64,000 bases of DNA from Patescibacteria group bacterium (GTDB taxonomy: Bacteria > Patescibacteriota > Doudnabacteria > UBA920 > O2-02-FULL-48-8). Each line of letters begins with the position of its first letter. Positions within the stretch are counted from its first letter, which is position 1. Shown in pieces: positions 1 through 64,000 of the stretch. A model generated the notes under the pieces. The model was not told the origin of the DNA, ran no database searches, and saw only the letters and a list, made by a program, of their open reading frames with translations. The stretch lies in the NCBI GenBank assembly GCA_036278915.1, contig DASUKB010000002.1, positions 95,162 through 159,161 on the forward strand, given 5' to 3'. A program made the position numbers and the translations under genes.

Positions 1-1161
1 ATTTCCGAAATCTTAAGCCGCGGCGTGGCAGAAGTAATTGACTCCAAGCATCTGGCCGAGAAGCTTCGCGGCAAAAAGAAATTGCGCATCAAACTCGGCA
101 TTGATCCGACTTCTCCCAACATCCACATCGGCCGCGCCATTAATTTATGGAAAATGCGGGCGTTCCAGGATTTGGGCCATACCGCGGTTTTTATTGTCGG
201 CGACTTCACAGGGATTATTGGGGATTCATCGGATAAGGATTCGGAAAGACCGATGTTGACTTTGGAACAAGTGAAGGAAAATGGGAAAACTTATTTTGAA
301 CAAGCTTTTAAAATCCTTGATAAGAAAAAAACAGAAGTCCACCACAACTCGGAGTGGTTGAGCAAATTAAATGTTTTGGAGTTGTCCCGTATTGCGAGCC
401 AGTTTGGACTGCACGAATTTGCCGCTCGCGAAAACATTGCCAGAAGAATGAAGGCTGACAAAAGAGTTTCTTACCTAGAACTAATGTACCCACTATTTCA
501 AGGATATGATTCCGTGGCGGTCAAAGCCGACGTTGAGTTGGGCGGGACCGACCAGAGATTCAATTTGCTGACAGGTCGTGATGTCCAAAAAGATTACAAA
601 CAGGAACCTCAGGATATAATGATGACTGAAATTTTGGAAGGCACTGACGGCCGCAAAATGTCATCCTCTTGGGGCAACGTCATCAATATCACTGACGAGC
701 CAAACGATATGTTCGGCAAAGTCATGAGCATTAAAGATGAACTAATGCCCAAATATTTTGTGCTGGCAACCCGCGTACCCTTGAGCGAAATAAAGAATAT
801 GGAGGACCAGGCCAAATCTGATCCTCGCAATACTAAGATACGATTAGCTACGGAATTAGTGACACTTTACCACGGTAAAAAAGCCGCCAAAGCCGCGGCT
901 GATGAATTTGAAAAAGTCTTTAGCAACAAAGAGCTGCCAACGGACATGCCGGAGGTGAAGGTCAAAGCTTCAAACATCGTAGAAGTAATGATGGAGACAG
1001 GCCTGGTTGAATCCAAGTCCGAAGCCAAACGCTTAATTGAGCAAGGTGGAGTGTCTCTGGATGGTAAAAAAGTCACAGACGAAACCTTGCGCATCCAGCC
1101 CATTACAAAAGACACGGTTTTACAAGTTGGAAAAAGAAAATTCGTAAAACTAGTTAGGTGA
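1..1161 (+). CDS. tyrS: Tyrosine--tRNA ligase, 5'-partial: the frame is open to position 1 and the true start lies upstream of the window
   Basis: HIGR (HIGH-like) and KMSSS (KMSKS-like) class I aaRS motifs; C-terminal S4-like domain; the frame has no stop upstream of the GTG at 25. Confidence 0.9.
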   Translation: MSEILSRGVAEVIDSKHLAEKLRGKKKLRIKLGIDPTSPNIHIGRAINLWKMRAFQDLGHTAVFIVGDFTGIIGDSSDKDSERPMLTLEQVKENGKTYFEQAFKILDKKKTEVHHNSEWLSKLNVLELSRIASQFGLHEFAARENIARRMKADKRVSYLELMYPLFQGYDSVAVKADVELGGTDQRFNLLTGRDVQKDYKQEPQDIMMTEILEGTDGRKMSSSWGNVINITDEPNDMFGKVMSIKDELMPKYFVLATRVPLSEIKNMEDQAKSDPRNTKIRLATELVTLYHGKKAAKAAADEFEKVFSNKELPTDMPEVKVKASNIVEVMMETGLVESKSEAKRLIEQGGVSLDGKKVTDETLRIQPITKDTVLQVGKRKFVKLVR

Positions 1162-1296
1162 AATAAGAAAACCAAGCATACGATCAGGTTTTTTAAGTGA
1201 GGGATGGAATTTTTTGACACTCGACAATTTCCTAAGAAATTGACGCGTGAGCAAAAAACAACTTTGAAGTGCATTTAAAGAGAAGTTTTTTGCGTT

Positions 1297-1788
1297 CTAA
1301 AAATTCCGCCCCGAACGACCTATGCCTGCCCAAGCTACGGCGACAGCGTCTGCTGCGTCGTCTGGCTTGGGTAATTTTTTTAAATTCAAAAGTTTTACGA
1401 TCATAGTTTGAATTTGTTTTTTGTCAGCTTTGCCATAACCCGTGACCGACATTTTGACTTGCAAAGGCGTAATGTCTAGGATTTTTAATCCCGCGGCTGC
1501 GGCAGTGACGAGCACAGCCCCCCGGGCTTGCGCAACACTTATAGCTGTTTTTTGATTGGATATAAAAAACAAGGACTCCACAGCCATAGTCTGCGGTTTC
1601 CACTTCTGGATGATAATTTGCAAATCGGTTTGAATTTCCAAAAGACGCGCGGGTTCGGGATTGCCTGACTTGGTCACTATGCATCCGGCCTCAAGCAGCC
1701 GGATATTTTTTTTGTCCTGTTCAAGTACGGCGAACCCGCATCTTCCGATTCCGGGATCGATGCCTAATATTTTAATAACGGGATTCAT
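1297..1788 (-). CDS. ruvC: Crossover junction endodeoxyribonuclease RuvC
   Basis: N-terminal ILGIDPG...GFAV RNase H-fold motif; 163 aa; lies downstream of yebC as in many bacteria. Confidence 0.85.
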   Translation of the reverse strand: MNPVIKILGIDPGIGRCGFAVLEQDKKNIRLLEAGCIVTKSGNPEPARLLEIQTDLQIIIQKWKPQTMAVESLFFISNQKTAISVAQARGAVLVTAAAAGLKILDITPLQVKMSVTGYGKADKKQIQTMIVKLLNLKKLPKPDDAADAVAVAWAGIGRSGRNF

Positions 1789-2501
1789 AAGTTTACATTT
1801 GTGTGCACATTTATAACATCATCATCTTCTTCTAAAGCTTCGGCTAAGGCATTAATCTTGTCGGCATCAGCTTTGGAGACTTCCAGGCCTTGATTCGGTT
1901 TCATTATGATCTCCGCAGAAGCGATTTTGAAACCCCTCCCTTCCAGATATTTCTTGATTTTTTCCAAATCTACAGGCAAGGTGTAAATTTCCAAACCTTC
2001 TTCGGATTCTTTCACATCCTCCACGCCTTGATCGATGAGTTCCAATTCCAGACCTTCGGTTCCTGCCTGATTTTCCAACAGAATTTGTCCTTTGGATTCA
2101 AACATCCAAGCCACACTGCCCTGTTCGCCCATGCGTCCAGCGTGTTTAGTAAAAATTGTGCGGATGGCCTGAAGAGTGCGGTTGGAATTATCAGTTACAG
2201 CATCCACTATAAATGCGCTGCCCGCCGGGCCGTAGCCTTCATAAGTGACAGATTTTATGGCGTCTTTGCCTTCGCCAGTGCCCCGTTTAATGGCACGGTC
2301 AATATTATCCTTGGGCATGCCGGCTTCTTTGGCTTTTTCCAAAGCCTGACGCAGCTGGAAATTAAACGCAGGATCGCCGCCGCCACCAGTCTGCACCGCG
2401 ATCGTAATATTTTTGGCAACTTTCGTAAACGCCTTGCCTTTTTTGGCATCGGTAACTGCCTTGGCCCGTTTAATTGTCGCCCATTTAGAATGTCCGCTCA
2501 T
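1785..2501 (-). CDS. yebC: YebC/PmpR family DNA-binding transcriptional regulator
   Basis: MSGHSKWATIKRAK... N-terminus is typical of the YebC/TACO1 family; 4-bp overlap with ruvC. Confidence 0.85.
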   Translation of the reverse strand: MSGHSKWATIKRAKAVTDAKKGKAFTKVAKNITIAVQTGGGGDPAFNFQLRQALEKAKEAGMPKDNIDRAIKRGTGEGKDAIKSVTYEGYGPAGSAFIVDAVTDNSNRTLQAIRTIFTKHAGRMGEQGSVAWMFESKGQILLENQAGTEGLELELIDQGVEDVKESEEGLEIYTLPVDLEKIKKYLEGRGFKIASAEIIMKPNQGLEVSKADADKINALAEALEEDDDVINVHTNVNL

Positions 2502-2568
2502 AGAAAATAAAATTACGAATTACGTATTGCGAAGTGCACACGTAATCCGTAATTCGCTAATTCGTAAT
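2502..2568. promoter_or_regulatory. Intergenic inverted repeat rich in CGTAAT/ATTACG units, between the gyrA stop and the yebC start
   Basis: AATTACGAATTACG ... CGTAATTCGCTAATTCGTAATT arms can pair; candidate gyrA terminator or yebC operator. Confidence 0.4.
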
Positions 2569-5025
2569 TTAAATTATTGTCGTAGTTGCTACTTTGTCGC
2601 CAGCATCCAATGTCATGACCTTGATTCCTTGTGTGGCGCGGCCGAGCGTGGAAATTTTGGCTACTGGCGTGCGCAAAGTCTGTCCAAGTTTTGAGATGAC
2701 AACCATATCGTGTTCTTCGGTATTGTTGATGACATGGAGCGAGACGATTTTGCCGGTTTTGGGTGTAACTTTGAGCGTCTTAATTCCCGAACCGCCGCGG
2801 CCTTGGCGCTTGTAGAACTTCAGGTCTGTTTTTTTGCCGAGGCCGTTTTCGGTCACGACGAGAATTTGCAGCTGGTCCTGATTATCTTTTTGGCTGACCA
2901 AATCCATGCTCATGAGCGAATCGCCCTTTCTGATGCGCATGCCACGCACGCCGCTGGCTGCTCGGCCCATAGGTCGAACGTACTTTTCGTCAAAGCGAAT
3001 AGCCTGCCCGGCTTCGGTGGAGAGAATAACGTCGTCGGCGCCATTGGAGTATTTGACCCACTGCAATTCGTCGCCTGCGTGAAGTTTGATGGCTATAAGC
3101 CCGCTGCGGCGGACTTTGGCAAATTCATCAATTGAGGTTTTTTTAATCAAACCCTGTTTGGTGCAGAGAATTAAGAATTGGGCTTGGGTTTTTTTGCCGA
3201 TCGTCAAAATTGACGAAACCATTTCGTTGGCAGGCAGTTCCAGGAAATTAACCAGCGCTTGCCCGCGGGCCGTGCGCGAGGTTTCCGGCAGTTCATAAAC
3301 TTTCGTCTGGAACACCCGGCCCTTGTTGGTGAAGAACAAAATATCGTCGTGAGTGTTGGTGGTCTTGAGCCATTCCACTACATCTTCTTCTTTGGTGGTC
3401 ATACCGATGACACCTTTGCCGCCGCGTCCCTGGCTTTTGTATGTATCGGGCGGCAGCCGTTTGACGTATCCGGATTTGGTGACGATGACTATCGCCTGCT
3501 GTTCGGGGATTAGGTCCTCGGCCTTGAATTCGCCAATGCCGGTTTTCACAACTTGGGTTCGGCGCTCGTCAGCGTACTTTTCCCGGACTTCCAAAAGCTC
3601 AGTTTTTATGAGCGCGCGTTTTTTCTTATCGTTTTTCAGAAGATCTTCTAGTTCAGCGATCAATTTTCTCTTTTCCTTAAGTTCGTCTTCAACCTTTTTG
3701 CGTTCCAGTCCAGCAAGTGCGCGCAATTGCATTTGCAAAATCGCCGTCGCCTGCTTGTCGGAGAGTTTGAATTTGCTCATCAGGGCCGCGTGCGCTTCTT
3801 CGGTGGTGTCCGAAGCGCGGATGGTTTTTATAATCGCGTCGATGTGGTCTAAGGCAATCTTTAGCCCTTCCAGAATATGGGCTCGATCTTTCGCGCGGTT
3901 GAGGTCAAACTGGGTGCGGCGCGTGATGACTTCAAATCGATGCTTGAGATAATATTCCAGGATATTTTTGAGATTCAGAACCTGCGGCTCGATGCCGTCC
4001 ACCAGCGCCAGCATGTTGACGTGGAAAGTTTCCTGCAGTGAGGAATATTTAAACAATTGGTTTAAAATTTTGTTTGGGAGACCGTCTTTTTTGAGGTCAA
4101 TGACGATCCGCACCCCGTCTTTGTCCGACTCGTCGCGCAGGTCGCGGATGCCTTCAATCTTTTTGTCGCGCACAAGCGCGGCAAACTGTTCCAAGAGTGT
4201 GGCTTTATTTACACGATATGGAATCTCAGAAATAATTATTTGATGGTTGCCTTTTTCTTCTATAATTTCCGTTTTGGCGCGCATGACAATCGGCCCTTTA
4301 CCTGTGGCATAGGTTTGCTTGATGGCATTTGAGTCATAAATAATTCCGCCAGTTGGGAAATCTGGACCCTTTACTATTTCCATCAGATCATCGGTCGTGG
4401 ATTCAGGTTCATCGATTAACTTTATGGTCGCGTCTACGATTTCCCCGACGTTGTGCGGCGGAATGTCGGTGGCCATGCCTACGGCAATGCCGAGTGTGCC
4501 GTTGAGCAGCAGCTGCGGCGCTTTGGCCGGCAGAACCTTTGGTTCTTTTTCCGTGGCATCGTAGTTGTCCATCCATTCCACGGTGTCTTTTTCCAGGTCC
4601 TCAAGCATGGTTTCTGCAATCGCAGTCATGCGCGCTTCGGTGTAACGCATGGCGGCTGGCGAATCGCCGTCCATGCTGCCGAAGTTGCCTTGGCCGTCCA
4701 CAAGCATGTAGCGCATCGCAAAGTTTTGCGCCAAGCGGGCCAACGAATCATATACAGCGATGTCGCCGTGAGGGTGGTATTTACCGAGAACTTCTCCGAC
4801 GATTTTGGCGGACTTTGTGGTCTTGACGTTGTGGCGCAGTCCCATGTTGCTCATGGCGTACAGAATGCGGCGGTGTACGGGCTTGAGGCCGTCGCGTACG
4901 TCCGGCAGGGCTCGGGCCACGATTACGCTCATGGCGTAATCCAGATACGATTCCTCCATCTCGCGCTCAATCGGCCGGGCGTTTATAGTCCCGATTGCAA
5001 ATTTTTCGCTGGGTTCTTTGGGCAT
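2569..5025 (-). CDS. gyrA: DNA gyrase subunit A
   Basis: 818 aa; N-terminal topoisomerase IIA domain ([12 protein letters not shown] region) followed by C-terminal beta-pinwheel repeats. Confidence 0.95.
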
Positions 5026-5582
5026 TAGTTCCTCACTTCATCTGGTTTGGGCAGTTTGGATAAATCCAAATTGTCCGTTTCTTTAAAGATGCTGTCCGGG
5101 CTCTGTTCAAAATATAAATTATCAAAAATGATTGTCCCACTGCCGCTAGCGGCAGTGTCAAATGTTAAGATTCCGAATTCCGTGGTGTTGGAAAGGACTT
5201 TTTGGACAAATGGGGCTTGGGTTCGGCCTGTGACTTTAGACGGAGTATAAGTTTGGCCGCTTGCAGTGAGTTTAACATCTGCGGCCGTGGAAAAATTTAG
5301 GATATCAGTGGTGTCGTTATGCACGGAAAAATAAATCAGCAGGTTGCCGCCTGAAACTTCGGCGCTGTCGACGCTTAAGTAATGAGGCGCTGAGTCAGCC
5401 ACAGTCTGCGTAATCGATGAGCTGATGTCGCTGACGTTGATGTTTTTGATTTCCTTCCGAAACGAAGTAAACCAAACGCCGACTACCAATACCACGGCCA
5501 CGCTTGAACCTGCCAACAGAATGCGGTTGCGGGTTTTAAGCGGTTTGTCTTGCAAGTTTTTGATGAATTGGGAAATGTTCAT
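5025..5582 (-). CDS. Hypothetical membrane-anchored protein (N-terminal TM helix, Ser/Thr-rich ectodomain)
   Basis: ORF with hydrophobic segment LLAGSSVAVVLVVGVWF; 1-nt overlap with the gyrA start; no recognisable family. Confidence 0.45.
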   Translation of the reverse strand: MNISQFIKNLQDKPLKTRNRILLAGSSVAVVLVVGVWFTSFRKEIKNINVSDISSSITQTVADSAPHYLSVDSAEVSGGNLLIYFSVHNDTTDILNFSTAADVKLTASGQTYTPSKVTGRTQAPFVQKVLSNTTEFGILTFDTAASGSGTIIFDNLYFEQSPDSIFKETDNLDLSKLPKPDEVRN

Positions 5583-5585
5583 AGA

Positions 5586-6215
5586 TTAGCGTTGTGGCGT
5601 TAGGACAACTGTTTGGGTAGTCTCTCCCACCAGGTCCTTTTTTTTGATTGTGAGCTTTTCCATTTCTTCGGTTTTGCTCCCCATTTCTTTTATGAATTTA
5701 TCGTTTTTTTCAAAGGGCAGCTTCAAACCAGCAGTCATATATGTATGCGGCACGATTATAAATGGTTCCAAGCCCGTGGCAATTTTTGCCGCCTGCTCAA
5801 AATCCAAAACCTGTTTCCCGCCGACCGGCACTAGCACTACGTCTGCACCCTCAAATAACTCTTTTTGTTCATCGGTTAGGGCGGGCTGTTGAATGGGACC
5901 CACAAAGGCGATTCGGATGTCTTCCAATTCAATTGAGTAAATCGTGACATTCCCTAAATCTTTGTTTTCCGCGGACAAACCCATTATAAATGCGCCTTTG
6001 ATGTCGTATTCGCCAGGACCGCGGATGATAAACGGACTGCCTTGAATCGATGAGAAGTTATTGCTCCAGGGGTTTTCAGGGTTGGTGGAAATTACAACAT
6101 CTGCGGCGCCTCGCACGGGCGAAAGCCCGGTGTCGCCGCCAAACGGGTCGGTAATAATTGTAATGTCCTTTCCTGTGATTTTGAAGCTCCCCAAGCCAAA
6201 CCAGGTTATTGTCAT
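5586..6215 (-). CDS. MBL-fold metal-dependent hydrolase (UPF0173-like)
   Basis: MTITWFGLGSFKI... N-terminus and overall ~210 aa architecture of beta-lactamase-fold hydrolases; start taken at MTITW. Confidence 0.55.
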   Translation of the reverse strand: MTITWFGLGSFKITGKDITIITDPFGGDTGLSPVRGAADVVISTNPENPWSNNFSSIQGSPFIIRGPGEYDIKGAFIMGLSAENKDLGNVTIYSIELEDIRIAFVGPIQQPALTDEQKELFEGADVVLVPVGGKQVLDFEQAAKIATGLEPFIIVPHTYMTAGLKLPFEKNDKFIKEMGSKTEEMEKLTIKKKDLVGETTQTVVLTPQR

Positions 6216-6387
6216 GAATCTAGAGCACAATTATGGAGCCAATTTGCTTCGGCCTTTGTGCTATATTTTTAATGTTTCGGGTACGCTTTATTTTAGCAAA
6301 TTTTGGCCCAATTGTGAAGCCGTTTAGGGCTTGATTTTATTCCCTGATTTGAGTATAATTTGGAAGCTTATCAAGAAGGCGTAAGTC

Positions 6388-7557
6388 GTGCATCACAGCG
6401 TGAATGCCCTTACGGTCATCTATTTTATGGCACAAACAGCTACCAGTGTGGCTACTACAATGCAAGAGCTTTTGTCCCAAGAGGGAGTGGACATTAAAGT
6501 TCCCAAAGTCGGCGACGTTTTGGAAGGGAAAATTCTTTCCGTCGGGAAAAACGAGGTTTATATCGATATCGACGGGTTCGGGTTGGGCGTGGTGCGCGGG
6601 CGCGAGCTTTACGACGAAACCGTGAGACTCTCAACTCTTAAAGTCGGCGATATGGTGTTCGCCTCGGTTTTGGAACCGGAAAACAAAGAAGGCAATATTG
6701 AATTGTCGTTCCGCCAAGCCGGCCAGGAACGAGTCTGGCAAACGCTCTCTGACCGCATGCGTTCCCGTGAAGTCATCACGACCAAGATCCTAGACGCCAA
6801 CAAAGGCGGACTTATGGTCGAGGTCAACGGCGTTTTGGGATTCTTACCGGTATCACAACTCTCAAGCGAGCATTATCCGCGAGTGGAAGAAGGCGATAAA
6901 TCCAAAATTCTGGAAATCCTCAAAAGTTATGTTGGTTCCGAATTCGCAGTGCAGATTATTACCGCAGATGCCGAAGAGGAAAAACTGATCGTTTCGGAAA
7001 AAGCCGTAACCGAAGAGGAATTGCGCAGTAAAATTTCCAAACTCAAAATCGGCGACGTCGTGGAAGGCACGGTTTCGGGTATTGTTGACTTCGGCATCTT
7101 TATCAAATTTGGCGATGGACTCGAAGGCTTGGTCCACATTTCCGAACTGGCCTGGTCCCGCATCGAACATCCAAAAGATTTGTACAAAGTTGGTCAGAAA
7201 GTCCAAGCTCAGATTATTTCCGTAGATCGCGACCGAATCTCGCTCTCGGTCAAACGCCTGCAGCCAGACCCTTGGCTTGAATCCATCAAAAAGTACGAAG
7301 TTGGCCAAACCGTCACAGGGAAAGTTACGAAAGTTATGCAGTTTGGAGCGTTCGTGGAACTTGATCCGGATATCTATGGCCTGGTTCACTCTGTGGAGCT
7401 GTCCAATGACGAAGGGAAAAATCCATCGGACATAGTTTCAGTCGGACAGACGTTGGAATTTAAAATTATCTCCATCGAACCCCAGGAACACCGTCTCGGT
7501 CTCTCGCTGCGAGCCCTTACTTCCAAACCAGAAGAGAAAAAAGAAGAAGCCAAATAA
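6388..7557 (+). CDS. rpsA: 30S ribosomal protein S1 (short, four S1 domains)
   Basis: Repeated S1 OB-fold motifs (VGD.VEG.V..I..FG.FV); GTG start with a GAAGG SD; alternative starts at 6427 and 6460 are possible. Confidence 0.85.
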   Translation: MHHSVNALTVIYFMAQTATSVATTMQELLSQEGVDIKVPKVGDVLEGKILSVGKNEVYIDIDGFGLGVVRGRELYDETVRLSTLKVGDMVFASVLEPENKEGNIELSFRQAGQERVWQTLSDRMRSREVITTKILDANKGGLMVEVNGVLGFLPVSQLSSEHYPRVEEGDKSKILEILKSYVGSEFAVQIITADAEEEKLIVSEKAVTEEELRSKISKLKIGDVVEGTVSGIVDFGIFIKFGDGLEGLVHISELAWSRIEHPKDLYKVGQKVQAQIISVDRDRISLSVKRLQPDPWLESIKKYEVGQTVTGKVTKVMQFGAFVELDPDIYGLVHSVELSNDEGKNPSDIVSVGQTLEFKIISIEPQEHRLGLSLRALTSKPEEKKEEAK

Positions 7558-7566
7558 ATAGAAAGC

Positions 7567-7593
7567 CCGCCTCAACCGGCGGGTTTTTTATTG
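7567..7593 (+). terminator. Rho-independent terminator of rpsA
   Basis: GCCCGCC-loop-GGCGGGC stem followed by a T-run. Confidence 0.8.
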
Positions 7594-7807
7594 GAAAAGA
7601 AAGAGCCTCCACTACTGTAGTGAAGGCTTTTGTATTTTGCGTGTCTTTTCGGACCAAGGGCTGACAATTCCCAGGGAACAGATGAAGTCTGGACCAGCGC
7701 CTGATTCATCAACGAGCATTTTTGTGCCGGCTGACCCTCAATTTATGGGGGTTGCTCCAAGGGCTTTATACTCCAAAAACCAGTTTAAGTCAAGATGCCT
7801 ATAGTTT

Positions 7808-7839
7808 AAAAAACGACTCATATGGTTGAGTCGTTTTTT
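7808..7839. terminator. Hairpin with A/T-runs on both sides; terminator for minus-strand gene 7846..8601
   Basis: AAAAAACGACTCA-loop-TGAGTCGTTTTTT. Confidence 0.7.
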
Positions 7840-7845
7840 GTGTTT

Positions 7846-8601
7846 CTACAAACTATTTTCTATCGCTGTTAAATCACTGTATACGGATTGGTTGTTGTCC
7901 ACCCAGTGCTGGGCTGGCGGTTGTTTATATAGGCCGTTCATCTGGGCAAATGTCATTTGAGAGTATTTGATGATGGAATTGGCCGGATAAGTATTGAGGA
8001 ATCTGTTCATGGACAGTATCCCCTCTTCCAGGTTGGAACCCATATACCAAAGATTGGATCCCCCAATTCCCCAGCAATTGGCTTTGTCCACGGGATAATG
8101 TTCGCATAGTCCCGATTCGGCATTGGCCAGGGAAATTATTTTTTTCCAATTATCCAATTGAATCAAGGTCGGGGCATAATTAGCCAGCGGCGAACCTTGC
8201 GCTGCCAAGTAATCATGAAGGCGGTTTTCCAATTCCAACTGGCGGTCAATTTCATTTTGCATTTGTTCGTGCGTGTAAAGTTTTGACAGCTGCAGGTTGA
8301 GCGTATCAATATGCGCGATCTTGTTGCCAATTATAAACACCATAGGTCCAGTTAATGGCGCTTCGGGCACCACAGAAGCAAATGTCTCGTGCGGAAAAGC
8401 CCAAGTCAAAAGACTTACTAATGCAATCAGGGACACAAACTTGTGTCGCAATGGCAAAGTTAAATACGAGGCTTTGAGTTCTTTGGTTTTGGCAGAGGGA
8501 GTCTCTGGCAGCGGATCTATCCTTACGCGCGGTTTTGGGCTCTGTCGCTGGCGTTGAATTTTTCGGATTCCATCCATCATTTGGTTTGGTTTGAATTTCA
8601 A
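7846..8601 (-). CDS. Secreted glucosaminidase-like peptidoglycan hydrolase (GH73-like), paralog 1
   Basis: N-terminal TM/signal region; ESG...NCWGIGG motif resembling the ESGWG...NNLFGIKG of mannosyl-glycoprotein endo-beta-N-acetylglucosaminidase; paralogous to 8964..9572. Confidence 0.5.
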   Translation of the reverse strand: MKFKPNQMMDGIRKIQRQRQSPKPRVRIDPLPETPSAKTKELKASYLTLPLRHKFVSLIALVSLLTWAFPHETFASVVPEAPLTGPMVFIIGNKIAHIDTLNLQLSKLYTHEQMQNEIDRQLELENRLHDYLAAQGSPLANYAPTLIQLDNWKKIISLANAESGLCEHYPVDKANCWGIGGSNLWYMGSNLEEGILSMNRFLNTYPANSIIKYSQMTFAQMNGLYKQPPAQHWVDNNQSVYSDLTAIENSL

Positions 8602-8750
8602 AAATCAGAAATCAGTTCGGCTCAATTCTACCAAAAATACTAACTCCGGTCAACTTTGTATATGTGGATTCATTGTGTAAAAAAATGTGGTACTTCAAAT
8701 ATGAAGTCTTTATTAAATTCAGCAAAAAAGCTATAATAGTTATGATTTGT

Positions 8751-8824
8751 GGTGTCGTGGCCGAGCGGTCAGGCGTGGGTCTGCAAAACCCTTTACACCG
8801 GTTCAACTCCGGTCGACACCTCCA
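8751..8824 (+). tRNA. tRNA-Cys (anticodon GCA)
   Basis: Cloverleaf by eye: acceptor GGTGTCG/CGACACC, anticodon loop CTGCAAA, T-loop TTCAACT, U73 discriminator, CCA encoded; TATAAT box at 8733-8738. Confidence 0.7.
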
Positions 8825-8828
8825 CAAA

Positions 8829-8915
8829 GCCTGGGTGGCGGAACTGGCATACGCATGGGACTTAAAATCCCAGGCCCGCAAGGGATTGAGGGTTCAACTC
8901 CCTCCCCAGGCACCA
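8829..8915 (+). tRNA. tRNA-Leu (anticodon TAA), long variable arm
   Basis: Acceptor GCCTGGG/CCCAGGC, anticodon loop CTTAAAA, long variable arm, T-arm GAGGGTTCAACTCCCTC, CCA encoded. Confidence 0.85.
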
Positions 8916-8936
8916 TAAATATTTTTTATAAATTTA

Positions 8937-8961
8937 AAAGCCCTCCGAATGGAGGGCTTTT
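8937..8961. terminator. Bidirectional rho-independent terminator (tRNA pair on the + strand, gene 8964..9572 on the - strand)
   Basis: AGCCCTCC-GAAT-GGAGGGCT with flanking A/T runs. Confidence 0.8.
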
Positions 8962-8963
8962 AG

Positions 8964-9572
8964 TTATGACGTCTGCAAAGGCAGTTGGCTTATTTCGTTT
9001 AAAATTTTGTTGGCAGCCAAAACCCAGTTAGCGTTTGTATGACCGACATAGCGATGAACCATCTTTTGCGGAGTGTCCAGTCCGTCGGCCACATATTTTT
9101 GGGAAATGATGCGGTTGACGTCGACAATGGCATCATCAAGGTTGTCGTATCGTTTCAGGTTCCAGGCTCCACCAATGCCCCAGCAGTTATTGTACTTGTA
9201 ATGTTTGCACATTGTGGATTCACCGTTTGAGACGGCGACCACAAGTTGCCAGTTATTCTGCGCTAGAAGCGTTGCGGCATGGTCAGCCAGCGGCGAACCT
9301 TTCTTAACCAGATAGTCATGCAGGATAACCACGTTTTGGTTGAAAATTTGCTGTGAGTTGTCTACGTCGGGCAGTTCAGACGAAGCGAGTTGTGCCGTGT
9401 AGTCTCTCGGGATTATAAGTTTTGTTGTGCTGTTTATTTCAAAGACGATTGGCTGTTGGTTTGACGTTTGGGCAGAAGCGGACATCGGCAATAACAGCGA
9501 AGATGTCGCAATGATCAGGAGTATAAATAACGCCCGATCAAAGGTGCTCAAGCGCTCAAATCGGCTTGTCAT
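8964..9572 (-). CDS. Secreted glucosaminidase-like peptidoglycan hydrolase, paralog 2
   Basis: Shares LHDYL..GSPLA...ESxxCxHY...NCWGIGG block with 7846..8601; N-terminal signal peptide. Confidence 0.5.
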   Translation of the reverse strand: MTSRFERLSTFDRALFILLIIATSSLLLPMSASAQTSNQQPIVFEINSTTKLIIPRDYTAQLASSELPDVDNSQQIFNQNVVILHDYLVKKGSPLADHAATLLAQNNWQLVVAVSNGESTMCKHYKYNNCWGIGGAWNLKRYDNLDDAIVDVNRIISQKYVADGLDTPQKMVHRYVGHTNANWVLAANKILNEISQLPLQTS

Positions 9573-9836
9573 CTTTGGAATTCCTTACCAGCAATCTCCC
9601 TTTATAGTTCCCGCCCGCCGAATTTTAGCTCGGAAGGTTATGGGTAAAGGCAGTTGATAGTTTGGTCAGACCTTTATTAAGGACTTAAAGAACAGGTTGC
9701 GGGCTTTTTACAAAAAAGCTTAATTTATTGGGCTTTTTTGTTGCCAACCCCACCCTCCGGAGAGGGATGGGGTACGCAACTATAGATATTAGCATAAAAC
9801 GGGAGTTTTGTCAATAGCTTACGCTTGGATCCTGAA

Positions 9837-9866
9837 ATTGACCAAAGCCCGATTTTTACGTATAAT
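9837..9866 (+). promoter_or_regulatory. Sigma70-type promoter (TTGACC-17-TATAAT) driving the tRNA cluster
   Basis: Near-consensus -35/-10 with 17-nt spacer; tRNA-Leu starts ~19 nt downstream. Confidence 0.7.
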
Positions 9867-9884
9867 TGTTAAGATTTTCCATAT

Positions 9885-9971
9885 GCACGGGTGGCGAAAC
9901 TGGTACACGCACTACCTTGAGGTGGTAGCGCCCGCAAGGGCTTGGAGGTTCGAGTCCTCTCCCGTGCACCA
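9885..9971 (+). tRNA. tRNA-Leu (anticodon GAG)
   Basis: Acceptor GCACGGG/CCCGTGC, anticodon loop TTGAGGT, long variable arm, CCA encoded. Confidence 0.85.
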
Positions 9972-9973
9972 AA

Positions 9974-10050
9974 GGACGCTTAGCTCAGCTGGTTAGAGCG
10001 TCTCGTTTACACCGAGAAGGTCAAAGGTTCGAATCCTTTAGCGTCCACCA
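9974..10050 (+). tRNA. tRNA-Val (anticodon TAC)
   Basis: Acceptor GGACGCT/AGCGTCC, anticodon loop TTTACAC, T-arm AAGGTTCGAATCCTT, CCA encoded. Confidence 0.85.
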
Positions 10051-10198
10051 AAAAATGGTATAATAAGTATCCAAAGGCAGTTGTTTTGAAAACAAATCAA
10101 AAATGCCAACGAAGTGCATTTTTGATTTGAGAGGAGCAACGATCGACCGTAGCACAATTGCGGTTGCAATTTGCGAAGTGTCGATCAGTTGCGACGAC

Positions 10199-10273
10199 GC
10201 CTCGGTAGCTCAGTGGTAGAGCGCAGCCCTGAAGAGGCTGGCGTCGTCAGTTCAATTCTGACCCGAGGCACCA
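10199..10273 (+). tRNA. tRNA-Phe (anticodon GAA)
   Basis: Acceptor GCCTCGG/CCGAGGC, anticodon loop CTGAAGA, CCA encoded; preceded by a 150-nt spacer with its own extended -10 (TGGTATAAT at 10057-10065). Confidence 0.85.
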
Positions 10274-10347
10274 GCAGGTATGGTTTAGTGGTAGAACACG
10301 TCCTTGCCAAGGACGATGCGCGGGTTCGATTCCCGCTACCTGCTCCA
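10274..10347 (+). tRNA. tRNA-Gly (anticodon GCC)
   Basis: Acceptor GCAGGTA/TACCTGC, anticodon loop TTGCCAA, CCA encoded. Confidence 0.85.
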
Positions 10348-10353
10348 GAAAAA

Positions 10354-10379
10354 GGACCCGACTTGTTCGGGTCTTTTTT
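10354..10379 (+). terminator. Rho-independent terminator after the tRNA cluster
   Basis: GACCCGA-loop-TCGGGTC plus T6. Confidence 0.8.
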
Positions 10380-10436
10380 CTTGGAGATAGAAATTTGGTA
10401 TTAGCGGGAGCAGAAAATATTTGTTATAGTGCAGGT

Positions 10437-11663
10437 ATGGATTCTACGTCTGACACAAAAAATATTCAAACCGATTGCTGTATCGCTGGCGGCGGTCCGG
10501 CCGGCATTATGCTCGGCTTTTTACTGGTTCGAGCCGGAGTGGACGTCACTATTTTAGAAAAATGGCCGGATTTTTTTCGCGATTTCCGCGGCGATACCAT
10601 CCATCCTTCCACTATGGATATTTTAAATGAGCTGGGATTGTTGGATGAATTTTTGAAATTGCCGCACCAGGAAATCCCGCGTGTGGTCGCGGCCATTGGC
10701 GACCAGGAAATCACCATCGCGGATTTTGAGCACCTGCACGTGCGCTGTCCGTTTTTGGGATTTATGCCGCAATGGGACTTTTTGAACTTTATCGCAGAGT
10801 ATGGCCGCAAATTTTCCAACTTCCACCTGCTTATGGAAACCGAAGCCCTGGATTTAATTTATGAAAATGGCAAAGCCACAGGTTTAACCGCGCGCAATTC
10901 ATCGGGTACGTTTGATATCCGTGCCAAGCTTGTGGTGGGCGCAGACGGTCGGCACTCGGTGGTCCGTGAAAAATCCCATTTACCTAACCAAAGTTTGGGT
11001 GCGCCCATGGATGTGCTCTGGTTCCGCATCTCGCGCAAAAAATCCGACCCAGTGCCCGTGTTGGGAAGGCTTGAGCGCGGCGAGATGATGATTATGATTG
11101 ACCGCGATGACTATTGGCAGTGCGGGTTTATAATCCCCAAAGGAAATTTTGAGCAAACAAAACAGCAAGGTTTGGGTTCCCTGCATACCAGAATTTTGGA
11201 TCTGGCTCCGTTTTTGGAAAGCCGGTCTCAGGAAATTTCCGATTGGTCACAAGTCAAATTATTGAGCGTCGCCGTGGAGAGGCTTAGCCAGTGGTACCAG
11301 GACGGACTTATTTGCATTGGCGATGCCGCGCATGCCATGTCGCCTATCGGCGGCGTCGGCATTAATTTGGCCATTCAGGATGCGGTTGCCGCAGCTAATA
11401 TTCTCATCCCAGCTTTCCGGCGCGGTGGCCCGAAACTATCAGACTTGCAGGCTATCCAGAAACGTCGGCAACTGCCTACCAAAATTATCCAGCGCATGCA
11501 GATTTATATCCAAAACCATCTCATATACCACGTCGTGGCCGGCGACCTCAAACTTCAAGTCCCCTGGTTTCTTAAACTTTTATCTCGCTTCCCTGCGCTG
11601 CGTAGGATTCCGGCGCGCATGATCGGCGTAGGCTTCCGGCCTGAACACGTAACGCAAAAATAA
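10437..11663 (+). CDS. FAD-dependent monooxygenase/oxidoreductase (UbiH/aromatic hydroxylase-like)
   Basis: GGGPAG dinucleotide-binding motif at the N-terminus and GDAAH motif; start taken at MDSTSD. Confidence 0.7.
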   Translation: MDSTSDTKNIQTDCCIAGGGPAGIMLGFLLVRAGVDVTILEKWPDFFRDFRGDTIHPSTMDILNELGLLDEFLKLPHQEIPRVVAAIGDQEITIADFEHLHVRCPFLGFMPQWDFLNFIAEYGRKFSNFHLLMETEALDLIYENGKATGLTARNSSGTFDIRAKLVVGADGRHSVVREKSHLPNQSLGAPMDVLWFRISRKKSDPVPVLGRLERGEMMIMIDRDDYWQCGFIIPKGNFEQTKQQGLGSLHTRILDLAPFLESRSQEISDWSQVKLLSVAVERLSQWYQDGLICIGDAAHAMSPIGGVGINLAIQDAVAAANILIPAFRRGGPKLSDLQAIQKRRQLPTKIIQRMQIYIQNHLIYHVVAGDLKLQVPWFLKLLSRFPALRRIPARMIGVGFRPEHVTQK

Positions 11664-11690
11664 AACCCCGCAAGCTGCGGGGTTTTATTT
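11663..11690. terminator. Bidirectional rho-independent terminator
   Basis: AAAACCCCGCAAGCTGCGGGGTTTT palindrome between convergent genes. Confidence 0.8.
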
Positions 11691-12045
11691 AGGTCATAGT
11701 CTGCATTGTGCGGTTGGAGGTAAGCGCGCTGGTAAGTCCGAACACAGCGACGATGATTCCCAAAATGACACTGTTGGTCACCACCGCGGAAACGGCGCCA
11801 TGTCCCAAACTGAACGGCGCAATGATCATCCAAAGCCCAAGCAGGAAGTTAATCCATGAAGCCCAGGCCGAATTGGGGGTGCTCATACGGATGATCGCAA
11901 GGATTCCGATAATGATCCCTAAAATCACGGAGTTGGTCGCTGACACGCCCAATCCCGAGTAATTTAAAATAAACGGTGAAATGATCAGCCATATGCCCGC
12001 AAGCAGGTTAATGGTACTTGCGGTATTGGTTGTTGCTCTTGCCAT
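11689..12045 (-). CDS. SPW-repeat-like membrane protein (internal tandem duplication)
   Basis: Two ~40-aa repeats (INLLAGIWLIISPF... and INFLLGLWMIIAPF...) forming 4 TM helices; start taken at MARATT. Confidence 0.5.
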   Translation of the reverse strand: MARATTNTASTINLLAGIWLIISPFILNYSGLGVSATNSVILGIIIGILAIIRMSTPNSAWASWINFLLGLWMIIAPFSLGHGAVSAVVTNSVILGIIVAVFGLTSALTSNRTMQTMT

Positions 12046-12143
12046 AAATATCACCCCCTTCTGATACCAGTCTAAACGAATAGCCCTATTTCTCAAGTGG
12101 CAAATTGAACAGTTTTTCGGAACTTCCGAGCGGCTTTTTTGGT

Positions 12144-12932
12144 TCAGAATGTACGTGTCCGGCCGACTATCATTTTAACGGCGTTGGATTTAACTTCAAC
12201 CTGCAAAGGTGTCGTGCCAAATTCGATTCCTCCCGTGAGGATGGGCATATTTGCAGGCGCGGTAATTTCTAGGGATCTGAGATGTAATACAGTGGCTCCG
12301 GGAATATGTTCCAGCTGTCCGGATTGCAATTCGCCTCGGTGCCTAAACTCCTCCCAACGTGAAAGCCGAGGCACCAGCACAACATCGAGTAGGCCGTCCG
12401 TGGGTAACCCCAAACCCTCATGCGCCTGCGTTTGGCAGTTGACGATTGTGCCGCCGAGCACGTCTGATGATTGGACCCGTAATCCCGGGCTTTGGATTTG
12501 AACTTCAAAAGTCTCTCGGTTTGGGAGAAACCCAAATGACAGCTTCGTCAGGAAATTTTTTCCATTAGCCTTGGCCAAATCCAATTCCTCAACTCGGCGC
12601 AGGGCCAAAGCCTTGCACGCGCCGGCTACATCCGGCAGTCCTAAACCTTGGGCTAGTTCTGATTTTACCAGCGGAATGTAACCGACCGAAACCGGTCTTT
12701 CGCCGACAGAGTTTATAACGTCATCCAGTGTCCGGTCTGAACCGGCCGCGACTATGGTTTTGGCCTGATGAAAAAACGCGGTCTCAACCAGCTGTCGCAC
12801 GGTCCGGATGCCGGTGATCCGCACAATTTCACCGCTGATGTGGTAATCGGAAATACAAGAGTGCAGCTCGTGCTGCACTTTTTCGTATTGCCGCTGGCTT
12901 AATCCGCAAGAATCGACAATGTAATAGTACAT
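12144..12932 (-). CDS. Diacylglycerol/lipid kinase catalytic-domain family protein (YegS-like) with degenerate GGDGT motif
   Basis: VAAGSDRTLDDVINSV aligns to the GGDGT(V/L)NEVVNGL region of DAGK_cat proteins. Confidence 0.5.
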   Translation of the reverse strand: MYYYIVDSCGLSQRQYEKVQHELHSCISDYHISGEIVRITGIRTVRQLVETAFFHQAKTIVAAGSDRTLDDVINSVGERPVSVGYIPLVKSELAQGLGLPDVAGACKALALRRVEELDLAKANGKNFLTKLSFGFLPNRETFEVQIQSPGLRVQSSDVLGGTIVNCQTQAHEGLGLPTDGLLDVVLVPRLSRWEEFRHRGELQSGQLEHIPGATVLHLRSLEITAPANMPILTGGIEFGTTPLQVEVKSNAVKMIVGRTRTF

Positions 12933-12935
12933 GCT

Positions 12936-13304
12936 TCAAACATTAGAACCTTCTAATTTTTGGGCTTCATTTTTTGGTTCCCGCATCTGGCAGTTCCCTA
13001 CAAAATACCCGCCTTCGTGAATGACAATGCGGGTGCAAGTGATGTTGCCTAAAACTTTTCCGGTTTCAAATATCTCCAGAGAATTTTTGACAGTGACATT
13101 GCCTTTGACCACGCCGGCTATGTAGGCGCTTTGTGCCATTAAATCGGCTTCAACTTGCGCCGCAGGGCCGACGTGAATATTTTGCGCTGCTTGCACGCGT
13201 CCACTCACGGTACCATCCAGGCGCACCGTGCCGCTTGATTTCAGTTCGCCTTCCACGCGCATGCCTTGGGCGATGATTGTTTCTAAGGACTCGTTTTTAG
13301 CCAT
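12936..13304 (-). CDS. Bactofilin family polymer-forming cytoskeletal protein
   Basis: Beta-helical repeat pattern (VRLDGTVSGRV..., VKGNVTVKNSLEI..., ITCTRIVIHEGG) typical of the DUF583/bactofilin family. Confidence 0.75.
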   Translation of the reverse strand: MAKNESLETIIAQGMRVEGELKSSGTVRLDGTVSGRVQAAQNIHVGPAAQVEADLMAQSAYIAGVVKGNVTVKNSLEIFETGKVLGNITCTRIVIHEGGYFVGNCQMREPKNEAQKLEGSNV

Positions 13305-13800
13305 TGGCAGCCTCCGAGAGTGCTTTGGTTTCCTCGTCAGTCAGTTTGACGCGGGATTTGCCGGCTTGGATCTCTTTGGAATAGACGCGCGACTCTCCAC
13401 GGCTGTGGAGGACTGTAATCACAAACCCGTTGAGATGGTTGTTGAGCACGGCGAGCGAGAAACTTAAATTCCCCGCTTCCCCGAACTGCGAATACCGTAC
13501 GAATCCCATGCGCTGGAAATTTTTTTCGTTACTGGTTCGCAAAGATTCGGTCTGGTTATTGAGGTCAACCGCCGCCGCATTGAGTTTTTTTAATTCCTCG
13601 TCGTGCTCGGCCATTAAGAATTCTAAATTTCGCTTCATGCCTTGGGAATAAAAATGCCGGCGCACGGAATCAAGCTTTTGAATTCGGAAAAATTGCCAGA
13701 TGACCACTATCAGCAGCAGTAGGCTCAATCCTAAATTGGCGTACAATATATTTTCGGTTGTCATTAAGCACATTATAATGCTTTGGCCGGGCTTGGACAA
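13297..13800 (-). CDS. Membrane-anchored coiled-coil protein (possibly DUF4446-like); start ambiguous
   Basis: N-terminal TM helix plus coiled-coil segment; 8-nt overlap with the bactofilin gene suggests an operon. Confidence 0.4.
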   Translation of the reverse strand: MSKPGQSIIMCLMTTENILYANLGLSLLLLIVVIWQFFRIQKLDSVRRHFYSQGMKRNLEFLMAEHDEELKKLNAAAVDLNNQTESLRTSNEKNFQRMGFVRYSQFGEAGNLSFSLAVLNNHLNGFVITVLHSRGESRVYSKEIQAGKSRVKLTDEETKALSEAANG

Positions 13801-14030
13801 TCCCCGGCTTTTTGATATACTGACCGCACTTAAACCAATTCACATGCCCAAAAATATTTCTATATCCGCTGAATCTGACGCGCAGGAATATCGCCAGGTC
13901 CGCCGCGACCTGATATTTGTAATCGTCATGAACATTATATTCTTCGGCGTCTTGCTCGGACTATATTTCTATAATCGTTCCACCGGATCCGTGGATTCAT
14001 TCTTCTCCCACCTCCTGAAATTCTAAATCG

Positions 14031-14217
14031 GGGCCCGTAGTAAAGTGCTACACGGCATTCGCACTCGCCTGCCTTACTTGTGGCGGGGATATAGTAAAGT
14101 GGCATTACGCCGCATTCGCATTGCGGAGGCGAGAGTTCGATTCTCTCTATCTCCACCAGAAGTAAGGTCGGGGGCAGGTCGCAGAGGCGGGAGTTCGATT
14201 CTCCACGGGTCCACCAG
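14031..14217 (+). other. Composite tRNA-Ala locus: 5' fragment of an Ala-like tRNA (14031-14069), complementary arm, intact tRNA-Ala(CGC), complementary arm, 3' fragment with T-arm and CCA (14179-14217)
   Basis: Outer ends GGGCCCG...CGGGTCC-A-CCA can pair as an acceptor stem with G3:U70; arms CCTGCCTTACTT and AAGTAAGG..GGCAGG are complementary. Confidence 0.6.
14085..14158 (+). tRNA. tRNA-Ala (anticodon CGC), intact inner copy
   Basis: Acceptor GGGGATA/TATCTCC with G3:U70, anticodon loop TTCGCAT, T-arm GAGAGTTCGATTCTCTC, CCA encoded. Confidence 0.8.
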
Positions 14218-14221
14218 AAAA

Positions 14222-14326
14222 GCTCGGACATCAGTTTTTTTCGGACACGTCCCGCTTGGCGCGGGACTAAATGCTCGGCCATTGGAATGGCCTCGCAGTT
14301 GTCCTCAAAAAACTGCTGTCCTCGCT
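14222..14326. repeat. Left copy of a ~105-bp inverted repeat (IR-L) starting 5 nt after a tRNA CCA end
   Basis: Reverse complement matches 17440-17543 with ~3 mismatches; contains internal palindromes GTCCCGC-TTGGC-GCGGGAC and GGCCATT-GG-AATGGCC. Confidence 0.9.
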
Positions 14327-14349
14327 CAAAAAATTAGTTATCTGTTTTC

Positions 14350-14375
14350 AAAAAACCGCCAGAAGGCGGTTTTTA
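14350..14375. terminator. Bidirectional rho-independent terminator at the 3' end of the Mur ligase gene
   Basis: AAAAAACCGCC-AGAA-GGCGGTTTTT. Confidence 0.8.
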
Positions 14376-15701
14376 AGTTTGCACTAATTTATGTAATTCT
14401 TCGCGTACAATAGTTCGTTCGTCCCAGGGTATCGCACCGTTTTTCGTCATCATGGTCTGCTCTGCTCCTTTGCCTGCAATGATTAGGACATCCCCCGCTT
14501 TTGCCAGCGATAGGGCCTTGGCAATGCCGCCGCGGCGATCCGGATTGCGGAATAGTGTTTGCCCGATGATTTTGCCGTGCGCTACGGCCGCGTCTGCTAT
14601 TTCGTGAATTATATCCTGCGGATTATCATCGTAGGGGTCTTCGTTAGTGACCACAACGAGATCCGATTTTTTGGCGGCGGTTTCGCCCATTTGCGCTCGT
14701 TTGGCGCGGTCGCGTCCCCCGCCCTGGCCGCCGGTGACTAGGATAACGCGATTTGTCCCTGCAATTTTTCTGGCTGCATCAAGTACGGTGTTTAGGCTTA
14801 AATTTTCGTGAGCATAGTCCACGATCACCGTGAAATTCTGACCTTCGTCGATTTTTTCCATGCGACCAGGAATTATTTTTACATTGGAAATCCCTGTCCT
14901 GGTGGCATCTCCTTGAAGTTTAAGCGTTTCAGCCAAAGCCAAAGCTGGCAGCGCGTTGTAGACATTAAATTTTCCGAGCACCGAGAGATGCGCTGGTTTA
15001 TTTTTTACATCAAAATCCACACCCTCCGAGGTTTCCCGAATATTTTCCGCAACGATGTCCGCTTTTGGATTTAAGCCGTAAGTAATTTTCAAATCAGCTG
15101 GAAAATTGTAAAAGAATTCTTTGCGGGGATCGTCGTAATTTATAATACTCACCCGCTTTACGTACTTGCCATTCAGTTGTTTGGCGTTTTCCATGAGCGA
15201 TGCAAACAATTTGCCCTTGGTCTGTTTGTAATTGTCAAAACTTCCGCCGTGCGATTCCAAATGTTCGGGTGAAAGATTTGTAAACACCGCACAATCAAAG
15301 ATAATTCCCACGTGGCGGTACATCAGAATCCCCTCGCTCGTTACCTCAAGCACCGCGTGCGTACAGCCGGAGTGAACCATTTCCGAAAGCATCTTCTGCA
15401 GCCGGAACGGCCCGGGCATGGTCATATGCATATTATTGAGCAGTTCCCTGTCCCCTAACTTTAGATTTGCTGTGCCAATTTGTCCTGTTTTGAATCCGGC
15501 AGCCGTGAGTACGCTCCAAATGAAATTCGCAGATGACGTTTTACCTTTTGTGCCGGTAATCCCAATGACGTACATTTTCCTGGACGGATTGCCATACAGT
15601 ATGCAGGCCGCTCGCGCCAACAAATAATGGTAGGTCTGAAGCACAAACTTTGGCGTCAGCTTTCTGATGATTTTTTTTAATTTATGCAATGTGTTCATCA
15701 A
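14373..15701 (-). CDS. Mur ligase family protein (MurE-like)
   Basis: GITGTKGKTS P-loop of Mur ligases, DYAHE motif, C-terminal Mur ligase domain; lies inside the IR-bounded cassette. Confidence 0.7.
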   Translation of the reverse strand: MMNTLHKLKKIIRKLTPKFVLQTYHYLLARAACILYGNPSRKMYVIGITGTKGKTSSANFIWSVLTAAGFKTGQIGTANLKLGDRELLNNMHMTMPGPFRLQKMLSEMVHSGCTHAVLEVTSEGILMYRHVGIIFDCAVFTNLSPEHLESHGGSFDNYKQTKGKLFASLMENAKQLNGKYVKRVSIINYDDPRKEFFYNFPADLKITYGLNPKADIVAENIRETSEGVDFDVKNKPAHLSVLGKFNVYNALPALALAETLKLQGDATRTGISNVKIIPGRMEKIDEGQNFTVIVDYAHENLSLNTVLDAARKIAGTNRVILVTGGQGGGRDRAKRAQMGETAAKKSDLVVVTNEDPYDDNPQDIIHEIADAAVAHGKIIGQTLFRNPDRRGGIAKALSLAKAGDVLIIAGKGAEQTMMTKNGAIPWDERTIVREELHKLVQT

Positions 15702-16998
15702 AGTCGCGATATCCGGCTATAAGGCCCAAACTTAAGAAGAAAAGTAATTGTCCCTGCTGAATTGTAACAAGAAAATGGTCAAACAGCGACATAATCAGCA
15801 AACTGCCGCCTAAAATTAATAATGTGAAACGCAAAAGCGTCGGCGAAGAAGCTGCCAGCCGAACTGCAATGACAATCAAATAGCTTAAGAACAATATCAA
15901 TCCCAAAATTCCCATGCTGGCTGCAATGTAAATAAAAATATTATGCGGTGGCTGATAATCCCAAGGTTGCATGTTAAACTTGGTAACCATGGTTTGGATG
16001 TAATTGCCTAAACCTGTACCCCATGGGTGATTTCGTAAAATCTGTAATCCAATATTGTTGTAGGTCCCGCGATCTATATATGAATTCGTACTGGAGATAT
16101 TGGAAACTCGGCCAAATAGCAAGTTGTGCCAGGAGACAAGGATTATGAAACAAGAAATTACAGCAGAAGTTATTATTTGCACATAAATTCTCCATTTTGT
16201 CAAGGAAAAGTTATAAATTATATAAATTAGGGTTGTCAGAGCTGCAATTAGCCAAGACACTCGTGAAAAGCTTAGAAATATTCCCACGATAAGTAAAATG
16301 CTTCCAATCCCCAATAAAATACGGGTGTTTTGGTTTGTTTCACGTGAGACATACCAATATCCCATAATTAAACTCAAGCATAAAAATGCGCCGAATATAT
16401 TGGGATGGGGGAATGTACCGTAGGCTCGAATGACTTTACCACCCATAAAATCCAAAGTAGCTAATCCGCCTGTTCCCAAAGGAGCAATATATTCGCCTAA
16501 GAGACGCAATCCGATATCGTGTTGCATATGAAACTGGATTATTCCAAGTACAGCTTGAAAAATTCCAGATAGATACAATATGCCAGCTGTAATTCGGAAG
16601 AACATAAGATTTCGGAACGTACTGGCCACATAAAAGACCAGAAATATAAACTCAACCAGTTTAAATAAGCTATAAACTTCAAAAAAACTGTGTTGCACAT
16701 GCAACCAGCCAATTAATGATGTGAATATTAAGCCTAATGTAAGCCAAAAGATGGGATTACGTAAGTTTAACGTTGTTTTAAAAGTTTTTATGTTTTCCAC
16801 AAGAAACGCTACGAAACAGCAGATCAATAAAAGATCAGAAATATATAAGAAAATTGCCAAGTACGAAGAAAAATAGCCGTGAATGTAAGCTGATTCTGGT
16901 TGGTAGATTACACGCAGGTTAAAAGGAATGGTTATTAGAAAAGCCCAAAAAAATATCTGATTAATTTTTTGAGCTTTAATAATTGACAAAATAGACAT
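15682..16998 (-). CDS. O-antigen ligase/polymerase (Wzy_C/WaaL) family membrane protein
   Basis: ~11-12 predicted TM helices with a large periplasmic loop; markedly AT-rich (~33% GC) versus ~48% in surrounding genes. Confidence 0.55.
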   Translation of the reverse strand: MSILSIIKAQKINQIFFWAFLITIPFNLRVIYQPESAYIHGYFSSYLAIFLYISDLLLICCFVAFLVENIKTFKTTLNLRNPIFWLTLGLIFTSLIGWLHVQHSFFEVYSLFKLVEFIFLVFYVASTFRNLMFFRITAGILYLSGIFQAVLGIIQFHMQHDIGLRLLGEYIAPLGTGGLATLDFMGGKVIRAYGTFPHPNIFGAFLCLSLIMGYWYVSRETNQNTRILLGIGSILLIVGIFLSFSRVSWLIAALTTLIYIIYNFSLTKWRIYVQIITSAVISCFIILVSWHNLLFGRVSNISSTNSYIDRGTYNNIGLQILRNHPWGTGLGNYIQTMVTKFNMQPWDYQPPHNIFIYIAASMGILGLILFLSYLIVIAVRLAASSPTLLRFTLLILGGSLLIMSLFDHFLVTIQQGQLLFFLSLGLIAGYRDFDEHIA

Positions 16999-17095
16999 AT
17001 TTATGTTCTAATTTGAAAATTAATCATGAATGGTTGTGAATTTAAGATTTATGCTGTATTATAAGGTTCATTTCCATAGGAGGAGGTGATAAAAA

Positions 17096-17326
17096 GTGGG
17101 TAGTTTACGTCGTTGTACGGAGTTGAAAGACTTGGGTGCAATTTTGCTAAGCGAAAGTGTTGCAAGCAAGACCGAGACAGAACATCTTGCGGATCGGATC
17201 CGCGCCTGGATTGGTGAAGCTTCGGCTAATAGCTGTGCGCAAGCAGGACCGTTTGCAATTGCCATAAGGTCTCTAATGGTGGCATTGCGGCAGAAAGCTG
17301 AAGAGTTGTCCAAGCCGGAGGCGTGA
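17096..17326 (+). CDS. Small hypothetical protein (76 aa) with strong SD (AGGAGGTG), GTG start
   Basis: ORF preceded by AGGAGG 11 nt upstream; followed by a terminator at 17348-17388. Confidence 0.4.
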   Translation: MGSLRRCTELKDLGAILLSESVASKTETEHLADRIRAWIGEASANSCAQAGPFAIAIRSLMVALRQKAEELSKPEA

Positions 17327-17347
17327 TGTCCCACCACCAATTTCGGT

Positions 17348-17388
17348 AACGCCAGTGTTTTGTTTACAAGCACTGGCGTCTTTATTTT
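17348..17388 (+). terminator. Rho-independent terminator
   Basis: CGCCAGTG-loop-CACTGGCG followed by a T-rich tail. Confidence 0.7.
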
Positions 17389-17439
17389 GCCAACTTTTTA
17401 TTAGCGAGAGACAGATATTTTTGAGGATAAGATTCTTAA

Positions 17440-17543
17440 GCGAGGACAGCAGTTTTTTGAGGACAACTGCGAGGTCTTTCCAATGGCCGAGCATTTAGTC
17501 CCGCGGCAAGCGGGACGTGTCCGAAAAAAACTGATGTCCGAGC
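17440..17543. repeat. Right copy of the ~105-bp inverted repeat (IR-R)
   Basis: Reverse complement of 14222-14326; followed after 6 nt by a tRNA-Pro 3'-end fragment in inverted orientation. Confidence 0.9.
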
Positions 17544-17549
17544 GTTCTC

Positions 17550-17568
17550 TGGTCGGGGTGCTGGGAAT
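17550..17568 (-). repeat. 19-nt duplicate of the tRNA-Pro 3' end (TGGTCGGGGTGCTGGGAAT), direct repeat with 17697-17715
   Basis: Exact 19-nt match covering CCA, the acceptor 3' strand and part of the T-arm. Confidence 0.85.
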
Positions 17569-17696
17569 CTCATTCGCCGCTTATGCGGCTCTTCCAGGGC
17601 AACGTCAAAACGTTCACTGAACGTTTTGCCGACGTTCGGCTGCGGCTTAAGCCTTGCCTCACTTATGCCCGTTCAATTCCCAGAACATTGGATTTT

Positions 17697-17770
17697 TGGT
17701 CGGGGTGCTGGGAATTGAACCCAGTCTACACGAACCCGAATCGTGCGTACTACCGGTATACGACACCCCG
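17697..17770 (-). tRNA. tRNA-Pro (anticodon CGG)
   Basis: Reverse complement reads CGGGGTG...anticodon loop TTCGGGT...T-arm CTGGGTTCAATTCCCAG...CACCCCG-A-CCA. Confidence 0.8.
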
Positions 17771-17809
17771 TGGTCATCGCAGACATTATATTATTTTTTG
17801 ACACAAAAG

Positions 17810-17834
17810 AAAACCGCCTTATCAGCGGTTTTTT
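17810..17834 (-). terminator. Rho-independent terminator downstream of gene 17858..18367
   Basis: AAAACCGCC-TTATCA-GCGGTTTTTT. Confidence 0.75.
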
Positions 17835-17857
17835 GGACTCTGATTATTTACTGTTCA

Positions 17858-18367
17858 CTATTTACGAAGCAAATACCAAAGACAGGGGAGTACCGTGACT
17901 ACTTGAGTGGCAATCCCAAGTGGCCAGAACCGAGACATAGGGAAGTGGGCACGCCATGTTTCATGAATTGCCAAGTGGAGTGTGTGGAACTGTTTAAAAA
18001 GGGAGAATTGGTGCAGTTTTTTGGCCCAAAGCGGAAGATTGTCAACCAAATCTGGCAGATATCCGCCGCCTGCACCCCAGGCAAACATGGAGAAGAAATT
18101 AAAATTGTCCCGATAATGCCAAATTACTAACACAATTAAGAACGCAAGCAGGGAATCGGCAATAGCAAATGTGAGGAGGCCTTTGGACCATTGAATTTCT
18201 CCATCCGGAGATAATGGTGGATTAATCGGGCCGTCGAGATGGGGGAGAAGATCACAAACTAAATGGGATGCGATGCCTGTAGCCAGACCCAAAGCGGGAT
18301 TTTGTGAAACGGCACCCACGGCTACACCAACTGCGCCGCCGATAATAACATGAGAAGTGGCAATCAT
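17858..18367 (-). CDS. Membrane-bound metal-dependent hydrolase, YdjM/DUF457-like
   Basis: MIATSHVIIGGAVG...HLVCDLLPHLD His-rich N-terminus and 3-4 TM helices resemble the SOS-regulated YdjM family. Confidence 0.45.
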   Translation of the reverse strand: MIATSHVIIGGAVGVAVGAVSQNPALGLATGIASHLVCDLLPHLDGPINPPLSPDGEIQWSKGLLTFAIADSLLAFLIVLVIWHYRDNFNFFSMFAWGAGGGYLPDLVDNLPLWAKKLHQFSLFKQFHTLHLAIHETWRAHFPMSRFWPLGIATQVVTVLPCLWYLLRK

Positions 18368-18672
18368 ATAAAGTAAAAAGTTAGAAGTGAGAAGTTGAAA
18401 GTCTGCGGACCCAAGTATTATAAAGCATAAAAAAGAACCGCTCTCATCCGGAAGGACAAGTAGCGGTTCGAAATTGGTCAGGCTTGTGGCTGGAAGCGCT
18501 CACTGGCGTAAACGCCGGTGAGGACAAGGGCAGCCAACGGGCACAGGGATAAAAACTTGCTGTCCCAGCGCATGTACGGTGAAACGAGGACAACGACGGC
18601 AACCACTAAAGCTGGTTGCAGCAGCAGCCATGCGAAGCCGAGGGCCATGCGATGCGGTTTCACGGTGAGTTC

Positions 18673-18891
18673 CTACTTCTGGTAGAAACTCTTGCTGGCC
18701 CAGACCATGGCCGCAGCGACTACGACGAAGGCCGGGATCTTGATGGCCAGGCTGAGACCAGAGTGTCCCACCAGGTCGCAAATCCCTGACAGTTCGATGA
18801 GAACCAGGAACAGTAGGAGCAACTCTCCAAGTTGCACCAGTCGAGGCTGGATTGGGTGGGTTTCCGACAGGTTTTTTGCATGCTCCTCCAT
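18673..18891 (-). CDS. Small hypothetical membrane protein in the GC-rich patch (start uncertain)
   Basis: ORF with two hydrophobic helices; local GC ~58-60%. Confidence 0.25.
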   Translation of the reverse strand: MEEHAKNLSETHPIQPRLVQLGELLLLFLVLIELSGICDLVGHSGLSLAIKIPAFVVVAAAMVWASKSFYQK

Positions 18892-19046
18892 GTGACCCCT
18901 CCTTGAAACGAACTTATCAATTCTACACCTGCCTAATTGCTTCGTCAACAAAAAAAGAAACCCCGCACCAGTCCAGTCAGTTGACCGGACGGTACGGGGC
19001 AAGCCGCAGCGACGTTGTACATTTAAGTACGCATGCTGCGGTGTGT

Positions 19047-19760
19047 TCACGCCTGAGTGGGTGGGGTAAACGACACCAGGTGGTGTAGCGGATGGTGGGC
19101 GTAGCGAGCCGCAATCTCCCGGACCAGCCAGATTTTTGGATTGGCTGGTCCGGACTGGATCGATCTCGAATCAAATTCAGTCACGTTCTGCTCGGGCACG
19201 ATTGGAGAGATGCCCATCTTCCAAGCAATCGCGAGCGCGCGCACGAGCATGGCTTTGTGCGCGATGATCGCCGGCCTGCTGCACCCGCGCAACTTGGAAA
19301 TGCGGATGCATTCCTGCATGCCGTCGACGGTTGAGAAGTACGGTTTGTCCGCAGGCGGCCAGAAGGGAATGATCGGCGCGGTGGACTCTTCAATCCACTG
19401 CGGATCATCCTTGAGCATGGCCAGCGGGACCTCGAACTGGGCAATCATGGGGATGCCTGGTTTCCAGAAATCCAGGATGTTGGCAGCCACATGGGCCAAT
19501 GCCAGGTTTGGTCGGCCCGGATCGAGCCCCCGCGCATTGAGCAATTTCAATGCGTCCAGGTCGTTGCCTTTGGTCTTTTCACGGACCTTGGCAATTTCGG
19601 CGCCGAGTTCAGTGTCGGTGTAGGTGTTGCGACCGAACGCAAACACCCACAAGCAGTCTGCGTCCCGGATGTTGCCGAGACTCGGGCACGCGTTCTTCCA
19701 CGGTCGGAAGTAATCGTGCCGCACGCGTGCGACGGTTTCGGCGTCAATGGCTTGTGCCAC
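19047..19760 (-). CDS. Hypothetical protein (237 aa), GC-rich, no recognisable family
   Basis: Long ORF with composition distinct from the flanking housekeeping genes. Confidence 0.4.
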   Translation of the reverse strand: MAQAIDAETVARVRHDYFRPWKNACPSLGNIRDADCLWVFAFGRNTYTDTELGAEIAKVREKTKGNDLDALKLLNARGLDPGRPNLALAHVAANILDFWKPGIPMIAQFEVPLAMLKDDPQWIEESTAPIIPFWPPADKPYFSTVDGMQECIRISKLRGCSRPAIIAHKAMLVRALAIAWKMGISPIVPEQNVTEFDSRSIQSGPANPKIWLVREIAARYAHHPLHHLVSFTPPTQA

Positions 19761-19830
19761 TGTTTCCTCCTAAATTTTCAGAGAGCAGTCACACGATTGT
19801 GACTTCGCAGTTTAGCAGATTGAAGGCGAT

Positions 19831-19859
19831 TTGTCAATCATACGGATTTTCTGTAAAAT
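19831..19859 (+). promoter_or_regulatory. Sigma70-type promoter (TTGTCA-17-TAAAAT) upstream of the composite tRNA-Arg locus
   Basis: Consensus-like boxes with 17-nt spacer. Confidence 0.6.
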
Positions 19860-19882
19860 GAAGTTCGCAAGGTAAGTCTCGA

Positions 19883-20071
19883 GCCCTCGTAGCTCAATGG
19901 ATACCCGCCCGACTCGCCTGACGGTCTCGTAGCTCAATGGATAGAGCAGCGCCGTCCTAAGGCGTTGATGCCGGTTCGACTCCAGCCGAGGCCACCAGAG
20001 GAGTCAGGCGGGCGGGGAGCAGGCCCGATCCTTTGGGCAAGATGGGGGTTCGATTCCCTTTGAGGTCGCCA
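19883..20071 (+). other. Composite tRNA-Arg locus: outer Arg-like tRNA interrupted in its D-loop (after 19903) by arm + intact tRNA-Arg(CCT) + arm; the outer copy resumes at 20017
   Basis: 18-nt direct repeat CTCGTAGCTCAATGGATA (19886-19903 and 19926-19943); arms CCCGCCCGACTCGCCTGAC and GTCAGGCGGGCGGG are complementary; outer ends GCCCTCG / TGAGGTC-G-CCA pair at 6 of 7 positions. Confidence 0.6.
19923..19997 (+). tRNA. tRNA-Arg (anticodon CCT), inner copy
   Basis: Acceptor GGTCTCG/CGAGGCC, anticodon loop GTCCTAA, T-loop TTCGACT (one C-A mismatch in the T-stem), CCA encoded. Confidence 0.7.
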
Positions 20072-20102
20072 AAAAAGGTCGAAACCATAAAAATAAAATT
20101 AT

Positions 20103-20354
20103 ATGCATCTGCAAAACTACTTTGGCTCGTACGCCAATCCTTACAATATAAAGTTCCTCGGTCCGATTATCGCAATCGTGATTGTCTGGAGTTTTATATG
20201 GAAGGCTTTGGCTCTGTGGCGGGCCGCGCGCAATGGCGCAAAAGTTTGGTACATCGTGCTGCTGATTGTAAATACTCTGGGCATACTTGAAATTTTGTAT
20301 CTGTATGTCTTCAGCAAGCGAAAAGCCACTCTGCCGCCGCCAACGCAAATGTAA
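20103..20354 (+). CDS. Small two-TM membrane protein (83 aa), hypothetical
   Basis: ORF with two hydrophobic helices. Confidence 0.4.
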   Translation: MHLQNYFGSYANPYNIKFLGPIIAIVIVWSFIWKALALWRAARNGAKVWYIVLLIVNTLGILEILYLYVFSKRKATLPPPTQM

Positions 20355-20438
20355 TTTTTGGTAAAATCAAAATCGAGAATTAAATTGAACCAAACGGATT
20401 CAAACGGTTTTGATTTTCGGTCCGGTGTGCAAATTGCG

Positions 20439-20513
20439 GGCCCTTAGCTCATTTGGTAGAGCGCTTCCATGGCATGGAAGAGGTGACCGGTTCGAGCCCG
20501 GTAGGGTCCACCA
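20439..20513 (+). tRNA. tRNA-Ala (anticodon GGC)
   Basis: Acceptor GGGCCCT/AGGGTCC with G3:U70, anticodon loop ATGGCAT, T-arm ACCGGTTCGAGCCCGGT, CCA encoded. Confidence 0.85.
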
Positions 20514-20593
20514 AAAAAGACTTCAAGAATTTTCGTGGGGTCTTTTTTGTTGCCGATTGTCTAACAGGTTTTACTCTCCTATAATGCGGTTAA

Positions 20594-21286
20594 ATGCAAT
20601 TTCCCACCTACAAAAACGAAACAGAAAAACAAGCCTTGGGTTTTTTGCGCGTGGCCGGATGCGACGAAGTGGGGATTGCCCCGCTTGCCGGCCCGGTGGT
20701 GGCCGCAACTGTAATTCTTGACCCAGCGACCATAGGTAGGCAGCGAAGCAAAAGCAAATGGTGGTACCGCGTGCGCGATTCCAAAACCACAAATGAAAAT
20801 GAAAGACAGGATTTGGTGGCGTTTATACAAGACCATTGTTTGGATTTGGGTGTGGGCATTGTCGGCAGGGAATTGATAGACGAAATTAATATCCACCAGG
20901 CCGCGATGCTGGCAATGAAAAGATCCGTGGACAGCCTACGCACTGCCCCCGATTTTTTATTTTTGGATGGGTTGCATAAAATAAAATCTATCTCTTTGTC
21001 GCAGCAGGCAGTTGTGGACGGCGACGCAAAAATACTTTCAATTTCTGCGGCGTCAATCGTCGCCAAGGTTGCACGTGACCGCGCGCTGAGAAATTTACAT
21101 GAACAATTTCCGCAATTCGGATTTGATAAGCACAAAGGATATCCAACGAAGCTGCATCGCGCAGCGATCATTGAGTGTGGGCTTACACCGGAGCACCGTA
21201 CAAGCTTTGGATTTGTGCAACTGTATCTTAAAAAAATGCAATCCGTGAGGTATTTTCAGAAAGCCTTTAGTTTGGTAAACTTATAG
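20594..21286 (+). CDS. rnhB: Ribonuclease HII
   Basis: GCDEVG...DSK catalytic motifs of RNase HII; 230 aa. Confidence 0.9.
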   Translation: MQFPTYKNETEKQALGFLRVAGCDEVGIAPLAGPVVAATVILDPATIGRQRSKSKWWYRVRDSKTTNENERQDLVAFIQDHCLDLGVGIVGRELIDEINIHQAAMLAMKRSVDSLRTAPDFLFLDGLHKIKSISLSQQAVVDGDAKILSISAASIVAKVARDRALRNLHEQFPQFGFDKHKGYPTKLHRAAIIECGLTPEHRTSFGFVQLYLKKMQSVRYFQKAFSLVNL

Positions 21287-21291
21287 AACTA

Positions 21292-21382
21292 TGGAGACGT
21301 GCCGGAGTGGTTGAACGGGCCGGTTTCGAAAACCGGTAAAGGTTAACGCCTTTCAGAGGTTCGAATCCTCTCGTCTCCGCCA
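21292..21382 (+). tRNA. tRNA-Ser (anticodon CGA), long variable arm
   Basis: Acceptor GGAGACG/CGTCTCC, anticodon loop TTCGAAA, long variable arm, T-arm AGGTTCGAATCCT, CCA encoded. Confidence 0.85.
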
Positions 21383-21424
21383 AGAAAAATTTTTTATGAC
21401 GAACGATTTAATCATACTCAACGA

Positions 21425-21997
21425 ATGAAACGATTTGATTTGCCTGTAAAATTTTTTCGGACCGACAAGGATTGGGAAAAATGGCTCGCCAAGAATTACC
21501 ATAAACGAGACGGCATCTGGCTTAAATTTTATAAGAAGAGATCGGGCGTTGCCTCACTCAAATATGACGGAGCATTGGACGTGGCGCTTTGCTACGGCTG
21601 GATTGATGGCCAATTGAAAAGTTTTGACGAGCAGGCATACTTACAACGGTTCACGCCTCGCCGTAAAGGGAGTATCTGGTCCAAGCGAAACACAGAACAT
21701 ATCGCACGGCTCAAAAGGGCGGGCCGCATGAAACCATCTGGAATGATCGCAGTGAAACTGGCCAAGGCCTCGGGTGCGTGGGAGCGGGCATACAAAAGCC
21801 CCAGCCAAATGAGGATGCCCGAGGATTTTTTGGCCCTGTTAAACAAGAACAAAACTGCCAAAGAATTTTTTGCGACTTTAAATAAAGCGAATACTTACGC
21901 AATTGCCTGGCGAATACAGAACGTGAAGCCGGAAAACCGCGCGCGCCGTATCGGGGAAATAATTAAAATGCTATCTAAAAAGCAGAAACTACATTAA
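21425..21997 (+). CDS. YdeI/OmpD-associated family protein (DUF1801-like)
   Basis: WEKWLAKNY...GIWLKFYKK...ALCYGWIDGQ...QRFTPRR signature of the YdeI/OmdA family. Confidence 0.7.
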   Translation: MKRFDLPVKFFRTDKDWEKWLAKNYHKRDGIWLKFYKKRSGVASLKYDGALDVALCYGWIDGQLKSFDEQAYLQRFTPRRKGSIWSKRNTEHIARLKRAGRMKPSGMIAVKLAKASGAWERAYKSPSQMRMPEDFLALLNKNKTAKEFFATLNKANTYAIAWRIQNVKPENRARRIGEIIKMLSKKQKLH

Positions 21998-21998
21998 G

Positions 21999-22427
21999 AT
22001 GTCATATCAAGCGAAATCCGAGACTACAATTAACGCACCAATTGAGAAAGTCTGGCAAACACTTACGGATCCCGAATTGGTGAAACAGTGGCTGTTTGGC
22101 ACGGAGATGTCTGTCAGCGAATGGGCAGTTGGCGGGAAAATAAGTTATAAAGGAGTTTGGGAAGGCAAAACTTACGAAGATAAAGGCGAGATTTTGGAAC
22201 TTGTACCAGAGCAAAAATTAGCGAGCACTTACTGGAGCGGCATGTCGGGTTTGCCGGATGTGCCGGAAAATTATCAAAAGGTGAGTTATATCCTTTCTGA
22301 AGCAAATGATGGAACAAAACTGACCATTATCCAAGAAGGTAATCCAACAGAGGAATCGGCCAAGCATTCGGAAAGCAATTGGAACACCGTTTTGGAAAGT
22401 TTCAAAAAATTAGCGGAAAATTCATAA
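21999..22427 (+). CDS. SRPBCC domain protein (AHSA1/polyketide cyclase-like)
   Basis: INAPIEKVWQTLTDPELVKQW N-terminus typical of Activator-of-Hsp90-ATPase-like SRPBCC proteins. Confidence 0.7.
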   Translation: MSYQAKSETTINAPIEKVWQTLTDPELVKQWLFGTEMSVSEWAVGGKISYKGVWEGKTYEDKGEILELVPEQKLASTYWSGMSGLPDVPENYQKVSYILSEANDGTKLTIIQEGNPTEESAKHSESNWNTVLESFKKLAENS

Positions 22428-22430
22428 ATA

Positions 22431-22457
22431 AAAAAACTCCCGGAAAGGGAGTTTTTT
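22431..22457. terminator. Bidirectional rho-independent terminator
   Basis: AAAAAACTCCC-GGAAA-GGGAGTTTTTT. Confidence 0.85.
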
Positions 22458-22467
22458 AGAGCCGTTA

Positions 22468-22797
22468 TTAAAAGTTGAAGTTTTTGGCAAAGCCGCCGAT
22501 TATTGGAAGCTCTTTTTCCTGGCCATTGACCGCATTCATAATACCAAGAATCATAAGCACGAATACGCAGAGCCAGAGCAGCCAGCCGATAACTGGGATC
22601 CAAAAGAAAACCGAACCCAAAACCCAGACAATCAGCAGGGCCAATCCTTGCTTGGCGTGGAATTTAACAAATGGATCGTGACGGGAATCGGACACCAGCG
22701 GGATTATGACCAAGATGCCAATGTACGATAGGAGTGCCATGCCGGAATTTTTACCGTGGTTGGCGTGGTGAGATTGATGTTCGTGATTGGGTTCCAT
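22468..22797 (-). CDS. DUF4870 family membrane protein
   Basis: YIGILVIIPL...FVKFHAKQGLALLIV motif of DUF4870; His-rich N-terminus. Confidence 0.65.
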   Translation of the reverse strand: MEPNHEHQSHHANHGKNSGMALLSYIGILVIIPLVSDSRHDPFVKFHAKQGLALLIVWVLGSVFFWIPVIGWLLWLCVFVLMILGIMNAVNGQEKELPIIGGFAKNFNF

Positions 22798-22893
22798 AAG
22801 TTGTTATTAATATTTGCCTTTACTATATAACATTTAATTGCTTGCAGCAATAAGTCCAATTTACCAAAGTTCAAGGATAGGTAAAATTTTGGT

Positions 22894-23466
22894 ATGATAT
22901 TCATAGGACTGGCCGGGCCCTCGGGCGCGGGCAAAACAACATTGGCAAATTACCTGGCGACTTACTTTGGCAACGAATTTGAGCACATCCGCCTGGATGA
23001 CTATTTGCGCGACCCGGCGGAGTTTCCCAGGCAAGGAAAATTTAGAAATTGGGAGCACCCGAATAATTACAAATTTGATTTGCTTTTGTCCCATCTGCAA
23101 AAACTGCGGGAGGGCAGGGAAGTTTTGAGCAGGAATTTCACCTGGCGACCAGAAGAATTGCCTTACGAATTCTATCTGAAACCAAAAAAATATATTTTGA
23201 TTGAAGGCGCACTGGCCTTGGCCGACGAAAGATTGGTCTCAATTTTTGACAGAAAAATCTATCTGGATGTGCCAGTTGAAGTAATGCTGGCCCGCCGCGC
23301 CAAGCGCATGGGTAAATCTTTCGATCCCGAATACGACCGCGAGGTCGTAGTGCCTGAATTTGAACGACACGGCATGATCCAAAAAATTCACGCCGACCAT
23401 ATAGTGGACGGGACAAAGGATCCTAATACCGTTGCCCGGACTGTGCGCGATTTGATCGCAGAATAA
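22894..23466 (+). CDS. Uridine kinase-like P-loop NTPase
   Basis: GLAGPSGAGKTTLA Walker A; PRK/uridine kinase fold size. Confidence 0.65.
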   Translation: MIFIGLAGPSGAGKTTLANYLATYFGNEFEHIRLDDYLRDPAEFPRQGKFRNWEHPNNYKFDLLLSHLQKLREGREVLSRNFTWRPEELPYEFYLKPKKYILIEGALALADERLVSIFDRKIYLDVPVEVMLARRAKRMGKSFDPEYDREVVVPEFERHGMIQKIHADHIVDGTKDPNTVARTVRDLIAE

Positions 23467-23472
23467 AGTTCA

Positions 23473-23516
23473 CCCTCACCCCGACCCCTCTCCCTTGAGG
23501 GAGAGGGGAGTTCTAA
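23473..23516. repeat. Repeated palindromic element, copy 1 (CCCCGACCCCTCTCCC-TTGA-GGGAGAGGGGAGTTCTAA), ends 1 nt before the glycosyltransferase ATG
   Basis: 10-bp perfect hairpin; ~40 nt shared with 28764-28809. Confidence 0.8.
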
Positions 23517-24668
23517 ATGAATATGACTAAAACTAAAATTCTAATTTTACACACATCTGTAGGCCACGGCATCAAAACCACGGCTTACAATTTAGCAGAA
23601 ACTCTGGGGCACGATCCGGAGTTTGAGATCCGCGTGGAAGACATAGGCCGGGTCGAGGCTTCGGTATTTGCCAAAAGCATAGAAGCCGCGTACAAGAAAA
23701 TCATGGACCGGTTTGGGGGATTGTGGGGATTTTTATACCGTTCGCGCTTGGTGCTTGGCATAATGATGCCGCTGCGCAAATTTATAGCATCGTTCCAGTC
23801 TAAAAAAACTTTAGAATTACTGCGGCAATTCCAGCCGGCGATTGTAATCTCCACGCAAGCTGTTTCAACTGGCATAATTGCCTACCTGAAATCAAAGGAT
23901 TTGTACCGCGGACGATTGGTGGCCGTGTTTTCGGATTATCATTTGCATCCGTTTTGGTGTTTTGATGAGGTGGATCTATACTTTTGCAATCTGGCCGAAC
24001 AAGCCGAAGGCCTAAAGCGTCTAAATGTGCCTGTGGAAAAAATTGCAATCACGGGTTTGTTTGTTGCCGAGAAGTTTTATAAACCAATCGACCGCCAGCA
24101 GGCTTGCCAAGACCTGGGGCTGCTTCTGACCATGCCTAAAGTCTTGCTGTTCTCTGGTGCCCGGCCCAGGATGTCCAATAAAGAAATTTTTCTCGCGCTG
24201 CTGCGCAGCCCGAAAAGCTTTCAGGTTATTGCCATCTGCGGCAACAATATGGAGCTTAAATCGGAATTGGAAAAAATTTCCGCGCCCAAAAATCATCCGG
24301 TTAAAATTTACGGCTATACCGATTCCGTGGCCGAGCTTATGTCCGCTGCCGACGTGCTGGTAGGCAAAACTGGGGGACCGACTATGGGAGAGGCGGTTCT
24401 AAAAAAATTGCCTTTGGTTCTAACCGATATCGCGCCGGGTCATGAACAAGAAAATTTGGAATTTTTGGTCAGACACGGCGTGGCTCATTACGGCCGGATC
24501 CCGCGCGAGGTCGTATTTTTGGTGGAGGAGATCTTGGACGGAAGGAAAGCCACCAATTGGGAGCAAGCATTCCGTACAATCATTAAACCGGAAGGAACGG
24601 TGGGCGCAATAGAGGCGCTCCACGCGATTAGACCGCGCGCTTTGGTGCGGAATTACCAGGAGCAGTAA
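23517..24668 (+). CDS. MGDG-synthase-family glycosyltransferase (diacylglycerol glycosyltransferase, GT28-like)
   Basis: KILILHTSVGHGIKTTAYNL N-terminal MGDG_synth domain and C-terminal GT-B domain. Confidence 0.7.
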   Translation: MNMTKTKILILHTSVGHGIKTTAYNLAETLGHDPEFEIRVEDIGRVEASVFAKSIEAAYKKIMDRFGGLWGFLYRSRLVLGIMMPLRKFIASFQSKKTLELLRQFQPAIVISTQAVSTGIIAYLKSKDLYRGRLVAVFSDYHLHPFWCFDEVDLYFCNLAEQAEGLKRLNVPVEKIAITGLFVAEKFYKPIDRQQACQDLGLLLTMPKVLLFSGARPRMSNKEIFLALLRSPKSFQVIAICGNNMELKSELEKISAPKNHPVKIYGYTDSVAELMSAADVLVGKTGGPTMGEAVLKKLPLVLTDIAPGHEQENLEFLVRHGVAHYGRIPREVVFLVEEILDGRKATNWEQAFRTIIKPEGTVGAIEALHAIRPRALVRNYQEQ

Positions 24669-24726
24669 CGATTAGATCCCGGCTGCGTTGGGATTACGTT
24701 TAATTAGATAAAGTTAAGGGTTCAAT

Positions 24727-24755
24727 TTGACACAAGCATCCGGATTTACTACTAT
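24727..24755 (+). promoter_or_regulatory. Sigma70-type promoter (TTGACA-17-TACTAT) upstream of hsp20
   Basis: Consensus -35 with 17-nt spacer. Confidence 0.5.
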
Positions 24756-24781
24756 CTAACTACAATATTATTGAAATCCAT

Positions 24782-25276
24782 ATGGCCAAGGACAAAAATT
24801 TGATAAACAAACTTATGGGCACGCAGGAAATTTCCGACGAAGAAGGAAACAGCTATCCTGTCAGCGAGGATGAGACAGAGGAGACAGAGTCTGCGGCCAT
24901 ATCGGCCCAGCAGCAACCTTCCGAAGACTGGCTGTCCGAGTACGAAGGTCAGTTGACCATAGACATGTATCAGACCAAGGACAACGTTGTCATAAAGTCA
25001 ACGATTGCGGGAGTGAAGGGTGACGACATTGATGTTACGATAGCCAACGACATGGTAACTATCCGCGGCGAGCGCAAAAAGGATTTTGAAGCATCAAGCG
25101 AAGATTATTTTTATCAGGAATGTTATTGGGGATCATTTTCCCGCTCCGTGGTGCTGCCGGTGGACGTGGACATAGATAATGTTTCGGCCGACCTCAAGGA
25201 CGGAATTCTGACTGTAATTTTACCCAAGGCTGCCAAAGCCAAAGCCAAAAAGATTCGAGTCGGCTCCAAGGTCTAA
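24782..25276 (+). CDS. Hsp20/alpha-crystallin family small heat shock protein
   Basis: Alpha-crystallin domain (LTIDMYQTKDNVVIK...GILTVILPK); acidic N-terminus. Confidence 0.85.
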   Translation: MAKDKNLINKLMGTQEISDEEGNSYPVSEDETEETESAAISAQQQPSEDWLSEYEGQLTIDMYQTKDNVVIKSTIAGVKGDDIDVTIANDMVTIRGERKKDFEASSEDYFYQECYWGSFSRSVVLPVDVDIDNVSADLKDGILTVILPKAAKAKAKKIRVGSKV

Positions 25277-25286
25277 TTTATAAACC

Positions 25287-25317
25287 TAAAAAACCGAGAT
25301 CAATATCTCGGTTTTTT
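25287..25317 (+). terminator. Rho-independent terminator after hsp20
   Basis: AAAACCGAGAT-CAATA-TCTCGGTTTTTT. Confidence 0.85.
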
Positions 25318-25424
25318 GATACTTGATTTTTCTCTGAAAATCTGGCAGAATAATTTGTACCCCTGATAGGAGAGGGAAATAATGAAGATCTTCGGAGAGA
25401 GGAATTCTATTTTGAAGAGAACCT

Positions 25425-27353
25425 ATGGACATTTCAAGTTTATCTAGACAACTCAATATGTCAGTGGCACAGCTGCGGGCTCGTATGGGCCAGGCTGGTT
25501 TTCGCGTGTCTCCCAAAGCGAATAAAATTGACAACCTCTTGGCTAAGCAAGTCCTCAATGCGCTGGCTTACAAACCGAAACCGGAAGTCCATTTAACCGA
25601 GCCGCGGGAAGTGAGTCTGCCAAAGGTTATGAGCGTCAAAGAATTTGCTCAGATTTTGGCTTTGGATGTGACTGTGGTCATGAAGAAACTGATCCAAAAC
25701 GGCGTTATGGCCACTATCAACGAGGAGATTGACTACGATACCGCCGCAATTGTGGCATCCGATTTGGGATTTAATGTTTCCGAAACTAAGCAAGCGACTA
25801 CGCGATTGGGATTGGGCTTTGTCAACGACGCGATTGCTGATGAATTGAAAGCACAGCCGGACGCGTTTATAACGAGACCTCCGATCGTGGCGGTTATGGG
25901 TCACGTTGACCACGGCAAAACTACTCTTTTGGACACGATCCGCAAAACTAAAGTCGTGGAGCGTGAATCCGGCGGTATCACGCAGCATATCGGCGCATAC
26001 CAAGTGGCGCATAACGGCAAGCCTGTAACGTTTCTGGATACGCCCGGACACGAAGCGTTCTCGGCCATGCGCGCCCGCGGTGCCAACGTCACGGACATTA
26101 TAGTTTTGGTCGTGGCCGCAGACGACGGAGTCAAACCTCAGACTATAGAAGTTATCAACCGAGCCAAACTTACGAGTACGCCTTTGATCGTCGCCATGAA
26201 TAAAGTAGATAAGCCCGATGCCAACCCCGAGCGCGTGAAAAAAGAATTATCCGATTATGGGGTTTTAATTGAAGAGTGGGGTGGGTCAGTCCCTGTGGCT
26301 AAAATTTCCGGCTTGACTGGCCAGGGCGTAGACGAACTGCTGGAATTAATTCTGTTGCAGGCCGAAGTTTTGGATTTGAAAGCCAACCCAAGCGGCCAGA
26401 CGCTCGCCACCGTTATTGAGTCGAGACTTTCGCGCACACAAGGCCCGACTGCCACAGTGCTCGTGCAAAATGGCACCCTGAAAGTTTCAGACATCATTGC
26501 TTTGGGACGTGCTTATGGACGGGTTCGGAGCATGGAAGACTCTTCTGGTAAAAAATTAAAACAGGCGCAACCCTCCCAACCAGTGCTCCTTACCGGACTT
26601 TCGGAAGTGCCGCAAGTTGGCGATATTTTGCGGATTTATCCGACCGTTGAGGCAGCCAGAGCTCAGGCTTTGGAAGTCGTCAAATCCGAACGCGCGAAAA
26701 AATTTCAGACTTCATCCAGACTCAATGTTACAGGCAAGGATTTGAATTTGATTATCAAGGCCGATGTGCTAGGAAGTCTTGAGGCTATCAATGACGCCCT
26801 CAACAAATTGAAAAACAACGAAGTCAAAGTTAACGTTCTCGAGCAGGGCGTGGGAGAAATCAACGAGAATGATATTTTGCGCGCGCAGTCGGCCAATGGC
26901 GTTATCATTGGCTTCCATACCAGGCTTAACGCCCAGGCGGCGAAATTGGCGCAGTCGCGCCAGGTGCCAGTGCAGCTTTACGACATCATTTACGAATTGG
27001 TGGAAGATCTCACGCGCCAGGTTATAGACATGCTCACGCCGGAGGTTATGCGCACGGACCTGGGTCGGGCCAAAATTTTGGCCGTGTTTCGCACGGAAAA
27101 AGACAAAATGATCGTTGGCGGCCAGGTGGCGGAAGGCAAAATTAAAGAAAAAACTTCCGTTGAGATCAAACGCGGTGAAGAAATTGTCGGACGCGGTCAG
27201 ATTACAGAATTGCAACAAAACAAAATCAAAGCCAGCGAGGTTTTGAGGGGTTCGGAGTTTGGCGTAAGCATCAAAACCACGACCAATATTTTGGAAGGCG
27301 ACGTGCTTATAATTTACGAAGAGTCCGTGCGAAAGCGGGGATTGGAAGGATAG
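25425..27353 (+). CDS. infB: Translation initiation factor IF-2
   Basis: [13 protein letters not shown]1 motif, [12 protein letters not shown]; 642 aa. Confidence 0.95.
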
Positions 27354-27359
27354 TTAGCC

Positions 27360-27692
27360 ATGTCCAGAAGAACTGAAAAAGTTGCAGCAACATTACAAGA
27401 GCAGTTAGGCTTACAGATCAATAAGCTCGAACTGCCTTTTTTGACGACGATTTCCAAGGTGGAAGTCACGCCAGACTTAAAGCACGCCAAGGTTTGGATT
27501 ACCGTTTTTTCCGACAAGCCAGAGGACGAAACGGCTGTTTTGGAAAGTTTGGCCGAACATAAATATGAATTGCAAGGGGAGATGTATAAATACTTCGAAA
27601 GCAAAAACGTGCCCCGCATACACTTTGAACTTGATCACTCCGAACAATACTCCGATCACATAAACAAATTACTTAAAGAAACAGAAGAATAA
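27360..27692 (+). CDS. rbfA: Ribosome-binding factor A
   Basis: 110 aa KH-like RbfA fold; canonical position after infB. Confidence 0.85.
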   Translation: MSRRTEKVAATLQEQLGLQINKLELPFLTTISKVEVTPDLKHAKVWITVFSDKPEDETAVLESLAEHKYELQGEMYKYFESKNVPRIHFELDHSEQYSDHINKLLKETEE

Positions 27693-27799
27693 TTTCATAA
27701 ATCGGTTTATTCATATATCAAACCCAAGAGGCTTGCCAGGATTGGGTTTTTTTGTTAATATGTTTGGCTATGCTGATTTCCAATTCCACTAAAGTTGAT

Positions 27800-28732
27800 A
27801 TGAAAAAAGCCCTGCGGCTTATAAATTCGTCGCAGCGGATTTTTTTGACCACGCACGAAGGCACGGACGGCGATGATTTGGGAAGCCTCTTGGCCATGCG
27901 CCAGGTTTTAATTAAGCTTGGGAAAAAAGTTTCCGCTGCCGTGCACAAAGGCGTACCGCAATATTTGGAATTTTTGTCAGGTTCAAACCAGGTTGGCGAC
28001 AAACTTTCCAATATTGAATTTGATTTGCTTATCACTTTTGGGTGCAATCAAATTGAGCGCACCGGACTATTCGCGCTCAAAAATTATAAAGGACCAGTGA
28101 TAAACTTTGACCATCATCCCGACAACAAGCTGTTCGGTACAATTAACATCGTCGAACCCTCCACTTCGTCAGTTGCGGAGCTGATGTATTATTTTTTTCA
28201 AGTTTGTGATCTGCCCGTGGACCAAAACACTGCCACCTGCCTGCTGACTGGAATTTTTACGGATACGGGCGGGTTCCGGCACGCCAACACCACGGCCGAA
28301 GCTTTGGCTGTGGTCTCGGAGCTTATGTCGCGAGGTGCCCGCGTGGAAAAAATTTCGCGCATTATCCAGGGCCGCAAAAACCCGGCCGGTATCCGCATTT
28401 GGACCCGCGCTTTGGAAAACACGCGCTTTGACTCGCGACGCCAGATGATTTACAGCGTGCTCACCGCCGAAGACTTTGCCGCGGCCCGCGCCACGGATGA
28501 CGATCTCGGATCATTTGTAAATTTTTTGATTTCTATTCCGCAAGCTAAATTCGCCATGCTTCTGCGCCAGGACGGGGACGTTGTGCGGGGGAGTTTGCGT
28601 TCCGAGCTGGATCGTGGCACGGACGTCAACAAAATCGCGCGAATTTTCGGCGGCGGCGGACACGAACTGGCTTCCGGATTCAAAGTCCGCGGGCATTTGG
28701 TCAAAAAGGGGAATGGTTGGAGAATAGTTTGA
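27800..28732 (+). CDS. nrnA: DHH-family phosphoesterase (NrnA-like oligoribonuclease/pAp phosphatase)
   Basis: DHH (FDHH) and DHHA1 (GGGH) motifs; infB-rbfA-nrnA synteny; start taken at MKKALRL. Confidence 0.8.
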   Translation: MKKALRLINSSQRIFLTTHEGTDGDDLGSLLAMRQVLIKLGKKVSAAVHKGVPQYLEFLSGSNQVGDKLSNIEFDLLITFGCNQIERTGLFALKNYKGPVINFDHHPDNKLFGTINIVEPSTSSVAELMYYFFQVCDLPVDQNTATCLLTGIFTDTGGFRHANTTAEALAVVSELMSRGARVEKISRIIQGRKNPAGIRIWTRALENTRFDSRRQMIYSVLTAEDFAAARATDDDLGSFVNFLISIPQAKFAMLLRQDGDVVRGSLRSELDRGTDVNKIARIFGGGGHELASGFKVRGHLVKKGNGWRIV

Positions 28733-28763
28733 TTTTGTGCTAAAATAAATAAGAAATTTATTT

Positions 28764-28809
28764 CCACCTCTCCCCCGACCCCTCTCCTGGAAGGAGAGGG
28801 GAGTTCTAA
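28764..28809. repeat. Repeated palindromic element, copy 2 (CCCCGACCCCTCTCC-TGGAA-GGAGAGGGGAGTTCTAA), 14 nt upstream of the ftsK ATG
   Basis: 9-bp hairpin; flanks shared with copy 1. Confidence 0.8.
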
Positions 28810-28823
28810 TCTGAAGTAAACAA

Positions 28824-30986
28824 ATGGCTCGCAGACGAAACCAAACTCAAACCAGCCAGGTTGCTTTTAAACGGCCGCAGCTCAATCTCAAAAAAGAAAC
28901 GCGAATCGGCGTGGCTGTGGTCTTTTTCATTGTGCTGGCGATTTTGTTTACGCTTAGCTTATTTGGTGCGGCGGGTAAATTCGGCGAAGTAGCCAACGAT
29001 GTGCTCAAACTGGCTTTCGGCTGGGTGGCCTATGTCGTGCCAGTTATATTTTTGATGGTCGCGGTGGCTCTGATGCGCCGCAACGACGAACAGGAAGCCA
29101 ACACGGTTTCGACTCACGCCTATGTCGGCGCCGTACTTTTGACTTTGACTCTGACTGGTTTTTTGCACCTGTTGGTGATCCGGACCAATGTCGACGCGGC
29201 TTTTGATTTGGTGCGTGCCGGCCGCGGCGGCGGTTACCTGGGGGTTCTGACTTCCTACCCGCTTATGCGCGTGGCTGGATTTGTTGCCACACTTGTGATT
29301 TTGGTGGCGGGCATCATTATTAGTTTATTTGTGACATTTAATATTTCTTTCATGTCGCTCTTCCGTAAAAAACCAGCGGGCGAGCAGGCTGGAAAAATTG
29401 CTCCTAAGCCTTTGAAAATCAACAATGCCGCAGTGGCCGGATTTACCAAAGAGCCCGTGGACAGCCGGGCGAACAAACCTTCCGAAGTCGTGGTCAACAC
29501 GCCTTCCGATGACAAGCCTTTGATGAAACTCAACACAAGACCGCCGGCCGCGGACAAGAATTGGAAATTTCCGCCTATAGATTTGTTGGACGATGCCAAA
29601 ACGCGCGTGGATTCCGGCAATATCGAAGCTAATGTTTCGATCATCCAAAAAACTTTGTCGGATTTTGGTATTGAAGTAGAGATGGGCGAGGTCAATGTCG
29701 GCCCGACCGTGACCCAGTACACGCTGCGGCCGGCCACGGGCGTGAAGCTGTCGCAAATCGGCGCGCTCCAAAACGATTTGGCGCTGGCTCTGGCCGCTTC
29801 AAGCATCCGCATGGAGTTGCCAATTCCCGGCAAGGGATTAGTCGGCCTTGAGGTTCCAAACAAGTCCAATGCCACTGTCCGCATCCGCGAGATTATTTCC
29901 TCCTCTGTATTTGCAGAAAGCTCATCGAAACTGGCATATTCGCTTGGCCGCGACGTAGCCGGACATCCCATAATTGCTGATTTGTCCAAAATGCCTCATT
30001 TGCTGATTGCCGGCGCCACGGGCTCGGGCAAATCCGTGGGCGTCAATTCCATGCTTATAAGTTTCCTGTACCGGGCCACGCCCTCGGAAGTGAAAATGAT
30101 TTTGGTGGACCCCAAGCGCGTGGAACTATCCATGTACAACGGTCTGCCGCATTTGCTGACGCCGGTAATCACCGACCATCAGCAAGCCGTAAATGCTTTG
30201 CGCTGGACAGTGCTTGAGATGGATCGCCGCTACAAAATGCTCCAGGAAGTCCATAAGCGCAACATTGGCGAATTCAACCAATCGAGTCTTATAAAGATGC
30301 CGTACTTGGTAGTGGTTGTTGATGAATTGGCGGACCTTATGAGCGTGGCGCAAAACGAAGTTGAGGCAGCCATTGTCCGTCTGGCGCAAATGGCCCGCGC
30401 CGTAGGCATTCATTTGGTGCTGGCCACACAGCGGCCGAGCGTGGACGTCATCACGGGTTTGATTAAAGCCAACATCACCGCGCGCATGGCGTTTGCCGTG
30501 GCATCGCAAGTGGATTCGCGCACTATCTTGGATATGTCGGGCGCGGAAAAATTGCTCGGCCAAGGCGATATGCTCTATATAACTTCCGATCTGCCCAAAC
30601 CCAAGCGCGTGCAGGGTACGTATGTCGGCGAAAAGGAAATCCAAAAAGTTACGGAGTTTATCAAAGAACAAGCCGGGGACGTAATCTACGACGAACAGAT
30701 TTTGGAAAAACCGGCACGTGCAAGCGGCGCACCGGGTTATGATTCGGACGGCGACGAAGATGAATTGATGCAAGAAGCAACACAGATTGTGCAACAAGCC
30801 GGCAAGGCATCGGCATCACTGCTGCAGCGAAGGTTGCGCGTGGGATATGCGCGCGCCGCAAGACTTCTGGATATAATGGAAGAAAAAGGAATTGTCGGTC
30901 CGGCCGACGGCGCCAAACCGCGTGAAGTTTATGGTACTCAAGGTTCCGGCGAGAACGGCGAATCAACTATTGATGATTTCCAGTAA
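28824..30986 (+). CDS. ftsK: DNA translocase FtsK/SpoIIIE
   Basis: N-terminal TM domain, GATGSGKS Walker A, C-terminal gamma (winged-helix) domain. Confidence 0.95.
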   Translation: MARRRNQTQTSQVAFKRPQLNLKKETRIGVAVVFFIVLAILFTLSLFGAAGKFGEVANDVLKLAFGWVAYVVPVIFLMVAVALMRRNDEQEANTVSTHAYVGAVLLTLTLTGFLHLLVIRTNVDAAFDLVRAGRGGGYLGVLTSYPLMRVAGFVATLVILVAGIIISLFVTFNISFMSLFRKKPAGEQAGKIAPKPLKINNAAVAGFTKEPVDSRANKPSEVVVNTPSDDKPLMKLNTRPPAADKNWKFPPIDLLDDAKTRVDSGNIEANVSIIQKTLSDFGIEVEMGEVNVGPTVTQYTLRPATGVKLSQIGALQNDLALALAASSIRMELPIPGKGLVGLEVPNKSNATVRIREIISSSVFAESSSKLAYSLGRDVAGHPIIADLSKMPHLLIAGATGSGKSVGVNSMLISFLYRATPSEVKMILVDPKRVELSMYNGLPHLLTPVITDHQQAVNALRWTVLEMDRRYKMLQEVHKRNIGEFNQSSLIKMPYLVVVVDELADLMSVAQNEVEAAIVRLAQMARAVGIHLVLATQRPSVDVITGLIKANITARMAFAVASQVDSRTILDMSGAEKLLGQGDMLYITSDLPKPKRVQGTYVGEKEIQKVTEFIKEQAGDVIYDEQILEKPARASGAPGYDSDGDEDELMQEATQIVQQAGKASASLLQRRLRVGYARAARLLDIMEEKGIVGPADGAKPREVYGTQGSGENGESTIDDFQ

Positions 30987-31210
30987 GTTGACAACTTGAT
31001 TGCTTGGGTCTAGGATTAATTCACAAGTGAATATCTCAAAGCGGCTCATCCACCTACGCACCACGTGCTTCGGCGGACAAGAAGGCCGCTTTTGTTTATC
31101 CCCACACCTTTCGTCAAGTGGAGGAGTAAGCGCAAAAAAGGTGGGGATTTATGGTATTATGTGAGTATTGAAATTGGACTACCGCAAAAAATGCGGTAGT
31201 CCAAAAAGCA

Positions 31211-32242
31211 ATGTGCAAAAAGTGCAACAATTCAAAATATATGGAAAAACAAGAAAATAAGGGTGAAATCATCATATACAAGTCAGATTCTGGTCCAGAG
31301 CTTCAAATAAAACTGGAGAACGATTCGGTTTGGCTGACACAGGCTCAAATGGCTGAGCTGTTTGATAGGGACAGGGATACTATTTCGGAGCATATTCAGC
31401 ATGTCTATAAAACCGCAGAACTAAGCCCAAATTCAGTTACCCGGAAATTCCGGGTAACTGCCCGTGATGGTAAAAGCTATAATGTTGAGCACTATAATCT
31501 CGATATGATTATCTCGGTGGGTTATCGGGTGAATTCCAAACGTGGCACACAGTTTCGTATCTGGGCAACTAAACACCTTCGTGGTTATTTGCTTAAAGGT
31601 TATTTGATAAACGAGAGAAGGTTGCGGGAAAATCAGGATGCCAAATTAAAAGAATTACAACAAGCACATCTTTTGATTCAACAAGCGCTTGAAAGCAGAC
31701 GGTTGGATGGATTTGAAAAGGAATTGGTTAACATCATCACTGATTATACAAATACCTGGATTGTGCTCAACGAGTACGACAGTGGAAAGCTGAAAATTTC
31801 TGATGTCAGTAAAAACAAGACGAGCTATTTGGATTTTGGAAAGGTCACGGATTCCGTAAGTCGTTTTAAAAACAGACTGCAGGCAAACAAACTGGCAACA
31901 GCTGATTTTGGGAAACCAAATGGAAACAAACTGCAAAAGATCCTGACCCGCGTCAAACAAAATTTGGATGGGGTTGATGTTTATCCTTCAGCCGAAGAAA
32001 AAGGCGCGCACTTATTTTATTTTCTCATTTCAGAAAAACCGTTTGCCGACGGCAATAAACGTATCGCATCTCTAATTTTTATTTTATTCCTCATTGAAAA
32101 TCATTTGTTGTACAACCGCAAAGGCGAGCGCCGCATTAACGATTCAGCATTGGCCGCGCTGGCGTTGCTTGTGGCTGAATCCAAACCGTCGCAGAAGGAT
32201 GTCATGGTAAAATTAATTGTGAATTTGATAAATAAAAAGTAA
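31211..32242 (+). CDS. RhuM-family virulence-like protein fused to a Fic/Doc (death-on-curing) domain with an atypical motif
   Basis: N-terminal WLTQAQMAELF...YNLDMIISVGYRVNSKRGTQFRIWAT (RhuM family); C-terminal KPFADGNKRIA aligns to the Doc HxFx(D/N)GNKR motif but with Lys in place of the catalytic His; low GC (~40%). Confidence 0.7.
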   Translation: MCKKCNNSKYMEKQENKGEIIIYKSDSGPELQIKLENDSVWLTQAQMAELFDRDRDTISEHIQHVYKTAELSPNSVTRKFRVTARDGKSYNVEHYNLDMIISVGYRVNSKRGTQFRIWATKHLRGYLLKGYLINERRLRENQDAKLKELQQAHLLIQQALESRRLDGFEKELVNIITDYTNTWIVLNEYDSGKLKISDVSKNKTSYLDFGKVTDSVSRFKNRLQANKLATADFGKPNGNKLQKILTRVKQNLDGVDVYPSAEEKGAHLFYFLISEKPFADGNKRIASLIFILFLIENHLLYNRKGERRINDSALAALALLVAESKPSQKDVMVKLIVNLINKK

Positions 32243-32260
32243 ACAGTAAGTAGTAAACAG

Positions 32261-33202
32261 ATGTCGGAACCCTTGTTCAAATCAAAACCAATTAAGATTG
32301 ATACTCTCGGGGCTTATTTAAAACAGCTGCGAGAGAAATTAAATTTGGACATTAAGACTGTCAGTCTTTTGACGCAGATCAAACCCGCGTATTTGGAAAA
32401 TCTTGAATCCGGGAATTATGAAAAATTGCCGGCTGATGTGTATATCCGCGGGTTTATCAAAAATTTATCGCAGCTTTACCGCGTGGAGGAGGAGCCGCTC
32501 GTGGAGCAATTCGAAAAAGAGCACGGCTTTGCCAAAGCTCACAGCGTACGGGCCGCCCTCCACCCGAAACGCGCTTGGTTTACGCCAAGAATGATCATCA
32601 TTTTGAGTTCTGTGGCATTGTTTCTGGCCGGGTTTATATATGTAGCCACGCAGGTGAGCTCGGTTCTGACGCCGCCGAAACTGACCATAGATGAGCCTGC
32701 GGGCGATGAAACTATTACCGGCAACAGCGTGGTTATCTCCGGCAATGCGGAAATCGGATCGGATGTGGCCATAAATGACCAGGCCGTGTTTTTGGATCCC
32801 AATGGCCAGTTCAATGAAAATGTCATTTTAAGCGACGGCATTAACATCATCCAAATCACGGCCAAAAACAGATTCAATAAAGCTACCACAGTCACACGAC
32901 AGATCAATGCTCAAATTCCAACCACGGCGCCGCAGACTCCGGCCAGCCCCGTGAACTTAACTATCGTCATTGGTCCGAATCCGGCCTGGCTTTCTATTGA
33001 GGCCGACGGCGTCACGCTCCAACGCGGGACGATGCTGGCCGGTTCCACAAAAACTATTTCGGCCAATGACGAAATTGTTTTGACTTCTGCCAATGCCGGT
33101 TCAACGCAGGTTCTCTACAACGGCAAAGATTTGGGCAAGCTTGGACGCGAGGGCGAAGTCATCCGCAATGTGGAATTTAATTCTCAGACTGCAAGTCCAT
33201 AA
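32261..33202 (+). CDS. rodZ: RodZ-like cytoskeleton protein (XRE-type HTH, TM, DUF4115)
   Basis: N-terminal HTH (LGAYLKQLREKLNLDIKTVS...), single TM, C-terminal DUF4115-like beta-rich domain. Confidence 0.65.
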   Translation: MSEPLFKSKPIKIDTLGAYLKQLREKLNLDIKTVSLLTQIKPAYLENLESGNYEKLPADVYIRGFIKNLSQLYRVEEEPLVEQFEKEHGFAKAHSVRAALHPKRAWFTPRMIIILSSVALFLAGFIYVATQVSSVLTPPKLTIDEPAGDETITGNSVVISGNAEIGSDVAINDQAVFLDPNGQFNENVILSDGINIIQITAKNRFNKATTVTRQINAQIPTTAPQTPASPVNLTIVIGPNPAWLSIEADGVTLQRGTMLAGSTKTISANDEIVLTSANAGSTQVLYNGKDLGKLGREGEVIRNVEFNSQTASP

Positions 33203-33296
33203 ATGGTTGCATAATTAACAGGCGGGCTTTATACTAAACCTACCAAAAAAATTCAGCGGCAGTTCCGATATAACCGGAACAGGAAAGAAAAAATTT

Positions 33297-34325
33297 ATGA
33301 CCAAGGGCAGCAACAAAATAGAAGCTTCGGGAAATTTGGAGGAGACGCTTGCGTCTATCCGTGACAAATTTGGCGAAGGCGCAATTATGACCTTATCGAA
33401 AGCGCGCTCTATGGATGTCGAGACGATTGCCACCGGATCGATCTCGCTCGACTTGGCTTTGGGAGGCGGCATCCCGCGCGGACGCATTATAGAAATTTTC
33501 GGACCAGAAGGGTCTGGCAAAACAACTTTGGCTATGCACGTTATCGCTGAAATTCAAAAGGACGGCGGCGTGGCCGCGTTCGTGGATGCCGAACACGCGC
33601 TCGATCCGGAACGGGCCAAAGCCGTGGGTGTGAAGATAGATAAACTTTTGATTTCGCAGCCCGACTCCGGCGAGCAAGCCTTGGATATTGTGGAAGCGTT
33701 GGTGCGGTCGAATTCCGTGGACATCATTGTCGTCGATTCGGTGGCCGCGCTCACGCCGCGCGCCGAACTTGAAGGCGAGATGGGCGACTCGCATATGGGG
33801 TTGCACGCGCGATTAATGTCGCAAGCGCTTCGAAAATTGACCAGCATAATTTCCAAATCAAAATCCACGGTAATCTTCATCAACCAGATCCGTATGAAGA
33901 TCGGCGTTATGTTCGGCAACCCCGAAACCACAACCGGCGGCAAGGCCTTGCCGTTCTACACTTCGGTGCGCATCGAAATCCGCCGCCTGGCACAGATTAA
34001 GCAGGGCGAACAGATCGTAGGCAACCGCGTGAAGGCCAAGGTTGTGAAAAATAAGGTGGCGCCGCCGTTCCGGTCCACGGAGTTTGATATTATGTTTTCG
34101 GAAGGCGGCATCTCGTACGCCGGAGACCTGCTCGATACAGCCGCCCGCTACAATATCGTGGCCAAATCGGGGAATACATTCAGTTTTGGTGAAACGAAAC
34201 TCGGAGTGGGCCGTGAAAACGCGAAAAAATACCTACTGGATAACCCAAAGCTAGCAAAAGAGCTAGACAAAGCGGTCCGGCTGAAGTCTAAGACCATAGA
34301 ATTTGGTGAAACTTCCGCGGTGTAA
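33297..34325 (+). CDS. recA: Recombinase RecA
   Basis: GPEGSGKTT Walker A, L1/L2 loop regions, 342 aa. Confidence 0.97.
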
Positions 34326-34361
34326 GCCTTAAATTCCGAATCAAAACTCCAACATTTATAA

Positions 34362-34397
34362 AATTGCTCCTGAAAATTGACAGGAGCAATTTTTTTT
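34362..34397 (+). terminator. Rho-independent terminator of recA (AATTGCTCCTG-loop-CAGGAGCAATT plus T7)
   Basis: 11-bp stem and T-run; the stem also contains the TTGACA of the next promoter. Confidence 0.85.
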
Positions 34398-34405
34398 GCT
34401 ATAAT
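34377..34405 (+). promoter_or_regulatory. Consensus sigma70 promoter TTGACA-17-TATAAT with extended -10 (TGCTATAAT), embedded in the recA terminator
   Basis: Perfect -35 and -10 hexamers, 17-nt spacer; no ORF of 60 aa or more downstream for ~600 nt. Confidence 0.75.
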
Positions 34406-34413
34406 GTCTTCAG

Positions 34414-34895
34414 AACATTAAAAACCGAATATAAATCACTGGCCGAATAAGGATAGGAGAGAATTTTCAGTTCTCAAGCGCACGTTTGTGGGCTGTAAGT
34501 TCTTTCACTATTCGTCATAGCTGTTCTAATCCAGCTGCTTGAAAAACAAAAATAAAAAATCAAAAAGTTTTATATAAACAAACAAAAATAAAACAAAAAG
34601 TTTGAGGTCTCACGACCATAAGAACAGTGATTGAACCAATGCTTATAAAGCGATTAGATATATGAGCAGCAAAAAGGTTTCTGATCTAACATGTTTACCT
34701 CTGTTCCAGGCTTTGGAGCTGAAAGCAACAAAATTTTGCTTTAAGCCCCGTAACCTGAGAACGGAGATAAGCTGAGAACAGAGATCTCCGCAGCGGTATC
34801 ACGCTACATAATTTATATATTGGGCGGTTCGATACCGCTGCTATCCAATTTTACTTAGCAGCCAAATTTACAGTCTTCAACGGAAGGCTTTTTTG
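34414..34895 (+). ncRNA. Candidate non-coding RNA (~480 nt) of unknown class between recA and the dksA-like gene
   Basis: ORF-free 680-bp gap in a compact genome; consensus promoter upstream; 11-bp inverted repeat GCAGCGGTATC...GATACCGCTGC enclosing a T-arm-like GGCGGTTCGATACCGC; weak terminator-like hairpin plus T-run near 34871-34895; class not assignable by eye. Confidence 0.35.
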
Positions 34896-34947
34896 TTTAC
34901 CCAATAAACTCCCTTCTCCTAAATTAGGAGAAGGGTCGGAGATGAGG

Positions 34948-34978
34948 TATTTGGTCTGATGCTGTAAATTTGCTATAA
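34948..34978 (+). promoter_or_regulatory. Sigma70-type promoter with extended -10 (TTGGTC-17-TGCTATAAT) for the dksA-like gene
   Basis: TATAAT at 34973-34978. Confidence 0.6.
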
Positions 34979-35002
34979 TATTTTTAAATTAACCAAGATG
35001 AT

Positions 35003-35362
35003 ATGATCTCCAAAGAACTAATTGAAGAAAATAAACAAAAATTGCTTGCCGAGCAAAAACAAATTCGCGCTGTGCTAAATCGCGAAGATATCAAAGACGG
35101 CAAGGGTGAGTTTCCCGGCGACTACAAACCAAAATATGATGAGCTTGGAAACGAGGAAGGGGATAACGCTTCCGAAGTTGAAAATTTTAGCAACCAGCTC
35201 GGCGTCACCGAAAGCTTGGAAAGCAAACTCAAGAAAGTCGAATGGGCTTTAGCGCGAATTGAAAATGGCACATACGGCGTATGCGCCGAAGGAGATGAGA
35301 TAGAAGAAGATCGTTTGCGTGCTCTGCCAACAGCCGAGACTTGCGTTAGACACGCGCAGTAA
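35003..35362 (+). CDS. DksA/TraR family C4-type zinc-finger-like protein (degenerate Cys pattern)
   Basis: Coiled-coil N-terminus and C-terminal YGVCAEGDEIEEDRLRALPTAETCVRH resembling the TraR/DksA finger with only two Cys. Confidence 0.6.
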   Translation: MISKELIEENKQKLLAEQKQIRAVLNREDIKDGKGEFPGDYKPKYDELGNEEGDNASEVENFSNQLGVTESLESKLKKVEWALARIENGTYGVCAEGDEIEEDRLRALPTAETCVRHAQ

Positions 35363-35389
35363 ACAGTAATCAGGACAGGAAGCAGAATT

Positions 35390-35863
35390 ATGAAAAACAA
35401 ACTCTTTGTTTACTGTTTACTGCTTGCTGTTCTCTTGTTTGTAGACCAAATCACGAAGGCGATTTTTGCCAATCGTGATTTTTATTTTCTGGGCATGCAT
35501 TTCCATCTCGTAAAAAATTATGGACTATCGTTTGGTTTGAATTTCGGCAACGCCTTGGATTTGGGAATCATCGTAGCGGCGCTTGTGGCGTTCCTGGTTT
35601 ATCTATTTGTCAATTCCAGTTCTGGAAAAATTAATTATGGCGTGCTCCTGGTGGTAGCCGGCGCTGCAGGAAATTTGATAGATCGGCTGCGATTGGGGTT
35701 TGTGCGGGATTTTTGGGATATCCGACTGGGATTTACATTTAATTTTGCCGATGCTTTGATTTTTATTGGGTTGCTTATGCTGTTGTTCGGCAAAGATTAC
35801 AGTAAAACATCGCCGAATGCGGATAGTAATACAGACGCCATGCGCCAAATGCCTCAAAATTGA
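35390..35863 (+). CDS. lspA: Lipoprotein signal peptidase (signal peptidase II)
   Basis: Four TM helices; GNLIDR and FNFADA conserved LspA motifs. Confidence 0.85.
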   Translation: MKNKLFVYCLLLAVLLFVDQITKAIFANRDFYFLGMHFHLVKNYGLSFGLNFGNALDLGIIVAALVAFLVYLFVNSSSGKINYGVLLVVAGAAGNLIDRLRLGFVRDFWDIRLGFTFNFADALIFIGLLMLLFGKDYSKTSPNADSNTDAMRQMPQN

Positions 35864-35964
35864 GTTATGCTGCGAAGGTTTTTTGGCAAATTTACTGATG
35901 ACTTAAAATTTCGGGCCGTGTAGGATGAAAAAGTCATTAGTATGGAAGGAGGTGTTTACAAAAT

Positions 35965-36084
35965 ATGGCAGAACGAAAGAGAAGCGGCCGGGGCTGGTTT
36001 GGGGATAGCGTAGGACACGCCAAAGCCGGACGTCTAGGTGGGCGCGCACGCGGCAGAAACAGGAATAATTCAAGTTCAAGTTAA
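35965..36084 (+). CDS. Small KGG-motif general stress protein (39 aa), absent from the ORF track
   Basis: GGAAGGAGGTG SD 6 nt before the ATG; MAERKRSGRGWFGDSVGHAKAGRLGG resembles the GWFGD.EGHSEAGRKGG KGG stress repeat. Confidence 0.5.
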   Translation: MAERKRSGRGWFGDSVGHAKAGRLGGRARGRNRNNSSSS

Positions 36085-36137
36085 AGCCCCAATTTATTTT
36101 ATGGAGAGACAAACAGACGGTTTTAAAAATCGCCTGT

Positions 36138-36166
36138 TTGTTATGTAAGAGGAAACAAGTTATAAT
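36138..36166 (+). promoter_or_regulatory. Sigma70-type promoter (TTGTTA-17-TATAAT) for the composite tRNA-Ile unit
   Basis: 17-nt spacer; followed by a small hairpin CAGAAAG-TTAAAT-CTTTCTG plus T4. Confidence 0.6.
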
Positions 36167-36200
36167 ATGGCAGAAAGTTAAATCTTTCTGTTTTAATTTA

Positions 36201-36367
36201 AGCGGTAGAACAAATGTCTTACCCGCCCGACCGAACGACTTTATGGGCATGTAGCTCAGCGGTAGAGCAAATGTCTTATACACATTGGGTCCCTGGTTCG
36301 AATCCAGGCATGCCCACCATAATTTCAATCAATCGTTCGGTCGTTCGGAATCCTTCCTGGCCCACCA
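36201..36367 (+). other. Composite tRNA-Ile locus: 21-nt 5' fragment homologous to D-loop-to-anticodon of tRNA-Ile (36201-36221), arm CCCGCCCGACCGAACGAC, intact tRNA-Ile(TAT), arm GTCGTTCGGTCG..., 3' fragment TTCGGAATCCTTCCTGGCCCACCA
   Basis: AGCGGTAGAACAAATGTCTTA matches AGCGGTAGAGCAAATGTCTTA within the intact tRNA; arms are mutually complementary; the 5' arm begins CCCGCCCGAC, as at the Arg locus. Confidence 0.6.
36245..36319 (+). tRNA. tRNA-Ile (anticodon TAT)
   Basis: Acceptor GGGCATG/CATGCCC, anticodon loop CTTATAC, T-arm CCTGGTTCGAATCCAGG, CCA encoded. Confidence 0.75.
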
Positions 36368-36407
36368 ATAAACAAGTGTCAGTTCTGCAAACAAAATGTA
36401 CTTTGTG

Positions 36408-36429
36408 GAAAACCCGGATAGGGTTTTTT
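36408..36429 (+). terminator. Rho-independent terminator after the tRNA-Ile unit
   Basis: AAAACCCGGATAGGGTTTTTT. Confidence 0.75.
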
Positions 36430-36487
36430 ATTTTGCCTTATTTTCTTAATATTTAGGAGCTCTTGACAGTAGGTGAACGATCGTATA

Positions 36488-36545
36488 CCATAAGGTCATG
36501 GAAAGTAAAACGAAGGAATCGGTGGCTTTGGGAGCCGCCCCAAAC
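36488..36545 (+). promoter_or_regulatory. Long imperfect palindrome in the lexA leader (CGAAGGAATCGGTGGCTTTGGG-AGCCGCC-CCAAACCAACTGATTCCTTCG)
   Basis: ~21-bp arms with a 7-nt loop, ~35 nt upstream of the lexA ATG; candidate operator or RNA structure. Confidence 0.4.
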
Positions 36546-36576
36546 CAACTGATTCCTTCGAACTTCCTACAAAATT

Positions 36577-37191
36577 ATGAATTCACTTACCCCTCGCCAA
36601 AAACAATTATTAGACTTACTCACCGATGAAATTCGCACGAAAGGCTTACCGCCGTCGATTTCGGAGATCGCCCAAAACCTCCGCCTTAAATCTAAAAACG
36701 CAGTGGCAAAGCTGCTCCGGGTTCTGGAAGATAAAGGATTTATCCGCCGTTCTGGCAAGGCCCGCGGGATTGAAGTCTTAAATCCCGAAGGAGAACCAAT
36801 CGGCCTGGGCACAATCAGCCTGCCGCTTATCGGTCGCATTACTGCCGGACTCCCAATGTTGGCCGAAGAGCAGATCGAAGATTGGCTCAACCTGCCAGCA
36901 AGCCTGGTCCGCGGACGCAAGGATGTATTTCTGCTTAAAGTCCAGGGACACAGTATGAAGGACGCAGGCATTCTTGACCGCGATTTGGTTATTGTAAAAC
37001 AGCAGAAAATTGCCGAGATAAATGATATAGTTGTGGCGCTGCTCGAGGACGAAGCCACAGTTAAACGCTTGGTCAAAAAAGACAGTCGGTTCTATTTAAA
37101 AGCAGAGAATAAAGAGTACCCAAACATCTACCCTGAGCATGAATGGTCGATCCAGGGAAAAGTAATCGGCGTGATCCGCCGGATGGAATAA
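36577..37191 (+). CDS. lexA: LexA repressor
   Basis: N-terminal winged HTH, Ala-Gly cleavage region, S24 peptidase Ser (GHSMKDAG) and Lys dyad. Confidence 0.9.
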   Translation: MNSLTPRQKQLLDLLTDEIRTKGLPPSISEIAQNLRLKSKNAVAKLLRVLEDKGFIRRSGKARGIEVLNPEGEPIGLGTISLPLIGRITAGLPMLAEEQIEDWLNLPASLVRGRKDVFLLKVQGHSMKDAGILDRDLVIVKQQKIAEINDIVVALLEDEATVKRLVKKDSRFYLKAENKEYPNIYPEHEWSIQGKVIGVIRRME

Positions 37192-37195
37192 TCTT

Positions 37196-37378
37196 ATGTC
37201 GGAATTTGAACAACAGAAAACTGATCTCGCCAGCCAGGTTCGGGGGCTTTGCGCCCACTGCAGCAATGGCGTAGACCACAGCTGCAAAATTAAAACTCTG
37301 GCAGAGCAGATAACCAGCCTTTCCGGCGTGCCGCTTATAGTCAACAATCGTTTTAATGGATTGCTCTTTACGAATTAA
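37196..37378 (+). CDS. Small Cys-containing hypothetical protein (60 aa) immediately downstream of lexA
   Basis: ATG 5 nt after the lexA stop; CAHCSNGVDHSC motif; candidate SOS-co-transcribed small protein. Confidence 0.35.
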   Translation: MSEFEQQKTDLASQVRGLCAHCSNGVDHSCKIKTLAEQITSLSGVPLIVNNRFNGLLFTN

Positions 37379-37400
37379 AATTTATTAATCAATTACACAT

Positions 37401-37631
37401 ATGGAATTTGCACCATCACTCTTTTCAACCCGGGTTCATAATGGCGCCAGGACATTCTTCGTGGATGTTAAGTCCGCCAAAAACAACAAGCCTTACCTTA
37501 AGATTACAGAATCTTCAATTAGCAAGGAAGGCGAGAAGAAAAAAAGCTACATGACAGTGTTTGAAAATGAGATCAACGATTTCAAGCAAGCTGTGGAACA
37601 GGCTGTGGGGTTCGTCAACCAAAGCAAATAA
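37401..37631 (+). CDS. DUF3276-like (PUR-alpha-like) nucleic-acid-binding protein
   Basis: ARTFFVDVKSAKNNKPYLKITES resembles the DUF3276 signature (TYFFDVK...YLTITES). Confidence 0.5.
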   Translation: MEFAPSLFSTRVHNGARTFFVDVKSAKNNKPYLKITESSISKEGEKKKSYMTVFENEINDFKQAVEQAVGFVNQSK

Positions 37632-37634
37632 GCA

Positions 37635-37668
37635 AAAACTCCGAAGCGCAGGACTTTCGGAGTTTTTT
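37635..37668 (+). terminator. Rho-independent terminator
   Basis: AAAACTCCGAAG-loop-CTTTCGGAGTTTTTT. Confidence 0.85.
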
Positions 37669-37679
37669 AAATTAATTTT

Positions 37680-39197
37680 ATGCCAAACAAAGTATATTCT
37701 GCCTCCGTGCTCGGACTTTCGGCATCCCTGGTGGAAGTCGAAGTCGGGATCCTCTCTGGCCTCCCCGCTACAATCGTTGTGGGGTTGCCAGATGCGGCAG
37801 TGCAGGAGTCGCGCGAACGCGTGAAATTTGCCATCAAGAATTCCAACTGCATCTATCCTTATAGCCGCGTGGCTATTAACTTAGCTCCTGCAGACCTGCA
37901 CAAAAACGGCACTCATTATGATTTGCCGATTGCCTTAGCAATCCTCATTAGTTCGAACCAATTAAGCTTTGACCCCAGCGATAAATTATTTGTAGGGGAG
38001 CTGGCTTTAGATGGCGCCATCCGGCCAGTCTCAGGAGTCCTGCCAATGGTTTTGATGGCTAGGGATTTGGGCATGAAGACCGTATTTGTGCCCAAAGACA
38101 ACAGCCGCGAGGCGAGCCTTGTTTCGGGCATAGAAATTATCCCGGTGGAGAGCCTACTGCAGCTTATTGGATTTTTACAAAAACTTCTACAAGTCGAACC
38201 GCTCGCACCCACGGATTGGCGGTCGATTTTAAATAAAACGGAAGTGGCTTTAGACATGCAATTAATCCGAGGTCAGGAATCTGCCAAACGTGCGTTGGAA
38301 ATTGCCGCGGCTGGCGGACATAATATTCTACTTTCCGGACCTCCTGGTACTGGCAAAACTCTACTAGCCCGAGCGCTGCCTTCAATTCTCCCGCGGCCGA
38401 CCGTGGAAGAAGTTTTGGAGATCACAAAAATTTACAGCGTGACTGGCCTGCTGAACGTCAATAAAACTCTGGTTACCGCCCGCCCATTCCGTAGCCCTCA
38501 TCATACCACTTCCGGCGTGGCCTTAGTCGGCGGCGGCTCGGTGCCGAAACCTGGTGAAATTTCGTTATCGCACCGCGGGGTATTATTTTTGGATGAGTTT
38601 CCGGAATTTTCCAGAAGCGTGCTGGAGAATTTACGTCAGCCGCTAGAAGACGGGGTCGTAACCGTGGCCCGCGCTTCCGGCACGGTAACGTTTCCGGCGC
38701 AGTTTACTTTGATTGCCGCGCAAAACCCCTGCCCGTGTGGTTACTACTCGGACCCGACCAAAGCTTGCATCTGTACTCCCGCGCAAATTATGAAATACCA
38801 AAAAAAGATCTCGGGCCCGCTTTTGGATCGCATAGATTTGCACGTGGAGGTGGGGAGAGTGGAATATGATAAATTATCCTCCGATGCCAATGGCGAAAAT
38901 TCCCAGGAAATCCAGAAGCGCGTGCAGAGAGCGCGCGATATACAAACCAAGCGTTTCAAAAATTCCCAGGTCAAAACCAATTCGGAAATGAGCATTAAGG
39001 AGATTAAAGATTTCTGCAAACTCGATGAGACTGAACAACAATTTATGAAAGCCGCAGTTATAAAGATGTATCTTTCCGCCCGCTCATATCACAGGATTCT
39101 AAAACTTGGCCGGACAATAGCGGATTTGGCTGGCAGTCCGAAACTTCAACTCAACCATCTGGCTGAGGCGCTGCAGTACCGACCCAAAGTAGAATAA
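37680..39197 (+). CDS. comM: YifB/ComM family Mg-chelatase-like AAA+ ATPase
   Basis: N-terminal Lon-protease-like domain, GPPGTGKT Walker A, C-terminal ChlI domain; 505 aa. Confidence 0.85.
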   Translation: MPNKVYSASVLGLSASLVEVEVGILSGLPATIVVGLPDAAVQESRERVKFAIKNSNCIYPYSRVAINLAPADLHKNGTHYDLPIALAILISSNQLSFDPSDKLFVGELALDGAIRPVSGVLPMVLMARDLGMKTVFVPKDNSREASLVSGIEIIPVESLLQLIGFLQKLLQVEPLAPTDWRSILNKTEVALDMQLIRGQESAKRALEIAAAGGHNILLSGPPGTGKTLLARALPSILPRPTVEEVLEITKIYSVTGLLNVNKTLVTARPFRSPHHTTSGVALVGGGSVPKPGEISLSHRGVLFLDEFPEFSRSVLENLRQPLEDGVVTVARASGTVTFPAQFTLIAAQNPCPCGYYSDPTKACICTPAQIMKYQKKISGPLLDRIDLHVEVGRVEYDKLSSDANGENSQEIQKRVQRARDIQTKRFKNSQVKTNSEMSIKEIKDFCKLDETEQQFMKAAVIKMYLSARSYHRILKLGRTIADLAGSPKLQLNHLAEALQYRPKVE

Positions 39198-39271
39198 CAA
39201 TTCAGATAATCTGCCCAATTGCATATGTTTTGCACAGAATTTAGAATCTTGGAGTCATTAAATCAAACCTT

Positions 39272-40234
39272 ATGTCCAAGAAAGTGCGCAAAGCAATTAT
39301 ACCCGCAGCTGGTTACGGCACGAGATTTCTGCCAGCGACCAAGGCTCAGCCTAAGGAGATGCTGCCCGTGGTTGACAAACCCATCATCCAGTATGTCGTT
39401 GAAGACGCCGTTTCGGCTGGAATCGAAGATATCATTATCGTGACTGGCTGGCATAAACGAAGCATTGAAGACCATTTCGACTATCCTTTTGAACTGGAAA
39501 AACGATTGGAAGCCTCGGGCAAAGAGTCGGAATTGGAGCAGATCCGAAAAATAGCGGAAATGGCAAATTTCCATTACGTCCGACAGAAGGGTCCGCTGGG
39601 CAATGCCACGCCAATTTGGAATGCCCGCCATATTGTGGGCGACGAACCGTTTCTGGTGCTGTGGGGTGATGAATTTATAGATGCCCATCCGACCAGATCG
39701 CAACAGCTGACCGCGGCTTACGAAAAACTGGGAGGAAGCGCCGTGCTGGCTGCAATACGCAAAAATTCCCCCGAAGATTATAAACGCTACGGTTACGCCG
39801 CGGGTAAGGAACTGGAAAGCGGGGTTTTGAAAATTGAAGATATTGTGGAAAAACCCGGGGTGGGGAAGATTGATTCTCCATACGCAGTAGTCTCGGCGGC
39901 CGTTTATGATCCGGAAATGTTCAGTGCCATCGAAGAAGCTATGCGAGACTTTGAGGCTGGTAAACTTTCCCGAGAGTTGGTGTATGTGGATGCAGTGAAT
40001 ATATTGCTTAAGCGTCAGAAAGCCTGCTGGGCCGTGGAAATTCAAAACGGCAAATATTACGACTGTGGCAACAAATTGGAATATCTAAAAACCGTAGTTG
40101 AAATGGGACTGCAGCATCCAGATTTGAAAAAAGACTTTTTGCGATATTTGGTAGATATGACAGAGTTGCTCCGGACCCAGGAACAGTCTAAAGCGGAGGG
40201 CCTATTACAAAGAATAATCACAAAGCAGATCTAA
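39272..40234 (+). CDS. galU: UTP--glucose-1-phosphate uridylyltransferase
   Basis: KAIIPAAGYGTRFLPATKAQPKEMLPVVDKP N-terminal signature. Confidence 0.85.
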   Translation: MSKKVRKAIIPAAGYGTRFLPATKAQPKEMLPVVDKPIIQYVVEDAVSAGIEDIIIVTGWHKRSIEDHFDYPFELEKRLEASGKESELEQIRKIAEMANFHYVRQKGPLGNATPIWNARHIVGDEPFLVLWGDEFIDAHPTRSQQLTAAYEKLGGSAVLAAIRKNSPEDYKRYGYAAGKELESGVLKIEDIVEKPGVGKIDSPYAVVSAAVYDPEMFSAIEEAMRDFEAGKLSRELVYVDAVNILLKRQKACWAVEIQNGKYYDCGNKLEYLKTVVEMGLQHPDLKKDFLRYLVDMTELLRTQEQSKAEGLLQRIITKQI

Positions 40235-40296
40235 TTACCTTTCTATTTGACTCAACTTGAAAAAAAACCAGGATTGTTGTATAGTAATCTTGGCTT

Positions 40297-41613
40297 TTGG
40301 ACATGTTTGAAATCAAAATGAACAGAAAATACTATATAATTGGCGGCGTCATTTTATTTTTGATTATTATCATAGTTGTTTTGCTCGTGGCCACAAGTGG
40401 CAAAAAGCCGCAGGCTGCCGGGCCAATCACGCTGACTTGGTGGAAAACTTTTGAGACCTCGGACAACGTCCAGCAATTGATTGCCGATTATGAAAAAACT
40501 CACAAGAATGTCACAATAAATTACGTCAAAAAAGACGAAACCACCTATGAACAGGACTTGCTTGAGGCTTACGCCTCGGGTACGGCTCCGGATATTTTAT
40601 CCATCCACAATGATTGGCTGCCGCAGGAAGCAGACAAACTAGCACCTGATCCAACCGGCGATGTTCGCAGCTATAAAACGACATTTGTAGATGTGGCTGC
40701 GGATGATTTCATAAAAGACAATCAAATTTTTGCCGTACCTATGAACGTTGATGTCATGGCGTTGTACTACAACAAAGACATCCTCAACTCCGCTAACGTC
40801 CTGCCACCTAAAACCTGGAGTGAGTTGGTCTCTGACGTTCCGAAGATTACTCAACTCACAAAACCCGGGACTTTTACGCGATCGGGAATTGCGTTTGGGA
40901 CTGCGGCCAATGTTAACCGCGCTGTAGATATCATGTCTCTGCTTATGTTGCAAAATGGTACGCAATTTTATAACGATTCCTACTCAGGCGCTACATTTGA
41001 TCAGACTCAAACAAGTGCAGGCGGGGACAGCGTCAACCCTGGCGCCGTGGCGCTCCAATACTACACGCAGTTTGCAGACCCAGCCAAAACCGTTTACACC
41101 TGGAATGCCCGCTCCGATAACAATGTTGACTCTTTCACACAAGGCAGGGTGGGTATGATGCTATCGTATTTTTACATGGAACCGCAGATCCAATCCAAAG
41201 CGCCCACGCTCAATTGGGACGTGGCGCCCGTACCCCAGCCTTCAACTGACAGCGTGCAAATTAATTTTGCCAATTATTGGGGCGAGGCCGTGAATAAAAA
41301 TTCTCCAAATGTGCAAGCGGCCTGGGATTTCTTGAATTTTATAACCAGCCATGATGAATTGAGCGCATATTACAAGCAACACCAGTTGGTGTCTTCGCGC
41401 AAGGACATTTTACAGACTCAAATGTCGGACCCGACACTTGGGGTTTTTGCCGAAGAAGCGCTGAGCGCGAAGTCCGTATACAAAAAAGACGCGGACGGAT
41501 TTGAAACAGTGTTTTCCAAAATGATAGACGATGTCTCGCAGCGCGGACTCACGCCGGAAGAAGCGGCTACTAACGCGGCACAGCAGATAGACTTGCAATT
41601 GCAGCAGCATTAG
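40297..41613 (+). CDS. Extracellular solute-binding protein (ABC transporter SBP family 1, sugar-type) with N-terminal TM anchor
   Basis: TM helix followed by a ~400-aa periplasmic-binding-protein-like domain (LTWWKT..., ALYYNKD motifs). Confidence 0.65.
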   Translation: MDMFEIKMNRKYYIIGGVILFLIIIIVVLLVATSGKKPQAAGPITLTWWKTFETSDNVQQLIADYEKTHKNVTINYVKKDETTYEQDLLEAYASGTAPDILSIHNDWLPQEADKLAPDPTGDVRSYKTTFVDVAADDFIKDNQIFAVPMNVDVMALYYNKDILNSANVLPPKTWSELVSDVPKITQLTKPGTFTRSGIAFGTAANVNRAVDIMSLLMLQNGTQFYNDSYSGATFDQTQTSAGGDSVNPGAVALQYYTQFADPAKTVYTWNARSDNNVDSFTQGRVGMMLSYFYMEPQIQSKAPTLNWDVAPVPQPSTDSVQINFANYWGEAVNKNSPNVQAAWDFLNFITSHDELSAYYKQHQLVSSRKDILQTQMSDPTLGVFAEEALSAKSVYKKDADGFETVFSKMIDDVSQRGLTPEEAATNAAQQIDLQLQQH

Positions 41614-41646
41614 CTGTGATATAATTTAGGAAGCACATTTCACCAA

Positions 41647-42042
41647 ATGAAAGCAAAAACAAAGATTATATCGATCGTATTGCCTTGGATTTTGGCTTAC
41701 CATTCTGTACTGGCCAAGCCATTTGTGGGACCTTTGGTCCAATGCGGAACGGGAAAAAATTCGGAATGCACTTCTGCGGACTTGCTTAATCTCGTCTTCA
41801 TTGTCATAAATTTTTTGGTTGGGTCTGCGGCAATATTGGCCATGGCCTATATAGTTTACGGCGGCATCCAAATGGTTATCTCATCCGGCAATGAAGATGG
41901 TGTGAAGAAAGCCAAAAGCACAATGGTTAATGCCATAATCGGCTTAGTGATGGTTATCCTATCCTATCTTATAATCACCTCCATAACGTCCTACTTTACC
42001 GGCCAGTCATTCGACACCTTGCAGAAATCATTGTCGCTATGA
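41647..42042 (+). CDS. TrbC/VirB2-like small pilin family protein, paralog 1
   Basis: Signal peptide plus two hydrophobic helices with the shared core AILAMAYIVYGGIQMV..GNE...KKAKST.VNAIIGLV.VILSY.II. Confidence 0.5.
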   Translation: MKAKTKIISIVLPWILAYHSVLAKPFVGPLVQCGTGKNSECTSADLLNLVFIVINFLVGSAAILAMAYIVYGGIQMVISSGNEDGVKKAKSTMVNAIIGLVMVILSYLIITSITSYFTGQSFDTLQKSLSL

Positions 42043-42650
42043 ATTTTCTCTCCATCCCGAATTGGATTGTTTCCGCTAGCGCCGCGCCTTGTATGCCGAG
42101 CGGGGGGAGTTTATGCAACCCCTTGCAAGGCGGCGTCAACGTTCCAGATGTGCCAACTCTTTTGACCCATGTTTTGAATGACCTCGGGGGAGTGATCGGT
42201 CTGGTAGCTATTGCCATGGTGGTGTACGCCGGGTTTCGCATGGTGACGGCCAATGGCGAACAGCACTCAATTGATAAAGCCAAACAGATTTTGAAGTATT
42301 CGGTGTACGGGTTCGTGGCATCCGTGATGGCTTACGCCGCTGTAGTGGCGGTGGAAAATTTTATCGGCGTGCAGGACCCAAACTACGACAGCTCTCAGCC
42401 TCAAAATCCTCTCCAGCAGTTTGGCAACCTCAAAGTCTTTACCGAGCAGATGATCCAAAATATCTTACTGGTTATCGGAGCTGTATCTCTGCTCATGATT
42501 ATAATTAACGGCTTCCGGTATATGACAGCCCGTGGTAATGACGAACAGGTGAGTACGGCCAGGCGTGCTCTGACCTGGGCCATAGCCGGACTGGCGATAT
42601 CTTTATTTGCGTATACAATAGTAAGCGCTGTAGCAAAACTAATTTCATGA
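42039..42650 (+). CDS. TrbC/VirB2-like pilin family protein, paralog 2 (two tandem copies of the core domain)
   Basis: Core motif present twice (VVYAGFRMVTANGEQ... and IINGFRYMTARGNDEQ...); 4-nt overlaps with neighbours. Confidence 0.5.
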   Translation: MNFLSIPNWIVSASAAPCMPSGGSLCNPLQGGVNVPDVPTLLTHVLNDLGGVIGLVAIAMVVYAGFRMVTANGEQHSIDKAKQILKYSVYGFVASVMAYAAVVAVENFIGVQDPNYDSSQPQNPLQQFGNLKVFTEQMIQNILLVIGAVSLLMIIINGFRYMTARGNDEQVSTARRALTWAIAGLAISLFAYTIVSAVAKLIS

Positions 42651-42997
42651 AAAAAATCACAAAATTTGTTTCCTGGTTGACTTCTGGACTCATATTTATG
42701 GCTGTGACTGTGAAAAACCCCGCGCCGGGTTTATTCAGCGATCTTTTTGGCGATAGTCCGGAGATCAAAAATATTATTCCTCAGATTATCTCCATAGTTT
42801 TGGGATTTGCTGGACTCGTGGCCATAGCTTATGTCATTTTGGGGGGATTTCAGCTGGTTACTTCGCGCGGCAGTTCTGAACAAGCCGAAAAGGGGCGCAA
42901 AACGTTAACAAATGCTATAATAGGTCTAGTCATCATTATACTGTCATATGTAATTGTCAGTATTGTGACTAATGCCGCATTTGGCAATGTTGGATAA
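42647..42997 (+). CDS. TrbC/VirB2-like pilin family protein, paralog 3
   Basis: AIAYVILGGFQLVTSRGSSEQ...TNAIIGLVIIILSYVIVSIVTN. Confidence 0.5.
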   Translation: MKKITKFVSWLTSGLIFMAVTVKNPAPGLFSDLFGDSPEIKNIIPQIISIVLGFAGLVAIAYVILGGFQLVTSRGSSEQAEKGRKTLTNAIIGLVIIILSYVIVSIVTNAAFGNVG

Positions 42998-43083
42998 TTA
43001 ATTAATTTAATCAACAATTCAAAGGTCGAAGAAACAAAAGATCCGCCTACGCATAAAGCTTTGGCGGACAGGAAGGAATAAAT

Positions 43084-43470
43084 ATGAAAAAATACTCACA
43101 TAAAATAGCTCAAATTGGTTCAGTAGTTTTGGGGTTTGTGGTTGCCTTAAGTCCGATGTTGGCATTTGCCCAGTTGCATTTGCCTGATGCCGGCGGTACT
43201 GGTTTGTCCAATACCTTCGGTGGTGCGACCACGCTTTCCGGATTGATTTTGGAAGTGATTAATATTATCCTCGCTCTTGCCGGTTTGATCGCTGTGCTTA
43301 TTCTTATAATCGGCGGTTTCCGCTACGTCACAAGTTTTGGCAACGAAGAGGCTGTAGGCAAAGCCAAAAAAATGATCATCAACGCCATTATCGGCATTAT
43401 CATCATCATCTTGGCATTTGTGATCGTACGCGTGGTGACCAACGTCTTTATCAACCCAAGCAATATCTAA
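43084..43470 (+). CDS. TrbC/VirB2-like pilin family protein, paralog 4
   Basis: Signal peptide (AFA-QL); ILIIGGFRYVTSFGNEE...INAIIGIIIIILAFVIVRVVTN. Confidence 0.5.
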   Translation: MKKYSHKIAQIGSVVLGFVVALSPMLAFAQLHLPDAGGTGLSNTFGGATTLSGLILEVINIILALAGLIAVLILIIGGFRYVTSFGNEEAVGKAKKMIINAIIGIIIIILAFVIVRVVTNVFINPSNI

Positions 43471-43471
43471 G

Positions 43472-43855
43472 ATGTTCAAACTGAAAAGATTAAAATATTC
43501 ATTGCTATCACTGGCGCTTGCTTTTCCAGGAATTGCGTTCGCGGCCGCGAGTCAGATCATCAACTCCAACGACAACCCGGGCGGCATTCTGCCTACAGGT
43601 ATTTTTGGTCACCAAGCAACAATCGGCGGAACAATTCTTGGGATCATTCAAATACTTCTGGGGATAGTTGGGTTAATCTCTGTGGCTATGATTATTTACG
43701 GTGGCTTCCGTTATACAACTGCGGGTGGCAATGATGAAGTCACGAAGTCGGCCAAGAAAACTATTATCAATGCTATTATTGGTCTCGTGATTGTAATTTT
43801 GTCGTATGTCATCGTGACAATTGTCACAAATCTCGCATTCGGTACTGTCGGTTGA
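43472..43855 (+). CDS. TrbC/VirB2-like pilin family protein, paralog 5
   Basis: Signal peptide (AFAAA); MIIYGGFRYTTAGGNDE...INAIIGLVIVILSYVIVTIVTN. Confidence 0.5.
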   Translation: MFKLKRLKYSLLSLALAFPGIAFAAASQIINSNDNPGGILPTGIFGHQATIGGTILGIIQILLGIVGLISVAMIIYGGFRYTTAGGNDEVTKSAKKTIINAIIGLVIVILSYVIVTIVTNLAFGTVG

Positions 43856-43913
43856 TTTTCCCAAAAAAATGAGCCGGGAACCTGTAAACAGGTCCCGGCT
43901 TTTTGGTTGCCCA

Positions 43914-44828
43914 TCATCTGCTTGCCACTTGCAGAAATAGGGGATGTCCGTCGGTGTAGTAATCGGAGCGAATCGTAACGAAGCTTTGAAAAAGCAATCG
44001 TCCGTCCGCGGTTTTGAATTTGAGCAGGTATGAGCCTGCCTCAATTCTGTACCCGTCGTTGAACCAGTTGTTGTGCTTGGTCACGGGCCCTTCGTCCGAC
44101 TCAATGGCGGAAAGCACTTTGCCGTTGCGCGGGTCCACGGGCATGGAATACATGCTTACGTCAGTGGAGTCAGGCAAGCCCGCAGCTTGAAGCCTTGAAC
44201 GTACCAGGCGAACCGTCGTCTGGTAGTCAATCTTGACCTTGCCCATAACACAGCGTCTGTTGCCCGGGAAGTCCTGGCACGGCTCCGGCGATAGGATCTG
44301 GTAGCCGTAGTAGCCGCCGCCATAGACTCTGGCACCACGGGCGTAGCCGTAACCGTAAACCGAGTAATTCTCCTGCGCCCGTTCCATACGGTTGCAGTAG
44401 ACGTACTGGTCCGGCGTTCCGGGAAACGGCCCGCTTTGGATGCAGGCTTGGAATGGATTGTACACCCTAGGTGCGGCTGCTACGATCCGTGTAGAAGGAT
44501 GATCTGCAACTGCTGTTTCGGTTCTGGCGGGCTGCGGATTCGTGAGCCGGATGTGAATCTTGTCGCCGGAAATGCGAGCTTCGAACCCTAGCGGCGAGAG
44601 GATCCGTGCCAGCGCGGCGTCCAGGGAGAGTCCACGCACGTCGTTGGTGACAGCGAGATCTTCCATGGGTGAATCCGGCACGACGAAGTACGGGTGATTC
44701 GGATCGCTGAAGTGATGCGCGATCGCCACGACTGCTACGGAAAGCGGCGTGCGGTTGAACTGCAACGATTGAGCCTGCGCGTTTGCCGCCCACACCAGGA
44801 CCGCCATCAACACGATAAATTTTTTCAT
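43914..44828 (-). CDS. Secreted hypothetical protein with Gram-negative-type signal peptide and STN-like N-terminal domain; Gly/Tyr-rich segment
   Basis: MKKFIVLMAVLVWAANAQA signal; GC ~58%; YGYGYARGARVYGGGYYGYQ low-complexity segment. Confidence 0.4.
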   Translation of the reverse strand: MKKFIVLMAVLVWAANAQAQSLQFNRTPLSVAVVAIAHHFSDPNHPYFVVPDSPMEDLAVTNDVRGLSLDAALARILSPLGFEARISGDKIHIRLTNPQPARTETAVADHPSTRIVAAAPRVYNPFQACIQSGPFPGTPDQYVYCNRMERAQENYSVYGYGYARGARVYGGGYYGYQILSPEPCQDFPGNRRCVMGKVKIDYQTTVRLVRSRLQAAGLPDSTDVSMYSMPVDPRNGKVLSAIESDEGPVTKHNNWFNDGYRIEAGSYLLKFKTADGRLLFQSFVTIRSDYYTDGHPLFLQVASR

Positions 44829-44934
44829 AAACCCCTCCTTGGGGCGTATTGGTTACAAAGGATTTGTAACTTAGTATACTACCACAAATTTGAGTTTTTG
44901 TCAATGCTAGTAAATAAAAAATGGATACGGCCCC

Positions 44935-45768
44935 TTAGGGTCGTATCCATTGAATATGTGGTTGATCTGATTGCGTTTTGGCGCGCCCAGACTGTGTTTG
45001 TTTGTCCTCCTTGAGATTTGGCGCAGGGCTGTCGGCTGGATCCGTCAGCGCCGTGAACGTGAAATTTCCGCGGTCGTGGTGGTTGGATTGTCCTGTACCT
45101 TCCCAACCGCGACACCAGTAGGGGATGTTCACGATGACCTGAAAGTCGTGTCCCGAATACGGCACCGGATGACAGCCGCTGTGGATGACAAACGTCTTGT
45201 TGACGTCGTGGTCCACGCGTCCCAGGAAAGCCATCATTGGAAAGCGATGGTCAAACGGCTCGTACGCATCGATAGACGAAACGTCAGCGCCATCGGGGCT
45301 AATGTCTATGACCTGCCCCTCCTGCTCGTACATGACGTTTTGGACGACACCGCTGGCGCAAAGGACTTCGCCTTCAAAAAGGTCCGTGAAGGTATCCGTC
45401 CAGTAGGCAAGCCTTGCGTCCACGCTTGTGACTGGTCCCTGGTGCACCCTACGCCCTTTGGCATCGGCTTTTAGCTTTTCTAAGGCCACAACCGTTGAGC
45501 GCGATTTGTACGCGTCTGTCTTTAGCTCATCGTACAACACCGCACCCGGATCGTCTTTCTTGGCAATTTCCGCGGCGTCTTTGGACCCAATAACCTCGCC
45601 CATGTGGTTGCCGATGGCTTTTTGTACTTGCCTCCCGCGTTGATTGATTTGTCGCAACACGGGAAACTGAGGATCAGTGAAGCCAAACTCCTGCCAATCC
45701 ACGCCGTAGGTGTAAACAAGAAAGAGGATTGTACCGACCAGCCCGATCCAGCCGAGCTTGGATCTCAT
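44935..45768 (-). CDS. Hypothetical protein with N-terminal TM anchor (GC-rich island)
   Basis: ORF in a GC-rich block; 4-nt overlap with the upstream gene. Confidence 0.4.
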   Translation of the reverse strand: MRSKLGWIGLVGTILFLVYTYGVDWQEFGFTDPQFPVLRQINQRGRQVQKAIGNHMGEVIGSKDAAEIAKKDDPGAVLYDELKTDAYKSRSTVVALEKLKADAKGRRVHQGPVTSVDARLAYWTDTFTDLFEGEVLCASGVVQNVMYEQEGQVIDISPDGADVSSIDAYEPFDHRFPMMAFLGRVDHDVNKTFVIHSGCHPVPYSGHDFQVIVNIPYWCRGWEGTGQSNHHDRGNFTFTALTDPADSPAPNLKEDKQTQSGRAKTQSDQPHIQWIRP

Positions 45769-46550
45769 TTTTTACCTCCCTTATCATCAGACTTCTTCTG
45801 TTCTTGAGGTCCCGAAAGCAGCATAACCATCCAGAATAGAATTGCCAGAATGGTCATCAAGCCCGGGCCAAGGGCAATTGCTCGAGTGTAGGCAATGTTC
45901 GCAATCCGTGAAATTGGGTTGAAAACGAAACTACCCGTGATGATGAGCCATGGTATGGCAAGCAGGCCCGCGAACCAAGCAGTGGGTGAGCCTTGACCCC
46001 ACTTCGTTGACGAAAGCACGAGGATAATCGTGAGAAGCAACCATATGCCAGCCCATGAGCTCTGGCCCCAGAGTTCTGCAAAAGAAAGAAAAGCAATTAT
46101 GCAGAGTTCGGCCAGAACAGCCCAGAAAGTCCATCTGGCGGCTTCCTTCAGAGTCTGCATTTGCCGAGCGCGCTCGAAGTTCAGATCGTAGGTCACGTCG
46201 ATATGGTCTTCGTGATGTACTGCCTTGGGTGTGAAGCCTCGATCTTTTGTGAAAAGATCAAAGAGGGCATCCACTGCAACCATAAACAGCGCAATCTCAG
46301 CAGAATCAGGATTGATCAGGATCAAGGCGGCAATCGGCAGATAAAGGAACGCGGTGTAAGGAACCAACATTTTGTCGATGAGGTTCACAAGTACCGCTAA
46401 TCCCAAAACCAGGAATGACCAGACCAGAAACAATAGTACTCGTCTAGTCAAAGTCTTGATCGTGTTCAGGCTCCAGTCCTTGCCCGCTCCAAAGATTTGG
46501 GCGGTCAGATGACCGGATTCAGGAAGGGGATTGGCGTCTCTCGTAGGCAT
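45765..46550 (-). CDS. Hypothetical polytopic membrane protein (GC-rich island)
   Basis: 6 or more hydrophobic helices; Lys-rich C-terminus. Confidence 0.4.
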   Translation of the reverse strand: MPTRDANPLPESGHLTAQIFGAGKDWSLNTIKTLTRRVLLFLVWSFLVLGLAVLVNLIDKMLVPYTAFLYLPIAALILINPDSAEIALFMVAVDALFDLFTKDRGFTPKAVHHEDHIDVTYDLNFERARQMQTLKEAARWTFWAVLAELCIIAFLSFAELWGQSSWAGIWLLLTIILVLSSTKWGQGSPTAWFAGLLAIPWLIITGSFVFNPISRIANIAYTRAIALGPGLMTILAILFWMVMLLSGPQEQKKSDDKGGKK

Positions 46551-46574
46551 CGAAAACTCCTGAAGTTGTTGGGG

Positions 46575-47198
46575 TTAGTTTTTCTGCCAGCCGAAGATGT
46601 AGCGAAACACGCTTCCACCGTAGCGCGCAGTTTGTTTTATACGATACCGCTCTCGGCGAAGTTTGATCTCGTCTGCCTTCAACATGAAGAAATCACCTAG
46701 TGCTTGGCCTTGTGATGCAAGTTGCTCCGTTGTGGTTTTTGCACGGGAACCAATATAGAGAGATTTTTTTAGAACTTTGCGTCTCTCGTCATCACTTGGT
46801 AACCCGGCCAAGTATTGCAGAAATGCCACTCGCTGTTTTGCCGCTTCGTCTCCCTTGCCTGTTTTAGCAGTATGGACGACGAATTCAGCATCTTCTTCGT
46901 CGGAAAGGTTGCTTAGGAATTGTCGGATGGTCTCTTCGCTTTTGGCATCAGAGAGCTTCAGTTGAGTTATGGCCATGACAAAATCGTGTCGGTCGCCACC
47001 TGTTGCCTCAACTTTTCCCTCAACCTCCCGCGAAGTTTTTTGTTCGAGGGGGTTTGAAATGAGACCCCCGAAGATACCTTTGAGGGCGCTTTTGATGAGT
47101 TGCTCAATGCCTGACCAGAGACCTAGGGCAAACAGTGTGTTGATCAGGTGACCTTCACCTACGGTGACGCTGTTTTTTGGATCTTGCGGAATTTCCAT
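46575..47198 (-). CDS. Hypothetical protein (GC-rich island)
   Basis: ORF, first gene of a four-gene minus-strand block. Confidence 0.4.
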   Translation of the reverse strand: MEIPQDPKNSVTVGEGHLINTLFALGLWSGIEQLIKSALKGIFGGLISNPLEQKTSREVEGKVEATGGDRHDFVMAITQLKLSDAKSEETIRQFLSNLSDEEDAEFVVHTAKTGKGDEAAKQRVAFLQYLAGLPSDDERRKVLKKSLYIGSRAKTTTEQLASQGQALGDFFMLKADEIKLRRERYRIKQTARYGGSVFRYIFGWQKN

Positions 47199-47290
47199 GA
47201 CGCACCTCTAAATTGTGAAGGAGCTGATTACAGCTCCGAGGTTAGCGAAAGCGGAGTTGCAACATGCAAGTATAGGAAATTTTTGCCGTT

Positions 47291-47319
47291 TTGTCAAGTG
47301 TTCGTATATTTGTTAGAAT
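47291..47319 (+). promoter_or_regulatory. Sigma70-type promoter (TTGTCA-17-TAGAAT) for tRNA-Leu(TAG)
   Basis: 17-nt spacer, tRNA starts ~18 nt downstream. Confidence 0.6.
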
Positions 47320-47336
47320 CACACATATACGTAAGC

Positions 47337-47421
47337 CGGGGTGGTGAAACTGGCAGACACGCAAGGTTTAGGACCTTGTACCCGAAAGGGTGTGCAGGTT
47401 CAATTCCTGTCCCCGGCACCA
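47337..47421 (+). tRNA. tRNA-Leu (anticodon TAG), long variable arm
   Basis: Acceptor GCCGGGG/CCCCGGC, anticodon loop TTTAGGA, T-arm CAGGTTCAATTCCTG, CCA encoded. Confidence 0.85.
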
Positions 47422-47509
47422 AATATAAATTAGTCAGTTTGGTAAGTTGACATCATAGATAAACCCCAGTAAAATTTTTAGGCATTAATCTTAGTGGACC
47501 AAAAAGCTC

Positions 47510-49399
47510 ATGAGTAAATTTTTTCGCAATCTTCTTATAGTGTTTGCTATTTTTATCATTATCGCTGCGGGTTTTACCTTGTTTCATTCATCTGGCGATA
47601 ACGGCAGTCCGGTTTCCATCTCGCAACTGGCGGATGAAGTGAATTCGGGCAACGTCAGTAAAATTGAGGTCTCCGGAGATGACCTGACCATTCATCTCAA
47701 GGACGGCAGTATGCAGACTTCAACTAAGGAAACCGAAGTCGCGCTTTCGGAAACACTCAAAAATTATGGTGTAGATTCGGGTAAAGTCAAAGATACCGAA
47801 ATTGACATCAAGTCCGGTGGTTCGTCATCGTTTTTATACTCAACCCTGCTGGAGTTCCTGCTTCCAGTTCTGGCTATCGGCGGATTCATTTGGTTTATGA
47901 TGCGCCAGGTGCAGGGTAACAATAACCGCGCAATGTCGTTTGGCCAGTCCTCGGCTAAAGTTTTGGAAAACTCTGACCGGCGGAAGCGCGTGACTTTTGC
48001 GGACGTGGCGGGTGTGAAGGAAGCCAAGGAAGAATTGAAAGAGATTGTGGAATTTTTGCGCTTCCCTCAGAAATTTTTTAGCCTCGGCGCGCGCATTCCC
48101 AAAGGCGTGTTGCTGCTGGGACCTCCGGGCGTAGGCAAAACTATAATGGCTCGGGCCGTGGCCGGGGAAGCCAACGTGCCGTTCTTCCATATTTCCGGTT
48201 CTGAATTCGTAGAAATGTTTGTGGGCGTAGGCGCATCGCGCGTGCGGGATTTGTTTAAGAAAGCCAAGCGTTCGGCACCTTGTATAATTTTCATTGATGA
48301 AATTGATGCCGTTGGACGCCAGCGCGGCGCAGGTTTAGGCGGTTCGCACGACGAACGCGAGCAGACTCTAAATCAGATTTTGGTGGAGATGGACGGTTTT
48401 GATAATGAGACCAATGTTATAGTTATCGCCGCCACCAACCGGCCGGATGTTTTGGACCCGGCGCTCATGCGCCCGGGACGGTTTGACCGGCAGGTTGTTT
48501 TAGATCCGCCGGACATAAACGACCGTGAAGCAATCCTCAAAGTCCATGCCAAGGGTAAGCCCCTGGGCGCGGATGTGAATATGCGTCAGATTGCGGAACG
48601 TACTCCTGGATTTTCCGGCGCGGATTTGGCTAACCTTATGAACGAGGGCGCAATCCTTGCCGCCCGCCGAAACCAAAAGGAAGTCTTCCAGATTGATCTC
48701 TACCAAGCTATAGAAAAAGTCATGCTCGGCCCAGAACGCAAGAGCCATCTGATGTCCAAAAAGGAAAAAGAGATTGCCGCTTGGCACGAAGCTGGACACG
48801 CTTTGGTGGCGACAATCTTGCCGCATGCCGACCCGGTGCATAAAGTTTCCATAGTTTCGCGCGGCCGCGCCGCAGGCTACACCATGAAGCTGCCGGCTGA
48901 GGACAAAAACCTGCATTCCAAGTCGGAATTCGTGGCGGATTTGGCGGTGTCTTTGGGCGGCTATGCCACTGAGCAGACAATATTTCAGGAAATTACCACT
49001 GGCGCTTCGAGCGACCTGAAGGTAGCCACCAACCTGGCCCGGCAGCTCGTGACGCGCTACGGCATGTCGAATCTTGGGCCTATGACGTTTGGGGAATCGC
49101 ACGATATGATCTTTTTGGGCCGCGACATTGCTGAACAAAAAAATTATTCCGAAAATGTCGCTGCCAAAATTGACGAAGAGATCTCCGGATTTATCGGCCG
49201 CGCGTATCAGACAGCGCTTGACGTTATCAAAAAATATCATAAACACCTTAAGACCATAGCCGACCGGCTTATGGAGGTGGAAACCATTGAGCGCGAAGAA
49301 TTTGAATCACTCGTGGCAGACGTGATCCCGAAAGAAAAGATGCTCAAACCAGGCCAGGCAGATCTGCCCGGCAACCTTCCTACGCCAGCGGTGGTGTAG
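47510..49399 (+). CDS. ftsH: ATP-dependent zinc metalloprotease FtsH
   Basis: Two N-terminal TMs, AAA+ [13 protein letters not shown] zinc-binding motif. Confidence 0.95.
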
Positions 49400-49403
49400 T
49401 AGC

Positions 49404-50300
49404 ATGATCGATTACGCCAAAATTTTTAAACAGGCTCTCCATTTGCTTGCAGGCAACAAGTTCTTCTGGGGATTGGGCCTGTTTTTGGCTTGGGGTTCGG
49501 TGGTAAACCAATTGTCTTACCAGCTGGATTGGAATGATTCTGCGTCCCATCTGTCCGCACCCCAAGATAATTTTATTTGGCTAGCATTGGCAGGAATCGT
49601 CGTGATTGTGATCTTGGTCATGATGTTTTTCCGTTGTCGGACAGCAATTATTTTGGCAACGAAAGCGCGAATGGAAAATAAACCAACGGGGTTTGGCCAA
49701 AGCTTCCGCCAGGCCCGCGTATTTTATGACAGGGTTTTTGGAGTCGCGTTTTACACGATGCTAATTTTATTGGCCGCGGGCATAATTTTGTTTGGGCCAG
49801 TGTTGTATTTACATTCGGTAAATCTATCCGGTCGCGCGGCAATTTTGGGTATCTTGGCACTGGTCATAGTTGTGCCTTTGGCGATAATTGCAAGCCTTAT
49901 CAATAACCTGGCGCCAATGTTTATTGTTTTTTACAATATGAAAATCCGCGAAGCCGTATCCATTACATTCGATATGATCAAAAAGTCCTGGCCCGTGCTA
50001 TTGGTGTTCAGTATTTGGCTGGCGATAATTGCCACTGCTGCGGAATACATTTTGGTCCTAATCTGGGATTCTTGGGTTGTTTTTTCCCGCCCTTTATTTT
50101 ATAATGCCGGAGGGTTTCACCTTTCAATTGTCAGCGCGGCACTGGGTGCCATAATGATTATCGCTCTTATTATTCTGACTGGAGCGATAGCGGCTTATCA
50201 GCAGATTTGTTGGACTTTGCTTTTTTCCGAAATGGTTCGGCCTGAGAAAATTGAAGAGAAGGAAGTCTTGCCTGCTTCGGAGGCTGTACAGGGTGGCTAA
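49404..50300 (+). CDS. Hypothetical polytopic membrane protein (possibly GP-PDE-membrane-domain-like)
   Basis: 7 or more hydrophobic helices; no catalytic motif recognised. Confidence 0.4.
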   Translation: MIDYAKIFKQALHLLAGNKFFWGLGLFLAWGSVVNQLSYQLDWNDSASHLSAPQDNFIWLALAGIVVIVILVMMFFRCRTAIILATKARMENKPTGFGQSFRQARVFYDRVFGVAFYTMLILLAAGIILFGPVLYLHSVNLSGRAAILGILALVIVVPLAIIASLINNLAPMFIVFYNMKIREAVSITFDMIKKSWPVLLVFSIWLAIIATAAEYILVLIWDSWVVFSRPLFYNAGGFHLSIVSAALGAIMIIALIILTGAIAAYQQICWTLLFSEMVRPEKIEEKEVLPASEAVQGG

Positions 50301-50316
50301 ATTCGCGCGAAGATAC

Positions 50317-50391
50317 GGACGGTTAGCTCAGTGGTAGAGCATCTCTTTGACGTAGAGAGGGTCGCTGGTTCGATCCCAGCACCGTCCACCA
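50317..50391 (+). tRNA. tRNA-Val (anticodon GAC)
   Basis: Acceptor GGACGGT/ACCGTCC, anticodon loop TTGACGT, T-arm GCTGGTTCGATCCCAGC, CCA encoded. Confidence 0.85.
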
Positions 50392-50447
50392 GGGAAGGTT
50401 CTCCGCCAACAATAACTATCCTTATGAGGCGGATCCGCCTCAGGCGG

Positions 50448-50500
50448 AAAGTCCTCTACCGTCCACCAGAAAACGCTCGGGCCAGAAAAATTTTTTCCCG
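50448..50500 (+). repeat. 12-nt duplicate of the tRNA-Val 3' end (ACCGTCCACCA) followed by GAAAACGCTCGGG...TTTTTTCCCGAACGC, a degenerate copy of the IR-L start
   Basis: Compare CCACCA-GAAAA-GCTCGGACATCAGTTTTTTTCGGACACG at 14212-14248. Confidence 0.6.
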
Positions 50501-50690
50501 AACGCAAAAATCTAGAATTTTTATACACCTTAAGGTGGATTTTTGCTCTATTGCAATTTCTGAGGAAATCACAAGGAGTCGGAAAAATTTTTCTGGTCCT
50601 CGCTTAGAATTAATTAAGAATTAGGGGCTCGGATCAGTTGGGAAAGGGTTCTTAACTGTTTCGTACTTCGAAATTCCAGAAAGAATTTCA

Positions 50691-51374
50691 ATGGGTTTAC
50701 CAGAACTGGAAAATAAAATCAAAATCCAATTCAAGGACAAGAATTTGCTGCAGTCGGCTCTGACGCATCGTTCGTATCTTAATGAAAACCGTAAATGGCC
50801 GCTGCCACACAACGAACGCCTGGAGTTTTTGGGCGACGCAGTGCTGGAGCTGGTTACCACCGAATATCTGTACCGGAATTTTCCCAATCCCGAAGGCGAA
50901 CTGACGAACCTTCGTTCGGCTCTTGTGAATTATAAGATGCTGTCGGAGGTTGCGCAGAACCTGGGGCTGGAAGAGTATATTTTGTTGTCTAAAGGCGAAG
51001 CGCGCGACACTGGCCGGGCCCGGCAGGTGATTTTGGCCAATGCTATGGAGGCGCTAATCGGCGCCATTTACCTGGACGCGGGATCTGATGTTGTGCGCGA
51101 ATTTATCGATGGCTGCGTGATAACGCAGCTTGAATCTATATTGGCCGGCGGCAAAGTTTTGGATCCAAAAAGCAAATTCCAGGAACTGACGCAGGAGAAA
51201 TTGGGCATCACGCCGCATTACAAAGTCCTTGCGGAGTGGGGACCGGATCATTCCAAGACTTTTGAAGTCGGAGTGTTTGTGGGAGAGCGGCAGGTGGCCA
51301 AAGGCGTGGGTTCAAGCAAACAGGAAGCAGAAATTTCCGCAGCCGAAAACGGCTTGAAAGTAAAAGAATTGTAA
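50691..51374 (+). CDS. rnc: Ribonuclease III
   Basis: ERLEFLGDAVL RNase III signature and C-terminal dsRBD. Confidence 0.9.
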   Translation: MGLPELENKIKIQFKDKNLLQSALTHRSYLNENRKWPLPHNERLEFLGDAVLELVTTEYLYRNFPNPEGELTNLRSALVNYKMLSEVAQNLGLEEYILLSKGEARDTGRARQVILANAMEALIGAIYLDAGSDVVREFIDGCVITQLESILAGGKVLDPKSKFQELTQEKLGITPHYKVLAEWGPDHSKTFEVGVFVGERQVAKGVGSSKQEAEISAAENGLKVKEL

Positions 51375-51425
51375 TGCGATACGAAAATTTGCACATGGAA
51401 TTCGTAGATTAGTATCGCAAATAAA

Positions 51426-53558
51426 ATGTATCTTAAAAGACTAGAATTACAGGGCTTCAAATCATTTGCGCACAAAACTGTTTTGGACTTTGAACCCGGC
51501 ATGACGGCCGTGGTCGGCCCAAACGGCTCGGGCAAATCCAATGTCGCGGATGCTATCCGCTGGGTCATGGGCGAACAGTCCATGAAGCTTTTGCGCAGCA
51601 AAAAAAGCGAAGACATAATCTTTGCCGGCTCTGATCGCAAATCCAAATTGTCCGTGGCCGAGGTGGCTCTAGTTTTTGACAATCGCGACCGAAAGATTCC
51701 CGTGGAATATTCAGAAGTTGAAATCCGACGCAGGATTTTTCGCAATGGGGAATCCGAATACCTTATGAACAGCAGCCGTGTCCGGCTTCTGGACGTGGTG
51801 GATGCGCTTATGCGCTCGGGGTTTGGCGCGACGAACTATGCAGTTATCGGCCAGGGGACTATCGACCAGATGATTTTGGCAGGTCCAGCCGAGATTAAAA
51901 ATCTCGTAGAGGAAGCGGCTGGTGTGAAGCCCTACTATATTAAACGTGAACGAACTACCCGCAGGCTGGCGCAGACGGAAGAAAATTTGTCTCGCGTATC
52001 GGAATTAATGAGCGAAATTGAACCGAGGCTCAAAAGCCTGCGGCGGCAAGCCAAGCGCATGGAAGAGCGAGAAGTTGTGGCCACGGAGCTCAAACGACTA
52101 CAGTCCCAATACTTCGGTCATGGGCTGCAAGTCCTCGAGATCGGGCTCGCCCAAGTACTGCAAAAGTTAGGAGCCAGAGAACAGGAAGTTGAGAAATTAG
52201 CACGGGAAATTTCCGGATTCCGCAAAACACTTGAAACCGAAGAACAGCAATCCGGCCGCACCGACAGTTTTCTTACGGAACTGGATGAAAAATTAAAGCT
52301 TTTGGAGGAAAAACGTCTGGCTCTAGCCGAGTCTTTGGCGGAAGTCCGCGGCAAACTCAAGGTTGAATCTCCGGCTGCGAAAAATTTTTCAGAATTCCAA
52401 AGGCAATTTGAACAGATCCTGGAAAATTTGCACCCTGAAACCGTGGACGAAATCAAGAAACAGCTTCGCGAACTCGTCGTGCGCTTTAGCCAGTCTTCAA
52501 ATCAAGATTTGACATCTAAGCAAAAAACTTTGACCACGGAACTTTCGCAGATTGTCCGGGACATGGAGGAGCAAAAGACCGCCCGCCAGCAGCTTTTGTC
52601 CCAGGAACGAGAAAAGAAAAGTTTTTTGACCAATGAGGAGAAAAATTTTCGGTTCAAATCCGCGGAGTTGGCCAGGCTTAAAGACGAACAAAATTCATTG
52701 CTGGTTGAGAAGGCCCGGTTTGATACCAAGCTTGAAGGTTTGCAAAAAGAAATTACCGAGGCGCTTGGGGCGGAGGACTTGTCGGCTTACAAAAAATTGC
52801 ATTTGGAGGAAGGTGTCTCCGAGCGCATTGCCAAACTTAAGCGCCAGATGGAACTTATTGGCGGCGTAGACGAATCTACGCTCGTGGAGTTTCGCGAGAC
52901 CGAGGAAAGATTTAATTACCTATCCAGCCAGTCCGGCGATTTAACCCGAAGCTTGGGAGATTTGAAAAATATTATAGAAGAACTGGACCAGGTCATTAAA
53001 ACTCAATTTGATGACGCGTTTGTAAAAATTTCTGAAAAGTTTGTGGAGTATTTCAGAATTTTGTTCAACGGCGGCCGGGCGCAATTAAGCTTGCTTAAAG
53101 CCTCAGCCGAAACGGGCGAGGACATGGCTGAAATTTCAGAAGAGGATGAACCTGAAATCAGCGTCGACGGCGTGCGTAAAAAAAAGGCGGCCAAAGAAAT
53201 TGCGGGCATAGAAATTAAAGCCACGCCGCCAGGAAAAAAACTTTCCACTATAGCGGCGCTCTCGGGCGGGGAGCGCGCACTGACTGCGATTGCCATGCTT
53301 TGCGCGATGCTGGCTTCGTACCCTTCGCCGTTTGTGGTCCTGGACGAAGTTGATGCGGCTTTGGATGAGGCCAACTCCATCCGGTTTGCCAAAATTTTGG
53401 GGACACTGGCACACCAGACGCAGTTTGTAACTATTACACATAATCGCGAAACTATGCGCCAAGCCCACACGCTCTATGGCGTGACCATGTCGGACGAAGG
53501 TATTTCCAAAATTCTGTCGATAAAGCTTGAACAAGCAGAGAAAGTGGGCACCCGCTAA
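51426..53558 (+). CDS. smc: SMC-like chromosome segregation ATPase (short, 710 aa)
   Basis: GPNGSGKSN Walker A, long coiled coils, LSGGERALTAIAML signature, VVLDEVDAALD Walker B; about 60% of the canonical SMC length. Confidence 0.7.
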   Translation: MYLKRLELQGFKSFAHKTVLDFEPGMTAVVGPNGSGKSNVADAIRWVMGEQSMKLLRSKKSEDIIFAGSDRKSKLSVAEVALVFDNRDRKIPVEYSEVEIRRRIFRNGESEYLMNSSRVRLLDVVDALMRSGFGATNYAVIGQGTIDQMILAGPAEIKNLVEEAAGVKPYYIKRERTTRRLAQTEENLSRVSELMSEIEPRLKSLRRQAKRMEEREVVATELKRLQSQYFGHGLQVLEIGLAQVLQKLGAREQEVEKLAREISGFRKTLETEEQQSGRTDSFLTELDEKLKLLEEKRLALAESLAEVRGKLKVESPAAKNFSEFQRQFEQILENLHPETVDEIKKQLRELVVRFSQSSNQDLTSKQKTLTTELSQIVRDMEEQKTARQQLLSQEREKKSFLTNEEKNFRFKSAELARLKDEQNSLLVEKARFDTKLEGLQKEITEALGAEDLSAYKKLHLEEGVSERIAKLKRQMELIGGVDESTLVEFRETEERFNYLSSQSGDLTRSLGDLKNIIEELDQVIKTQFDDAFVKISEKFVEYFRILFNGGRAQLSLLKASAETGEDMAEISEEDEPEISVDGVRKKKAAKEIAGIEIKATPPGKKLSTIAALSGGERALTAIAMLCAMLASYPSPFVVLDEVDAALDEANSIRFAKILGTLAHQTQFVTITHNRETMRQAHTLYGVTMSDEGISKILSIKLEQAEKVGTR

Positions 53559-53562
53559 ATTT

Positions 53563-54183
53563 ATGTTCTCTACTGCCTTACATTCGGTCACGCAATTTAT
53601 TATCCAAACTATAAGTACGCTCGGTTATGTTGGCGTGACTGGTCTTATGGCTTTGGAGTCTGCTGCCGTGCCGCTCCCGTCTGAAGTTATTATGCCGTTT
53701 GCAGGATTTTTGGCTGCCGCCGGACGATTCAATTTGTTTGGCCTTGCGTTAGCCGGCGCGGCGGGTTCGCTCATCGGGTCCTGGGTTACTTATGCAATAG
53801 GATATTTCGGCGGTCGGCCGCTAGTGATGCGTTATGGCAAATATATTTTGATATCGCACCATGACTTGGATTTGTCAGAAAAATTTTTCCAAAAGTTCGG
53901 AGCCTGGTCGACATTCATAGGCCGGATGCTTCCGATTGTCAGGACATTTATTTCCATTCCTGCAGGCATTGCCGAAGAGCCGCTAGTGCCGTTTACCTTG
54001 GCGGCCTTTGCCGGGTCATTTATTTGGTCTTATTTTTTGGCCGCGCTTGGCCGAAATCTTGGCGACCATTATACTGTTTTGGAAACATATTTCCGCAAGT
54101 TTGATCTAGTAATCGTTCTCTTGGTGGTCGTGTTTGTGGCTTGGTGGATTCGCAGACATTGGAAGGAGCGTCTGCGGGGTTGA
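53563..54183 (+). CDS. DedA/TVP38 family membrane protein
   Basis: GYVGVTGLMALESAAVPLPSE...G.FIGRMLPIVRTFISIPAG DedA signature; start taken at MFSTAL after the smc stop. Confidence 0.75.
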   Translation: MFSTALHSVTQFIIQTISTLGYVGVTGLMALESAAVPLPSEVIMPFAGFLAAAGRFNLFGLALAGAAGSLIGSWVTYAIGYFGGRPLVMRYGKYILISHHDLDLSEKFFQKFGAWSTFIGRMLPIVRTFISIPAGIAEEPLVPFTLAAFAGSFIWSYFLAALGRNLGDHYTVLETYFRKFDLVIVLLVVVFVAWWIRRHWKERLRG

Positions 54184-54234
54184 CCAAAGCCCCCCACTTT
54201 GTTATACTGTGCAGGTTATTGAAAGGAATTACCC

Positions 54235-54579
54235 ATGCTCACGATTCGATTACAACGGACAGGAACCAAGAACAAACCGGCATTTCGGCTCGTTTTGGCT
54301 GAGAAAGAAAAAGCCGCAGGAAAGAAATTTTTAGAAGTGCTCGGCCATTATAACCCAAGATCCAAAGCCTTTGGCATCAAAGATGAAGAAAGACTTAAGT
54401 ATTGGATGGGTCAGCATGTGGAATTGTCTCCGTCCGTGCACAATTTGTTGATTGAAAAAAAACTGACCGAGGGCAAAAAAGTTAAAGCCTGGAAGCCCAA
54501 AAAATCGGCAGAAACAGCTGCCGCAGCAGAAGCGCCGAAACCGCAAGAGCCGACCCCGGCCGCTGAACCTACCGCCTAA
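54235..54579 (+). CDS. rpsP: 30S ribosomal protein S16 with Ala/Pro-rich C-terminal extension
   Basis: MLTIRLQRTGTKNKPAFRLV N-terminus. Confidence 0.9.
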   Translation: MLTIRLQRTGTKNKPAFRLVLAEKEKAAGKKFLEVLGHYNPRSKAFGIKDEERLKYWMGQHVELSPSVHNLLIEKKLTEGKKVKAWKPKKSAETAAAAEAPKPQEPTPAAEPTA

Positions 54580-54729
54580 AATATTTTTTAACCTCGGAAA
54601 CCCGGGGTTTTTACTTGCAAAGGTTGACACATCTGCGCCAAAAATGTAAACTAGGCTTACAAAGATCGGCTTTTTAGTCCAGAGCGCAGATCTTACACGT
54701 TCTTTAAGACAAGTAATTTTGAAACGGCA

Positions 54730-55056
54730 ATGGAACAAGATCAGGAATTTGTTGAATATCTGGTCCGTGCCTTGGTTGACCATCCGGACGATGTCAAAAC
54801 CGAGCGCACTGTGGATGAGATGGGGGTGTTGATTACGCTGCATTTAAATCCCGAGGACATGGGGCAGGTTATCGGCCGACAGGGTCAGACTGCTAAATCG
54901 ATCCGAACGCTTTTGCGAGTTGTGGGAGCCAAACATAAATCACGAGTCAATTTAAAGATTCATGAGCCGGAAGGTTCCCGAAGGCCTCACCAATCTTCCC
55001 GAGAAGAAGCACCTGAACGCGAACTCTCCGCAGACATAGACGACTTCAAACTCTAA
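54730..55056 (+). CDS. KH-domain RNA-binding protein (YlqC/UPF0109-like)
   Basis: GxxG KH loop (IGRQGQTAKSIR); conserved position between rpsP and trmD. Confidence 0.75.
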   Translation: MEQDQEFVEYLVRALVDHPDDVKTERTVDEMGVLITLHLNPEDMGQVIGRQGQTAKSIRTLLRVVGAKHKSRVNLKIHEPEGSRRPHQSSREEAPERELSADIDDFKL

Positions 55057-55091
55057 AATAAAACCCCAGGCAAACCCTGGGGTTTTGAAAT

Positions 55092-55823
55092 ATGAAATCG
55101 ACACGAAGTGTCGTCCCGGACGTGATCCGGGATCTATTTAAGCGTATGAAATTTATAATTCTCACATTATTCCCGGAGGCTTTTGAATCTTACTTAAACG
55201 TAAGTTTGCTTAGCCGCGCCCAGGCGCATCACCTTATAGATGTCCAAACGTATAATCTACGCGATTGGGGAGAGGGCGTGCATAAATCAGTTGATGCCAG
55301 GCCTTACGGCGGTGGCGCTGGCATGGTTTTGCGAGTGGATATTATTGATAAAGCGCTGAAAAGTTTGAAAGCTAAAAAAGGTAAAAAGGGGCAGATGATT
55401 GCCTTAATGACTCCGCAGGGCAAAGTTTTCAAACAAACCGACGCGCGCAAGCTTTTGAAACTGAAAACCTTAGTGCTTATTTGCGGCCGTTACGAAGGGT
55501 TCGACGAGCGGATCCGAAACTTAGTTGATGCTGAAATTTCCCTCGGCGACTTTGTGCTCACTGGCGGCGAGATTCCGGCCATGGCTGTTTTGGATGCGGT
55601 TGCCAGATTGGTTCCCGGCGTGGTTGGTAAAGAAGCATCGCTTGCCGAGGAAAGTTTTTCGGAAAAGCTTTTAGAATATCCACAGTACACCAGACCGGAA
55701 GTATTCAATAAGAAAAGGGTGCCAAATGTCCTTTTGTCAGGCAACCACGCCAAAATCAACGAGTGGCGCAGCACCGAGGCGCTTAAGCGCACCACAAAAC
55801 GAAGACCGGATTTACTAAAATGA
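55092..55823 (+). CDS. trmD: tRNA (guanine37-N1)-methyltransferase
   Basis: SPOUT-fold TrmD signature (ILTLFPEAF, GGGAGMVL, GRYEGFDERI). Confidence 0.9.
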   Translation: MKSTRSVVPDVIRDLFKRMKFIILTLFPEAFESYLNVSLLSRAQAHHLIDVQTYNLRDWGEGVHKSVDARPYGGGAGMVLRVDIIDKALKSLKAKKGKKGQMIALMTPQGKVFKQTDARKLLKLKTLVLICGRYEGFDERIRNLVDAEISLGDFVLTGGEIPAMAVLDAVARLVPGVVGKEASLAEESFSEKLLEYPQYTRPEVFNKKRVPNVLLSGNHAKINEWRSTEALKRTTKRRPDLLK

Positions 55824-56713
55824 GACTGGATAAATATTTAGTTGAAAAAATCCCAAATATTTCGCGCTCAAGGATTCAGCAGACCATCAAAGATACCGGG
55901 GTTTTGGTTAATGGCGAAAAAATTCTAGAGCCCGATTTTGAAATAACAGAAACTCATGAAGTTTTATTGCCGGAATTTAAGACTGATGATTTGAAGCCAA
56001 GTGATATTGAATTGAAAGTTGTTTTTGAAAATAATGATTTGGCTGTTATAGATAAACCAGCGGGAATGGTGGTGCACCCGGGTGCCGGCAATACCGAAGA
56101 TACCTTAGCCAATGCATTGCTTGCCAAGTATCCCGGTATTGAAAAGGTGGGTGAGCCGCATCGGCCGGGGATAGTGCACCGTTTGGACGAAGACACCTCC
56201 GGACTCATTGTGATTGCCAAAACCCAAGCCGCGTATGATTACCTCAAGCAAATGTTTTTGGACAGAAGCGTAGACAAAGAGTATCTGGCTTTGGTCCGCG
56301 GAACGCCAAATAAGCACGGCATAATCGATGCGCCTTTGGAACGCGTACCGCTTAAGCAAAAAATGTCCGTCAGAGACGGATCCGCCTCCGGCGGAAAGAT
56401 TAAACAAGCCATTACTGAATATTTTTTAGTTGCCTCCGACCTCTCTTTACAATTTTCCCTGATTCGTGTAAAATTGCATACAGGTCGCACACACCAGATT
56501 CGTGCGCATTTGGCGCACATTGGCCATCCAATTATCGGCGACGCAGTCTATGGGAGCAAATCCGATTTGGTCGGCAGGCAGTTTCTGCACGCATATAAAT
56601 TGAAATTTAAATTAATGGACAGAACCTGGATTGAACTGGTGAGTACACTTCCAGCAGATCTCAAAGAGGCCTTGTCCCAATTAAACATATCATATGATGA
56701 TCAACTCATTTAA
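55820..56713 (+). CDS. RluA-family pseudouridine synthase with N-terminal S4 domain (RluD-like)
   Basis: HRLDEDTSGLIVIAKT catalytic Asp motif. Confidence 0.85.
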   Translation: MRLDKYLVEKIPNISRSRIQQTIKDTGVLVNGEKILEPDFEITETHEVLLPEFKTDDLKPSDIELKVVFENNDLAVIDKPAGMVVHPGAGNTEDTLANALLAKYPGIEKVGEPHRPGIVHRLDEDTSGLIVIAKTQAAYDYLKQMFLDRSVDKEYLALVRGTPNKHGIIDAPLERVPLKQKMSVRDGSASGGKIKQAITEYFLVASDLSLQFSLIRVKLHTGRTHQIRAHLAHIGHPIIGDAVYGSKSDLVGRQFLHAYKLKFKLMDRTWIELVSTLPADLKEALSQLNISYDDQLI

Positions 56714-57035
56714 ACCAGAACAGCTCAAAGAAGTGCCAGTGCTTAAGGCTGGCTACATAGTGCGCGTCCACCAAAAAATTACGGATGTATCATCCGACGG
56801 CAAAGAAAAGCAGCGCATCCAGATTTTTGAAGGCCAAGTTATAGGCACTCGCGGCGGCAAAGCCATCAACGGCACGGTCACGGTGCGCAAGATCGCCTCC
56901 GGCGTGGGCGTGGAACGCATTTTTCCGATCCATTCGCCAAGTATCGAAAAAATCGAAGTCGTGAAAGCCACCCCGGCGCGTAAAGCTAAACTGTACTACA
57001 CTCGGGCCGGCAAAGAAGCGAAAGTCAGAGAATAA
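56694..57035 (+). CDS. rplS: 50S ribosomal protein L19
   Basis: 113 aa; GDIVRV-like OB fold; position after trmD. Confidence 0.85.
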   Translation: MMINSFKPEQLKEVPVLKAGYIVRVHQKITDVSSDGKEKQRIQIFEGQVIGTRGGKAINGTVTVRKIASGVGVERIFPIHSPSIEKIEVVKATPARKAKLYYTRAGKEAKVRE

Positions 57036-57037
57036 AA

Positions 57038-57065
57038 ATTACCTCCTAAAACCACCCCACTCAGG
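57038..57065 (+). terminator. Rho-independent terminator after rplS
   Basis: AAACCACCC-CACTCA-GGGTGGTTTTT. Confidence 0.85.
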
Positions 57066-57124
57066 GTGGTTTTTCTTGTAAGCTGGCGTTATTTGTGCTT
57101 TAATTATCTGGAGAAAGCACAAAA

Positions 57125-57682
57125 ATGACACAAACAAACCAGATACAAAAACAAGGTTTTACCCTGATTGAGCTTTTGGTGGTGATTGCCATTATCGGTT
57201 TATTATCATCTACGGTAATGACCACGGTTTCAGTGGCCCGGAGCAAATCACGCGATGCCCGCAGGGAAGCCGATGCATTGAATTTGCTCAATGCCCTGGC
57301 TTTAGAAGAAAGCACACGAGGCAAGTTGCCTTGCCATAAGGATTACGACAGTTCCGAAAATTCAAATGGTTCTGTCAATCAGAAATTTATGAAATTTTTA
57401 GTAACAGATGGTTATCTGGCCCAAACTCCGCGCGATCCGCTCAATAAAGGAATTTATACATATTCCTATATGACTTTTTCAAATGTAAAAAAAGGTCCTT
57501 GCGGTGCGGTGGCCTACATTGACTACACCACAGAAAACCCGATCACGAGCTGTGTCGGCGGCGGAGTATTGATCAATAATAACCACTGCCATATATTTTT
57601 TCCGAGTCCCCCAAACTGTCCAAATTGGACAGATGCCGATTTATCCGACTGTAAACTCAAGGACAAGAAAAATGATTATTAA
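57125..57682 (+). CDS. Type IV pilin / pseudopilin with Cys-rich C-terminal domain
   Basis: Prepilin N-terminal motif QGFTLIELLVVIAIIGLL (class III signal); 8 Cys in the C-terminal half. Confidence 0.8.
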   Translation: MTQTNQIQKQGFTLIELLVVIAIIGLLSSTVMTTVSVARSKSRDARREADALNLLNALALEESTRGKLPCHKDYDSSENSNGSVNQKFMKFLVTDGYLAQTPRDPLNKGIYTYSYMTFSNVKKGPCGAVAYIDYTTENPITSCVGGGVLINNNHCHIFFPSPPNCPNWTDADLSDCKLKDKKNDY

Positions 57683-57707
57683 AAAAACCGCCATATGACG
57701 GTTTTTT
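57681..57707. terminator. Bidirectional rho-independent terminator
   Basis: AAAAAAACCGCC-ATATGA-CGGTTTTTT. Confidence 0.85.
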
Positions 57708-57715
57708 AAGGATCT

Positions 57716-57925
57716 TTATACCATGCTGGCAGAGTTGATCCGGCCGCGATCCTGGCGTAATTTATCGATTTGATTTTTCAGGGCGAGTACCTCGGCATCC
57801 ACCACTTCGCCGCTTGCCGCGCGTTTACGCAGTTCTTCCAGTTTTTGCTCGGCTTCTGCGAGAACGCGGTCATTATCGTTCAAAGCGCGGAGGCCTGAAC
57901 CTTCGTAACCTATTTCACTTCTCAT
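57716..57925 (-). CDS. Small coiled-coil hypothetical protein (69 aa)
   Basis: ORF 1 nt downstream of the sod stop; heptad-like charged pattern. Confidence 0.35.
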   Translation of the reverse strand: MRSEIGYEGSGLRALNDNDRVLAEAEQKLEELRKRAASGEVVDAEVLALKNQIDKLRQDRGRINSASMV

Positions 57926-57926
57926 T

Positions 57927-58553
57927 TTAGATTAGTTTAAGGACATTCCAGAAGGCACCGATATAGTCGGCGCGCCTGTTTTGATATTTGAGGTAATATG
58001 CATGCTCCCAAACATCGAGGCCCAGCACTGGCGTGTGGCCGTGTAGAAGGGGCGAGTCCTGGTTGGGTAGTCCATGCAAGTGCAATTTTCCGGATTCGTC
58101 GCGCGCCAGGAAAGCCCAGCCTGAGCCGAACTGTTTGGCAGCAATTTCCGAAAACTGTTTTTTGAAATCGTCAACGGATCCGAATGTCTCGATAATTTCC
58201 GAAACTAATTTTTCATCTTTAGTACCGGCCGGGTCAAGGAGTTTCCAAAACAGCGAGTGATTTGCATGCCCGCCGCCTTGGTTCCTGATGGCCAATTTTG
58301 TAGTGTCATCAACTTTGAGGGACTCTAAGTTTTTGAGGAGATCTTCTGCGCTCATCTGTTGGAGATCCGAGTGGTTTTCTAGCGCCGCATTGAGCTTGTC
58401 GATATAAGCCTGATGATGCTTAGTGTAATGAATTTCCATCGTTTTGGCATCTATATACGGCTCTAGAGCATCGTAGGCATATGCAAGTTTGGGCAGTTCA
58501 AATTTCATAAGTATTAACCCTTTCTTTTTTAATTCCTTTTTTATATTAAGCAA
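57927..58553 (-). CDS. Fe/Mn superoxide dismutase
   Basis: HYTKHH, GSGWAFL, DVWEHAYY metal-ligand motifs. Confidence 0.9.
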   Translation of the reverse strand: MLNIKKELKKKGLILMKFELPKLAYAYDALEPYIDAKTMEIHYTKHHQAYIDKLNAALENHSDLQQMSAEDLLKNLESLKVDDTTKLAIRNQGGGHANHSLFWKLLDPAGTKDEKLVSEIIETFGSVDDFKKQFSEIAAKQFGSGWAFLARDESGKLHLHGLPNQDSPLLHGHTPVLGLDVWEHAYYLKYQNRRADYIGAFWNVLKLI

Positions 58554-58587
58554 CTAGAATGCTGGCGTCAATACATTTTCTACCAGA

Positions 58588-58616
58588 TTGCAGTAGAAGT
58601 TGGTTTATGGTATAGT
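58588..58616 (+). promoter_or_regulatory. Sigma70-type promoter (TTGCAG-17-TATAGT, extended -10 TGGTATAGT) with ~220-nt leader upstream of rny
   Basis: 17-nt spacer; leader contains palindrome TGGCCACGAGGCCA. Confidence 0.5.
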
Positions 58617-58840
58617 GAAAGCGCTTTAACTGGCCACGAGGCCACTTAAGTACATATTTTCTTCAGCTTACTTATATAAATTTCAAAGTTTGTTGATCTG
58701 ATCACATGGTTTTACGGCTTGTATCTAATTTTGACTCAAAAATAACCCTTTCTCATCTAAGAGAGGCGTATTTGGTTTAGCAGCTTAGAACAAACTTCAA
58801 AACACATTCAGAAACCAAGCTTTGGATTGGAAAGGTTTTT

Positions 58841-60358
58841 ATGTTGTTTGTATACATAATCATTGCTATTGCTGCGGGGCTTGGTGCCGGTTACTATTTG
58901 CGCAAGCTCCAGATTGCCGGCAAAGTCAATTCAATTGAAGCCAAAGTTTCCAAGGCTTTAGACGAGGCGCACACCAAAGAAAAGGAAATTTTATTGGAGG
59001 CCAAATCACGCGCCATTGAGATAGTCGATCAGGCCAAAAAAAGCGAACAAGAATTTCGCAATCAAATTTTAAAGACCGAAGACCGTTTAAGCAAAAAAGA
59101 TTCAGATTTGGACCGCAAGCTTTCGGAACTGGAACAGACTCGTTCCAACCTGGCCAAAAAGCAGGACGAGCTGGCCTCTTCTCATGAGGAATTGAAAACC
59201 ATCCGCGCCCGGCAGATGGAGCAATTGCAGAAAATCTCAAACCTCACGCCAGAGGATGCCAAACGAGTGCTTCTGGAAGCCACGGAGAAAAATATGCGCG
59301 AGGAACTAGCCGGGCTTACACGTAAACTGATTACCAATGCCCGCGAAGATGCGGACAAAAAAGCTCGAGAAATCGTAAGTCTGGCCATTCAGCGCTGTGC
59401 CTCGGAAGTTACCAGTGAAATGACGACTACCGCAGTAGCGCTTCCTTCGGAAGAAATGAAAGGACGCATCATCGGCAAAGAGGGCCGCAACATCCGAACA
59501 TTTGAACAGATGCTCGGGGTTGAGGTTATCGTGGATGATACGCCCGATGTGGTCGTGATTTCTGGATTCAATTCGGTTCGCCGTCACATCGCCAAAATTG
59601 CTTTGGAGAAATTGATTCAAGACGGCCGTATTCATCCGGCCAAAATCGAAGAGGCTACCGAGAAAGCCAAAAAAGAAATCGCGGAGCAGATCAAAGAGGC
59701 GGGGGAGGCCGCAGTTTACGAACTCGGCATTGCCAATTTTCCAGCCAAACTGGTCCAACTTATAGGCCGGCTCAAATTCCGCACCAGCTATGGCCAGAAC
59801 GTGCTCAAGCACTCCGTTGAAATGGCCAAGCTGGCAGCGCTTATGGCCGAAGAGGTCGGCGCCGATATCCAGACAGTCAAACAAGGCGCACTTTTGCACG
59901 ATATAGGCAAGGCTTTAGATCAGGATATGGAAGGTACACACGTGGAGATCGGCAAACAAATTGCCAAAAAATTCAATTTGCCTGAAAAAATCGTCAACGC
60001 AATTGAGGCCCACCACGGCGACGTTGAATATGGGTCCATTGAAGCCGCAATTGTGGACGCGGCTGACAATATTTCTGGCGCTCGTCCCGGGGCCCGGCGC
60101 GATACTTATGAAAATTACGTTAAACGGTTGGAAGAACTGGAAAGCGTGGCCTCAAGCTTTGAGGGAGTGGATCGCGTTTATGCCATCCAGGCCGGCCGCG
60201 AAATCCGTGTGTTTGTCCGGCCCGAGAAAGTCGACGACTGGTCGGCGACTAAGCTTGCGCGCGACATAGCCAACAAGATCGAACAGGATCTTAAATTTCC
60301 AGGTGAAATCCGCGTGATGGTGATTCGGGAGACAAGAGTGGTTGAATATGCAAGATAA
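58841..60358 (+). CDS. rny: Ribonuclease Y
   Basis: N-terminal TM, coiled coil, KH domain (GRIIGKEGRNIR), HD domain (HDIGK). Confidence 0.9.
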   Translation: MLFVYIIIAIAAGLGAGYYLRKLQIAGKVNSIEAKVSKALDEAHTKEKEILLEAKSRAIEIVDQAKKSEQEFRNQILKTEDRLSKKDSDLDRKLSELEQTRSNLAKKQDELASSHEELKTIRARQMEQLQKISNLTPEDAKRVLLEATEKNMREELAGLTRKLITNAREDADKKAREIVSLAIQRCASEVTSEMTTTAVALPSEEMKGRIIGKEGRNIRTFEQMLGVEVIVDDTPDVVVISGFNSVRRHIAKIALEKLIQDGRIHPAKIEEATEKAKKEIAEQIKEAGEAAVYELGIANFPAKLVQLIGRLKFRTSYGQNVLKHSVEMAKLAALMAEEVGADIQTVKQGALLHDIGKALDQDMEGTHVEIGKQIAKKFNLPEKIVNAIEAHHGDVEYGSIEAAIVDAADNISGARPGARRDTYENYVKRLEELESVASSFEGVDRVYAIQAGREIRVFVRPEKVDDWSATKLARDIANKIEQDLKFPGEIRVMVIRETRVVEYAR

Positions 60359-60412
60359 AACGCTTGGGCAAGAATTTTTTGCCCGAACACAAACCCTCAA
60401 TAATAAAAAATT

Positions 60413-61231
60413 ATGTTAAAAATTATTTTTTTTGGTGATATTTGTGGAGAACCGGGACGGCGTGCGGTAAAGCAGTCTCTGCCGGAAATTTTGGATACCC
60501 AGCAACCGGACCTGGTTTTGGCCAACGTAGAAAACCTGGCGCACGGCAAAGGCGTGACTGTCAAAACTTTGGAGGAATTGATTCGCGCCGGCATTTCCGG
60601 ATTCACCGGCGGCAATCATATTTTTTCCAAACGTGACTTCACGGATGAAGTCTTCTCTAAATACGGGAAGATCCTGGTACGACCGACAAACATACCTGAT
60701 ACTTATTCGGGATCCGAAAGTATCTTTTTGGAAACCAAAAAAGGCAAGGTTTTGGTGGGCAATTTTTTGGGACAGGTTTTTATGGACCGGCAATTTCATG
60801 ATCCTATCGGCTCGCCATTTGAGCAGATTCAGAATTGGCTGACCAGTAATCAGATCGAAAATCCCGTGGCGACTATCATAGATTTCCATGCCGAAGCCAC
60901 GAGCGAAAAAGTTGCGTTCGGGTATTTTCTGGACGGCAAAGTTTCGGCCATGCTTGGCACGCACACCCATATACCCACGGCAGATTATAAAGTCCTGCCA
61001 GCAGGTACGGCATATATTACCGACGTTGGCATGTGCGGCGCAGCCGGTTCTGTGCTTGGAGTCGAGAAAGAACTGTCGCTGGCTCGGTTTACCACAGGCA
61101 CCCATGTGGCATTTGACATTCCCAAAGATGTGTCGTCTGCCGAATTAAGTTATGTTATTATAGATATAGATGAAACTAATGGCCGGGCCGCTCAAATTCA
61201 GGGCGTGCACCGGATAATTAAACTCAAATAA
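60413..61231 (+). CDS. ymdB: YmdB-family metallophosphoesterase (TIGR00282)
   Basis: FFGDICGEPGR...NVENLAHGKG; conserved rny-ymdB synteny. Confidence 0.8.
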   Translation: MLKIIFFGDICGEPGRRAVKQSLPEILDTQQPDLVLANVENLAHGKGVTVKTLEELIRAGISGFTGGNHIFSKRDFTDEVFSKYGKILVRPTNIPDTYSGSESIFLETKKGKVLVGNFLGQVFMDRQFHDPIGSPFEQIQNWLTSNQIENPVATIIDFHAEATSEKVAFGYFLDGKVSAMLGTHTHIPTADYKVLPAGTAYITDVGMCGAAGSVLGVEKELSLARFTTGTHVAFDIPKDVSSAELSYVIIDIDETNGRAAQIQGVHRIIKLK

Positions 61232-61768
61232 ATGCCGCAGCCAAAAAGTTTTCTTGCGCCAAAACAGGTGCTGTTTAATGCCGAAATCGGCCGGGGCCAG
61301 ACCGTGGTAGATTTGGGAGCGGGTAATGGATTTTTTGCCCTGGCAGCGGCCCAGGCAGTGGGGCCGGAAGGGCATGTGTATGTGGTTGATATTCTTGAAA
61401 AATCTTTGGAACATGTCGCGTCGGAATCCCGAAGGCAGAACTTAGGAAATATCAGTACCATTCGCCATGATCTGGAAAAACCGGGCATGGAACAAGTTGC
61501 AGCAGGCAGTGCCGACGTTGTGATTGTAGCCAATGTCCTGCATCAAATCAAAAATACAGCCGGCCTAATAGCAGAGATTTACCGCTTGCTTAAAACTGGC
61601 GGTCGCGTGTGTATTTTGGATTGGAACGGTGAGCCATCGGTATTCGGCCCCAGGTCGTCCCGGCGAGTGTCGGAAGACAATGTCCGGGAAATGTTTGCGA
61701 AGGCTCTGAAATTTGAGCGTAAGGTTGACGGCGGCCAATTTCATTTTGGATTAATCTTCGTAAAATAA
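61232..61768 (+). CDS. Class I SAM-dependent methyltransferase
   Basis: VVDLGAGNGFF motif I. Confidence 0.7.
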   Translation: MPQPKSFLAPKQVLFNAEIGRGQTVVDLGAGNGFFALAAAQAVGPEGHVYVVDILEKSLEHVASESRRQNLGNISTIRHDLEKPGMEQVAAGSADVVIVANVLHQIKNTAGLIAEIYRLLKTGGRVCILDWNGEPSVFGPRSSRRVSEDNVREMFAKALKFERKVDGGQFHFGLIFVK

Positions 61769-61769
61769 C

Positions 61770-62165
61770 ATGACATTTGATAAATTTTTTTGGTTTTCAC
61801 AGCCAAGCTTAATTTTGACCTCAGCCGATAAAGAGCTGCTTTGGATATTTGCAGGTCTGACCCTGCTTGGGATTATTTTCAAAATTGCAGAAGCGGTGAT
61901 GCATCATGCGGTCCTGGTCAAACTCTATGGTAAACTAGGCGCGGCGACCTTCTGGATGGGCATCTCGGGTCTGATTTGGTATGTTTTGCGCTACGAGAAC
62001 ACGCCAGTACTGGCCGACCGCTACTGGGCCGGATTGACCTTGCTTTGTTTTATCATCTGGCTCTTGGCTATTGTTTGGTTTGTTTTCACCAAGTTCCGCG
62101 TAGAGAAGCGCGAATATGATCGTCAGATGCTCAACAGCCGGTATATCCCTGGGTCCCGAAAATGA
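61770..62165 (+). CDS. Hypothetical membrane protein (3-4 TM)
   Basis: ORF with hydrophobic helices; translationally coupled to neighbours. Confidence 0.4.
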   Translation: MTFDKFFWFSQPSLILTSADKELLWIFAGLTLLGIIFKIAEAVMHHAVLVKLYGKLGAATFWMGISGLIWYVLRYENTPVLADRYWAGLTLLCFIIWLLAIVWFVFTKFRVEKREYDRQMLNSRYIPGSRK

Positions 62166-62530
62166 ACCTCGGTCAACAGGGGGAGATGTTGGTGGCAAAG
62201 CATTACGAGAATTTAGGCTTCCGGATTTTGGACCGTAATTTTATTTTTCCTAAAGGCAAACAAACCGGTGAGCTGGATCTGGTGGCTCTCAAAGACGGGG
62301 AATTGGTGTTTGTGGAAGTTAAAACCCGAAGCAGTGCCAAGTTTGGCGGCCCGTTTGAATCCGTAGATTTGGGCAAGCAGCGGAAATTGGTGAAGATGAC
62401 TAAACTTTACCTGCAATTGCACCCGGAATTGAGGGACAAAAATTACCGCATTGACGTAGCTGCCGTGGATATTGACAACCAGCATGAACCTGTTATAATA
62501 CTTCCGAACGCTGTTGAAGACACCTACTAA
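62162..62530 (+). CDS. yraN: YraN family (UPF0102) endonuclease-like protein
   Basis: GE..A..YL...G..IL.RN......GE.DLV......LVFVEVK.R signature. Confidence 0.8.
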   Translation: MNLGQQGEMLVAKHYENLGFRILDRNFIFPKGKQTGELDLVALKDGELVFVEVKTRSSAKFGGPFESVDLGKQRKLVKMTKLYLQLHPELRDKNYRIDVAAVDIDNQHEPVIILPNAVEDTY

Positions 62531-62556
62531 ACGAGCCTTAAGCTCGTTTCTTTTTT
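62529..62556 (+). terminator. Rho-independent terminator after yraN
   Basis: AAACGAGC-CTTA-AGCTCGTTTCTTTTTT. Confidence 0.85.
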
Positions 62557-62587
62557 CAAATGAATTAAACTCAAGGAAGTAAAACAA

Positions 62588-63727
62588 ATGAATGATCAAT
62601 TTGAACAGGCATTAAACCAGATTGCTGAAGAAAAAGATATCAGCAAAGACGAAATTCTCAAAATGATTGAGGTCTCTTTGGCCGCGGCTTTTCGCAAGGA
62701 CTACGGCAAGAAAGACCAAAATATTGTTGTGGAGTTTTTGCCAGAAACCATGGGCACGAAAATTTTTGATGTTAAGAAAGTCGTAGAAGTCGTGGAAGAT
62801 CCGGTTAAAGAAATGTCTTTGGAGGATGCTAAAGTGCATAAGAAAAACGTCAAGGTCGGCGATGAGATCAAAATGGACATCACGCCCAAAACCGGGGCCA
62901 AGTTTGGCCGCATTGCGGCCCAGACTGCCAAGCAGGTTATTGTCCAGAAAATCCGCGAAGCCGAGCGAGGTGTAATGTTTTCTGACTACAAAGCCAAAGA
63001 ACGCCAGCTGGTGAACGGTATGGTTCAGCGCATTGAGGGTGACACGGTCTTGGTTGATTTGGGCAAGGCCACCGGCGTATTGTTCCCATCCGAACAGATC
63101 CGCGGCGAAAAATATTCTATAGGCGCCAGGGTCAAAGTTTTGATTCTGCACGTTGAGCCCACGGCCAAGGGTCCGAAAATTACGCTCTCGCGTTCGCATC
63201 CGGACGTGGTCAGGCGCTTGTTTGAAATCGAAGTTCCGGAAATTGCCAATGGCATTGTGGAAGTCAAATCAATTGCTCGTGAGGCCGGCAGCCGCACCAA
63301 GATTGCGGTCTGGTCTTCGCAGGACGGCGTGGATGCCATAGGCGCCTGCGTCGGGCAGCGAGGCACGCGCGTGCAGGTGGTTATGGGAGAGCTTGCGGGA
63401 GAAAAAATCGACATTATCTCCTGGAGCGAAGATCCGGTAAAATTCATAGCCAATTCTCTGTCGCCGGCCAAAATTCTGAACGTGACCTTGGACGAAGAAT
63501 CCAAGGAGGCCAAAGTTGGAGTGCTTTCAGACCAGCTGTCTTTGGCTATAGGCAAGGCCGGGCAAAATGTCCGGCTGGCCGCGCGCTTAACCGGTTGGAA
63601 AATTGATATTATTGAAGAAAAATTAGACGGTAATAATGAAGCCAAACCCGAAGCAGAAGTTTCGGAACCTGAAGTTTCCGAAGCTGCTGACTCCCGACAG
63701 CCGGAAGGAGAGCCAAGCAATGTCTAA
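62588..63727 (+). CDS. nusA: Transcription termination/antitermination factor NusA
   Basis: N-terminal domain, S1 domain, two KH domains; acidic C-terminus. Confidence 0.9.
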
Positions 63728-64000
63728 CGATAGAATTTCGGCACAACTTGTGCCTATGGTCGTGGAAAAATCCCAGTTTGGGGAACGGGCGTTTGATATC
63801 TACTCCCGCCTGCTCCGCGAAAACATAATTTTTTTGGGTGATGTCATCGACGACCATATCGCTAACCTGGTGATTGCCCAACTTTTGTTTTTGGACGCAG
63901 AGAACCCAAAAAAGGACATCCGGCTCTATATCAATTCGCCGGGCGGATCCGTCACCGCGGCCATGGCCATTTACGATACCATGCAGTACGTCAAACCTGA
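63720..64000 (+). CDS. clpP: ATP-dependent Clp protease proteolytic subunit, 3'-partial (runs off the window)
   Basis: [24 protein letters not shown]...[11 protein letters not shown]-terminal ClpP signature; 8-nt overlap with nusA. Confidence 0.85.

What the first reader, a model, noticed from the sequence alone, without database searches (positions are those of the whole stretch)
31211..32242. Low-GC RhuM-family protein fused to a Fic/Doc domain whose catalytic His is replaced by Lys
The N-terminal two-thirds match the RhuM family (WLTQAQMAELF...YNLDMIISVGYRVNSKRGTQFRIWAT). The C-terminus carries a Doc-type motif KPFADGNKRIA where HxFx(D/N)GNKR is expected; the His that acts as catalytic base in Fic/Doc enzymes is Lys here. 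The gene is ~40% GC and is wedged between ftsK and rodZ-recA, so it is probably acquired. No obvious antitoxin-sized ORF flanks it. It may be an inactive or mechanistically divergent Doc-like toxin or effector, or a decoy.
Basis: partly seen in the sequence, partly recalled or inferred. Interest (0 to 1): 0.55.

Follow-up and report, generated by a model that had tools for sequence, protein, structure and literature searches.

The report
His-less RhuM–Doc gene before rodZ
This is a real member of the widespread RhuM–Doc toxin-like (candidate phage-defence) family in which the enzyme's key histidine is replaced by lysine; the change is conserved, recurs across the family, and the gene is a long-standing but dispensable first gene of the rodZ–recA operon, not a recent import.

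Summary
Window 31211-32242 (+) is an intact ORF; the real start is probably 31241, giving 333 aa. It has a RhuM N-terminal part and a C-terminal Fic/Doc domain. Lys266 (codon 32036-32038) sits exactly where the catalytic His belongs, in S-E-K-P-F-A-D-G-N-K-R. The fusion itself is already known: Anantharaman 2013, BifA, NCBI's "RhuM/Fic/DOC family" name, and an end-to-end match to PADLOC candidate PDC-S23.

What is less ordinary:
- The Lys/Arg state defines one clade of 8 protein clusters under purifying selection.
- About 8% of family representatives have independently lost the His, mostly to Arg.
- The gene is not a recent insertion. All relatives at 65% identity or more carry it in the same slot, inside rodZ's 5' leader.
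- That slot varies in presence/absence between close relatives. The alleles are mosaic and disagree with the core-gene tree.
- Low GC is shared by all orthologs.

Best reading (about 0.5): a kinase-dead or strongly attenuated Doc module that still binds nucleotide or target and so needs no antitoxin. Main rival (about 0.25): a rewired but active site. This is a new variant of a known kind, of moderate interest. Separately, a conserved ~480-nt candidate structured ncRNA lies downstream of recA.

The parts
31241..32242 (+). RhuM-Doc coding sequence (333 aa plus stop).
   Evidence: ORF. 100% identical over its full length to the 333-aa NCBI protein P0001, named 'virulence protein RhuM/Fic/DOC family protein'. 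The start is conserved in orthologs. PADLOC PDC-S23 matches end to end, E = 9e-115.
31310..31576 (+). N-terminal domain (residues ~24-112): beta strands, helices 34-40 and 45-57, a beta hairpin at 67-85, then the RhuM core Y-N-L-D-M-I-I-S-V-G-Y-R-V-N-S-K-R-G-T-Q-F-R-I-W-A-T. It is winged-helix-like. Residues 41-85 (31361-31495) form the swappable cassette.
   Evidence: Pfam RhuM covers 31433-31636. AF2 models give pLDDT 80-90 here. Foldseek finds only weak winged-helix matches, E >= 0.13. Cassette types cut across the His versus Lys/Arg alleles.
31538..31780 (+). Two long helices (residues 100-152 and 158-180) that link the N-terminal domain to the Doc domain.
   Evidence: Secondary structure of the AF2 model, pLDDT 60-70. 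This segment is 77% identical within the Lys/Arg clade.
31826..32239 (+). Doc (Fic-fold) domain, residues 196-333.
   Evidence: Pfam Fic covers 31925-32092. PHROG 577 'Doc-like toxin', E = 1e-11. Foldseek matches P1 Doc 3k33/3dd7/3kh2 with target TM 0.67-0.71 and probability 1.00, and also FICD. pLDDT is 85-94.
32030..32062 (+). Active-site loop S264-E-K-P-F-A-D-G-N-K-R274. Lys266 (AAA, 32036-32038) replaces the catalytic His.
30988..31016 (+). Conserved promoter-like element, TTGACA-N17-TAGGAT, immediately after the ftsK stop.
   Evidence: Consensus scan, 10 of 12 matches. Conserved in L001, L002, L005, L007 and L008. Also present in L113, which lacks the gene.
31038..31097 (+). Conserved GC hairpin (AAAGCGGC...GCCGCTTT) followed by a T-run. 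In the window its loop is enlarged, and a window-specific hairpin follows at 31098-31148.
31152..31160 (+). Extended -10 element, TGGTATTAT. This is rodZ's own promoter element, and in L113 it lies about 12 nt before the rodZ ATG.
31174..31204 (+). Perfect 13-bp inverted repeat in the 5' leader of the gene. Orthologs carry different palindromes at the same place.
32261..33202 (+). rodZ (HTH_25 + RodZ_C), the second cistron. It starts 18 nt after the RhuM-Doc stop codon. In orthologs the gap ranges from a 1-nt overlap (TAATG) to 12 nt.
33297..34325 (+). recA, downstream in the same orientation.
28824..30986 (+). ftsK, the upstream boundary of the slot.

Best explanation
The ORF encodes a genuine single-polypeptide RhuM-Doc protein of the family PADLOC lists as defence candidate PDC-S23. 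It has a winged-helix-like N-terminal RhuM module, a long helical linker and a C-terminal Doc (Fic-fold) domain.

In a Doudnabacteria-like Patescibacteria lineage this gene sits inside the 5' leader of rodZ. It is expressed from rodZ's own promoter as the first cistron of a rodZ(-recA) operon.

Within that lineage one allele group, which includes this window, lost the catalytic His of the Doc motif. The likely order was to Arg first and then to Lys. The phosphate-binding loop P-F-x-D-G-N-K-R was kept, and the group acquired seven further clade-specific substitutions, all in the Doc domain.

My best reading is that this Doc module can no longer carry out, or carries out only very poorly, the His-dependent phosphoryl transfer that makes Doc toxic. 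It would still bind nucleotide and/or its protein target. That would make the protein a detoxified, ligand-binding version of a toxin-type conflict gene. Such a protein needs no antitoxin and can sit in a housekeeping operon. Its specificity would be set by the recombining N-terminal cassette.

Shown: family identity, the substitution, the operon position, purifying selection, the mosaic alleles and the recurrence of His loss.
Inferred: loss of catalysis, retained binding and DNA binding by the N-terminal domain.
For: Identity:
- Pfam RhuM and Fic are both above threshold.
- PDC-S23 matches end to end at E = 9e-115. PHROG 'Doc-like toxin' also matches.
- The fold matches P1 Doc and FICD.
- At least 8000 word-indexed homologs and 25175 representative hits.

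His is needed in characterised relatives:
- BifA, a RhuM-Fic protein, loses all measured activities with H247A (PMC6529018).
- The P1 Doc structure 3dd7 is of the H66Y mutant.

The substitution is real and belongs to a clade:
- 8 of the top 120 homologs are Lys/Arg and form one clade, with a His-type protein as sister.
- Codons are CAT (His), CGG (Arg) and AAA (Lys).

The domain is not decaying:
- Synonymous sites are saturated (pS 0.67-0.9), while Doc-domain dN is only 0.13-0.30.
- Whole-gene dN (0.14-0.16) lies between FtsK (0.11-0.12) and RodZ (0.17-0.20).
- F/Y-x-D-G-N-K-R is kept in 8 of 8 clade members.

Functional shift:
- All 8 clade-specific changes (K204D, L222D/S/E, V227x, G236x, L259F, K264x, H266K/R, K298R) lie in the Doc domain.
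- Doc identity is 0.58 between clades and 0.70-0.74 within them.

His loss is recurrent and tolerated:
- 10 of about 131 representatives have Arg.
- At least 7 separate His-less positions appear on the family tree, with Lys, Arg or Gln.
- Some His-less lineages show further motif decay (AGNKQ, AGNQQ), as expected if catalysis is gone.

Context fits detoxification:
- The window lineage sits in the rodZ leader.
- Other His-less members sit next to hisS-dprA-topA-relA, between queH and a Mur ligase, or after an EngB-like GTPase.
- Sampled His-type members lie next to a Type I R-M S subunit, a PD-(D/E)XK nuclease, an integrase and a KAP NTPase.

Precedent: FIC domains with non-canonical motifs that bind targets without detectable catalysis, such as BepC (PMC8401265).
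Against: - No biochemical data exist for any His-less Doc.
- Keeping D-G-N-K-R intact through about 33% sequence divergence, and in several independent lineages, is more than a pure scaffold would need. It would also fit an active enzyme.
- The replacements seen (Arg, Lys, Gln) are residues that can stabilise a transferring phosphoryl group. In the unbiased sets Glu at -1 was found only with non-His residues. This hints at a compensating rearrangement and not at simple loss.
- The contrast between housekeeping and defence contexts rests on small samples. Two His-less members lie in conjugative-element contexts (TraU/TraG).
- His-type alleles occupy the same rodZ-leader slot (L007-L009). Detoxification is therefore not required for residence there.
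- DNA binding by the N-terminal domain rests only on weak fold matches.
Confidence: 0.5

Rival explanations
1. Rewired but active enzyme. The Doc domain still transfers a phosphoryl (or other) group. Lys/Arg/Gln at the former His position would stabilise the transition state. Another residue, with Glu265 at -1 as the obvious candidate, would act as general base. The target or the chemistry may have changed.
For: - The rest of the motif is strictly kept in 8 of 8 clade members and in independent His-less lineages.
- The Doc domain is under strong purifying selection.
- Clade-specific substitutions are concentrated in the Doc domain and suggest a remodelled pocket.
- In the top 120 homologs, Glu at -1 occurs in 7 of 8 Lys/Arg proteins and in none of 112 His proteins.
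- In the representative set, Glu at -1 occurs only with non-His residues.
- 'KEH' forms neighbour KER/KEK and KEQ forms on the tree and could be intermediates.
Against: - Most independent His-less representatives are K-D-R, with no Glu at -1. The Glu link is therefore not general.
- Arg and Gln are poor general bases.
- Every tested Fic/Doc protein loses activity when the His is mutated (PMC6529018; the DocH66Y entry).
- Some His-less lineages go on to lose other motif residues.
Confidence: 0.25
2. Dominant-negative or decoy allele. The His-less protein keeps its dimerisation and target-binding surfaces and neutralises active RhuM-Doc toxins from invading elements or sister alleles. Or it shields the target, acting as an immunity factor and not as an effector.
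For: - His-type and Arg-type alleles occur at the same locus in sister genomes from one metagenome assembly (L007 and L001, GCA_034680565.1).
- The His-less allele is incongruent with the core tree, so it has spread by exchange.
- Long helices could mediate oligomerisation.
- RhuM N-domains occur in phages and satellites.
Against: - There is no second RhuM-Doc copy in the 64-kb window.
- There is no evidence of oligomerisation.
- No genome was shown to carry both allele types.
- The idea is untested and rests on analogy.
Confidence: 0.1
3. Recently acquired toxin or effector island. The low-GC gene would have been inserted recently between ftsK and rodZ by horizontal transfer and would act as a stand-alone toxin.
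For: - GC is 0.40 against about 0.50 in the flanks.
- The family at large is patchily distributed across phyla, often next to mobile or defence genes.
- The slot shows presence/absence variation and variable cargo: a PIF1 helicase, a PDDEXK_3 protein and a 192-aa ORF.
Against: - The same slot is occupied in all 10 loci whose protein is 65% identical or more, while the core proteins have diverged to 54-89% identity.
- All orthologs share the low GC.
- dN is comparable to that of core genes, with saturated dS.
- The stop codon is fused to the rodZ start, and the gene uses rodZ's promoter.
Confidence: 0.05
4. Decaying relic. The gene would be a toxin inactivated by the His mutation and now drifting toward loss.
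For: - One close relative has a frameshifted copy (L111) and two lack the gene (L112, L113).
- Some His-less representatives elsewhere have degraded motifs.
Against: - Intact ORFs are kept across a clade that has diverged to about 67% identity.
- Synonymous sites are saturated while dN stays low.
- Doc-domain conservation inside the clade (0.70) equals that of the His-type proteins (0.68-0.74).
Confidence: 0.05

Closest known systems
RhuM-Doc fusion proteins: NCBI 'virulence protein RhuM/Fic/DOC family protein', the PADLOC candidate system PDC-S23, and the fusion noted by Anantharaman et al. 2013 (PMC3710099)
   Same: - Same domain order and length (about 330 aa).
- End-to-end HMM match at E = 9e-115.
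- Same RhuM core motif and the same Doc-type G-N-K-R loop.
- No adjacent antitoxin-like gene.
   Different: - The catalytic His is Lys (Arg in sister alleles). About 88-93% of family members keep His.
- Seven further clade-specific changes lie in the Doc domain.
- The gene sits at a fixed position in the rodZ leader, not in R-M, mobile or defence contexts.
BifA of Streptococcus equi subsp. zooepidemicus, a RhuM + Fic protein (PMC6529018)
   Same: [quoted passage not shown] It is also low in GC relative to its genome.
   Different: - BifA has the His, and H247A abolishes its activities.
- It is described as a secreted virulence factor acting on host moesin.
- I did not compare the two sequences directly.
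Phage P1 Doc toxin of the Phd-Doc type II toxin-antitoxin system
   Same: - Same fold (Foldseek target TM 0.67-0.71).
- Same Doc-type motif ending in N-K-R.
- PHROG 'Doc-like toxin' matches.
   Different: - No Phd antitoxin gene.
- The protein carries about 195 extra N-terminal residues.
- The His equivalent to Doc His66 is Lys.
- TIGR01550 DOC_P1 scores 23.9 bits, below its cut-off of 38.65.
FIC domains with non-canonical motifs, such as Bartonella BepC and Bep8 (PMC8401265)
   Same: The Fic fold is kept while the signature motif departs from the consensus. At least one (BepC) binds a target with no detectable enzymatic activity.
   Different: - In the passages I read, the departures from the consensus lie elsewhere in the motif (BepC's non-canonical motif; a Glu at the second Gly position in Bep8). 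In BepC the catalytic His (H146) is present. Here only the His is replaced, and the Doc-type phosphate loop is intact.
- The biology also differs: type IV-secreted host-targeted effectors there, a cytoplasmic protein of an uncultured Patescibacterium here.

Membership tests
RhuM family (Pfam PF13310) | The profile HMM score exceeds the gathering threshold. | tested here: met
   90 bits against a cut-off of 33.7, E = 2e-25. Only profile positions 1-71 of 252 are matched. The PADLOC RhuM-like PDC-S05 models match residues ~16-150/220.
RhuM family (Pfam PF13310) | The conserved core Y-N-L-D-x-I-I-S-V-G-Y-R-V-N-S-x-x-G/A-T-Q-F-R-I-W-A-T is present. | tested here: met
   It is present, and these columns are invariant or nearly so across 120 homologs.
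Fic/Doc superfamily (Pfam PF02661) | The profile HMM score exceeds the gathering threshold, and the protein has the Fic fold. | tested here: met
   30.9 bits against a cut-off of 24. Foldseek matches FICD (probability 0.99) and P1 Doc (target TM 0.67-0.71).
Fic/Doc superfamily (Pfam PF02661) | The catalytic His is the first residue of the signature motif H-x-F-x-(D/E/N)-(G/A)-N-(G/K)-R. | tested here: not met
   Lys266 occupies that column in pairwise and profile alignments and against 112 His-bearing homologs.
Fic/Doc superfamily (Pfam PF02661) | The remainder of the signature motif, x-F-x-D-G-N-K-R (the Doc-type phosphate-binding loop), is present. | tested here: met
   P-F-A-D-G-N-K-R. D270, G271, N272, K273 and R274 are invariant across 120 sequences.
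Phd-Doc type II toxin-antitoxin system (TIGR01550 DOC_P1) | The subfamily HMM score exceeds the curated cut-off. | tested here: not met
   23.9 bits against a cut-off of 38.65.
Phd-Doc type II toxin-antitoxin system (TIGR01550 DOC_P1) | A small antitoxin gene (Phd/YefM type) lies adjacent. | tested here: not met
   The three small ORFs flanking the start have no Pfam hit at E <= 0.1. The upstream region is not conserved as coding sequence. The orthologous loci show no such gene.
Phd-Doc type II toxin-antitoxin system (TIGR01550 DOC_P1) | Kinase activity on EF-Tu and toxicity. | not testable with these tools
   This needs expression and biochemical assays.
PADLOC PDC-S23 (candidate phage-defence system) | A full-length match to the PDC-S23 protein models. 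| tested here: met
   PDLC04965 at E = 8.8e-115, covering residues 16-342 against profile positions 3-325 of 327. Two further PDC-S23 models match at about 1e-105.
PADLOC PDC-S23 (candidate phage-defence system) | The gene lies in defence islands or protects against phage. | tested here: not met
   In this lineage the neighbours are IF2, RbfA, a DHH protein, FtsK, RodZ, RecA, LspA and LexA. Some His-type members elsewhere do sit next to R-M or nuclease genes. Protection itself cannot be tested here.

The most novel reading that the evidence does not exclude
The recurrent His-less form of the Doc domain (Arg/Lys/Gln at the His position, often with Glu just before it, and the D-G-N-K-R phosphate loop intact) could be an alternative working active site and not a dead one. 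It would be a Fic-fold enzyme that does phosphoryl-transfer chemistry without the universal catalytic His. Alternatively, it could be a nucleotide-gated binding switch. In Doudnabacteria it would have been recruited as the first cistron of the rodZ-recA operon, with alleles exchanged between lineages.
Probability: 0.25. Interest if true: 0.65.

Novelty: new variant of a known kind. Interest (0 to 1): 0.38.

Why it matters
Every Fic/Doc enzyme characterised so far, to my knowledge, depends on the motif His.

Here there is a clade, and roughly 8% of a very large family, that has replaced only that residue. These proteins keep the rest of the nucleotide pocket under purifying selection. That makes them a natural experiment on what a Fic fold does without its catalytic base. 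Either it becomes a pseudo-enzyme that works by binding, or it uses a different catalytic arrangement.

The locus also shows how a toxin-type, defence-associated gene can live stably inside a housekeeping operon of a reduced-genome Patescibacterium without an antitoxin. At the same time it still behaves like a conflict gene: presence/absence varies, the N-terminal module is swapped in cassettes, and alleles are exchanged between lineages.

The practical value is modest. It offers testable constructs (wild type, K266H, E265Q) for groups working on Fic/Doc mechanism or on the PADLOC candidate PDC-S23.

Tried and rejected
- **Mis-registration of the His.** Rejected by three independent alignments.
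- **Recent horizontal acquisition.** Rejected by synteny, by core-like divergence and by the low GC shared among orthologs.
- **Hidden antitoxin.** The small flanking ORFs have no family match and are not conserved.
- **Glu at -1 as an obligatory partner of His loss.** The window clade and my metagenome pattern suggested it, but that pattern required Glu by design. The unbiased representative set shows that most Arg variants keep Asp or Asn at -1. I downgraded this to a hint.
- **Autoregulation through the leader palindromes.** The palindrome type does not track the N-terminal cassette type. For example, the window and L007 share cassette A but have different palindromes, and L005 has none. 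I did not pursue this.
- **A known RNA in the upstream leader or downstream of recA.** No Rfam match at either the gathering or the E-value threshold.
- **A link to DinD.** I considered this because a paper mentions dinD and RhuM domains together. The NCBIfam scan reported only TIGR01550 at E <= 1, so I dropped it.
- **Literature.** 'PDC-S23' returned no paper. I found no paper describing His-less Doc or RhuM-Doc variants.
- **Paralogs.** There are none in the window.
Full report
**1. The observation**

Window 31211-32242 (+) is an uninterrupted 343-codon ORF.
- Pfam places Virulence_RhuM (PF13310; 90 bits, threshold 33.7) on residues 75-142. It places Fic/DOC (PF02661; 30.9 bits, threshold 24) on residues 239-294.
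- NCBIfam's P1-Doc subfamily model TIGR01550 scores 23.9 bits, below its cut-off of 38.65.
- PHROG 577 'Doc-like toxin' matches at 1e-11.
- The sequence S-E-K-P-F-A-D-G-N-K-R lies at 32030-32062, with the Lys codon AAA at 32036-32038.
- The Lys aligns with the motif His of the solved Doc-family protein 9vzc.
- In a profile built from 120 homologs, the same column aligns with the His of 9vzc and of SoFic HPFIDGNGR.
- 112 of the 120 closest homologs read K-(D/N)-H-P-F-x-D-G-N-K-R at this place.

The His-to-Lys reading is therefore correct in register. It is not a sequencing error: independent assemblies show Lys or Arg, and AAA differs from CAT at two positions.

The gene's GC is 0.403, against 0.475 for the window and 0.49-0.53 for its neighbours.

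One correction concerns the start. The conserved start is ATG 31241 (MEKQENKGE...). It matches every ortholog and the 333-aa NCBI protein P0001. I number residues from that start below.

**2. What it is**

The architecture is not new.
- PADLOC's candidate defence system PDC-S23 matches end to end (E = 9e-115).
- NCBI names the identical protein 'virulence protein RhuM/Fic/DOC family protein'.
- Anantharaman et al. [quoted passage not shown]
- BifA of S. equi subsp. zooepidemicus is a RhuM + Fic protein whose activities are lost with H247A (PMC6529018).
- The family is very large. The word-indexed search returned at least 8000 hits. The 50%-identity representative library returned 25175 hits at E <= 1e-3 and 1013 at E <= 1e-30.

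An AlphaFold model built on the 120-sequence alignment has a mean pLDDT of 76, and 85-94 in the C-terminal domain. It shows these parts:
- a small alpha/beta N-terminal domain (residues ~24-112)
- two long helices (100-152 and 158-180)
- a helical C-terminal domain (196-333)

Foldseek matches the model to FICD and to phage P1 Doc (target TM 0.67-0.71). The N-terminal domain modelled alone gives only non-significant matches (E >= 0.13), the better ones to winged-helix DNA-binding domains. I call it winged-helix-like, not established.

**3. The His-less state belongs to a clade and also recurs across the family**

Among the 120 closest homologs, four have Lys and four have Arg. One of the Arg proteins also has F to Y.
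- The eight form a single clade in a neighbour-joining tree, with a His-type protein (P0014) as sister.
- Codons are CAT (His), CGG (Arg) and AAA (Lys).
- All eight keep (F/Y)-x-D-G-N-K-R.

I compared the clade with the 112 His-type sequences. Eight positions are conserved at 85% or more in the His-type proteins and are changed in the clade: K204D, L222D/S/E, V227x, G236x, L259F, K264x, H266K/R and K298R. All eight lie in the Doc domain.

Doc-domain identity is 0.58 between the two groups. It is 0.70 inside the Lys/Arg clade and 0.68-0.74 inside the His group.

Pairwise Nei-Gojobori estimates show synonymous sites saturated (pS 0.67-0.9). Doc-domain dN is 0.13-0.30. Whole-gene dN (0.14-0.16) falls between FtsK (0.11-0.12) and RodZ (0.17-0.20).

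The pattern is a burst of change in the Doc domain followed by purifying selection. It is not decay.

Loss of the His is not limited to this clade.
- I scanned the metagenome collection with a degenerate pattern for E-[K/R/H/Q/N/S]-P-[F/Y]-x-D-G-N-K-R-I. It found full-length RhuM-Doc genes at 29-46% identity to the query carrying KEQ, KER, VER or KEK.
- On a 96-protein tree these fall at seven or more separate positions, each nested among His-type relatives. 'KEH' forms are neighbours in two places.
- That pattern required Glu at -1, so I also used an unbiased sample, the best 150 representatives at 50% identity. Of about 131 with a residue in the column, 115 have His and 10 have Arg, mostly K-D-R-P-F-x-D-G-N-K-R. 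Only the query has Lys. A few His-less proteins show further motif decay, for example KDRPFIAGNKQ and KDLPFEAGNQQ.
- All 80 loci drawn from species-representative genomes have His.

His-less RhuM-Doc is therefore a recurrent minority form, roughly 8% of clusters. Arg is the usual replacement and Lys is rare. Glu at -1 is enriched among His-less proteins but is not obligatory.

**4. Genomic setting: not a recent insertion but still an accessory gene**

Exact-protein look-ups place every homolog at 65% identity or more in the same slot: IF2-RbfA-DHH-FtsK-[X]-RodZ-RecA...LspA-LexA.
- Lys/Arg-type: P0002, P0003, P0004, P0011.
- His-type: P0008, P0012, P0014.
- None of the 80 genome-collection loci at 58% identity or less, from many phyla, has FtsK, RodZ or RecA nearby.
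- RodZ homologs identify the lineage as Candidatus Doudnabacteria-like. Many of them sit on contigs of the same lengths as RhuM-Doc hits.
- All orthologs are GC-poor: 0.37-0.44, against 0.42-0.54 for their flanking genes.

Low GC is therefore a lasting property of the gene and not a sign of recent arrival.

The intergenic region upstream holds conserved elements:
- TTGACA-N17-TAGGAT at 30988-31016
- a GC hairpin with a T-run at 31038-31097
- an extended -10 element, TGGTATTAT, at 31152-31160

Locus L113 lacks the gene but carries the same three elements directly in front of the rodZ ATG. These are therefore rodZ's own expression signals, and the RhuM-Doc cassette sits between them and rodZ.

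The stop codon of the gene abuts or overlaps the rodZ start. It reads TAATG in L001 and L007, and the gap is 0-12 nt in the other orthologs and 18 nt in the window. The gene is thus the first cistron of a rodZ(-recA) operon. I infer this from the sequence layout and did not measure transcription.

The slot is polymorphic.
- Among close relatives by RodZ identity (68-73%), L112 and L113 have FtsK followed directly by RodZ.
- L111 has a PIF1-like helicase upstream and a Lys-type copy (TDKPF) broken by one frameshift near residue 195.
- Other loci carry different extra ORFs between ftsK and the gene: a PDDEXK_3 protein and a 96-aa ORF in L009, and a 192-aa ORF in L002.

The gene tree disagrees with the core tree. 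L001 and L007 are sisters by FtsK (87%), DHH (86%) and RodZ (77%). Yet L001 carries an Arg-type allele that groups with the window clade (74-75%), while L007's His-type allele groups with L008's (81%). Both contigs come from one metagenome assembly.

The alleles are also mosaic. Residues 41-85, the putative recognition helix and wing, occur in at least three or four cassette types that cut across the split between His and Lys/Arg. The window, P0002 and P0004 share their cassette with the His-type P0008 and P0006 at 87-96% identity. P0007, P0011 and L111 carry a different cassette.

Taken together, the gene is dispensable, recombines, and is exchanged between lineages at a fixed address.

**5. 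Context elsewhere in the family**

The samples here are small.
- His-type members lie next to a Type I R-M specificity subunit and a PD-(D/E)XK nuclease (L039), a phage-type integrase (L071), a KAP NTPase (L022) and a Cas4-like protein (L028).
- Some His-less members lie tightly among housekeeping genes. L091 is 3 nt upstream of hisS-dprA-topA-relA. L101 is between queH and a Mur ligase. L094 follows an EngB-like GTPase.
- Other His-less members lie near TraU or TraG (L104, L108).
- The RhuM N-terminal domain alone occurs in Streptococcus satellite phages and in Wolbachia phage WO.

**6. How it most likely works**

Established knowledge, cited from memory:
- P1 Doc phosphorylates EF-Tu using the Fic-fold motif H-x-F-x-(D/N)-(A/G)-N-K-R (Castro-Roa et al. 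2013; Cruz et al. 2014, which is reference 31 of PMC6529018).
- The His acts as the catalytic base.
- H66Y is the non-toxic mutant that was used for the 3dd7 structure. The entry appears.

Taking this together with the BifA H247A result, I think the most probable reading (about 0.5) is as follows.
- The Lys/Arg-type Doc module has lost, or nearly lost, phosphoryl-transfer activity.
- It keeps the phosphate-binding loop and therefore still binds nucleotide and/or its target.
- This explains four things: why no antitoxin is needed, why the allele persists under purifying selection, why some His-less lineages later lose more of the motif, and why such genes can sit in housekeeping operons.
- FIC domains that bind a target without detectable catalysis have precedent (BepC; PMC8401265).
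- The swappable N-terminal cassette would supply specificity. Whether that is for DNA or for another ligand is unknown.

The main rival (about 0.25) is a rewired active site. The evidence in its favour:
- D-G-N-K-R is retained strictly.
- The replacements are limited to Arg, Lys and Gln.
- Glu is enriched at -1.
- The clade-specific changes are concentrated in the Doc domain.

The evidence against it:
- K-D-R forms without Glu predominate among independent His-less lineages.
- Arg and Gln are poor bases.

A dominant-negative or decoy role (about 0.1) is suggested only by the presence of His-type and Arg-type alleles in sister populations of one sample. Recent acquisition and neutral decay (about 0.05 each) are largely excluded by sections 3 and 4.

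**7. Comparison with what is known, and novelty**

The protein is a member of the RhuM family, of the Fic/Doc superfamily by profile and by fold, and of the RhuM-Doc/PDC-S23 architecture.

It fails one defining feature of catalytically competent Fic/Doc proteins, the His. It also fails the features that define a Phd-Doc toxin-antitoxin pair: the subfamily score and an adjacent antitoxin.

I found no description in the searchable literature of any of the following:
- a conserved His-less allele group
- recurrence of His loss across the family
- residence of the gene in the rodZ leader
- presence/absence variation and cassette mosaicism at that locus

I rate this a new variant of a known kind. 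Interest is moderate (0.38). A Fic/Doc specialist would want to know what a Fic fold does without its His. On the other hand, degenerate FIC motifs are not unheard of, and this analysis provides no functional evidence.

**8. Noticed in passing**

A conserved non-coding element lies downstream of recA, from about 34406 to 34898.
- It has a perfect consensus promoter at 34377-34405 and a terminator-like end at 34882-34898.
- It contains long invariant blocks and is conserved in eight related loci.
- RNAalifold predicts 102 pairs, 36 of them with compensatory changes.
- It has no Rfam family, and ARAGORN finds no tmRNA.

It looks like an undescribed structured RNA of this lineage and deserves its own follow-up.

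Noticed in passing
window 34377-34898 (+), between recA and the DksA-like gene at 35003-35362: A candidate new structured ncRNA of about 480 nt. It has a perfect TTGACA-17-TATAAT promoter with an upstream TG at 34377-34405 and a terminator-like end at 34882-34898. It contains long invariant blocks, for example CACTATTCGTCATAGCTGTTCTAATCCAGCTG at 34506-34537, and is conserved in L001, L002, L005, L008, L009, L111 and L113. RNAalifold predicts 102 pairs, 36 with compensatory changes. There is no Rfam match and no tmRNA call.
   Followed up: partly
L111:4092-5765, L009:5095-5937, L002:3284-3862 (the space between ftsK and the RhuM-Doc gene in orthologous loci): The space between ftsK and the RhuM-Doc gene carries different extra genes in different relatives: a PIF1-like helicase (L111), a 96-aa ORF plus a PDDEXK_3 protein (L009), and a 192-aa ORF with no Pfam family above its threshold (only a weak Rer1 hit, E = 0.039) (L002). 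The window has none. This suggests a small hotspot for variable cargo.
   Followed up: partly
window 31047-31148: Relative to all orthologs, the window has about 100 extra bases in the rodZ/RhuM-Doc leader. The conserved GC hairpin has an enlarged loop, and a second hairpin (ATCCCCACACCTTT...AAAGGTGGGGAT, 31098-31148) is absent elsewhere.
   Followed up: no
window 31174-31204 and 31212-31226; L002, L007 and L008 leaders: The 5' leaders of the gene hold perfect palindromes that differ between orthologs. The window has TTGGACTACCGCA/TGCGGTAGTCCAA. L002, L007 and L008 have AACTATTCGGAA/TTCCGAATAGTT and GTTATTCGGAAATTCCGAATAAC. L005 has none. They do not track the N-terminal cassette type. They could be RNA hairpins, operators or small repeat elements.
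   Followed up: partly
L001 and L007 (both from assembly GCA_034680565.1): Two sister genomes by core genes, recovered from the same metagenome assembly, carry different alleles at the same locus: Arg-type in L001 and His-type in L007. This implies allele exchange or a long-lived polymorphism.
   Followed up: partly
window 36245-36319 (+): ARAGORN calls a tRNA-Ile with anticodon TAT (UAU). From memory, that anticodon is uncommon in bacteria, which usually read AUA with a lysidine-modified CAU tRNA.
   Followed up: no
L113:4732-6894: In this relative, which lacks the RhuM-Doc gene, ftsK is called as two ORFs of 470 and 245 aa. This is either a frameshift or an assembly error.
   Followed up: no
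window 30988-31097; L113:~6895-7000: The conserved TTGACA-N17-TA(G/A)GAT element is followed within about 20 nt by a conserved terminator-like hairpin, and only then by the extended -10 that precedes rodZ or the RhuM-Doc gene. A promoter directly followed by a terminator could mean a very short transcript or an attenuator. It is unexplained.
   Followed up: no

Follow-up and report, generated by a model that had tools for sequence, protein, structure and literature searches.

A large structured noncoding RNA with a predicted promoter and terminator of its own upstream of a dksA-like gene in Doudnabacteria-like CPR bacteria

INTRODUCTION

Few bacterial RNAs of unknown function are both large and highly structured, and earlier ones have led to unexpected biology, as with ROOL, GOLLD, and HEARO, the last of which became the guide RNA of IscB. 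Among the protein-sequestering RNAs with A-rich motifs, CrcZ and CrcY of Pseudomonas titrate Hfq. Kissing loops are part of the cobalamin and lysine riboswitches, and in some riboswitches, such as the cobalamin riboswitch, they link the sensor to the expression platform. CPR bacteria (Patescibacteria) have genomes of about 1 Mb with very little noncoding DNA and few known regulatory RNAs, and we know of no RNA biology that has been worked out for the Doudnabacteria lineage. ROOL and GOLLD form RNA nanocages, and their covarying kissing loops, first read as tertiary contacts, proved to be intermolecular quaternary bridges (PMC12286853). Little or no conservation has been reported for the disordered linker of ROOL (PMC12286853).

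Here, we describe an RNA found in a stretch of 64,000 nucleotides of DNA, referred to below as the window. Like OLE, ROOL, GOLLD, the raiA motif, and HEARO, it is longer than 400 nt, has many covarying helices with conserved nucleotides in junctions and loops, contains a long-range loop-loop helix, is confined to one lineage, and comes with a promoter and terminator of its own, and as with these RNAs its function is not deducible from the neighbouring genes. It differs from the OLE/ROOL/GOLLD group in its CPR (Doudnabacteria-like) host, in having no association with phages or tRNA clusters, and in carrying two conserved pairs of mutually exclusive helices, and from ROOL in two long A-rich single strands that are conserved in sequence.

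RESULTS

Genomic context of the recA-dksA spacer

The recA gene of the window ends at position 34325 and is followed by no real gene before 35003. The features of this neighbourhood are as follows.

34326-35002: spacer between recA and the dksA-like gene, 677 nt
35003-35362, + strand: DksA/YteA-family gene, 119 aa, with a Pfam zf-dskA_traR match and with NCBIfam yteA/DksA matches below the cut-off
35390-35863: lspA, the next gene after the DksA/YteA-family gene
35864-36576: spacer between lspA and lexA, 713 nt, carrying a tRNA-Ile and a conserved 39-aa gene

The recA-dksA spacer contains only mechanical ORFs of 33-39 aa, in agreement with the first-pass annotation, which had described an ORF-free region of about 680 bp after recA. 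That annotation also called it the longest noncoding gap, and although the lspA-lexA spacer is longer, the latter holds a tRNA and a conserved small gene. The GC content of the RNA region is 30-42%, against roughly 50-58% in recA. An AT-rich region with a low-complexity, A-rich stretch and mechanical ORFs could in principle be decayed or selfish DNA (a pseudogene or the remnant of a mobile element) or a gene for a small protein, and the comparative data given below bear on this reading.

A predicted transcription unit on the plus strand

The elements that delimit the RNA are the following.

34360-34393, + strand: intrinsic terminator hairpin of recA, with a 13-bp stem and an 8-nt loop
34377-34405, + strand: sigma70-type promoter of the RNA, with TTGACA at 34377-34382, a 17-nt spacer containing TG, and an extended -10 box TGCTATAAT at 34397-34405
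34412-34895, + strand: ncRNA of about 484 nt, its 5' end placed by inference 7 nt past the -10 box, its 3' end at the terminator T-run
34872-34895, + strand: intrinsic terminator of the RNA, a 7-bp hairpin (34872-34889) followed by TTTTTT

The promoter, described as textbook sigma70 with an extended -10 box by the first-pass annotation, matches the consensus at 12 of 12 positions, and its pattern is unique in the 64-kb window even when one mismatch is allowed (0.05 expected). Its -35 box lies, as had been noticed, within the recA terminator hairpin, where it occupies the loop and the 3' arm. Every full-length copy of the RNA retains TTGACA and TGnTA(T/A/G)A(A/C)T. At the other end, the weak hairpin and T-run already seen near 34871-34895 recur as a hairpin of variable stem sequence and an invariant T-run of 6-8 T in 18 of 18 full-length copies. 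A promoter and an intrinsic terminator of its own, both conserved, mark the RNA as an independent transcription unit.

The region folds better than shuffled sequence on either strand (z = -8.0 for the + strand and -7.7 for the - strand). An RNA read from the minus strand was nevertheless rejected, since only the + strand is compatible with the promoter, the terminator, and the G-U pairs; invariant G-U pairs, e.g. 357-432 and 148-167, would be A-C mismatches on the opposite strand.

Copies in related genomes

The comparison set consisted of the window and 27 other distinct copies (28 in total) from Candidatus Doudnabacteria-like genomes and metagenomes. The RNA measures about 485 nt in the window and 420-560 nt in the relatives, and nhmmer matches to the other main-clade copies have E values of 1e-79 to 1e-119. 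In the 28 distinct copies, the conserved sequence extends from the -35 box to the terminator T-run, and the DNA on both sides is unalignable. The relatives compared have RecA proteins that are 75-89% identical. The RNA is 60-85% identical to that of the relatives, and its core 72-93%, against 35-53% identity at third codon positions of recA and the dksA-like gene in the same genome pairs. As a side observation, the RecA protein of the window itself had no record in an exact-protein look-up, and a homology search gives a protein that is 100% identical.

As far as sampled, the family is confined to Candidatus Doudnabacteria-like CPR bacteria. The label 'Saccharibacteria' of one locus (L015) was distrusted, and we make no claim of presence outside Doudnabacteria. 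Scanning IMG/VR viral contigs with the RNA core gave no match, and in the literature we found no ncRNA of this kind from CPR, Doudnabacteria, or Saccharibacteria.

Among the 18 full-length copies, no ORF is conserved in the RNA region and no ATG starts are in register. Frames ending at alignment columns 172 and 185 are present in 7 and 9 of the 18 copies, respectively, and begin within the variable P1 region at TTG, GTG, or ATG. This absence of a common ORF speaks against a small-protein gene, and the lack of viral matches against selfish DNA. Decay is contradicted by an RNA far more conserved than neutral sites, by a position and orientation that are fixed in all loci, and by the compensatory changes that maintain 40 base pairs (see below). 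We therefore consider decayed or selfish DNA, or a small-protein gene, very improbable. The first-pass annotation had suggested aligning the recA-dksA region of relatives and held that poor conservation would point to decayed DNA; the element instead proved conserved and covarying.

Secondary structure and covariation

The predicted helices and single strands are listed from 5' to 3'.

34451-34514, + strand: P1, a long irregular hairpin, in which X (GGATAGGAGAGAA, the 5' strand of the base) pairs with Y
34499-34514, + strand: Y strand GTTCTTTCACTATTCG, nearly invariant, whose core CACTATTC at 34506-34513 pairs with Z
34518-34537, + strand: H2 hairpin TAGCTG-TTCTAATC-CAGCTG, whose loop bases TCTAATC (34525-34531) form one side of the kissing helix
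34541-34605, + strand: two A-rich single strands, each with AAAACAAAAAYAAAA, conserved in sequence in all clades
34606-34617, + strand: H3 hairpin GGTC-TCAC-GACC
34622-34636, + strand: Z strand GAACAGTGATTGAAC, the 3' partner of Y in the long-range helix
34641-34667, + strand: H4 hairpin GCTTATA-loop-TATGAGC, whose loop GATTAGA (34652-34658) pairs with the H2 loop
34675-34787, + strand: H5, an interrupted hairpin about 110 nt long
34790-34841, + strand: 3' domain, an 11-bp stem A:B with arms at 34790-34800 and 34831-34841
34837-34862, + strand: alternative hairpin B:C, GCTGCTA (34837-34843) with TAGCAGC (34856-34862), competing with A:B

In P1, the upper helix (34468-34475/34489-34495) shows compensatory changes in four of seven pairs. 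The long-range helix Y:Z, which encloses H2, the two A-rich strands, and H3 and thereby defines the core, has them in four of eight pairs, with the variants CACUAUUC/GAACAGUG, AGCUCUUC/GAGGAGCU, AACUUUCC/GGAAAGUU, and UACUGUCC/GGACAGUA. The stem of H2 covaries in divergent copies (TAGCTCG/CGAGCTG, AGGCG/CGCCT, AGCTGG/CCAGCT), and the fourth pair of H3 is CG, GC, AU, UA, or UG depending on the copy. Further downstream, 23 of the 32 pairs of H5 and 8 of the 11 pairs of stem A:B have compensatory changes; inside A:B lie a 4-bp inner helix (34802-34805/34823-34826) and an AU-rich loop. This stem is the 11-bp inverted repeat recognised earlier, which is real but had been placed at 34795-34850. The A-rich low-complexity stretch of the first-pass annotation was likewise found, and its motif occurs nowhere else in the window. 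In divergent copies, a variable hairpin stands between the two A-rich strands. The junction CGUCAUAG is invariant.

Over the full-length alignment, 83 pairs, 40 of which show compensatory changes, are 98.1% paired; shuffling lowers this figure to 87% (none of 500 shuffles attained what was observed), and sliding the partners lowers it to 35-45%. RNAalifold predicted 82 pairs, 40 of them with compensatory changes; its proposal that GGAG in P1 pairs with the terminator T-run (columns 74-77/587-590) was discarded as spurious. The core alignment, comprising 25 sequences with divergent clades included, is 96% paired with 14 compensatory pairs. Taken together, these comparisons show that the spacer encodes a large structured ncRNA, read from the + strand between what are, judging from sequence, its own sigma70-type promoter and its own terminator. 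From the window alone, a separate noncoding transcript of about 480 nt had been proposed, bounded by the promoter at 34377-34405 and the T-run at ~34895, and the same boundaries are conserved in the 28 distinct copies together with strong helix covariation.

The kissing helix between the H2 and H4 loops comprises 7 bp and is 99.4% paired in 25 sequences, with compensatory changes at three of seven positions and seven distinct complementary loop pairs. A conserved loop-loop helix with compensatory changes, in a large RNA with many helices that is found in one lineage, raises the possibility of a self-assembling 'ornate' RNA, in which this helix, and perhaps the alternative helices described below, would be intermolecular and would build dimers or bigger assemblies made of RNA only, in the manner of OLE, ROOL, and GOLLD. 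The kissing loops of ROOL and GOLLD turned out to be quaternary contacts (PMC12286853), and the fact that each alternative helix has two equivalent partners could also be explained by strand exchange between copies. However, no sequence feature of the RNA requires intermolecular contacts, the two kissing loops are not self-complementary, and there is no homology to OLE, ROOL, or GOLLD. Moreover, H2 and H4 flank the same Y:Z helix, so that an intramolecular contact would be sterically plausible. Self-assembly thus seems improbable to us.

Alternative helices and the downstream gene

Two sets of helices are mutually exclusive in 18 of 18 full-length copies: the 5' extension of Y can pair either with X or with the 3' part of Z (X:Y versus the Y:Z extension), and A:B competes with B:C. 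Sequence changes in A, B, and C go together in all clades, and A:B is stronger than B:C in every copy. The alternative pairs suggest refolding during transcription or a two-state switch.

A terminator that follows two exclusive helices covarying three ways, ahead of a conserved gene in the same orientation, is reminiscent of terminator/antiterminator leaders, and the kissing loop of riboswitches. The RNA might therefore be a very long cis-regulatory leader, in which the body would be the sensor, A:B the anti-antiterminator, and B:C the antiterminator, while the terminator would set read-through into the dksA-like gene and lspA. We judge this to be rather unlikely, even though the position of the RNA fits: each of the 35 loci showing both has it directly 5' of the DksA/YteA-like gene and in the same orientation, including five without recA upstream (L001, L015, L109, L111, and L113, in which the upstream neighbour is an exonuclease-helicase gene), and this gene followed by lspA is its invariable downstream pair. 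Gene order is, however, conserved on both sides of the RNA, and adjacency alone is for this reason weak evidence. The joint covariation of A, B, and C in all clades would also agree with a leader, as would the kissing helix, since kissing loops connect sensor and expression platform in some riboswitches, but no known aptamer class matches the RNA.

The layout near the terminator differs between clades. L088 and the L090-type clade show the classic attenuator arrangement, C sharing bases with the 5' strand of the terminator stem, whereas in the window and most close relatives C lies 9-25 nt from the terminator stem, so that B:C would not prevent termination there. A:B being always the stronger helix and a T-run of 6-8 T also argue against antitermination, and with 420-560 nt the RNA is about two to three times as large as known leaders or more. 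Two elements between the terminator and the start codon of the dksA-like gene lie outside the RNA.

34911-34935: palindrome, absent from every relative
34971-34979, + strand: extended -10 box TGCTATAAT of the dksA/yteA-like gene

Both had been noted in the window by the first-pass annotation. The second, of the form TGnTATA(A/C)T (TGnTATAAT or TGnTATACT), is kept past the terminator in most relatives. This argues for a separate mRNA start of the downstream gene, unlike the genes behind known leaders, although read-through from the RNA would be compatible with it.

The tmRNA reading

With respect to size, a strong housekeeping-type promoter, an A-rich single strand beside a small hairpin, and long-range pairings, the RNA resembles tmRNA (SsrA). 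The first-pass annotation had weighed such a reading and doubted it. In the window alone, the case is not without appeal: an acceptor could be formed by GGATAGG (34452-34458) and CTATCC (34841-34846), a 6-bp end-to-end pairing; a hairpin containing TTCGA could serve as the T-arm (34823-34838); and the frame GCT...AAT CCA GCT GCT TGA would encode a tag ending in NPAA-stop (34531-34542). The length and the strong promoter of the RNA would fit as well.

These elements do not hold across the relatives. ARAGORN found 14 tRNAs and no tmRNA in the window, and no tmRNA in related loci. The Rfam models, permuted tmRNA forms included, gave no tmRNA at the gathering score or at E<=10 in the window, nor at E<=0.5 in five divergent copies. 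The pairing GGATAGG/CTATCC, proposed as the acceptor GGATAGG/GCTATCC, is present only in the window and its closest relatives; in L081-L084 the 3' strand reads CTAAACC, CCAAACC, or CAACAAC without compensation on the 5' strand, and GGATAGG pairs locally in P1. What had been taken for a T-arm, GGCGGTTCGATACCGC, is the 3' strand region of the covarying 11-bp stem, its stem bases belonging to the A:B helix, and its loop is unconserved (TTCGATA in the window; TCTGATA, ACTGACT, TCAGAAG, and TATGAT in relatives). The tag frame does exist in the window, but is broken in L082 and L090-type copies: the stop codon TGA (34540-34542) is TGT or TGC in L082, L090, L094, L095, L104, and others, and an upstream 1-nt indel (TTCTTTCAC versus TTCTCCAC) shifts the frame. 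Finally, CCA is absent, with ATT in its place, and position 3:70 would be A-U, as stated in the earlier reading, rather than G3-U70. The RNA thus has no tRNA-like domain and no conserved tag frame or stop codon, and the chance that it is a tmRNA, standard or unusual, appears negligible. The earlier doubt was justified. A tblastn search for Hfq, CsrA, and SmpB gave no relevant match in about 0.9 Mb made up of the window and short related loci, a sample too fragmentary to be informative on whether these proteins are present.

Comparison with other known RNA classes

The Rfam scan proposed by the first-pass annotation, for tmRNA, RNase P, 6S, and introns, returned no matches to these models at E<=10 on positions 34250-35050. 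Across Rfam 15, no family reached its gathering score, and none was matched at E<=0.5 in five divergent copies. The sole model spanning the region at E<=10 was CrcZ, with 11 bits (E = 1.7) against a gathering score of 95, which excludes membership. Judged by these scores, the RNA belongs to no known Rfam 15 family. With CrcZ and CrcY, it shares a stand-alone length of about 400-500 nt, its own promoter and terminator, and repeated unpaired (AAN)n motifs, but it contains only two (AAN)5-6 motifs, which are set in an elaborate conserved fold.

RNase P RNA was rejected on the Rfam result (E<=10 in the window, E<=0.5 in the divergent copies); GGAGAAAGCC, GAAGGAAACCUGC, and AAGAAC...GCUUAUA resemble RNase P, but their places, in a local hairpin or in the middle of the RNA, do not match the RNase P arrangement, and the resemblances were judged to be chance. 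The SRP RNA and 6S RNA models gave no match at the same thresholds in the same sequences. A 6S-like rod was discarded as well, as there is no large central bubble and the helices have small internal loops only; 6S RNA and CsrB are looser likenesses as protein-sequestering RNAs. A tRNA split by a group I intron was rejected, since neither a D-arm nor an anticodon stem could be drawn, the ends do not covary, and no intron model matched at E<=10. GUUCUUUCAC, which we take to resemble an rrn boxA, consists of bases that are paired in P1 or Y:Z, and this reading was dropped. Known aptamer or T-box classes had no Rfam match in the window or in the five divergent copies, and searches of Rfam for OLE, ROOL, GOLLD, HEARO, and raiA homology gave no match either.

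DISCUSSION

On balance, we lean towards a new, independently transcribed large structured ncRNA that is mainly a trans-acting scaffold, with A-rich strands on display and two bistable helices. A protein-binding or RNP role and conditional read-through into the dksA-like gene are the two candidate functions. As a scaffold, the RNA would be abundant and act mainly in trans. A rigid core, locked by the kissing loop and Y:Z, would present both invariant A-rich strands, (AAN)5-6, together with the junction CGUCAUAG, to a partner. This partner might be an A-rich RNA-binding protein, or the machinery of the ribosome or of RNA polymerase. Such a mode of working would be like that of the protein-binding housekeeping RNAs (CrcZ, 6S, the OLE RNP), to which the RNA is unrelated. 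The two mutually exclusive helix pairs would allow co-transcriptional refolding or two-state switching. Three considerations weaken a trans-acting scaffold: the two A-rich motifs are fewer than in known sponge RNAs, the strict same-strand adjacency to the dksA-like gene and the alternative helices by the terminator fit a cis role equally well, and covariation is blind to whether a kissing helix is intramolecular or intermolecular.

We regard as evenly balanced the broader proposal that this is an undescribed class of RNA (420-560 nt) and a standing component of Doudnabacteria-like CPR cells, not merely a dksA leader. In this proposal, the machinery of transcription or translation may be the target of a trans-acting RNA or RNP with a locked core, an A-rich platform, and two conformational switches, which would work jointly with the DksA/YteA-like factor or in parallel to it.

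A 0.5-kb RNA gene under strong selection in a tiny genome is likely to have an important role, considering its consensus promoter, dozens of compensatory changes, and invariant single strands in so compact a genome. At the level of sequence comparison, the family is a defined object, with predicted boundaries, a secondary structure, one putative tertiary contact, and two candidate switches. The product of the DksA/YteA-like neighbour is presumably an RNA polymerase secondary-channel factor, and this neighbour points to concrete binding candidates.

A predicted RNA gene between recA and the dksA-like gene

The spacer between recA and the gene encoding the 119-aa DksA-like protein (start 35003) is 677 nt long and contains no credible ORF. 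We interpret this spacer as holding a conserved and independent gene whose product is a large RNA with a compact fold. Its predicted boundaries and structure are listed here, whereby the 5' end of the RNA was set from the promoter only.

33297-34325, recA, upstream neighbour of the spacer
34360-34393, recA terminator hairpin, which contains the RNA gene's -35 box
34377-34382 and 34397-34405, RNA promoter, TTGACA, 17 nt, TGCTATAAT
34451-34514, + strand, long hairpin P1
34499-34514, + strand, strand Y
34518-34537, + strand, hairpin H2, TAGCTG-TTCTAATC-CAGCTG
34541-34605, + strand, two A-rich strands
34606-34617, + strand, H3
34622-34636, + strand, strand Z
34641-34667, + strand, H4
34675-34787, + strand, long hairpin H5
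34790-34800 / 34831-34841, + strand, stem A:B of the 3' domain, which includes a 4-bp inner helix
34872-34895, RNA terminator, 7-bp hairpin followed by TTTTTT

The promoter that the first-pass annotation had described after recA was indeed present. It matches the sigma70 consensus at 12 of 12 positions, carries a TG extension, and was the sole such site in the 64 kb even when one mismatch was allowed (0.05 expected); a consensus promoter of this kind would predict high, constitutive expression. The hairpin and T-run proposed for the 3' end were found as well. Comparing the fold of the promoter-to-terminator sequence with that of shuffled versions gave z-scores of -8.0 (+ strand) and -7.7 (- strand), and invariant G-U pairs fix the strand of the RNA as +. 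Of note, the signals in this spacer are tightly packed (34360-34405 and 34890-34979), with the -35 box lying within the recA terminator hairpin, and in most relatives the T-run of the RNA terminator and the dksA-like extended -10 box are only ~17 nt apart. In the window, the interval from the RNA terminator to the promoter of the dksA-like gene contains a perfect 12+12 palindrome (CCCTTCTCCTAA/TTAGGAGAAGGG, 34911-34935). This palindrome was absent from every relative aligned and is, judging from these alignments, an insertion specific to the window.

Conservation and distribution

The window RecA is 100% identical to that of an NCBI 'Patescibacteria group' MAG, and Candidatus Doudnabacteria are its closest named relatives. 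We compared nine related loci, whose RecA proteins are 82-89% identical to that of the window. All nine share the gene order ftsK, optional fic/rhuM, rodZ-like, recA, gap, dksA-like and lspA, and the recA-dksA gap measures 670-760 nt. When these gaps were aligned, similarity began exactly at the -35 box and reached as far as the T-run (GGCTTTTTTTGTTG) of the terminator. Flanking DNA on both sides of this span was unalignable, and most relatives kept an extended -10 box (TGnTATACT or TGnTATAAT) after the terminator, ahead of the next gene. Identity of the RNA between the window and these relatives was 60-85% overall and 72-93% in the core, compared to 35-53% at the third positions of recA and dksA-like codons in the same pairs, which argues that the element is under purifying selection. 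No ORF common to the copies of the RNA was found.

The invariant core 21-mer CTATTCGTCATAGCTGTTCTA retrieved 17 additional stretches from JGI metagenomes and had no match in IMG/VR. In every metagenome locus with enough flank the element lies between recA and the dksA-like-lspA pair, at identities to the window down to 75% for RecA and 46% for the DksA-like protein. A profile HMM built from the full-length alignment recovered all those copies (E 1e-79 to 1e-119) and, among 80 other recA loci, detected two remote copies, in L001 (E 1e-17) and L015 (E 2e-11). No other locus among the 80 has a dksA-like gene. Both carry the RNA immediately upstream of that gene, with an exonuclease-helicase gene between the RNA and recA. 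The divergent loci L109, L111 and L113, reached via the L015 protein, were matched by the HMM, and their gap at the corresponding position measures 770-900 nt. This brought the total to 28 distinct copies, an alignment depth of 28 sequences from one lineage. The L015 record (CAZKVS010000004.1) is named 'uncultured Candidatus Saccharibacteria' yet carries the RNA, and the taxonomic label of this MAG is doubtful. Since the DksA-like protein of L015 shares 78% identity with one assigned to Doudnabacteria by NCBI, we claim only a Doudnabacteria-like range for the RNA.

Covariation supports a compact fold

RNAalifold predicted 82 pairs from 18 full-length sequences, 40 of them with compensatory changes. 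The structure that was tested, which is this fold minus one spurious helix plus a loop-loop helix, has 83 pairs, 40 with compensatory changes, and 98.1% of cells paired; this value was 87% in column shuffles, of which 0/500 reached any observed measure, and 35-45% when the 3' partners were slid. The loop-loop helix joins the H2 loop (TCTAATC, 34525-34531) to the complementary H4 loop (GATTAGA, 34652-34658), and its 6-8 bp are kept in 28/28 copies in seven versions (UCUAAUC/GAUUAGA, UCUAACC/GGUUAGA, UCUAGUC/GACUAGA or GGCUAGA, UCCAACC/GGUUGGA, UCAAGUC/GACUUGA, CCAGUC/GACUGG and CCAAUC/GAUUGG). Likewise, the pairing between the core of Y and Z exists in four versions, namely CACUAUUC/GAACAGUG (which has one A-C mismatch), AGCUCUUC/GAGGAGCU, AACUUUCC/GGAAAGUU and UACUGUCC/GGACAGUA. 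On a core alignment of 25 copies, in which Y to the first A-rich strand was joined to the segment that starts shortly before H3 and ends with H4, 30 pairs were 96% paired, 14 with compensatory changes, and the kissing helix was 99.4% paired. This covariation would fit either an intra- or an intermolecular loop-loop helix; comparable covarying loops in ROOL and GOLLD turned out to be intermolecular (PMC12286853). A self-assembling, ROOL-like RNA is possible, but we regard it as quite improbable.

The single-stranded linkers are mostly variable, except for three invariant segments: the junction before H2, CGUC(A/G)(U/A)AG; the strand after H2, UUG(A/U/C)AAAACAAAAA(U/C)AAAA; and the second A-rich strand, before H3, AAACAAA(A/C/U)A(U/C)AAAA(C/U)AAAA. 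Each A-rich strand can be read as five or six AAN triplets, and the motif AAAACAAAAAYAAAA has no occurrence in the window outside these two strands. Divergent copies have a variable hairpin between them. In the divergent clade, AUGUAG, a start codon immediately followed by a stop, directly follows the first A-rich strand (L015 7722-7727, L109 2449-2454, L111 2585-2590, L113 2587-2592); it is absent from the main clade, including the window.

No match to a known RNA family

The first-pass annotation had considered a tmRNA and doubted it, rightly so. ARAGORN found no tmRNA, and Rfam gave no family for the spacer, whether gathering scores or a cutoff of E<=10 were applied. The 3' strand of the proposed acceptor stem is altered in relatives without compensation and its 5' strand is paired within P1, the 'T-loop' is unconserved and its flanking bases are part of the covarying A:B stem, and the stop of the NPAA-stop tag is changed to TGT or TGC in many copies, with an indel breaking the frame. 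The 11-bp inverted repeat noted at first does exist, but its position was wrong, as the arms are those of stem A:B. Five divergent copies gave nothing in Rfam at E<=0.5, and the best Rfam matches were noise (mir-1781, E = 0.1; CrcZ, 11 bits versus a gathering score of 95). The Rfam searches also excluded intron-bearing tRNA, RNase P RNA, SRP RNA, 6S RNA, known riboswitches and T-boxes as family assignments. Rfam 15 contains no related model, and the literature searched holds no description of such an RNA in CPR bacteria.

Possible functions

Two segments of the RNA each have two possible partners, and in both cases all three strands co-vary. Scored by duplex energy, strand B (34831-34843) pairs in 18/18 full-length copies with A (-19 to -24 kcal/mol) and alternatively with C (34856-34862; -7 to -18 kcal/mol), the A/B/C variants being GCAGC/GCUGC/GCAGC, GGAGC/GCUCC/GGAGC, ACAGGGC/GCUCUGU/ACAGAGC and CGGGGC/GCUCCG/CGGAGC. 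For the 5' extension of Y, the two partners are X (the 5' strand at the base of P1) and the 3' portion of Z, and by inspection this overlap is also present in the divergent clades. The A/B/C layout, together with the invariable location upstream of the dksA-like-lspA operon (28/28 copies immediately 5' of a DksA/YteA-like gene, on the same strand), could point to conditional termination feeding this operon. The arrangement resembles an attenuator in L088 and the L090-type clade, where C shares bases with the 5' strand of the terminator. However, in the window and most close relatives C and the terminator lie 9-25 nt apart, a separate -10 box follows the terminator, and the element is large for such a role, so that we consider this main rival unlikely.

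The element is very probably a stand-alone structured ncRNA. The kissing loop and Y:Z may form a rigid core, exposing the two invariant A-rich strands and the invariant junction, which might be recognized by a putative A-rich-RNA-binding protein or by the translation or transcription machinery. Such exposed invariant segments point to partner recognition, and we favor, with a modest degree of confidence, a structured ncRNA that works in trans as an RNP or a decoy. A function in trans and conditional termination are not mutually exclusive.

Neighboring features

Downstream of lspA lies a gene for a tRNA-Ile whose anticodon is UAU (tat), conserved in the clade (window 36245-36319, +; related loci L081 6842-6916, L082 6880-6956, L083 7012-7086 and L084 6902-6978). 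In most bacteria AUA is read by a lysidine-modified CAU tRNA, thus the UAU anticodon suggests an unusual AUA decoding system. Also downstream of lspA is a 39-aa Arg/Gly-rich ORF (MAERKRSGRGWFGDSVGHAKAGRLGGRARG..., 35965-36084, +) without Pfam match, which tblastn showed to be conserved in 13 or more related loci. This ORF is probably a genuine gene for a small basic protein, so the 713-nt lspA-lexA spacer would not be empty. A RhuM/Fic-domain gene (31211-32242, +) between ftsK and the rodZ-like gene occurs in most relatives and is absent from L082 and L083; judging from this comparison, it represents a variable insertion, the gene order being otherwise fixed. ARAGORN detected 14 tRNA genes in the 64-kb window, and six (Cys, Leu, Leu, Val, Phe, Gly) lie within 1.6 kb (8751-10347).

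What the first reader, a model, noticed from the sequence alone, without database searches (positions are those of the whole stretch)
41647..43855. Tandem array of five TrbC/VirB2-like small pilin paralogs, one internally duplicated
Five consecutive genes overlap by 4 nt or are spaced less than 90 bp apart. They encode 116-203-aa proteins with signal peptides and a shared two-helix core: ...G(L/V)IA(I/V)..(I/V)(I/Y)GG(F)(R/Q)(Y/L)(V/T)(T/S)..G(N/S)(D/E)E...(A/S)KK.(I/L)(I/T)NAIIGL(V/I)I(I/V)ILSY(V)IV... Paralog 2 carries the core twice. The N-terminal regions are divergent while the C-terminal helix is nearly invariant, a pattern typical of surface-exposed, diversifying pilin or adhesin arrays. 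The array sits between a sugar-type solute-binding protein and a GC-rich island. No VirB4/VirD4 ATPase is in the window, so its function may be independent of a conjugation apparatus.
Basis: partly seen in the sequence, partly recalled or inferred. Interest (0 to 1): 0.7.

Follow-up and report, generated by a model that had tools for sequence, protein, structure and literature searches.

The report
Five-gene VirB2-like pilin array, Patescibacteria
This is a real operon of five small pilin-like membrane proteins in an ultrasmall Patescibacteria bacterium; such pilin arrays have already been described and shown to be essential in a cultured relative, so this is a new example, with unusual gene neighbours, of a known kind.

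Summary
Five same-strand genes (41647-43855) overlap by 4 nt or lie 1-86 nt apart. Each encodes a signal-peptide-like N-terminus, a variable stretch and a two-helix hydrophobic hairpin. The second gene carries two hairpins.

All five pass the Pfam gathering score for PF18895 (T4SS_pilin). Four reach the NCBIfam cut-off for the Mycoplasma-ICE pilin-like family NF045849. The classical TrbC/VirB2 model PF04956 is not reached.

The organism is a Patescibacteria MAG, and GenBank already names gene 2 'pilin'. Arrays of 2-11 such genes in Patescibacteria are published (PMC12102498), and one is essential in Southlakia epibionticum (PMC10633639). The finding is therefore a new member of a known kind.

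What I add:
- The five positions are orthologous across divergent relatives, so the array is old and its members are non-redundant rather than a recently diversifying set.
- The two-domain pilin at position 2 is conserved in 10 other loci.
- In about 45 related loci the array sits directly downstream of a carbohydrate-type solute-binding-protein gene, inside a conserved housekeeping neighbourhood and far from virB4.
- In about 20 Saccharimonadales loci it instead abuts VirB4-PrgI-VirB6-like genes.

Whether this genome has a VirB4 machine could not be tested.

The parts
40257..40285 (+). Promoter-like site (TTGAAA-17-TATAGT) upstream of the SBP gene; a possible start of the SBP-pilin operon
   Evidence: Consensus scan, 10 of 12 matches. 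The number of such sites in the region is not above the shuffled expectation, so this is only a candidate.
40318..41613 (+). Membrane-anchored, carbohydrate-type solute-binding protein, probably co-transcribed with the array (the ORF can extend upstream to 40297)
   Evidence: SBP_bac_8 at 2.5e-35 and SBP_bac_1 at 4.2e-33. Only weak NCBIfam matches to GanS, MalE and UgpB. An SBP gene lies directly upstream on the same strand in 38 related loci, with a median gap of 28.5 nt and overlaps in five. No ABC permease was found in the window.
41647..42042 (+). p1: T4SS_pilin paralog, 131 aa, with a Cys-x7-Cys pair after the signal peptide
   Evidence: PF18895 at 33.1 bits against a 26.6-bit cut-off. 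NF045849 at 31.1 bits, below its 40-bit cut-off. Position-1 orthologs in L002 and L003 keep the Cys pair.
42039..42650 (+). p2: two-domain (tandem) T4SS_pilin, 203 aa. Hairpin 1 is about aa 38-109, hairpin 2 about aa 131-202, joined by a hydrophilic linker of about 20 aa. It overlaps p1 by 4 nt.
   Evidence: PF18895 at 65.9 bits with two stretches; PF04956 at 23.1 bits, below cut-off. NF045849 at 51.7 bits. The AF2 model has four helices, but at low confidence (pLDDT 60.7). Two-domain orthologs sit at position 2 in L002, L003, L006-L008, L010, L012, L013, L017, L020 and L021. GenBank names it 'pilin'.
42647..42997 (+). p3: T4SS_pilin paralog, 116 aa; overlaps p2 by 4 nt
   Evidence: PF18895 at 40.4 bits. 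NF045849 at 41.0 bits. Orthologs are 44-55% identical.
43084..43470 (+). p4: T4SS_pilin paralog, 128 aa. It follows an 86-nt gap, has its own AGGAAGGA ribosome-binding site, and is the best conserved position, so it is a candidate major subunit.
   Evidence: PF18895 at 45.9 bits. NF045849 at 40.2 bits. Orthologs are 55-65% identical to the window gene and 76% identical between L002 and L003. Upstream sequence read.
43472..43855 (+). p5: T4SS_pilin paralog, 127 aa
   Evidence: PF18895 at 44.4 bits. NF045849 at 42.4 bits. AF2 model with pLDDT 82.8: a signal-peptide helix at aa 3-24 and a hairpin formed by helices 51-83 and 88-123. It is identical to a GenBank Patescibacteria MAG protein, locus tag VFX17_02960.
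43861..43906 (.). Bidirectional intrinsic-terminator hairpin between the convergent p5 and d1 genes. An A-run precedes it and a U-run follows it.
   Evidence: RNA fold of -26.1 kcal/mol, z-score -4.8, with none of 200 shuffles folding as well.
43914..44828 (-). d1: secreted protein of unknown function, convergent with the array. It is a conserved neighbour in related five-gene arrays; membership of the system is not shown.
   Evidence: Homologs lie directly downstream of the arrays in L006 and L017. Its C-terminal domain is distantly related to the equivalent gene in L002, L003, L007 and L013 (hhalign probability 87%, E 3.7e-6). No Pfam or NCBIfam family passes threshold.

Best explanation
The five genes encode subunits of the VirB2-like 'T4SS_pilin' family (PF18895) of Patescibacteria. 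They are probably transcribed as one operon with the upstream solute-binding-protein gene and end at a strong terminator.

**Shown.** Family membership, gene layout, hairpin architecture, position-specific orthology and the conserved neighbourhood.

**Inferred mechanism.**
1. Each precursor is inserted by Sec and its signal peptide is cut off.
2. The mature protein sits in the cytoplasmic membrane as a two-helix hairpin. The variable N-terminal stretch and the C-terminus face outwards. The conserved G-N-D/E-E ... K-K loop is on the cytoplasmic side.
3. A VirB4-PrgI/VirB3-VirB6-type machine, encoded elsewhere in the genome, extracts the subunits and assembles them into an extracellular filament or conduit. 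This structure is used in the contact-dependent, host-dependent lifestyle.

**Roles of the five subunits.** Each position has been kept as its own ortholog over large divergence, so the five are most likely non-redundant parts of one structure rather than interchangeable variants. On this reading:
- p4 is the candidate major subunit.
- p1 and p2, which carry Cys pairs, are specialised.
- p2 is a covalent tandem dimer with four membrane helices and both ends outside.
For: **Family.**
- All five pass the PF18895 gathering score, and p2 does so with two domains.
- p2-p5 reach the NF045849 cut-off.
- GenBank names p2 'pilin'.
- Many relatives carry both PF18895 and PF04956 hits.

**Architecture.**
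- Signal-peptide-like N-termini and two hydrophobic helices.
- The AF2 hairpin model of p5 has pLDDT 82.8.
- The p2 model has four helices.

**Link to the T4SS.** In about 20 Saccharimonadales loci, arrays of the same family lie back-to-back with VirB4 (P-loop_TraG/AAA_10), a PrgI-like gene and a large polytopic VirB6-like gene. The published survey and Tn-seq work show that such arrays belong to an essential T4SS cluster (PMC12102498; PMC10633639; PMC12857230).

**Non-redundancy.**
- Ortholog identity by position is 29-65%, against 18-41% between paralogs.
- The same five-gene order, with a two-domain gene at position 2, occurs in 10 other loci.
- No DNA-level repeats link the paralogs.

**Outward-facing N-terminus.** 82 longer relatives carry the pilin domain at the extreme C-terminus, behind N-terminal extensions.

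**Operon.** 4-nt overlaps between genes, small SBP-to-p1 gaps across 38 loci, and a terminator after p5.
Against: - No VirB4, VirB6-like, PrgI or c16 gene is present in the 64-kb window or in 21 related 20-kb loci of the same context type.
- I could not show that this genome has a T4SS at all. The VirB4 search listed only the top 120 hits, all from a Microgenomates-like lineage.
- PF04956 is not reached.
- A profile search found no solved-structure relative. Fold searches were non-specific, because a helical hairpin matches thousands of chains.
- The p2 model has low confidence, and p2 lacks a canonical signal peptide.
- No pilus built from these proteins has been seen in any Patescibacterium (review PMC12857230, states this as a possibility only).
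- The assignment of major and minor subunits rests only on conservation and a ribosome-binding site.
Confidence: 0.6

Rival explanations
1. Variation array. The five genes are alternative major pilins, each able to build the filament alone. They are kept to widen host range or to vary the surface, as proposed for the VirB2 paralogs of Bartonella and Anaplasma and suggested for Patescibacteria.
For: The published interpretation offers this for Patescibacterial arrays (PMC12102498). The outward-facing N-terminal stretch is the most variable part, at 15% identity.
Against: - Each position has its own ortholog in divergent genomes, in the same order.
- Nothing points to recent duplication or gene conversion.
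- Array size is stable at 5-7 genes across 81 loci.
- The conserved two-domain member and the Cys-pair members point to fixed, distinct roles.
Confidence: 0.15
2. T4SS-independent module. In this lineage the array works with the co-transcribed membrane-anchored solute-binding protein, for example as a membrane or cell-surface scaffold or channel for capturing host-derived carbohydrate. It does not need VirB4.
For: - An SBP gene lies directly upstream on the same strand in 38 loci, at a median gap of 28.5 nt and with overlapping stop and start codons in five.
- The pairing persists in L022, L033 and L045, where the rest of the upstream neighbourhood differs.
- The window has no ABC permease.
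- No T4SS gene lies within 10 kb in any locus of this context type.
Against: - The whole ComM-GalU-SBP-array-FtsH-RNase III-SMC region is syntenic, so the adjacency may simply be inherited gene order.
- The same protein family is physically linked to VirB4 in Saccharimonadales.
- About 40% of assemblies that have both VirB4 and pilins keep them apart.
- At least one assembly that GTDB classes as Doudnabacteria has VirB4.
Confidence: 0.12
3. Not pilins at all. They are small secreted effectors, or holin- or bacteriocin-like membrane peptides. The TM7x counterparts were first annotated as Sec-secreted putative effectors.
For: Earlier TM7x work called the equivalent genes putative effectors (bioRxiv 10.1101/2022.03.25.485537). 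No solved structure or direct observation ties PF18895 to a filament.
Against: - Two long hydrophobic helices make a soluble effector unlikely.
- The profile hits are to pilin families, and only sub-threshold noise goes to other families.
- No lysis, immunity or bacteriocin-export genes lie nearby.
Confidence: 0.05

Closest known systems
VirB2-like pilin arrays of Patescibacteria (PF18895 T4SS_pilin): the essential pilin series in the Southlakia epibionticum ML1 T4SS cluster, the array in Nanosynbacter lyticus TM7x, and the 441 arrays surveyed in PMC12102498
   Same: - Same Pfam family and same phylum.
- Tandem arrays of sequence-divergent, structurally alike subunits. Within-array identity here is 18-41%, against a published mean of 25% and maximum of 54%.
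- Signal peptide plus a two-helix hairpin.
   Different: - Here the array is not in a T4SS cluster. It follows a solute-binding-protein gene inside a housekeeping neighbourhood.
- One member is a two-domain tandem pilin.
- Two members carry a Cys pair.
- I found neither the SBP linkage nor the two-domain form mentioned in the main text of PMC12102498.
Classical conjugative pilins: VirB2 (Agrobacterium T-pilus), TrbC (RP4) and TraA (F), Pfam PF04956 TrbC/VIRB2
   Same: Small precursors with a cleaved leader and a hydrophobic helical hairpin, used by a VirB4-powered machine. There is weak profile similarity: p2 scores 23.1 bits, and several relatives carry both Pfam hits.
   Different: - Below the PF04956 gathering score.
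- A longer variable N-terminal stretch.
- Five paralogs rather than one gene.
- The host is a monoderm.
- No adjacent virB genes, and no evidence for cyclisation or for a VirB5 tip protein.
Mbov_0395 / MMCAP2_0565 pilin-like conjugal-transfer protein of Mycoplasma ICEs (NCBIfam NF045849)
   Same: p2-p5 reach this model's curated cut-off, at 40.2-51.7 bits against 40. Both occur in wall-poor or monoderm lineages whose T4SS is of the MPF-FATA type.
   Different: In the ICEs it is a single gene inside a mobile conjugative element. Here it is a chromosomal five-gene array, with no relaxase, coupling protein or element borders in the window. p1 falls below the cut-off.
Major and minor (pseudo)pilin sets of type II secretion and type IV pili (one major plus four minor subunits)
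   Same: Analogy only: a fixed set of about five non-redundant paralogous subunits, encoded in a row and conserved position by position.
   Different: An unrelated fold and leader. There is no prepilin-peptidase motif and no N-terminal single hydrophobic helix with a globular head. The assembly ATPase is also different.

Membership tests
Pfam PF18895 T4SS_pilin | Score at or above the curated gathering cut-off of 26.6 bits | tested here: met
   p1 33.1, p2 65.9 (two stretches), p3 40.4, p4 45.9 and p5 44.4 bits. The precomputed PF18895 hit is also listed for all five on the identical Logan contig.
Pfam PF18895 T4SS_pilin | Architecture: N-terminal leader, then two hydrophobic helices joined by a short polar loop | tested here: met
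   Hydropathy and alignment. AF2 model of p5 with helices at 3-24, 51-83 and 88-123, pLDDT 82.8. The p2 model has two such hairpins, but at low confidence.
Patescibacterial VirB2-like pilin array (as in PMC12102498) | Two or more pilin genes in tandem, or separated by one non-pilin gene, in a Patescibacteria genome | tested here: met
   Five adjacent genes. The organism is named 'Patescibacteria group bacterium' in GenBank. The nearest loci are Candidatus Doudnabacteria and Saccharibacteria MAGs.
Patescibacterial VirB2-like pilin array (as in PMC12102498) | VirB4-type T4SS present in the same genome | not testable with these tools
   None in the 64-kb window. The rest of the 206-kb contig and of the MAG could not be reached. 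The VirB4 profile search listed only its best 120 of at least 7765 hits, none from this MAG.
Pfam PF04956 TrbC/VIRB2 pilin | Score at or above the gathering cut-off of 27.9 bits | tested here: not met
   Only p2 appears, at 23.1 bits (E 8.7e-5). The other four have no hit at E <= 1.
Pfam PF04956 TrbC/VIRB2 pilin | Encoded within a virB/trb/tra operon next to VirB3/VirB4 | tested here: not met
   The neighbours are ComM, a GalU-like gene, an SBP, unknown genes, FtsH, RNase III and SMC. Lineage-specific HMMs for VirB4, VirB6-like, c16 and PrgI find nothing in the window.
Pfam PF04956 TrbC/VIRB2 pilin | Polymerises with phospholipid into an extracellular pilus; some members are cyclised | not testable with these tools
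   This needs biochemistry or cryo-EM. No relative is found among solved structures by profile search.
NCBIfam NF045849 Mbov_0395 family pilin-like conjugal transfer protein | Score at or above the curated cut-off of 40 bits | tested here: inconclusive
   p2 51.7, p3 41.0, p4 40.2 and p5 42.4 bits pass, three of them barely. p1 fails at 31.1 bits. The model is typed 'equivalog' for a Mycoplasma ICE protein, and no ICE context is present here.

The most novel reading that the evidence does not exclude
In a Doudnabacteria-like branch of Patescibacteria, the pilin array has left the T4SS cluster and become a fixed SBP-plus-five-pilin operon. Its five non-redundant subunits, one of them a covalent tandem dimer, build a heteromeric surface filament or conduit. 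This structure works together with the membrane-anchored, permease-less carbohydrate-binding protein to take nutrients from the host. That would be a nutrient-uptake use of VirB2-type pilins, and it may not need VirB4.
Probability: 0.1. Interest if true: 0.7.

Novelty: new member of a known kind. Interest (0 to 1): 0.33.

Why it matters
Patescibacteria make up a large share of bacterial diversity and live attached to host cells. Their T4SS and its pilin series are essential in the one species tested genetically. Nobody yet knows what the pilins build or why there are several.

This locus adds nothing categorically new. The comparison it prompted does give three testable leads:
- The subunits are position-specific orthologs, which argues for a multi-part structure rather than surface variation.
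- A tandem two-domain pilin is conserved.
- In one large lineage the array is coupled to a solute-binding-protein gene rather than to virB4. This fits the published speculation that the structure serves uptake from the host.

Tried and rejected
**Fold and structure searches**
- Foldseek against the PDB with the p5 model gave no match at E <= 0.001.
- A profile built from 48 family members, searched against all PDB sequences, gave no hit even at E <= 10.

**Looking for VirB4 in the same MAG**
- I searched the 5.8-billion-protein set with a VirB4 alignment, hoping to see the MAG's VFX17_ locus-tag prefix among the hits. Only the best 120 of at least 7765 hits were listed, all Microgenomates-like. 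The question stays open.
- The exact-sequence look-up of p5 returned only a 9.3-kb Logan contig, not the 206-kb GenBank contig. I could not walk beyond the window.

**Artefact**
- An apparent SBP-pilin fusion ORF in L035 would have been strong evidence for a functional link. It turned out to be an artefact of a run of N in the scaffold.

**Downstream genes**
- The downstream genes d1-d4 are not obviously homologous to the equivalent blocks in L002 and L003 by BLAST.
- Only d1 could be linked. It has direct homologs in L006 and L017 and a distant profile match to the L002/L003 version.
- d2-d4 have no relatives in the fetched loci and no Pfam or NCBIfam family.

**Readings rejected**
- Recent duplication or gene conversion: no long DNA repeats link the paralogs.
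- A mobile conjugative element: the window holds only housekeeping genes, with no relaxase or coupling protein. The FtsK at 28824-30986 is a full chromosomal FtsK with its alpha and gamma domains.

**Promoter and terminator scan**
- Site counts were not above the shuffled expectation.
- The scan also missed the real terminator after p5, which I found by eye and confirmed by folding.
Full report
**1. The observation**

The ORF list shows five + strand ORFs at exactly the reported coordinates:
- p1: 41647-42042, 131 aa
- p2: 42039-42650, 203 aa
- p3: 42647-42997, 116 aa
- p4: 43084-43470, 128 aa
- p5: 43472-43855, 127 aa

p1/p2 and p2/p3 overlap by 4 nt (ATGA). p3/p4 are 86 nt apart and p4/p5 are 1 nt apart. 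Alignment and hydropathy analysis show that each protein has three parts:
- a signal-peptide-like N-terminus, with AFA|Q in p4, AFA|A in p5 and VLA|K in p1;
- a variable stretch of about 25 residues;
- two long hydrophobic helices joined by a conserved loop, G-G-F-R/Q-Y-x-T-S-x-G-N-D/E-E ... A-K-K, followed by N-A-I-I-G-L.

p2 carries this core twice.
- Over all six domains, mean pairwise identity is 15% in the variable stretch, 34% in helix 1, 36% in the loop and 39% in helix 2. The 'nearly invariant' last helix is a property of p3, p4 and p5 only.
- The two halves of p2 are about 31% identical, no closer than any other pair.
- p2 has only a short, uncharged leader.

**2. What the proteins are**

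- All five exceed the Pfam gathering score for PF18895 (T4SS_pilin). They score 33.1, 65.9, 40.4, 45.9 and 44.4 bits against a 26.6-bit cut-off, and p2 matches in two stretches.
- The classical TrbC/VIRB2 model PF04956 appears only for p2, and below threshold (23.1 against 27.9 bits).
- In NCBIfam, p2-p5 reach the 40-bit cut-off of NF045849, the 'Mbov_0395 family pilin-like conjugal transfer protein' of Mycoplasma ICEs. p1 does not.
- An AlphaFold2 model of p5, built on a 48-sequence alignment, has mean pLDDT 82.8. It shows the leader helix (3-24) and a hairpin of helices 51-83 and 88-123.
- The p2 model has low confidence (pLDDT 60.7) but shows four helices: 38-70, 75-109, 131-163 and 168-202. 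This fits a four-pass membrane topology with both ends and the 20-residue linker outside.
- Fold and sequence searches of solved structures were uninformative.

**3. The organism and the window**

p5 and p2 are identical to proteins of a GenBank 'Patescibacteria group bacterium' MAG (locus tag VFX17_02960, on a 206-kb contig). GenBank already names p2 'pilin'.

The genes I scanned across the window are housekeeping genes or have no family match. The housekeeping genes include TyrRS, RuvC, GyrA, S1, a Mur ligase, IF-2, FtsK, RecA, LexA, ComM, FtsH, RNase III, SMC, TrmD, RNase Y and NusA. The window also holds 14 tRNA genes.

No ORF matches VirB4, VirD4, VirB6 or PrgI. This holds with Pfam and with HMMs I built from Patescibacterial T4SS genes found next to related arrays.

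**4. What is already known**

- Quinonero-Coronel et al. 2025 (PMC12102498) used PF18895 and PF04956 to survey 3,035 Patescibacteria genomes.
  - They found VirB2-like pilins in 1,948 assemblies that also have VirB4, with the pilin gene near virB4 in 1,135 of them.
  - They found 441 arrays of 2-11 pilin genes. Mean within-array identity was 25% and the maximum was 54%.
- Wang et al. 2023 (PMC10633639) showed by Tn-seq that the pilin series inside the T4SS cluster of Southlakia epibionticum is essential for epibiotic growth.
- A 2025 review (PMC12857230) raises the possibility of a pilus-like conduit for uptake from the host.
- The TM7x counterparts were earlier called putative effectors.

The window's array has 18-41% pairwise identity and fits this description. 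It is therefore a further member of a known kind.

**5. What the comparison adds**

*5a. Position-specific orthology.* Two divergent relatives (L002 and L003) have the same five-gene array. Each window gene is most similar to the gene at the same position:

| Position | Identity to the window gene |
|---|---|
| p1 | 29-32% |
| p2 | 32-38% |
| p3 | 44-55% |
| p4 | 55-65% |
| p5 | 50-55% |

Between paralogs within the window, identity is 18-41%.
- The Cys pair after the leader in p1 and p2 is conserved.
- No DNA repeat longer than 39 nt links the paralogs.
- The array therefore predates the split of these genomes, and its members are kept as distinct genes. This argues against a recently diversifying or interchangeable set.
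- p4 is the best conserved position (76% identity between L002 and L003). It is also the only gene with a clear ribosome-binding site after a gap, which makes it a candidate major subunit.

*5b. The two-domain gene.* A scan of species-representative genomes returned 79 loci. An HMM search of their ORFs found a two-domain pilin as the second gene of the array in L002, L003, L006-L008, L010, L012, L013, L017, L020 and L021. Arrays of 5, 6 or 7 genes make up 67 of the 81 loci. In 82 longer relatives the pilin domain is at the extreme C-terminus, behind an N-terminal extension. This is consistent with an outward-facing, variable N-terminal part.

*5c. Two genomic contexts.* Clustering of the neighbouring genes and Pfam scans of cluster representatives separate two contexts:
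- **SBP-linked context.** The gene order is LspA, (LexA), ComM, a GalU-like nucleotidyltransferase, a solute-binding protein, the array, a variable minus-strand block, FtsH, a membrane protein, RNase III and SMC.
  - About 45 loci, including the window, have this order.
  - The SBP gene lies directly upstream on the same strand in 38 of them.
  - The median SBP-to-array gap is 28.5 nt, with overlapping codons in five loci.
- **T4SS-linked context.** VirB4, c16, a PrgI-like gene and a VirB6-like gene are read divergently from the array, with Hsp20 downstream. About 20 loci, mostly Saccharimonadales, have this order.

No locus of the SBP-linked type has a T4SS gene within 10 kb. The SBP-array pairing persists in L022, L033 and L045, where the rest of the upstream neighbourhood differs. 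The window holds no ABC permease.

**6. Operon limits**

A promoter-like site precedes the SBP gene (40257-40285), but this is weak evidence. A strong hairpin lies between p5 and the convergent gene d1, flanked by A- and U-runs (43861-43906). It folds at -26.1 kcal/mol, z-score -4.8, and is a bidirectional terminator.

**7. The downstream 'island'**

Four minus-strand genes (d1-d4, 43914-47198) have no family assignment. Their GC is 0.57, 0.54, 0.50 and 0.48, against 0.475 for the window. RecA, at 0.53, is in the same range.

d1 is a secreted protein.
- It has homologs in the same position in L006 and L017.
- It has a distant profile match to the equivalent gene of L002, L003, L007 and L013 (hhalign probability 87%).

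At least d1 is therefore a conserved neighbour rather than a recent insertion. d2-d4 are unexplained.

**8. Mechanism and confidence**

- Membership of PF18895 is secure.
- The idea that these proteins are assembled by a VirB4-type machine into an extracellular structure is inferred from three things: family membership, the physical linkage in Saccharimonadales, and the published essentiality data.
- It is not shown for this genome, whose T4SS status I could not determine. One assembly that GTDB classes as Doudnabacteria is listed as VirB4-positive in Table S1 of PMC12102498.
- I rate the main explanation at about 0.6. The rivals are a variation array (0.15), an SBP-coupled T4SS-independent role (0.12) and non-pilin small proteins (0.05).

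**9. Verdict**

The feature is real and correctly recognised as pilin-like, and it is ordinary for this phylum. Novelty: a new member of a known kind. Interest is modest (0.33). It comes mainly from three leads that emerged from the comparison: the conserved SBP coupling, the tandem two-domain pilin, and the position-specific orthology.

Noticed in passing
window 43914-47198 (- strand): Four genes of unknown function sit between the array and tRNA-Leu/FtsH: d1 (304 aa, secreted), d2 (277 aa, N-terminal anchor), d3 (261 aa, polytopic) and d4 (207 aa, soluble). None has a Pfam or NCBIfam family. d1 and d2 are GC-rich (0.57 and 0.54). Relatives L002 and L003 carry a block with similar architecture at the same place, but only d1 shows detectable homology.
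   Followed up: partly
window 40318-41613, and 38 related loci: A membrane-anchored, carbohydrate-type solute-binding protein with no ABC permease in the window lies immediately upstream of the pilin array. It is probably co-transcribed with it. The pairing is conserved even in a few loci where the rest of the upstream neighbourhood differs.
   Followed up: partly
window 43861-43906: A strong bidirectional terminator hairpin (-26.1 kcal/mol, z-score -4.8) lies between the convergent p5 and d1 genes. The consensus terminator scan missed it.
   Followed up: yes
L035 1533-3005: An apparent 490-aa SBP-pilin fusion ORF is an artefact of a run of N (a scaffold gap or masked stretch). It is not a real fusion.
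   Followed up: yes
L068 9836-18748; L016 6333-7424: A 2970-aa ORF carries a pilin-like domain near its N-terminus, and a 363-aa ORF carries three pilin domains. Many related arrays also hold 250-390-aa members with a C-terminal pilin domain behind a large N-terminal extension. Some of these lengths may be inflated, because ORFs were called from the first possible start codon.
   Followed up: no
window 15682-16998 (- strand): A Wzy_C (O-antigen ligase-like) gene has a much lower GC (0.364; GC3 0.367) than the rest of the window (0.475). It may have been acquired horizontally.
   Followed up: no
window 36245-36319: A tRNA-Ile with anticodon UAU (tat) is present. This is the less common way of reading AUA, without a lysidine-modified CAU tRNA. 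The window holds 14 tRNA genes in all.
   Followed up: no
window 31211-32242: A RhuM-family/Fic-domain protein lies among housekeeping genes, between FtsK and a RodZ-like gene.
   Followed up: no
L023, L057, L063, L065, L066, L074, L081 (upstream of the arrays): In Saccharimonadales the array is read divergently from a conserved block: a VirB6-like protein of about 940 aa, a PrgI-like protein, c16 (about 275 aa, no family) and VirB4. An Hsp20 gene always lies downstream. c16 and the large polytopic protein have no Pfam match.
   Followed up: partly
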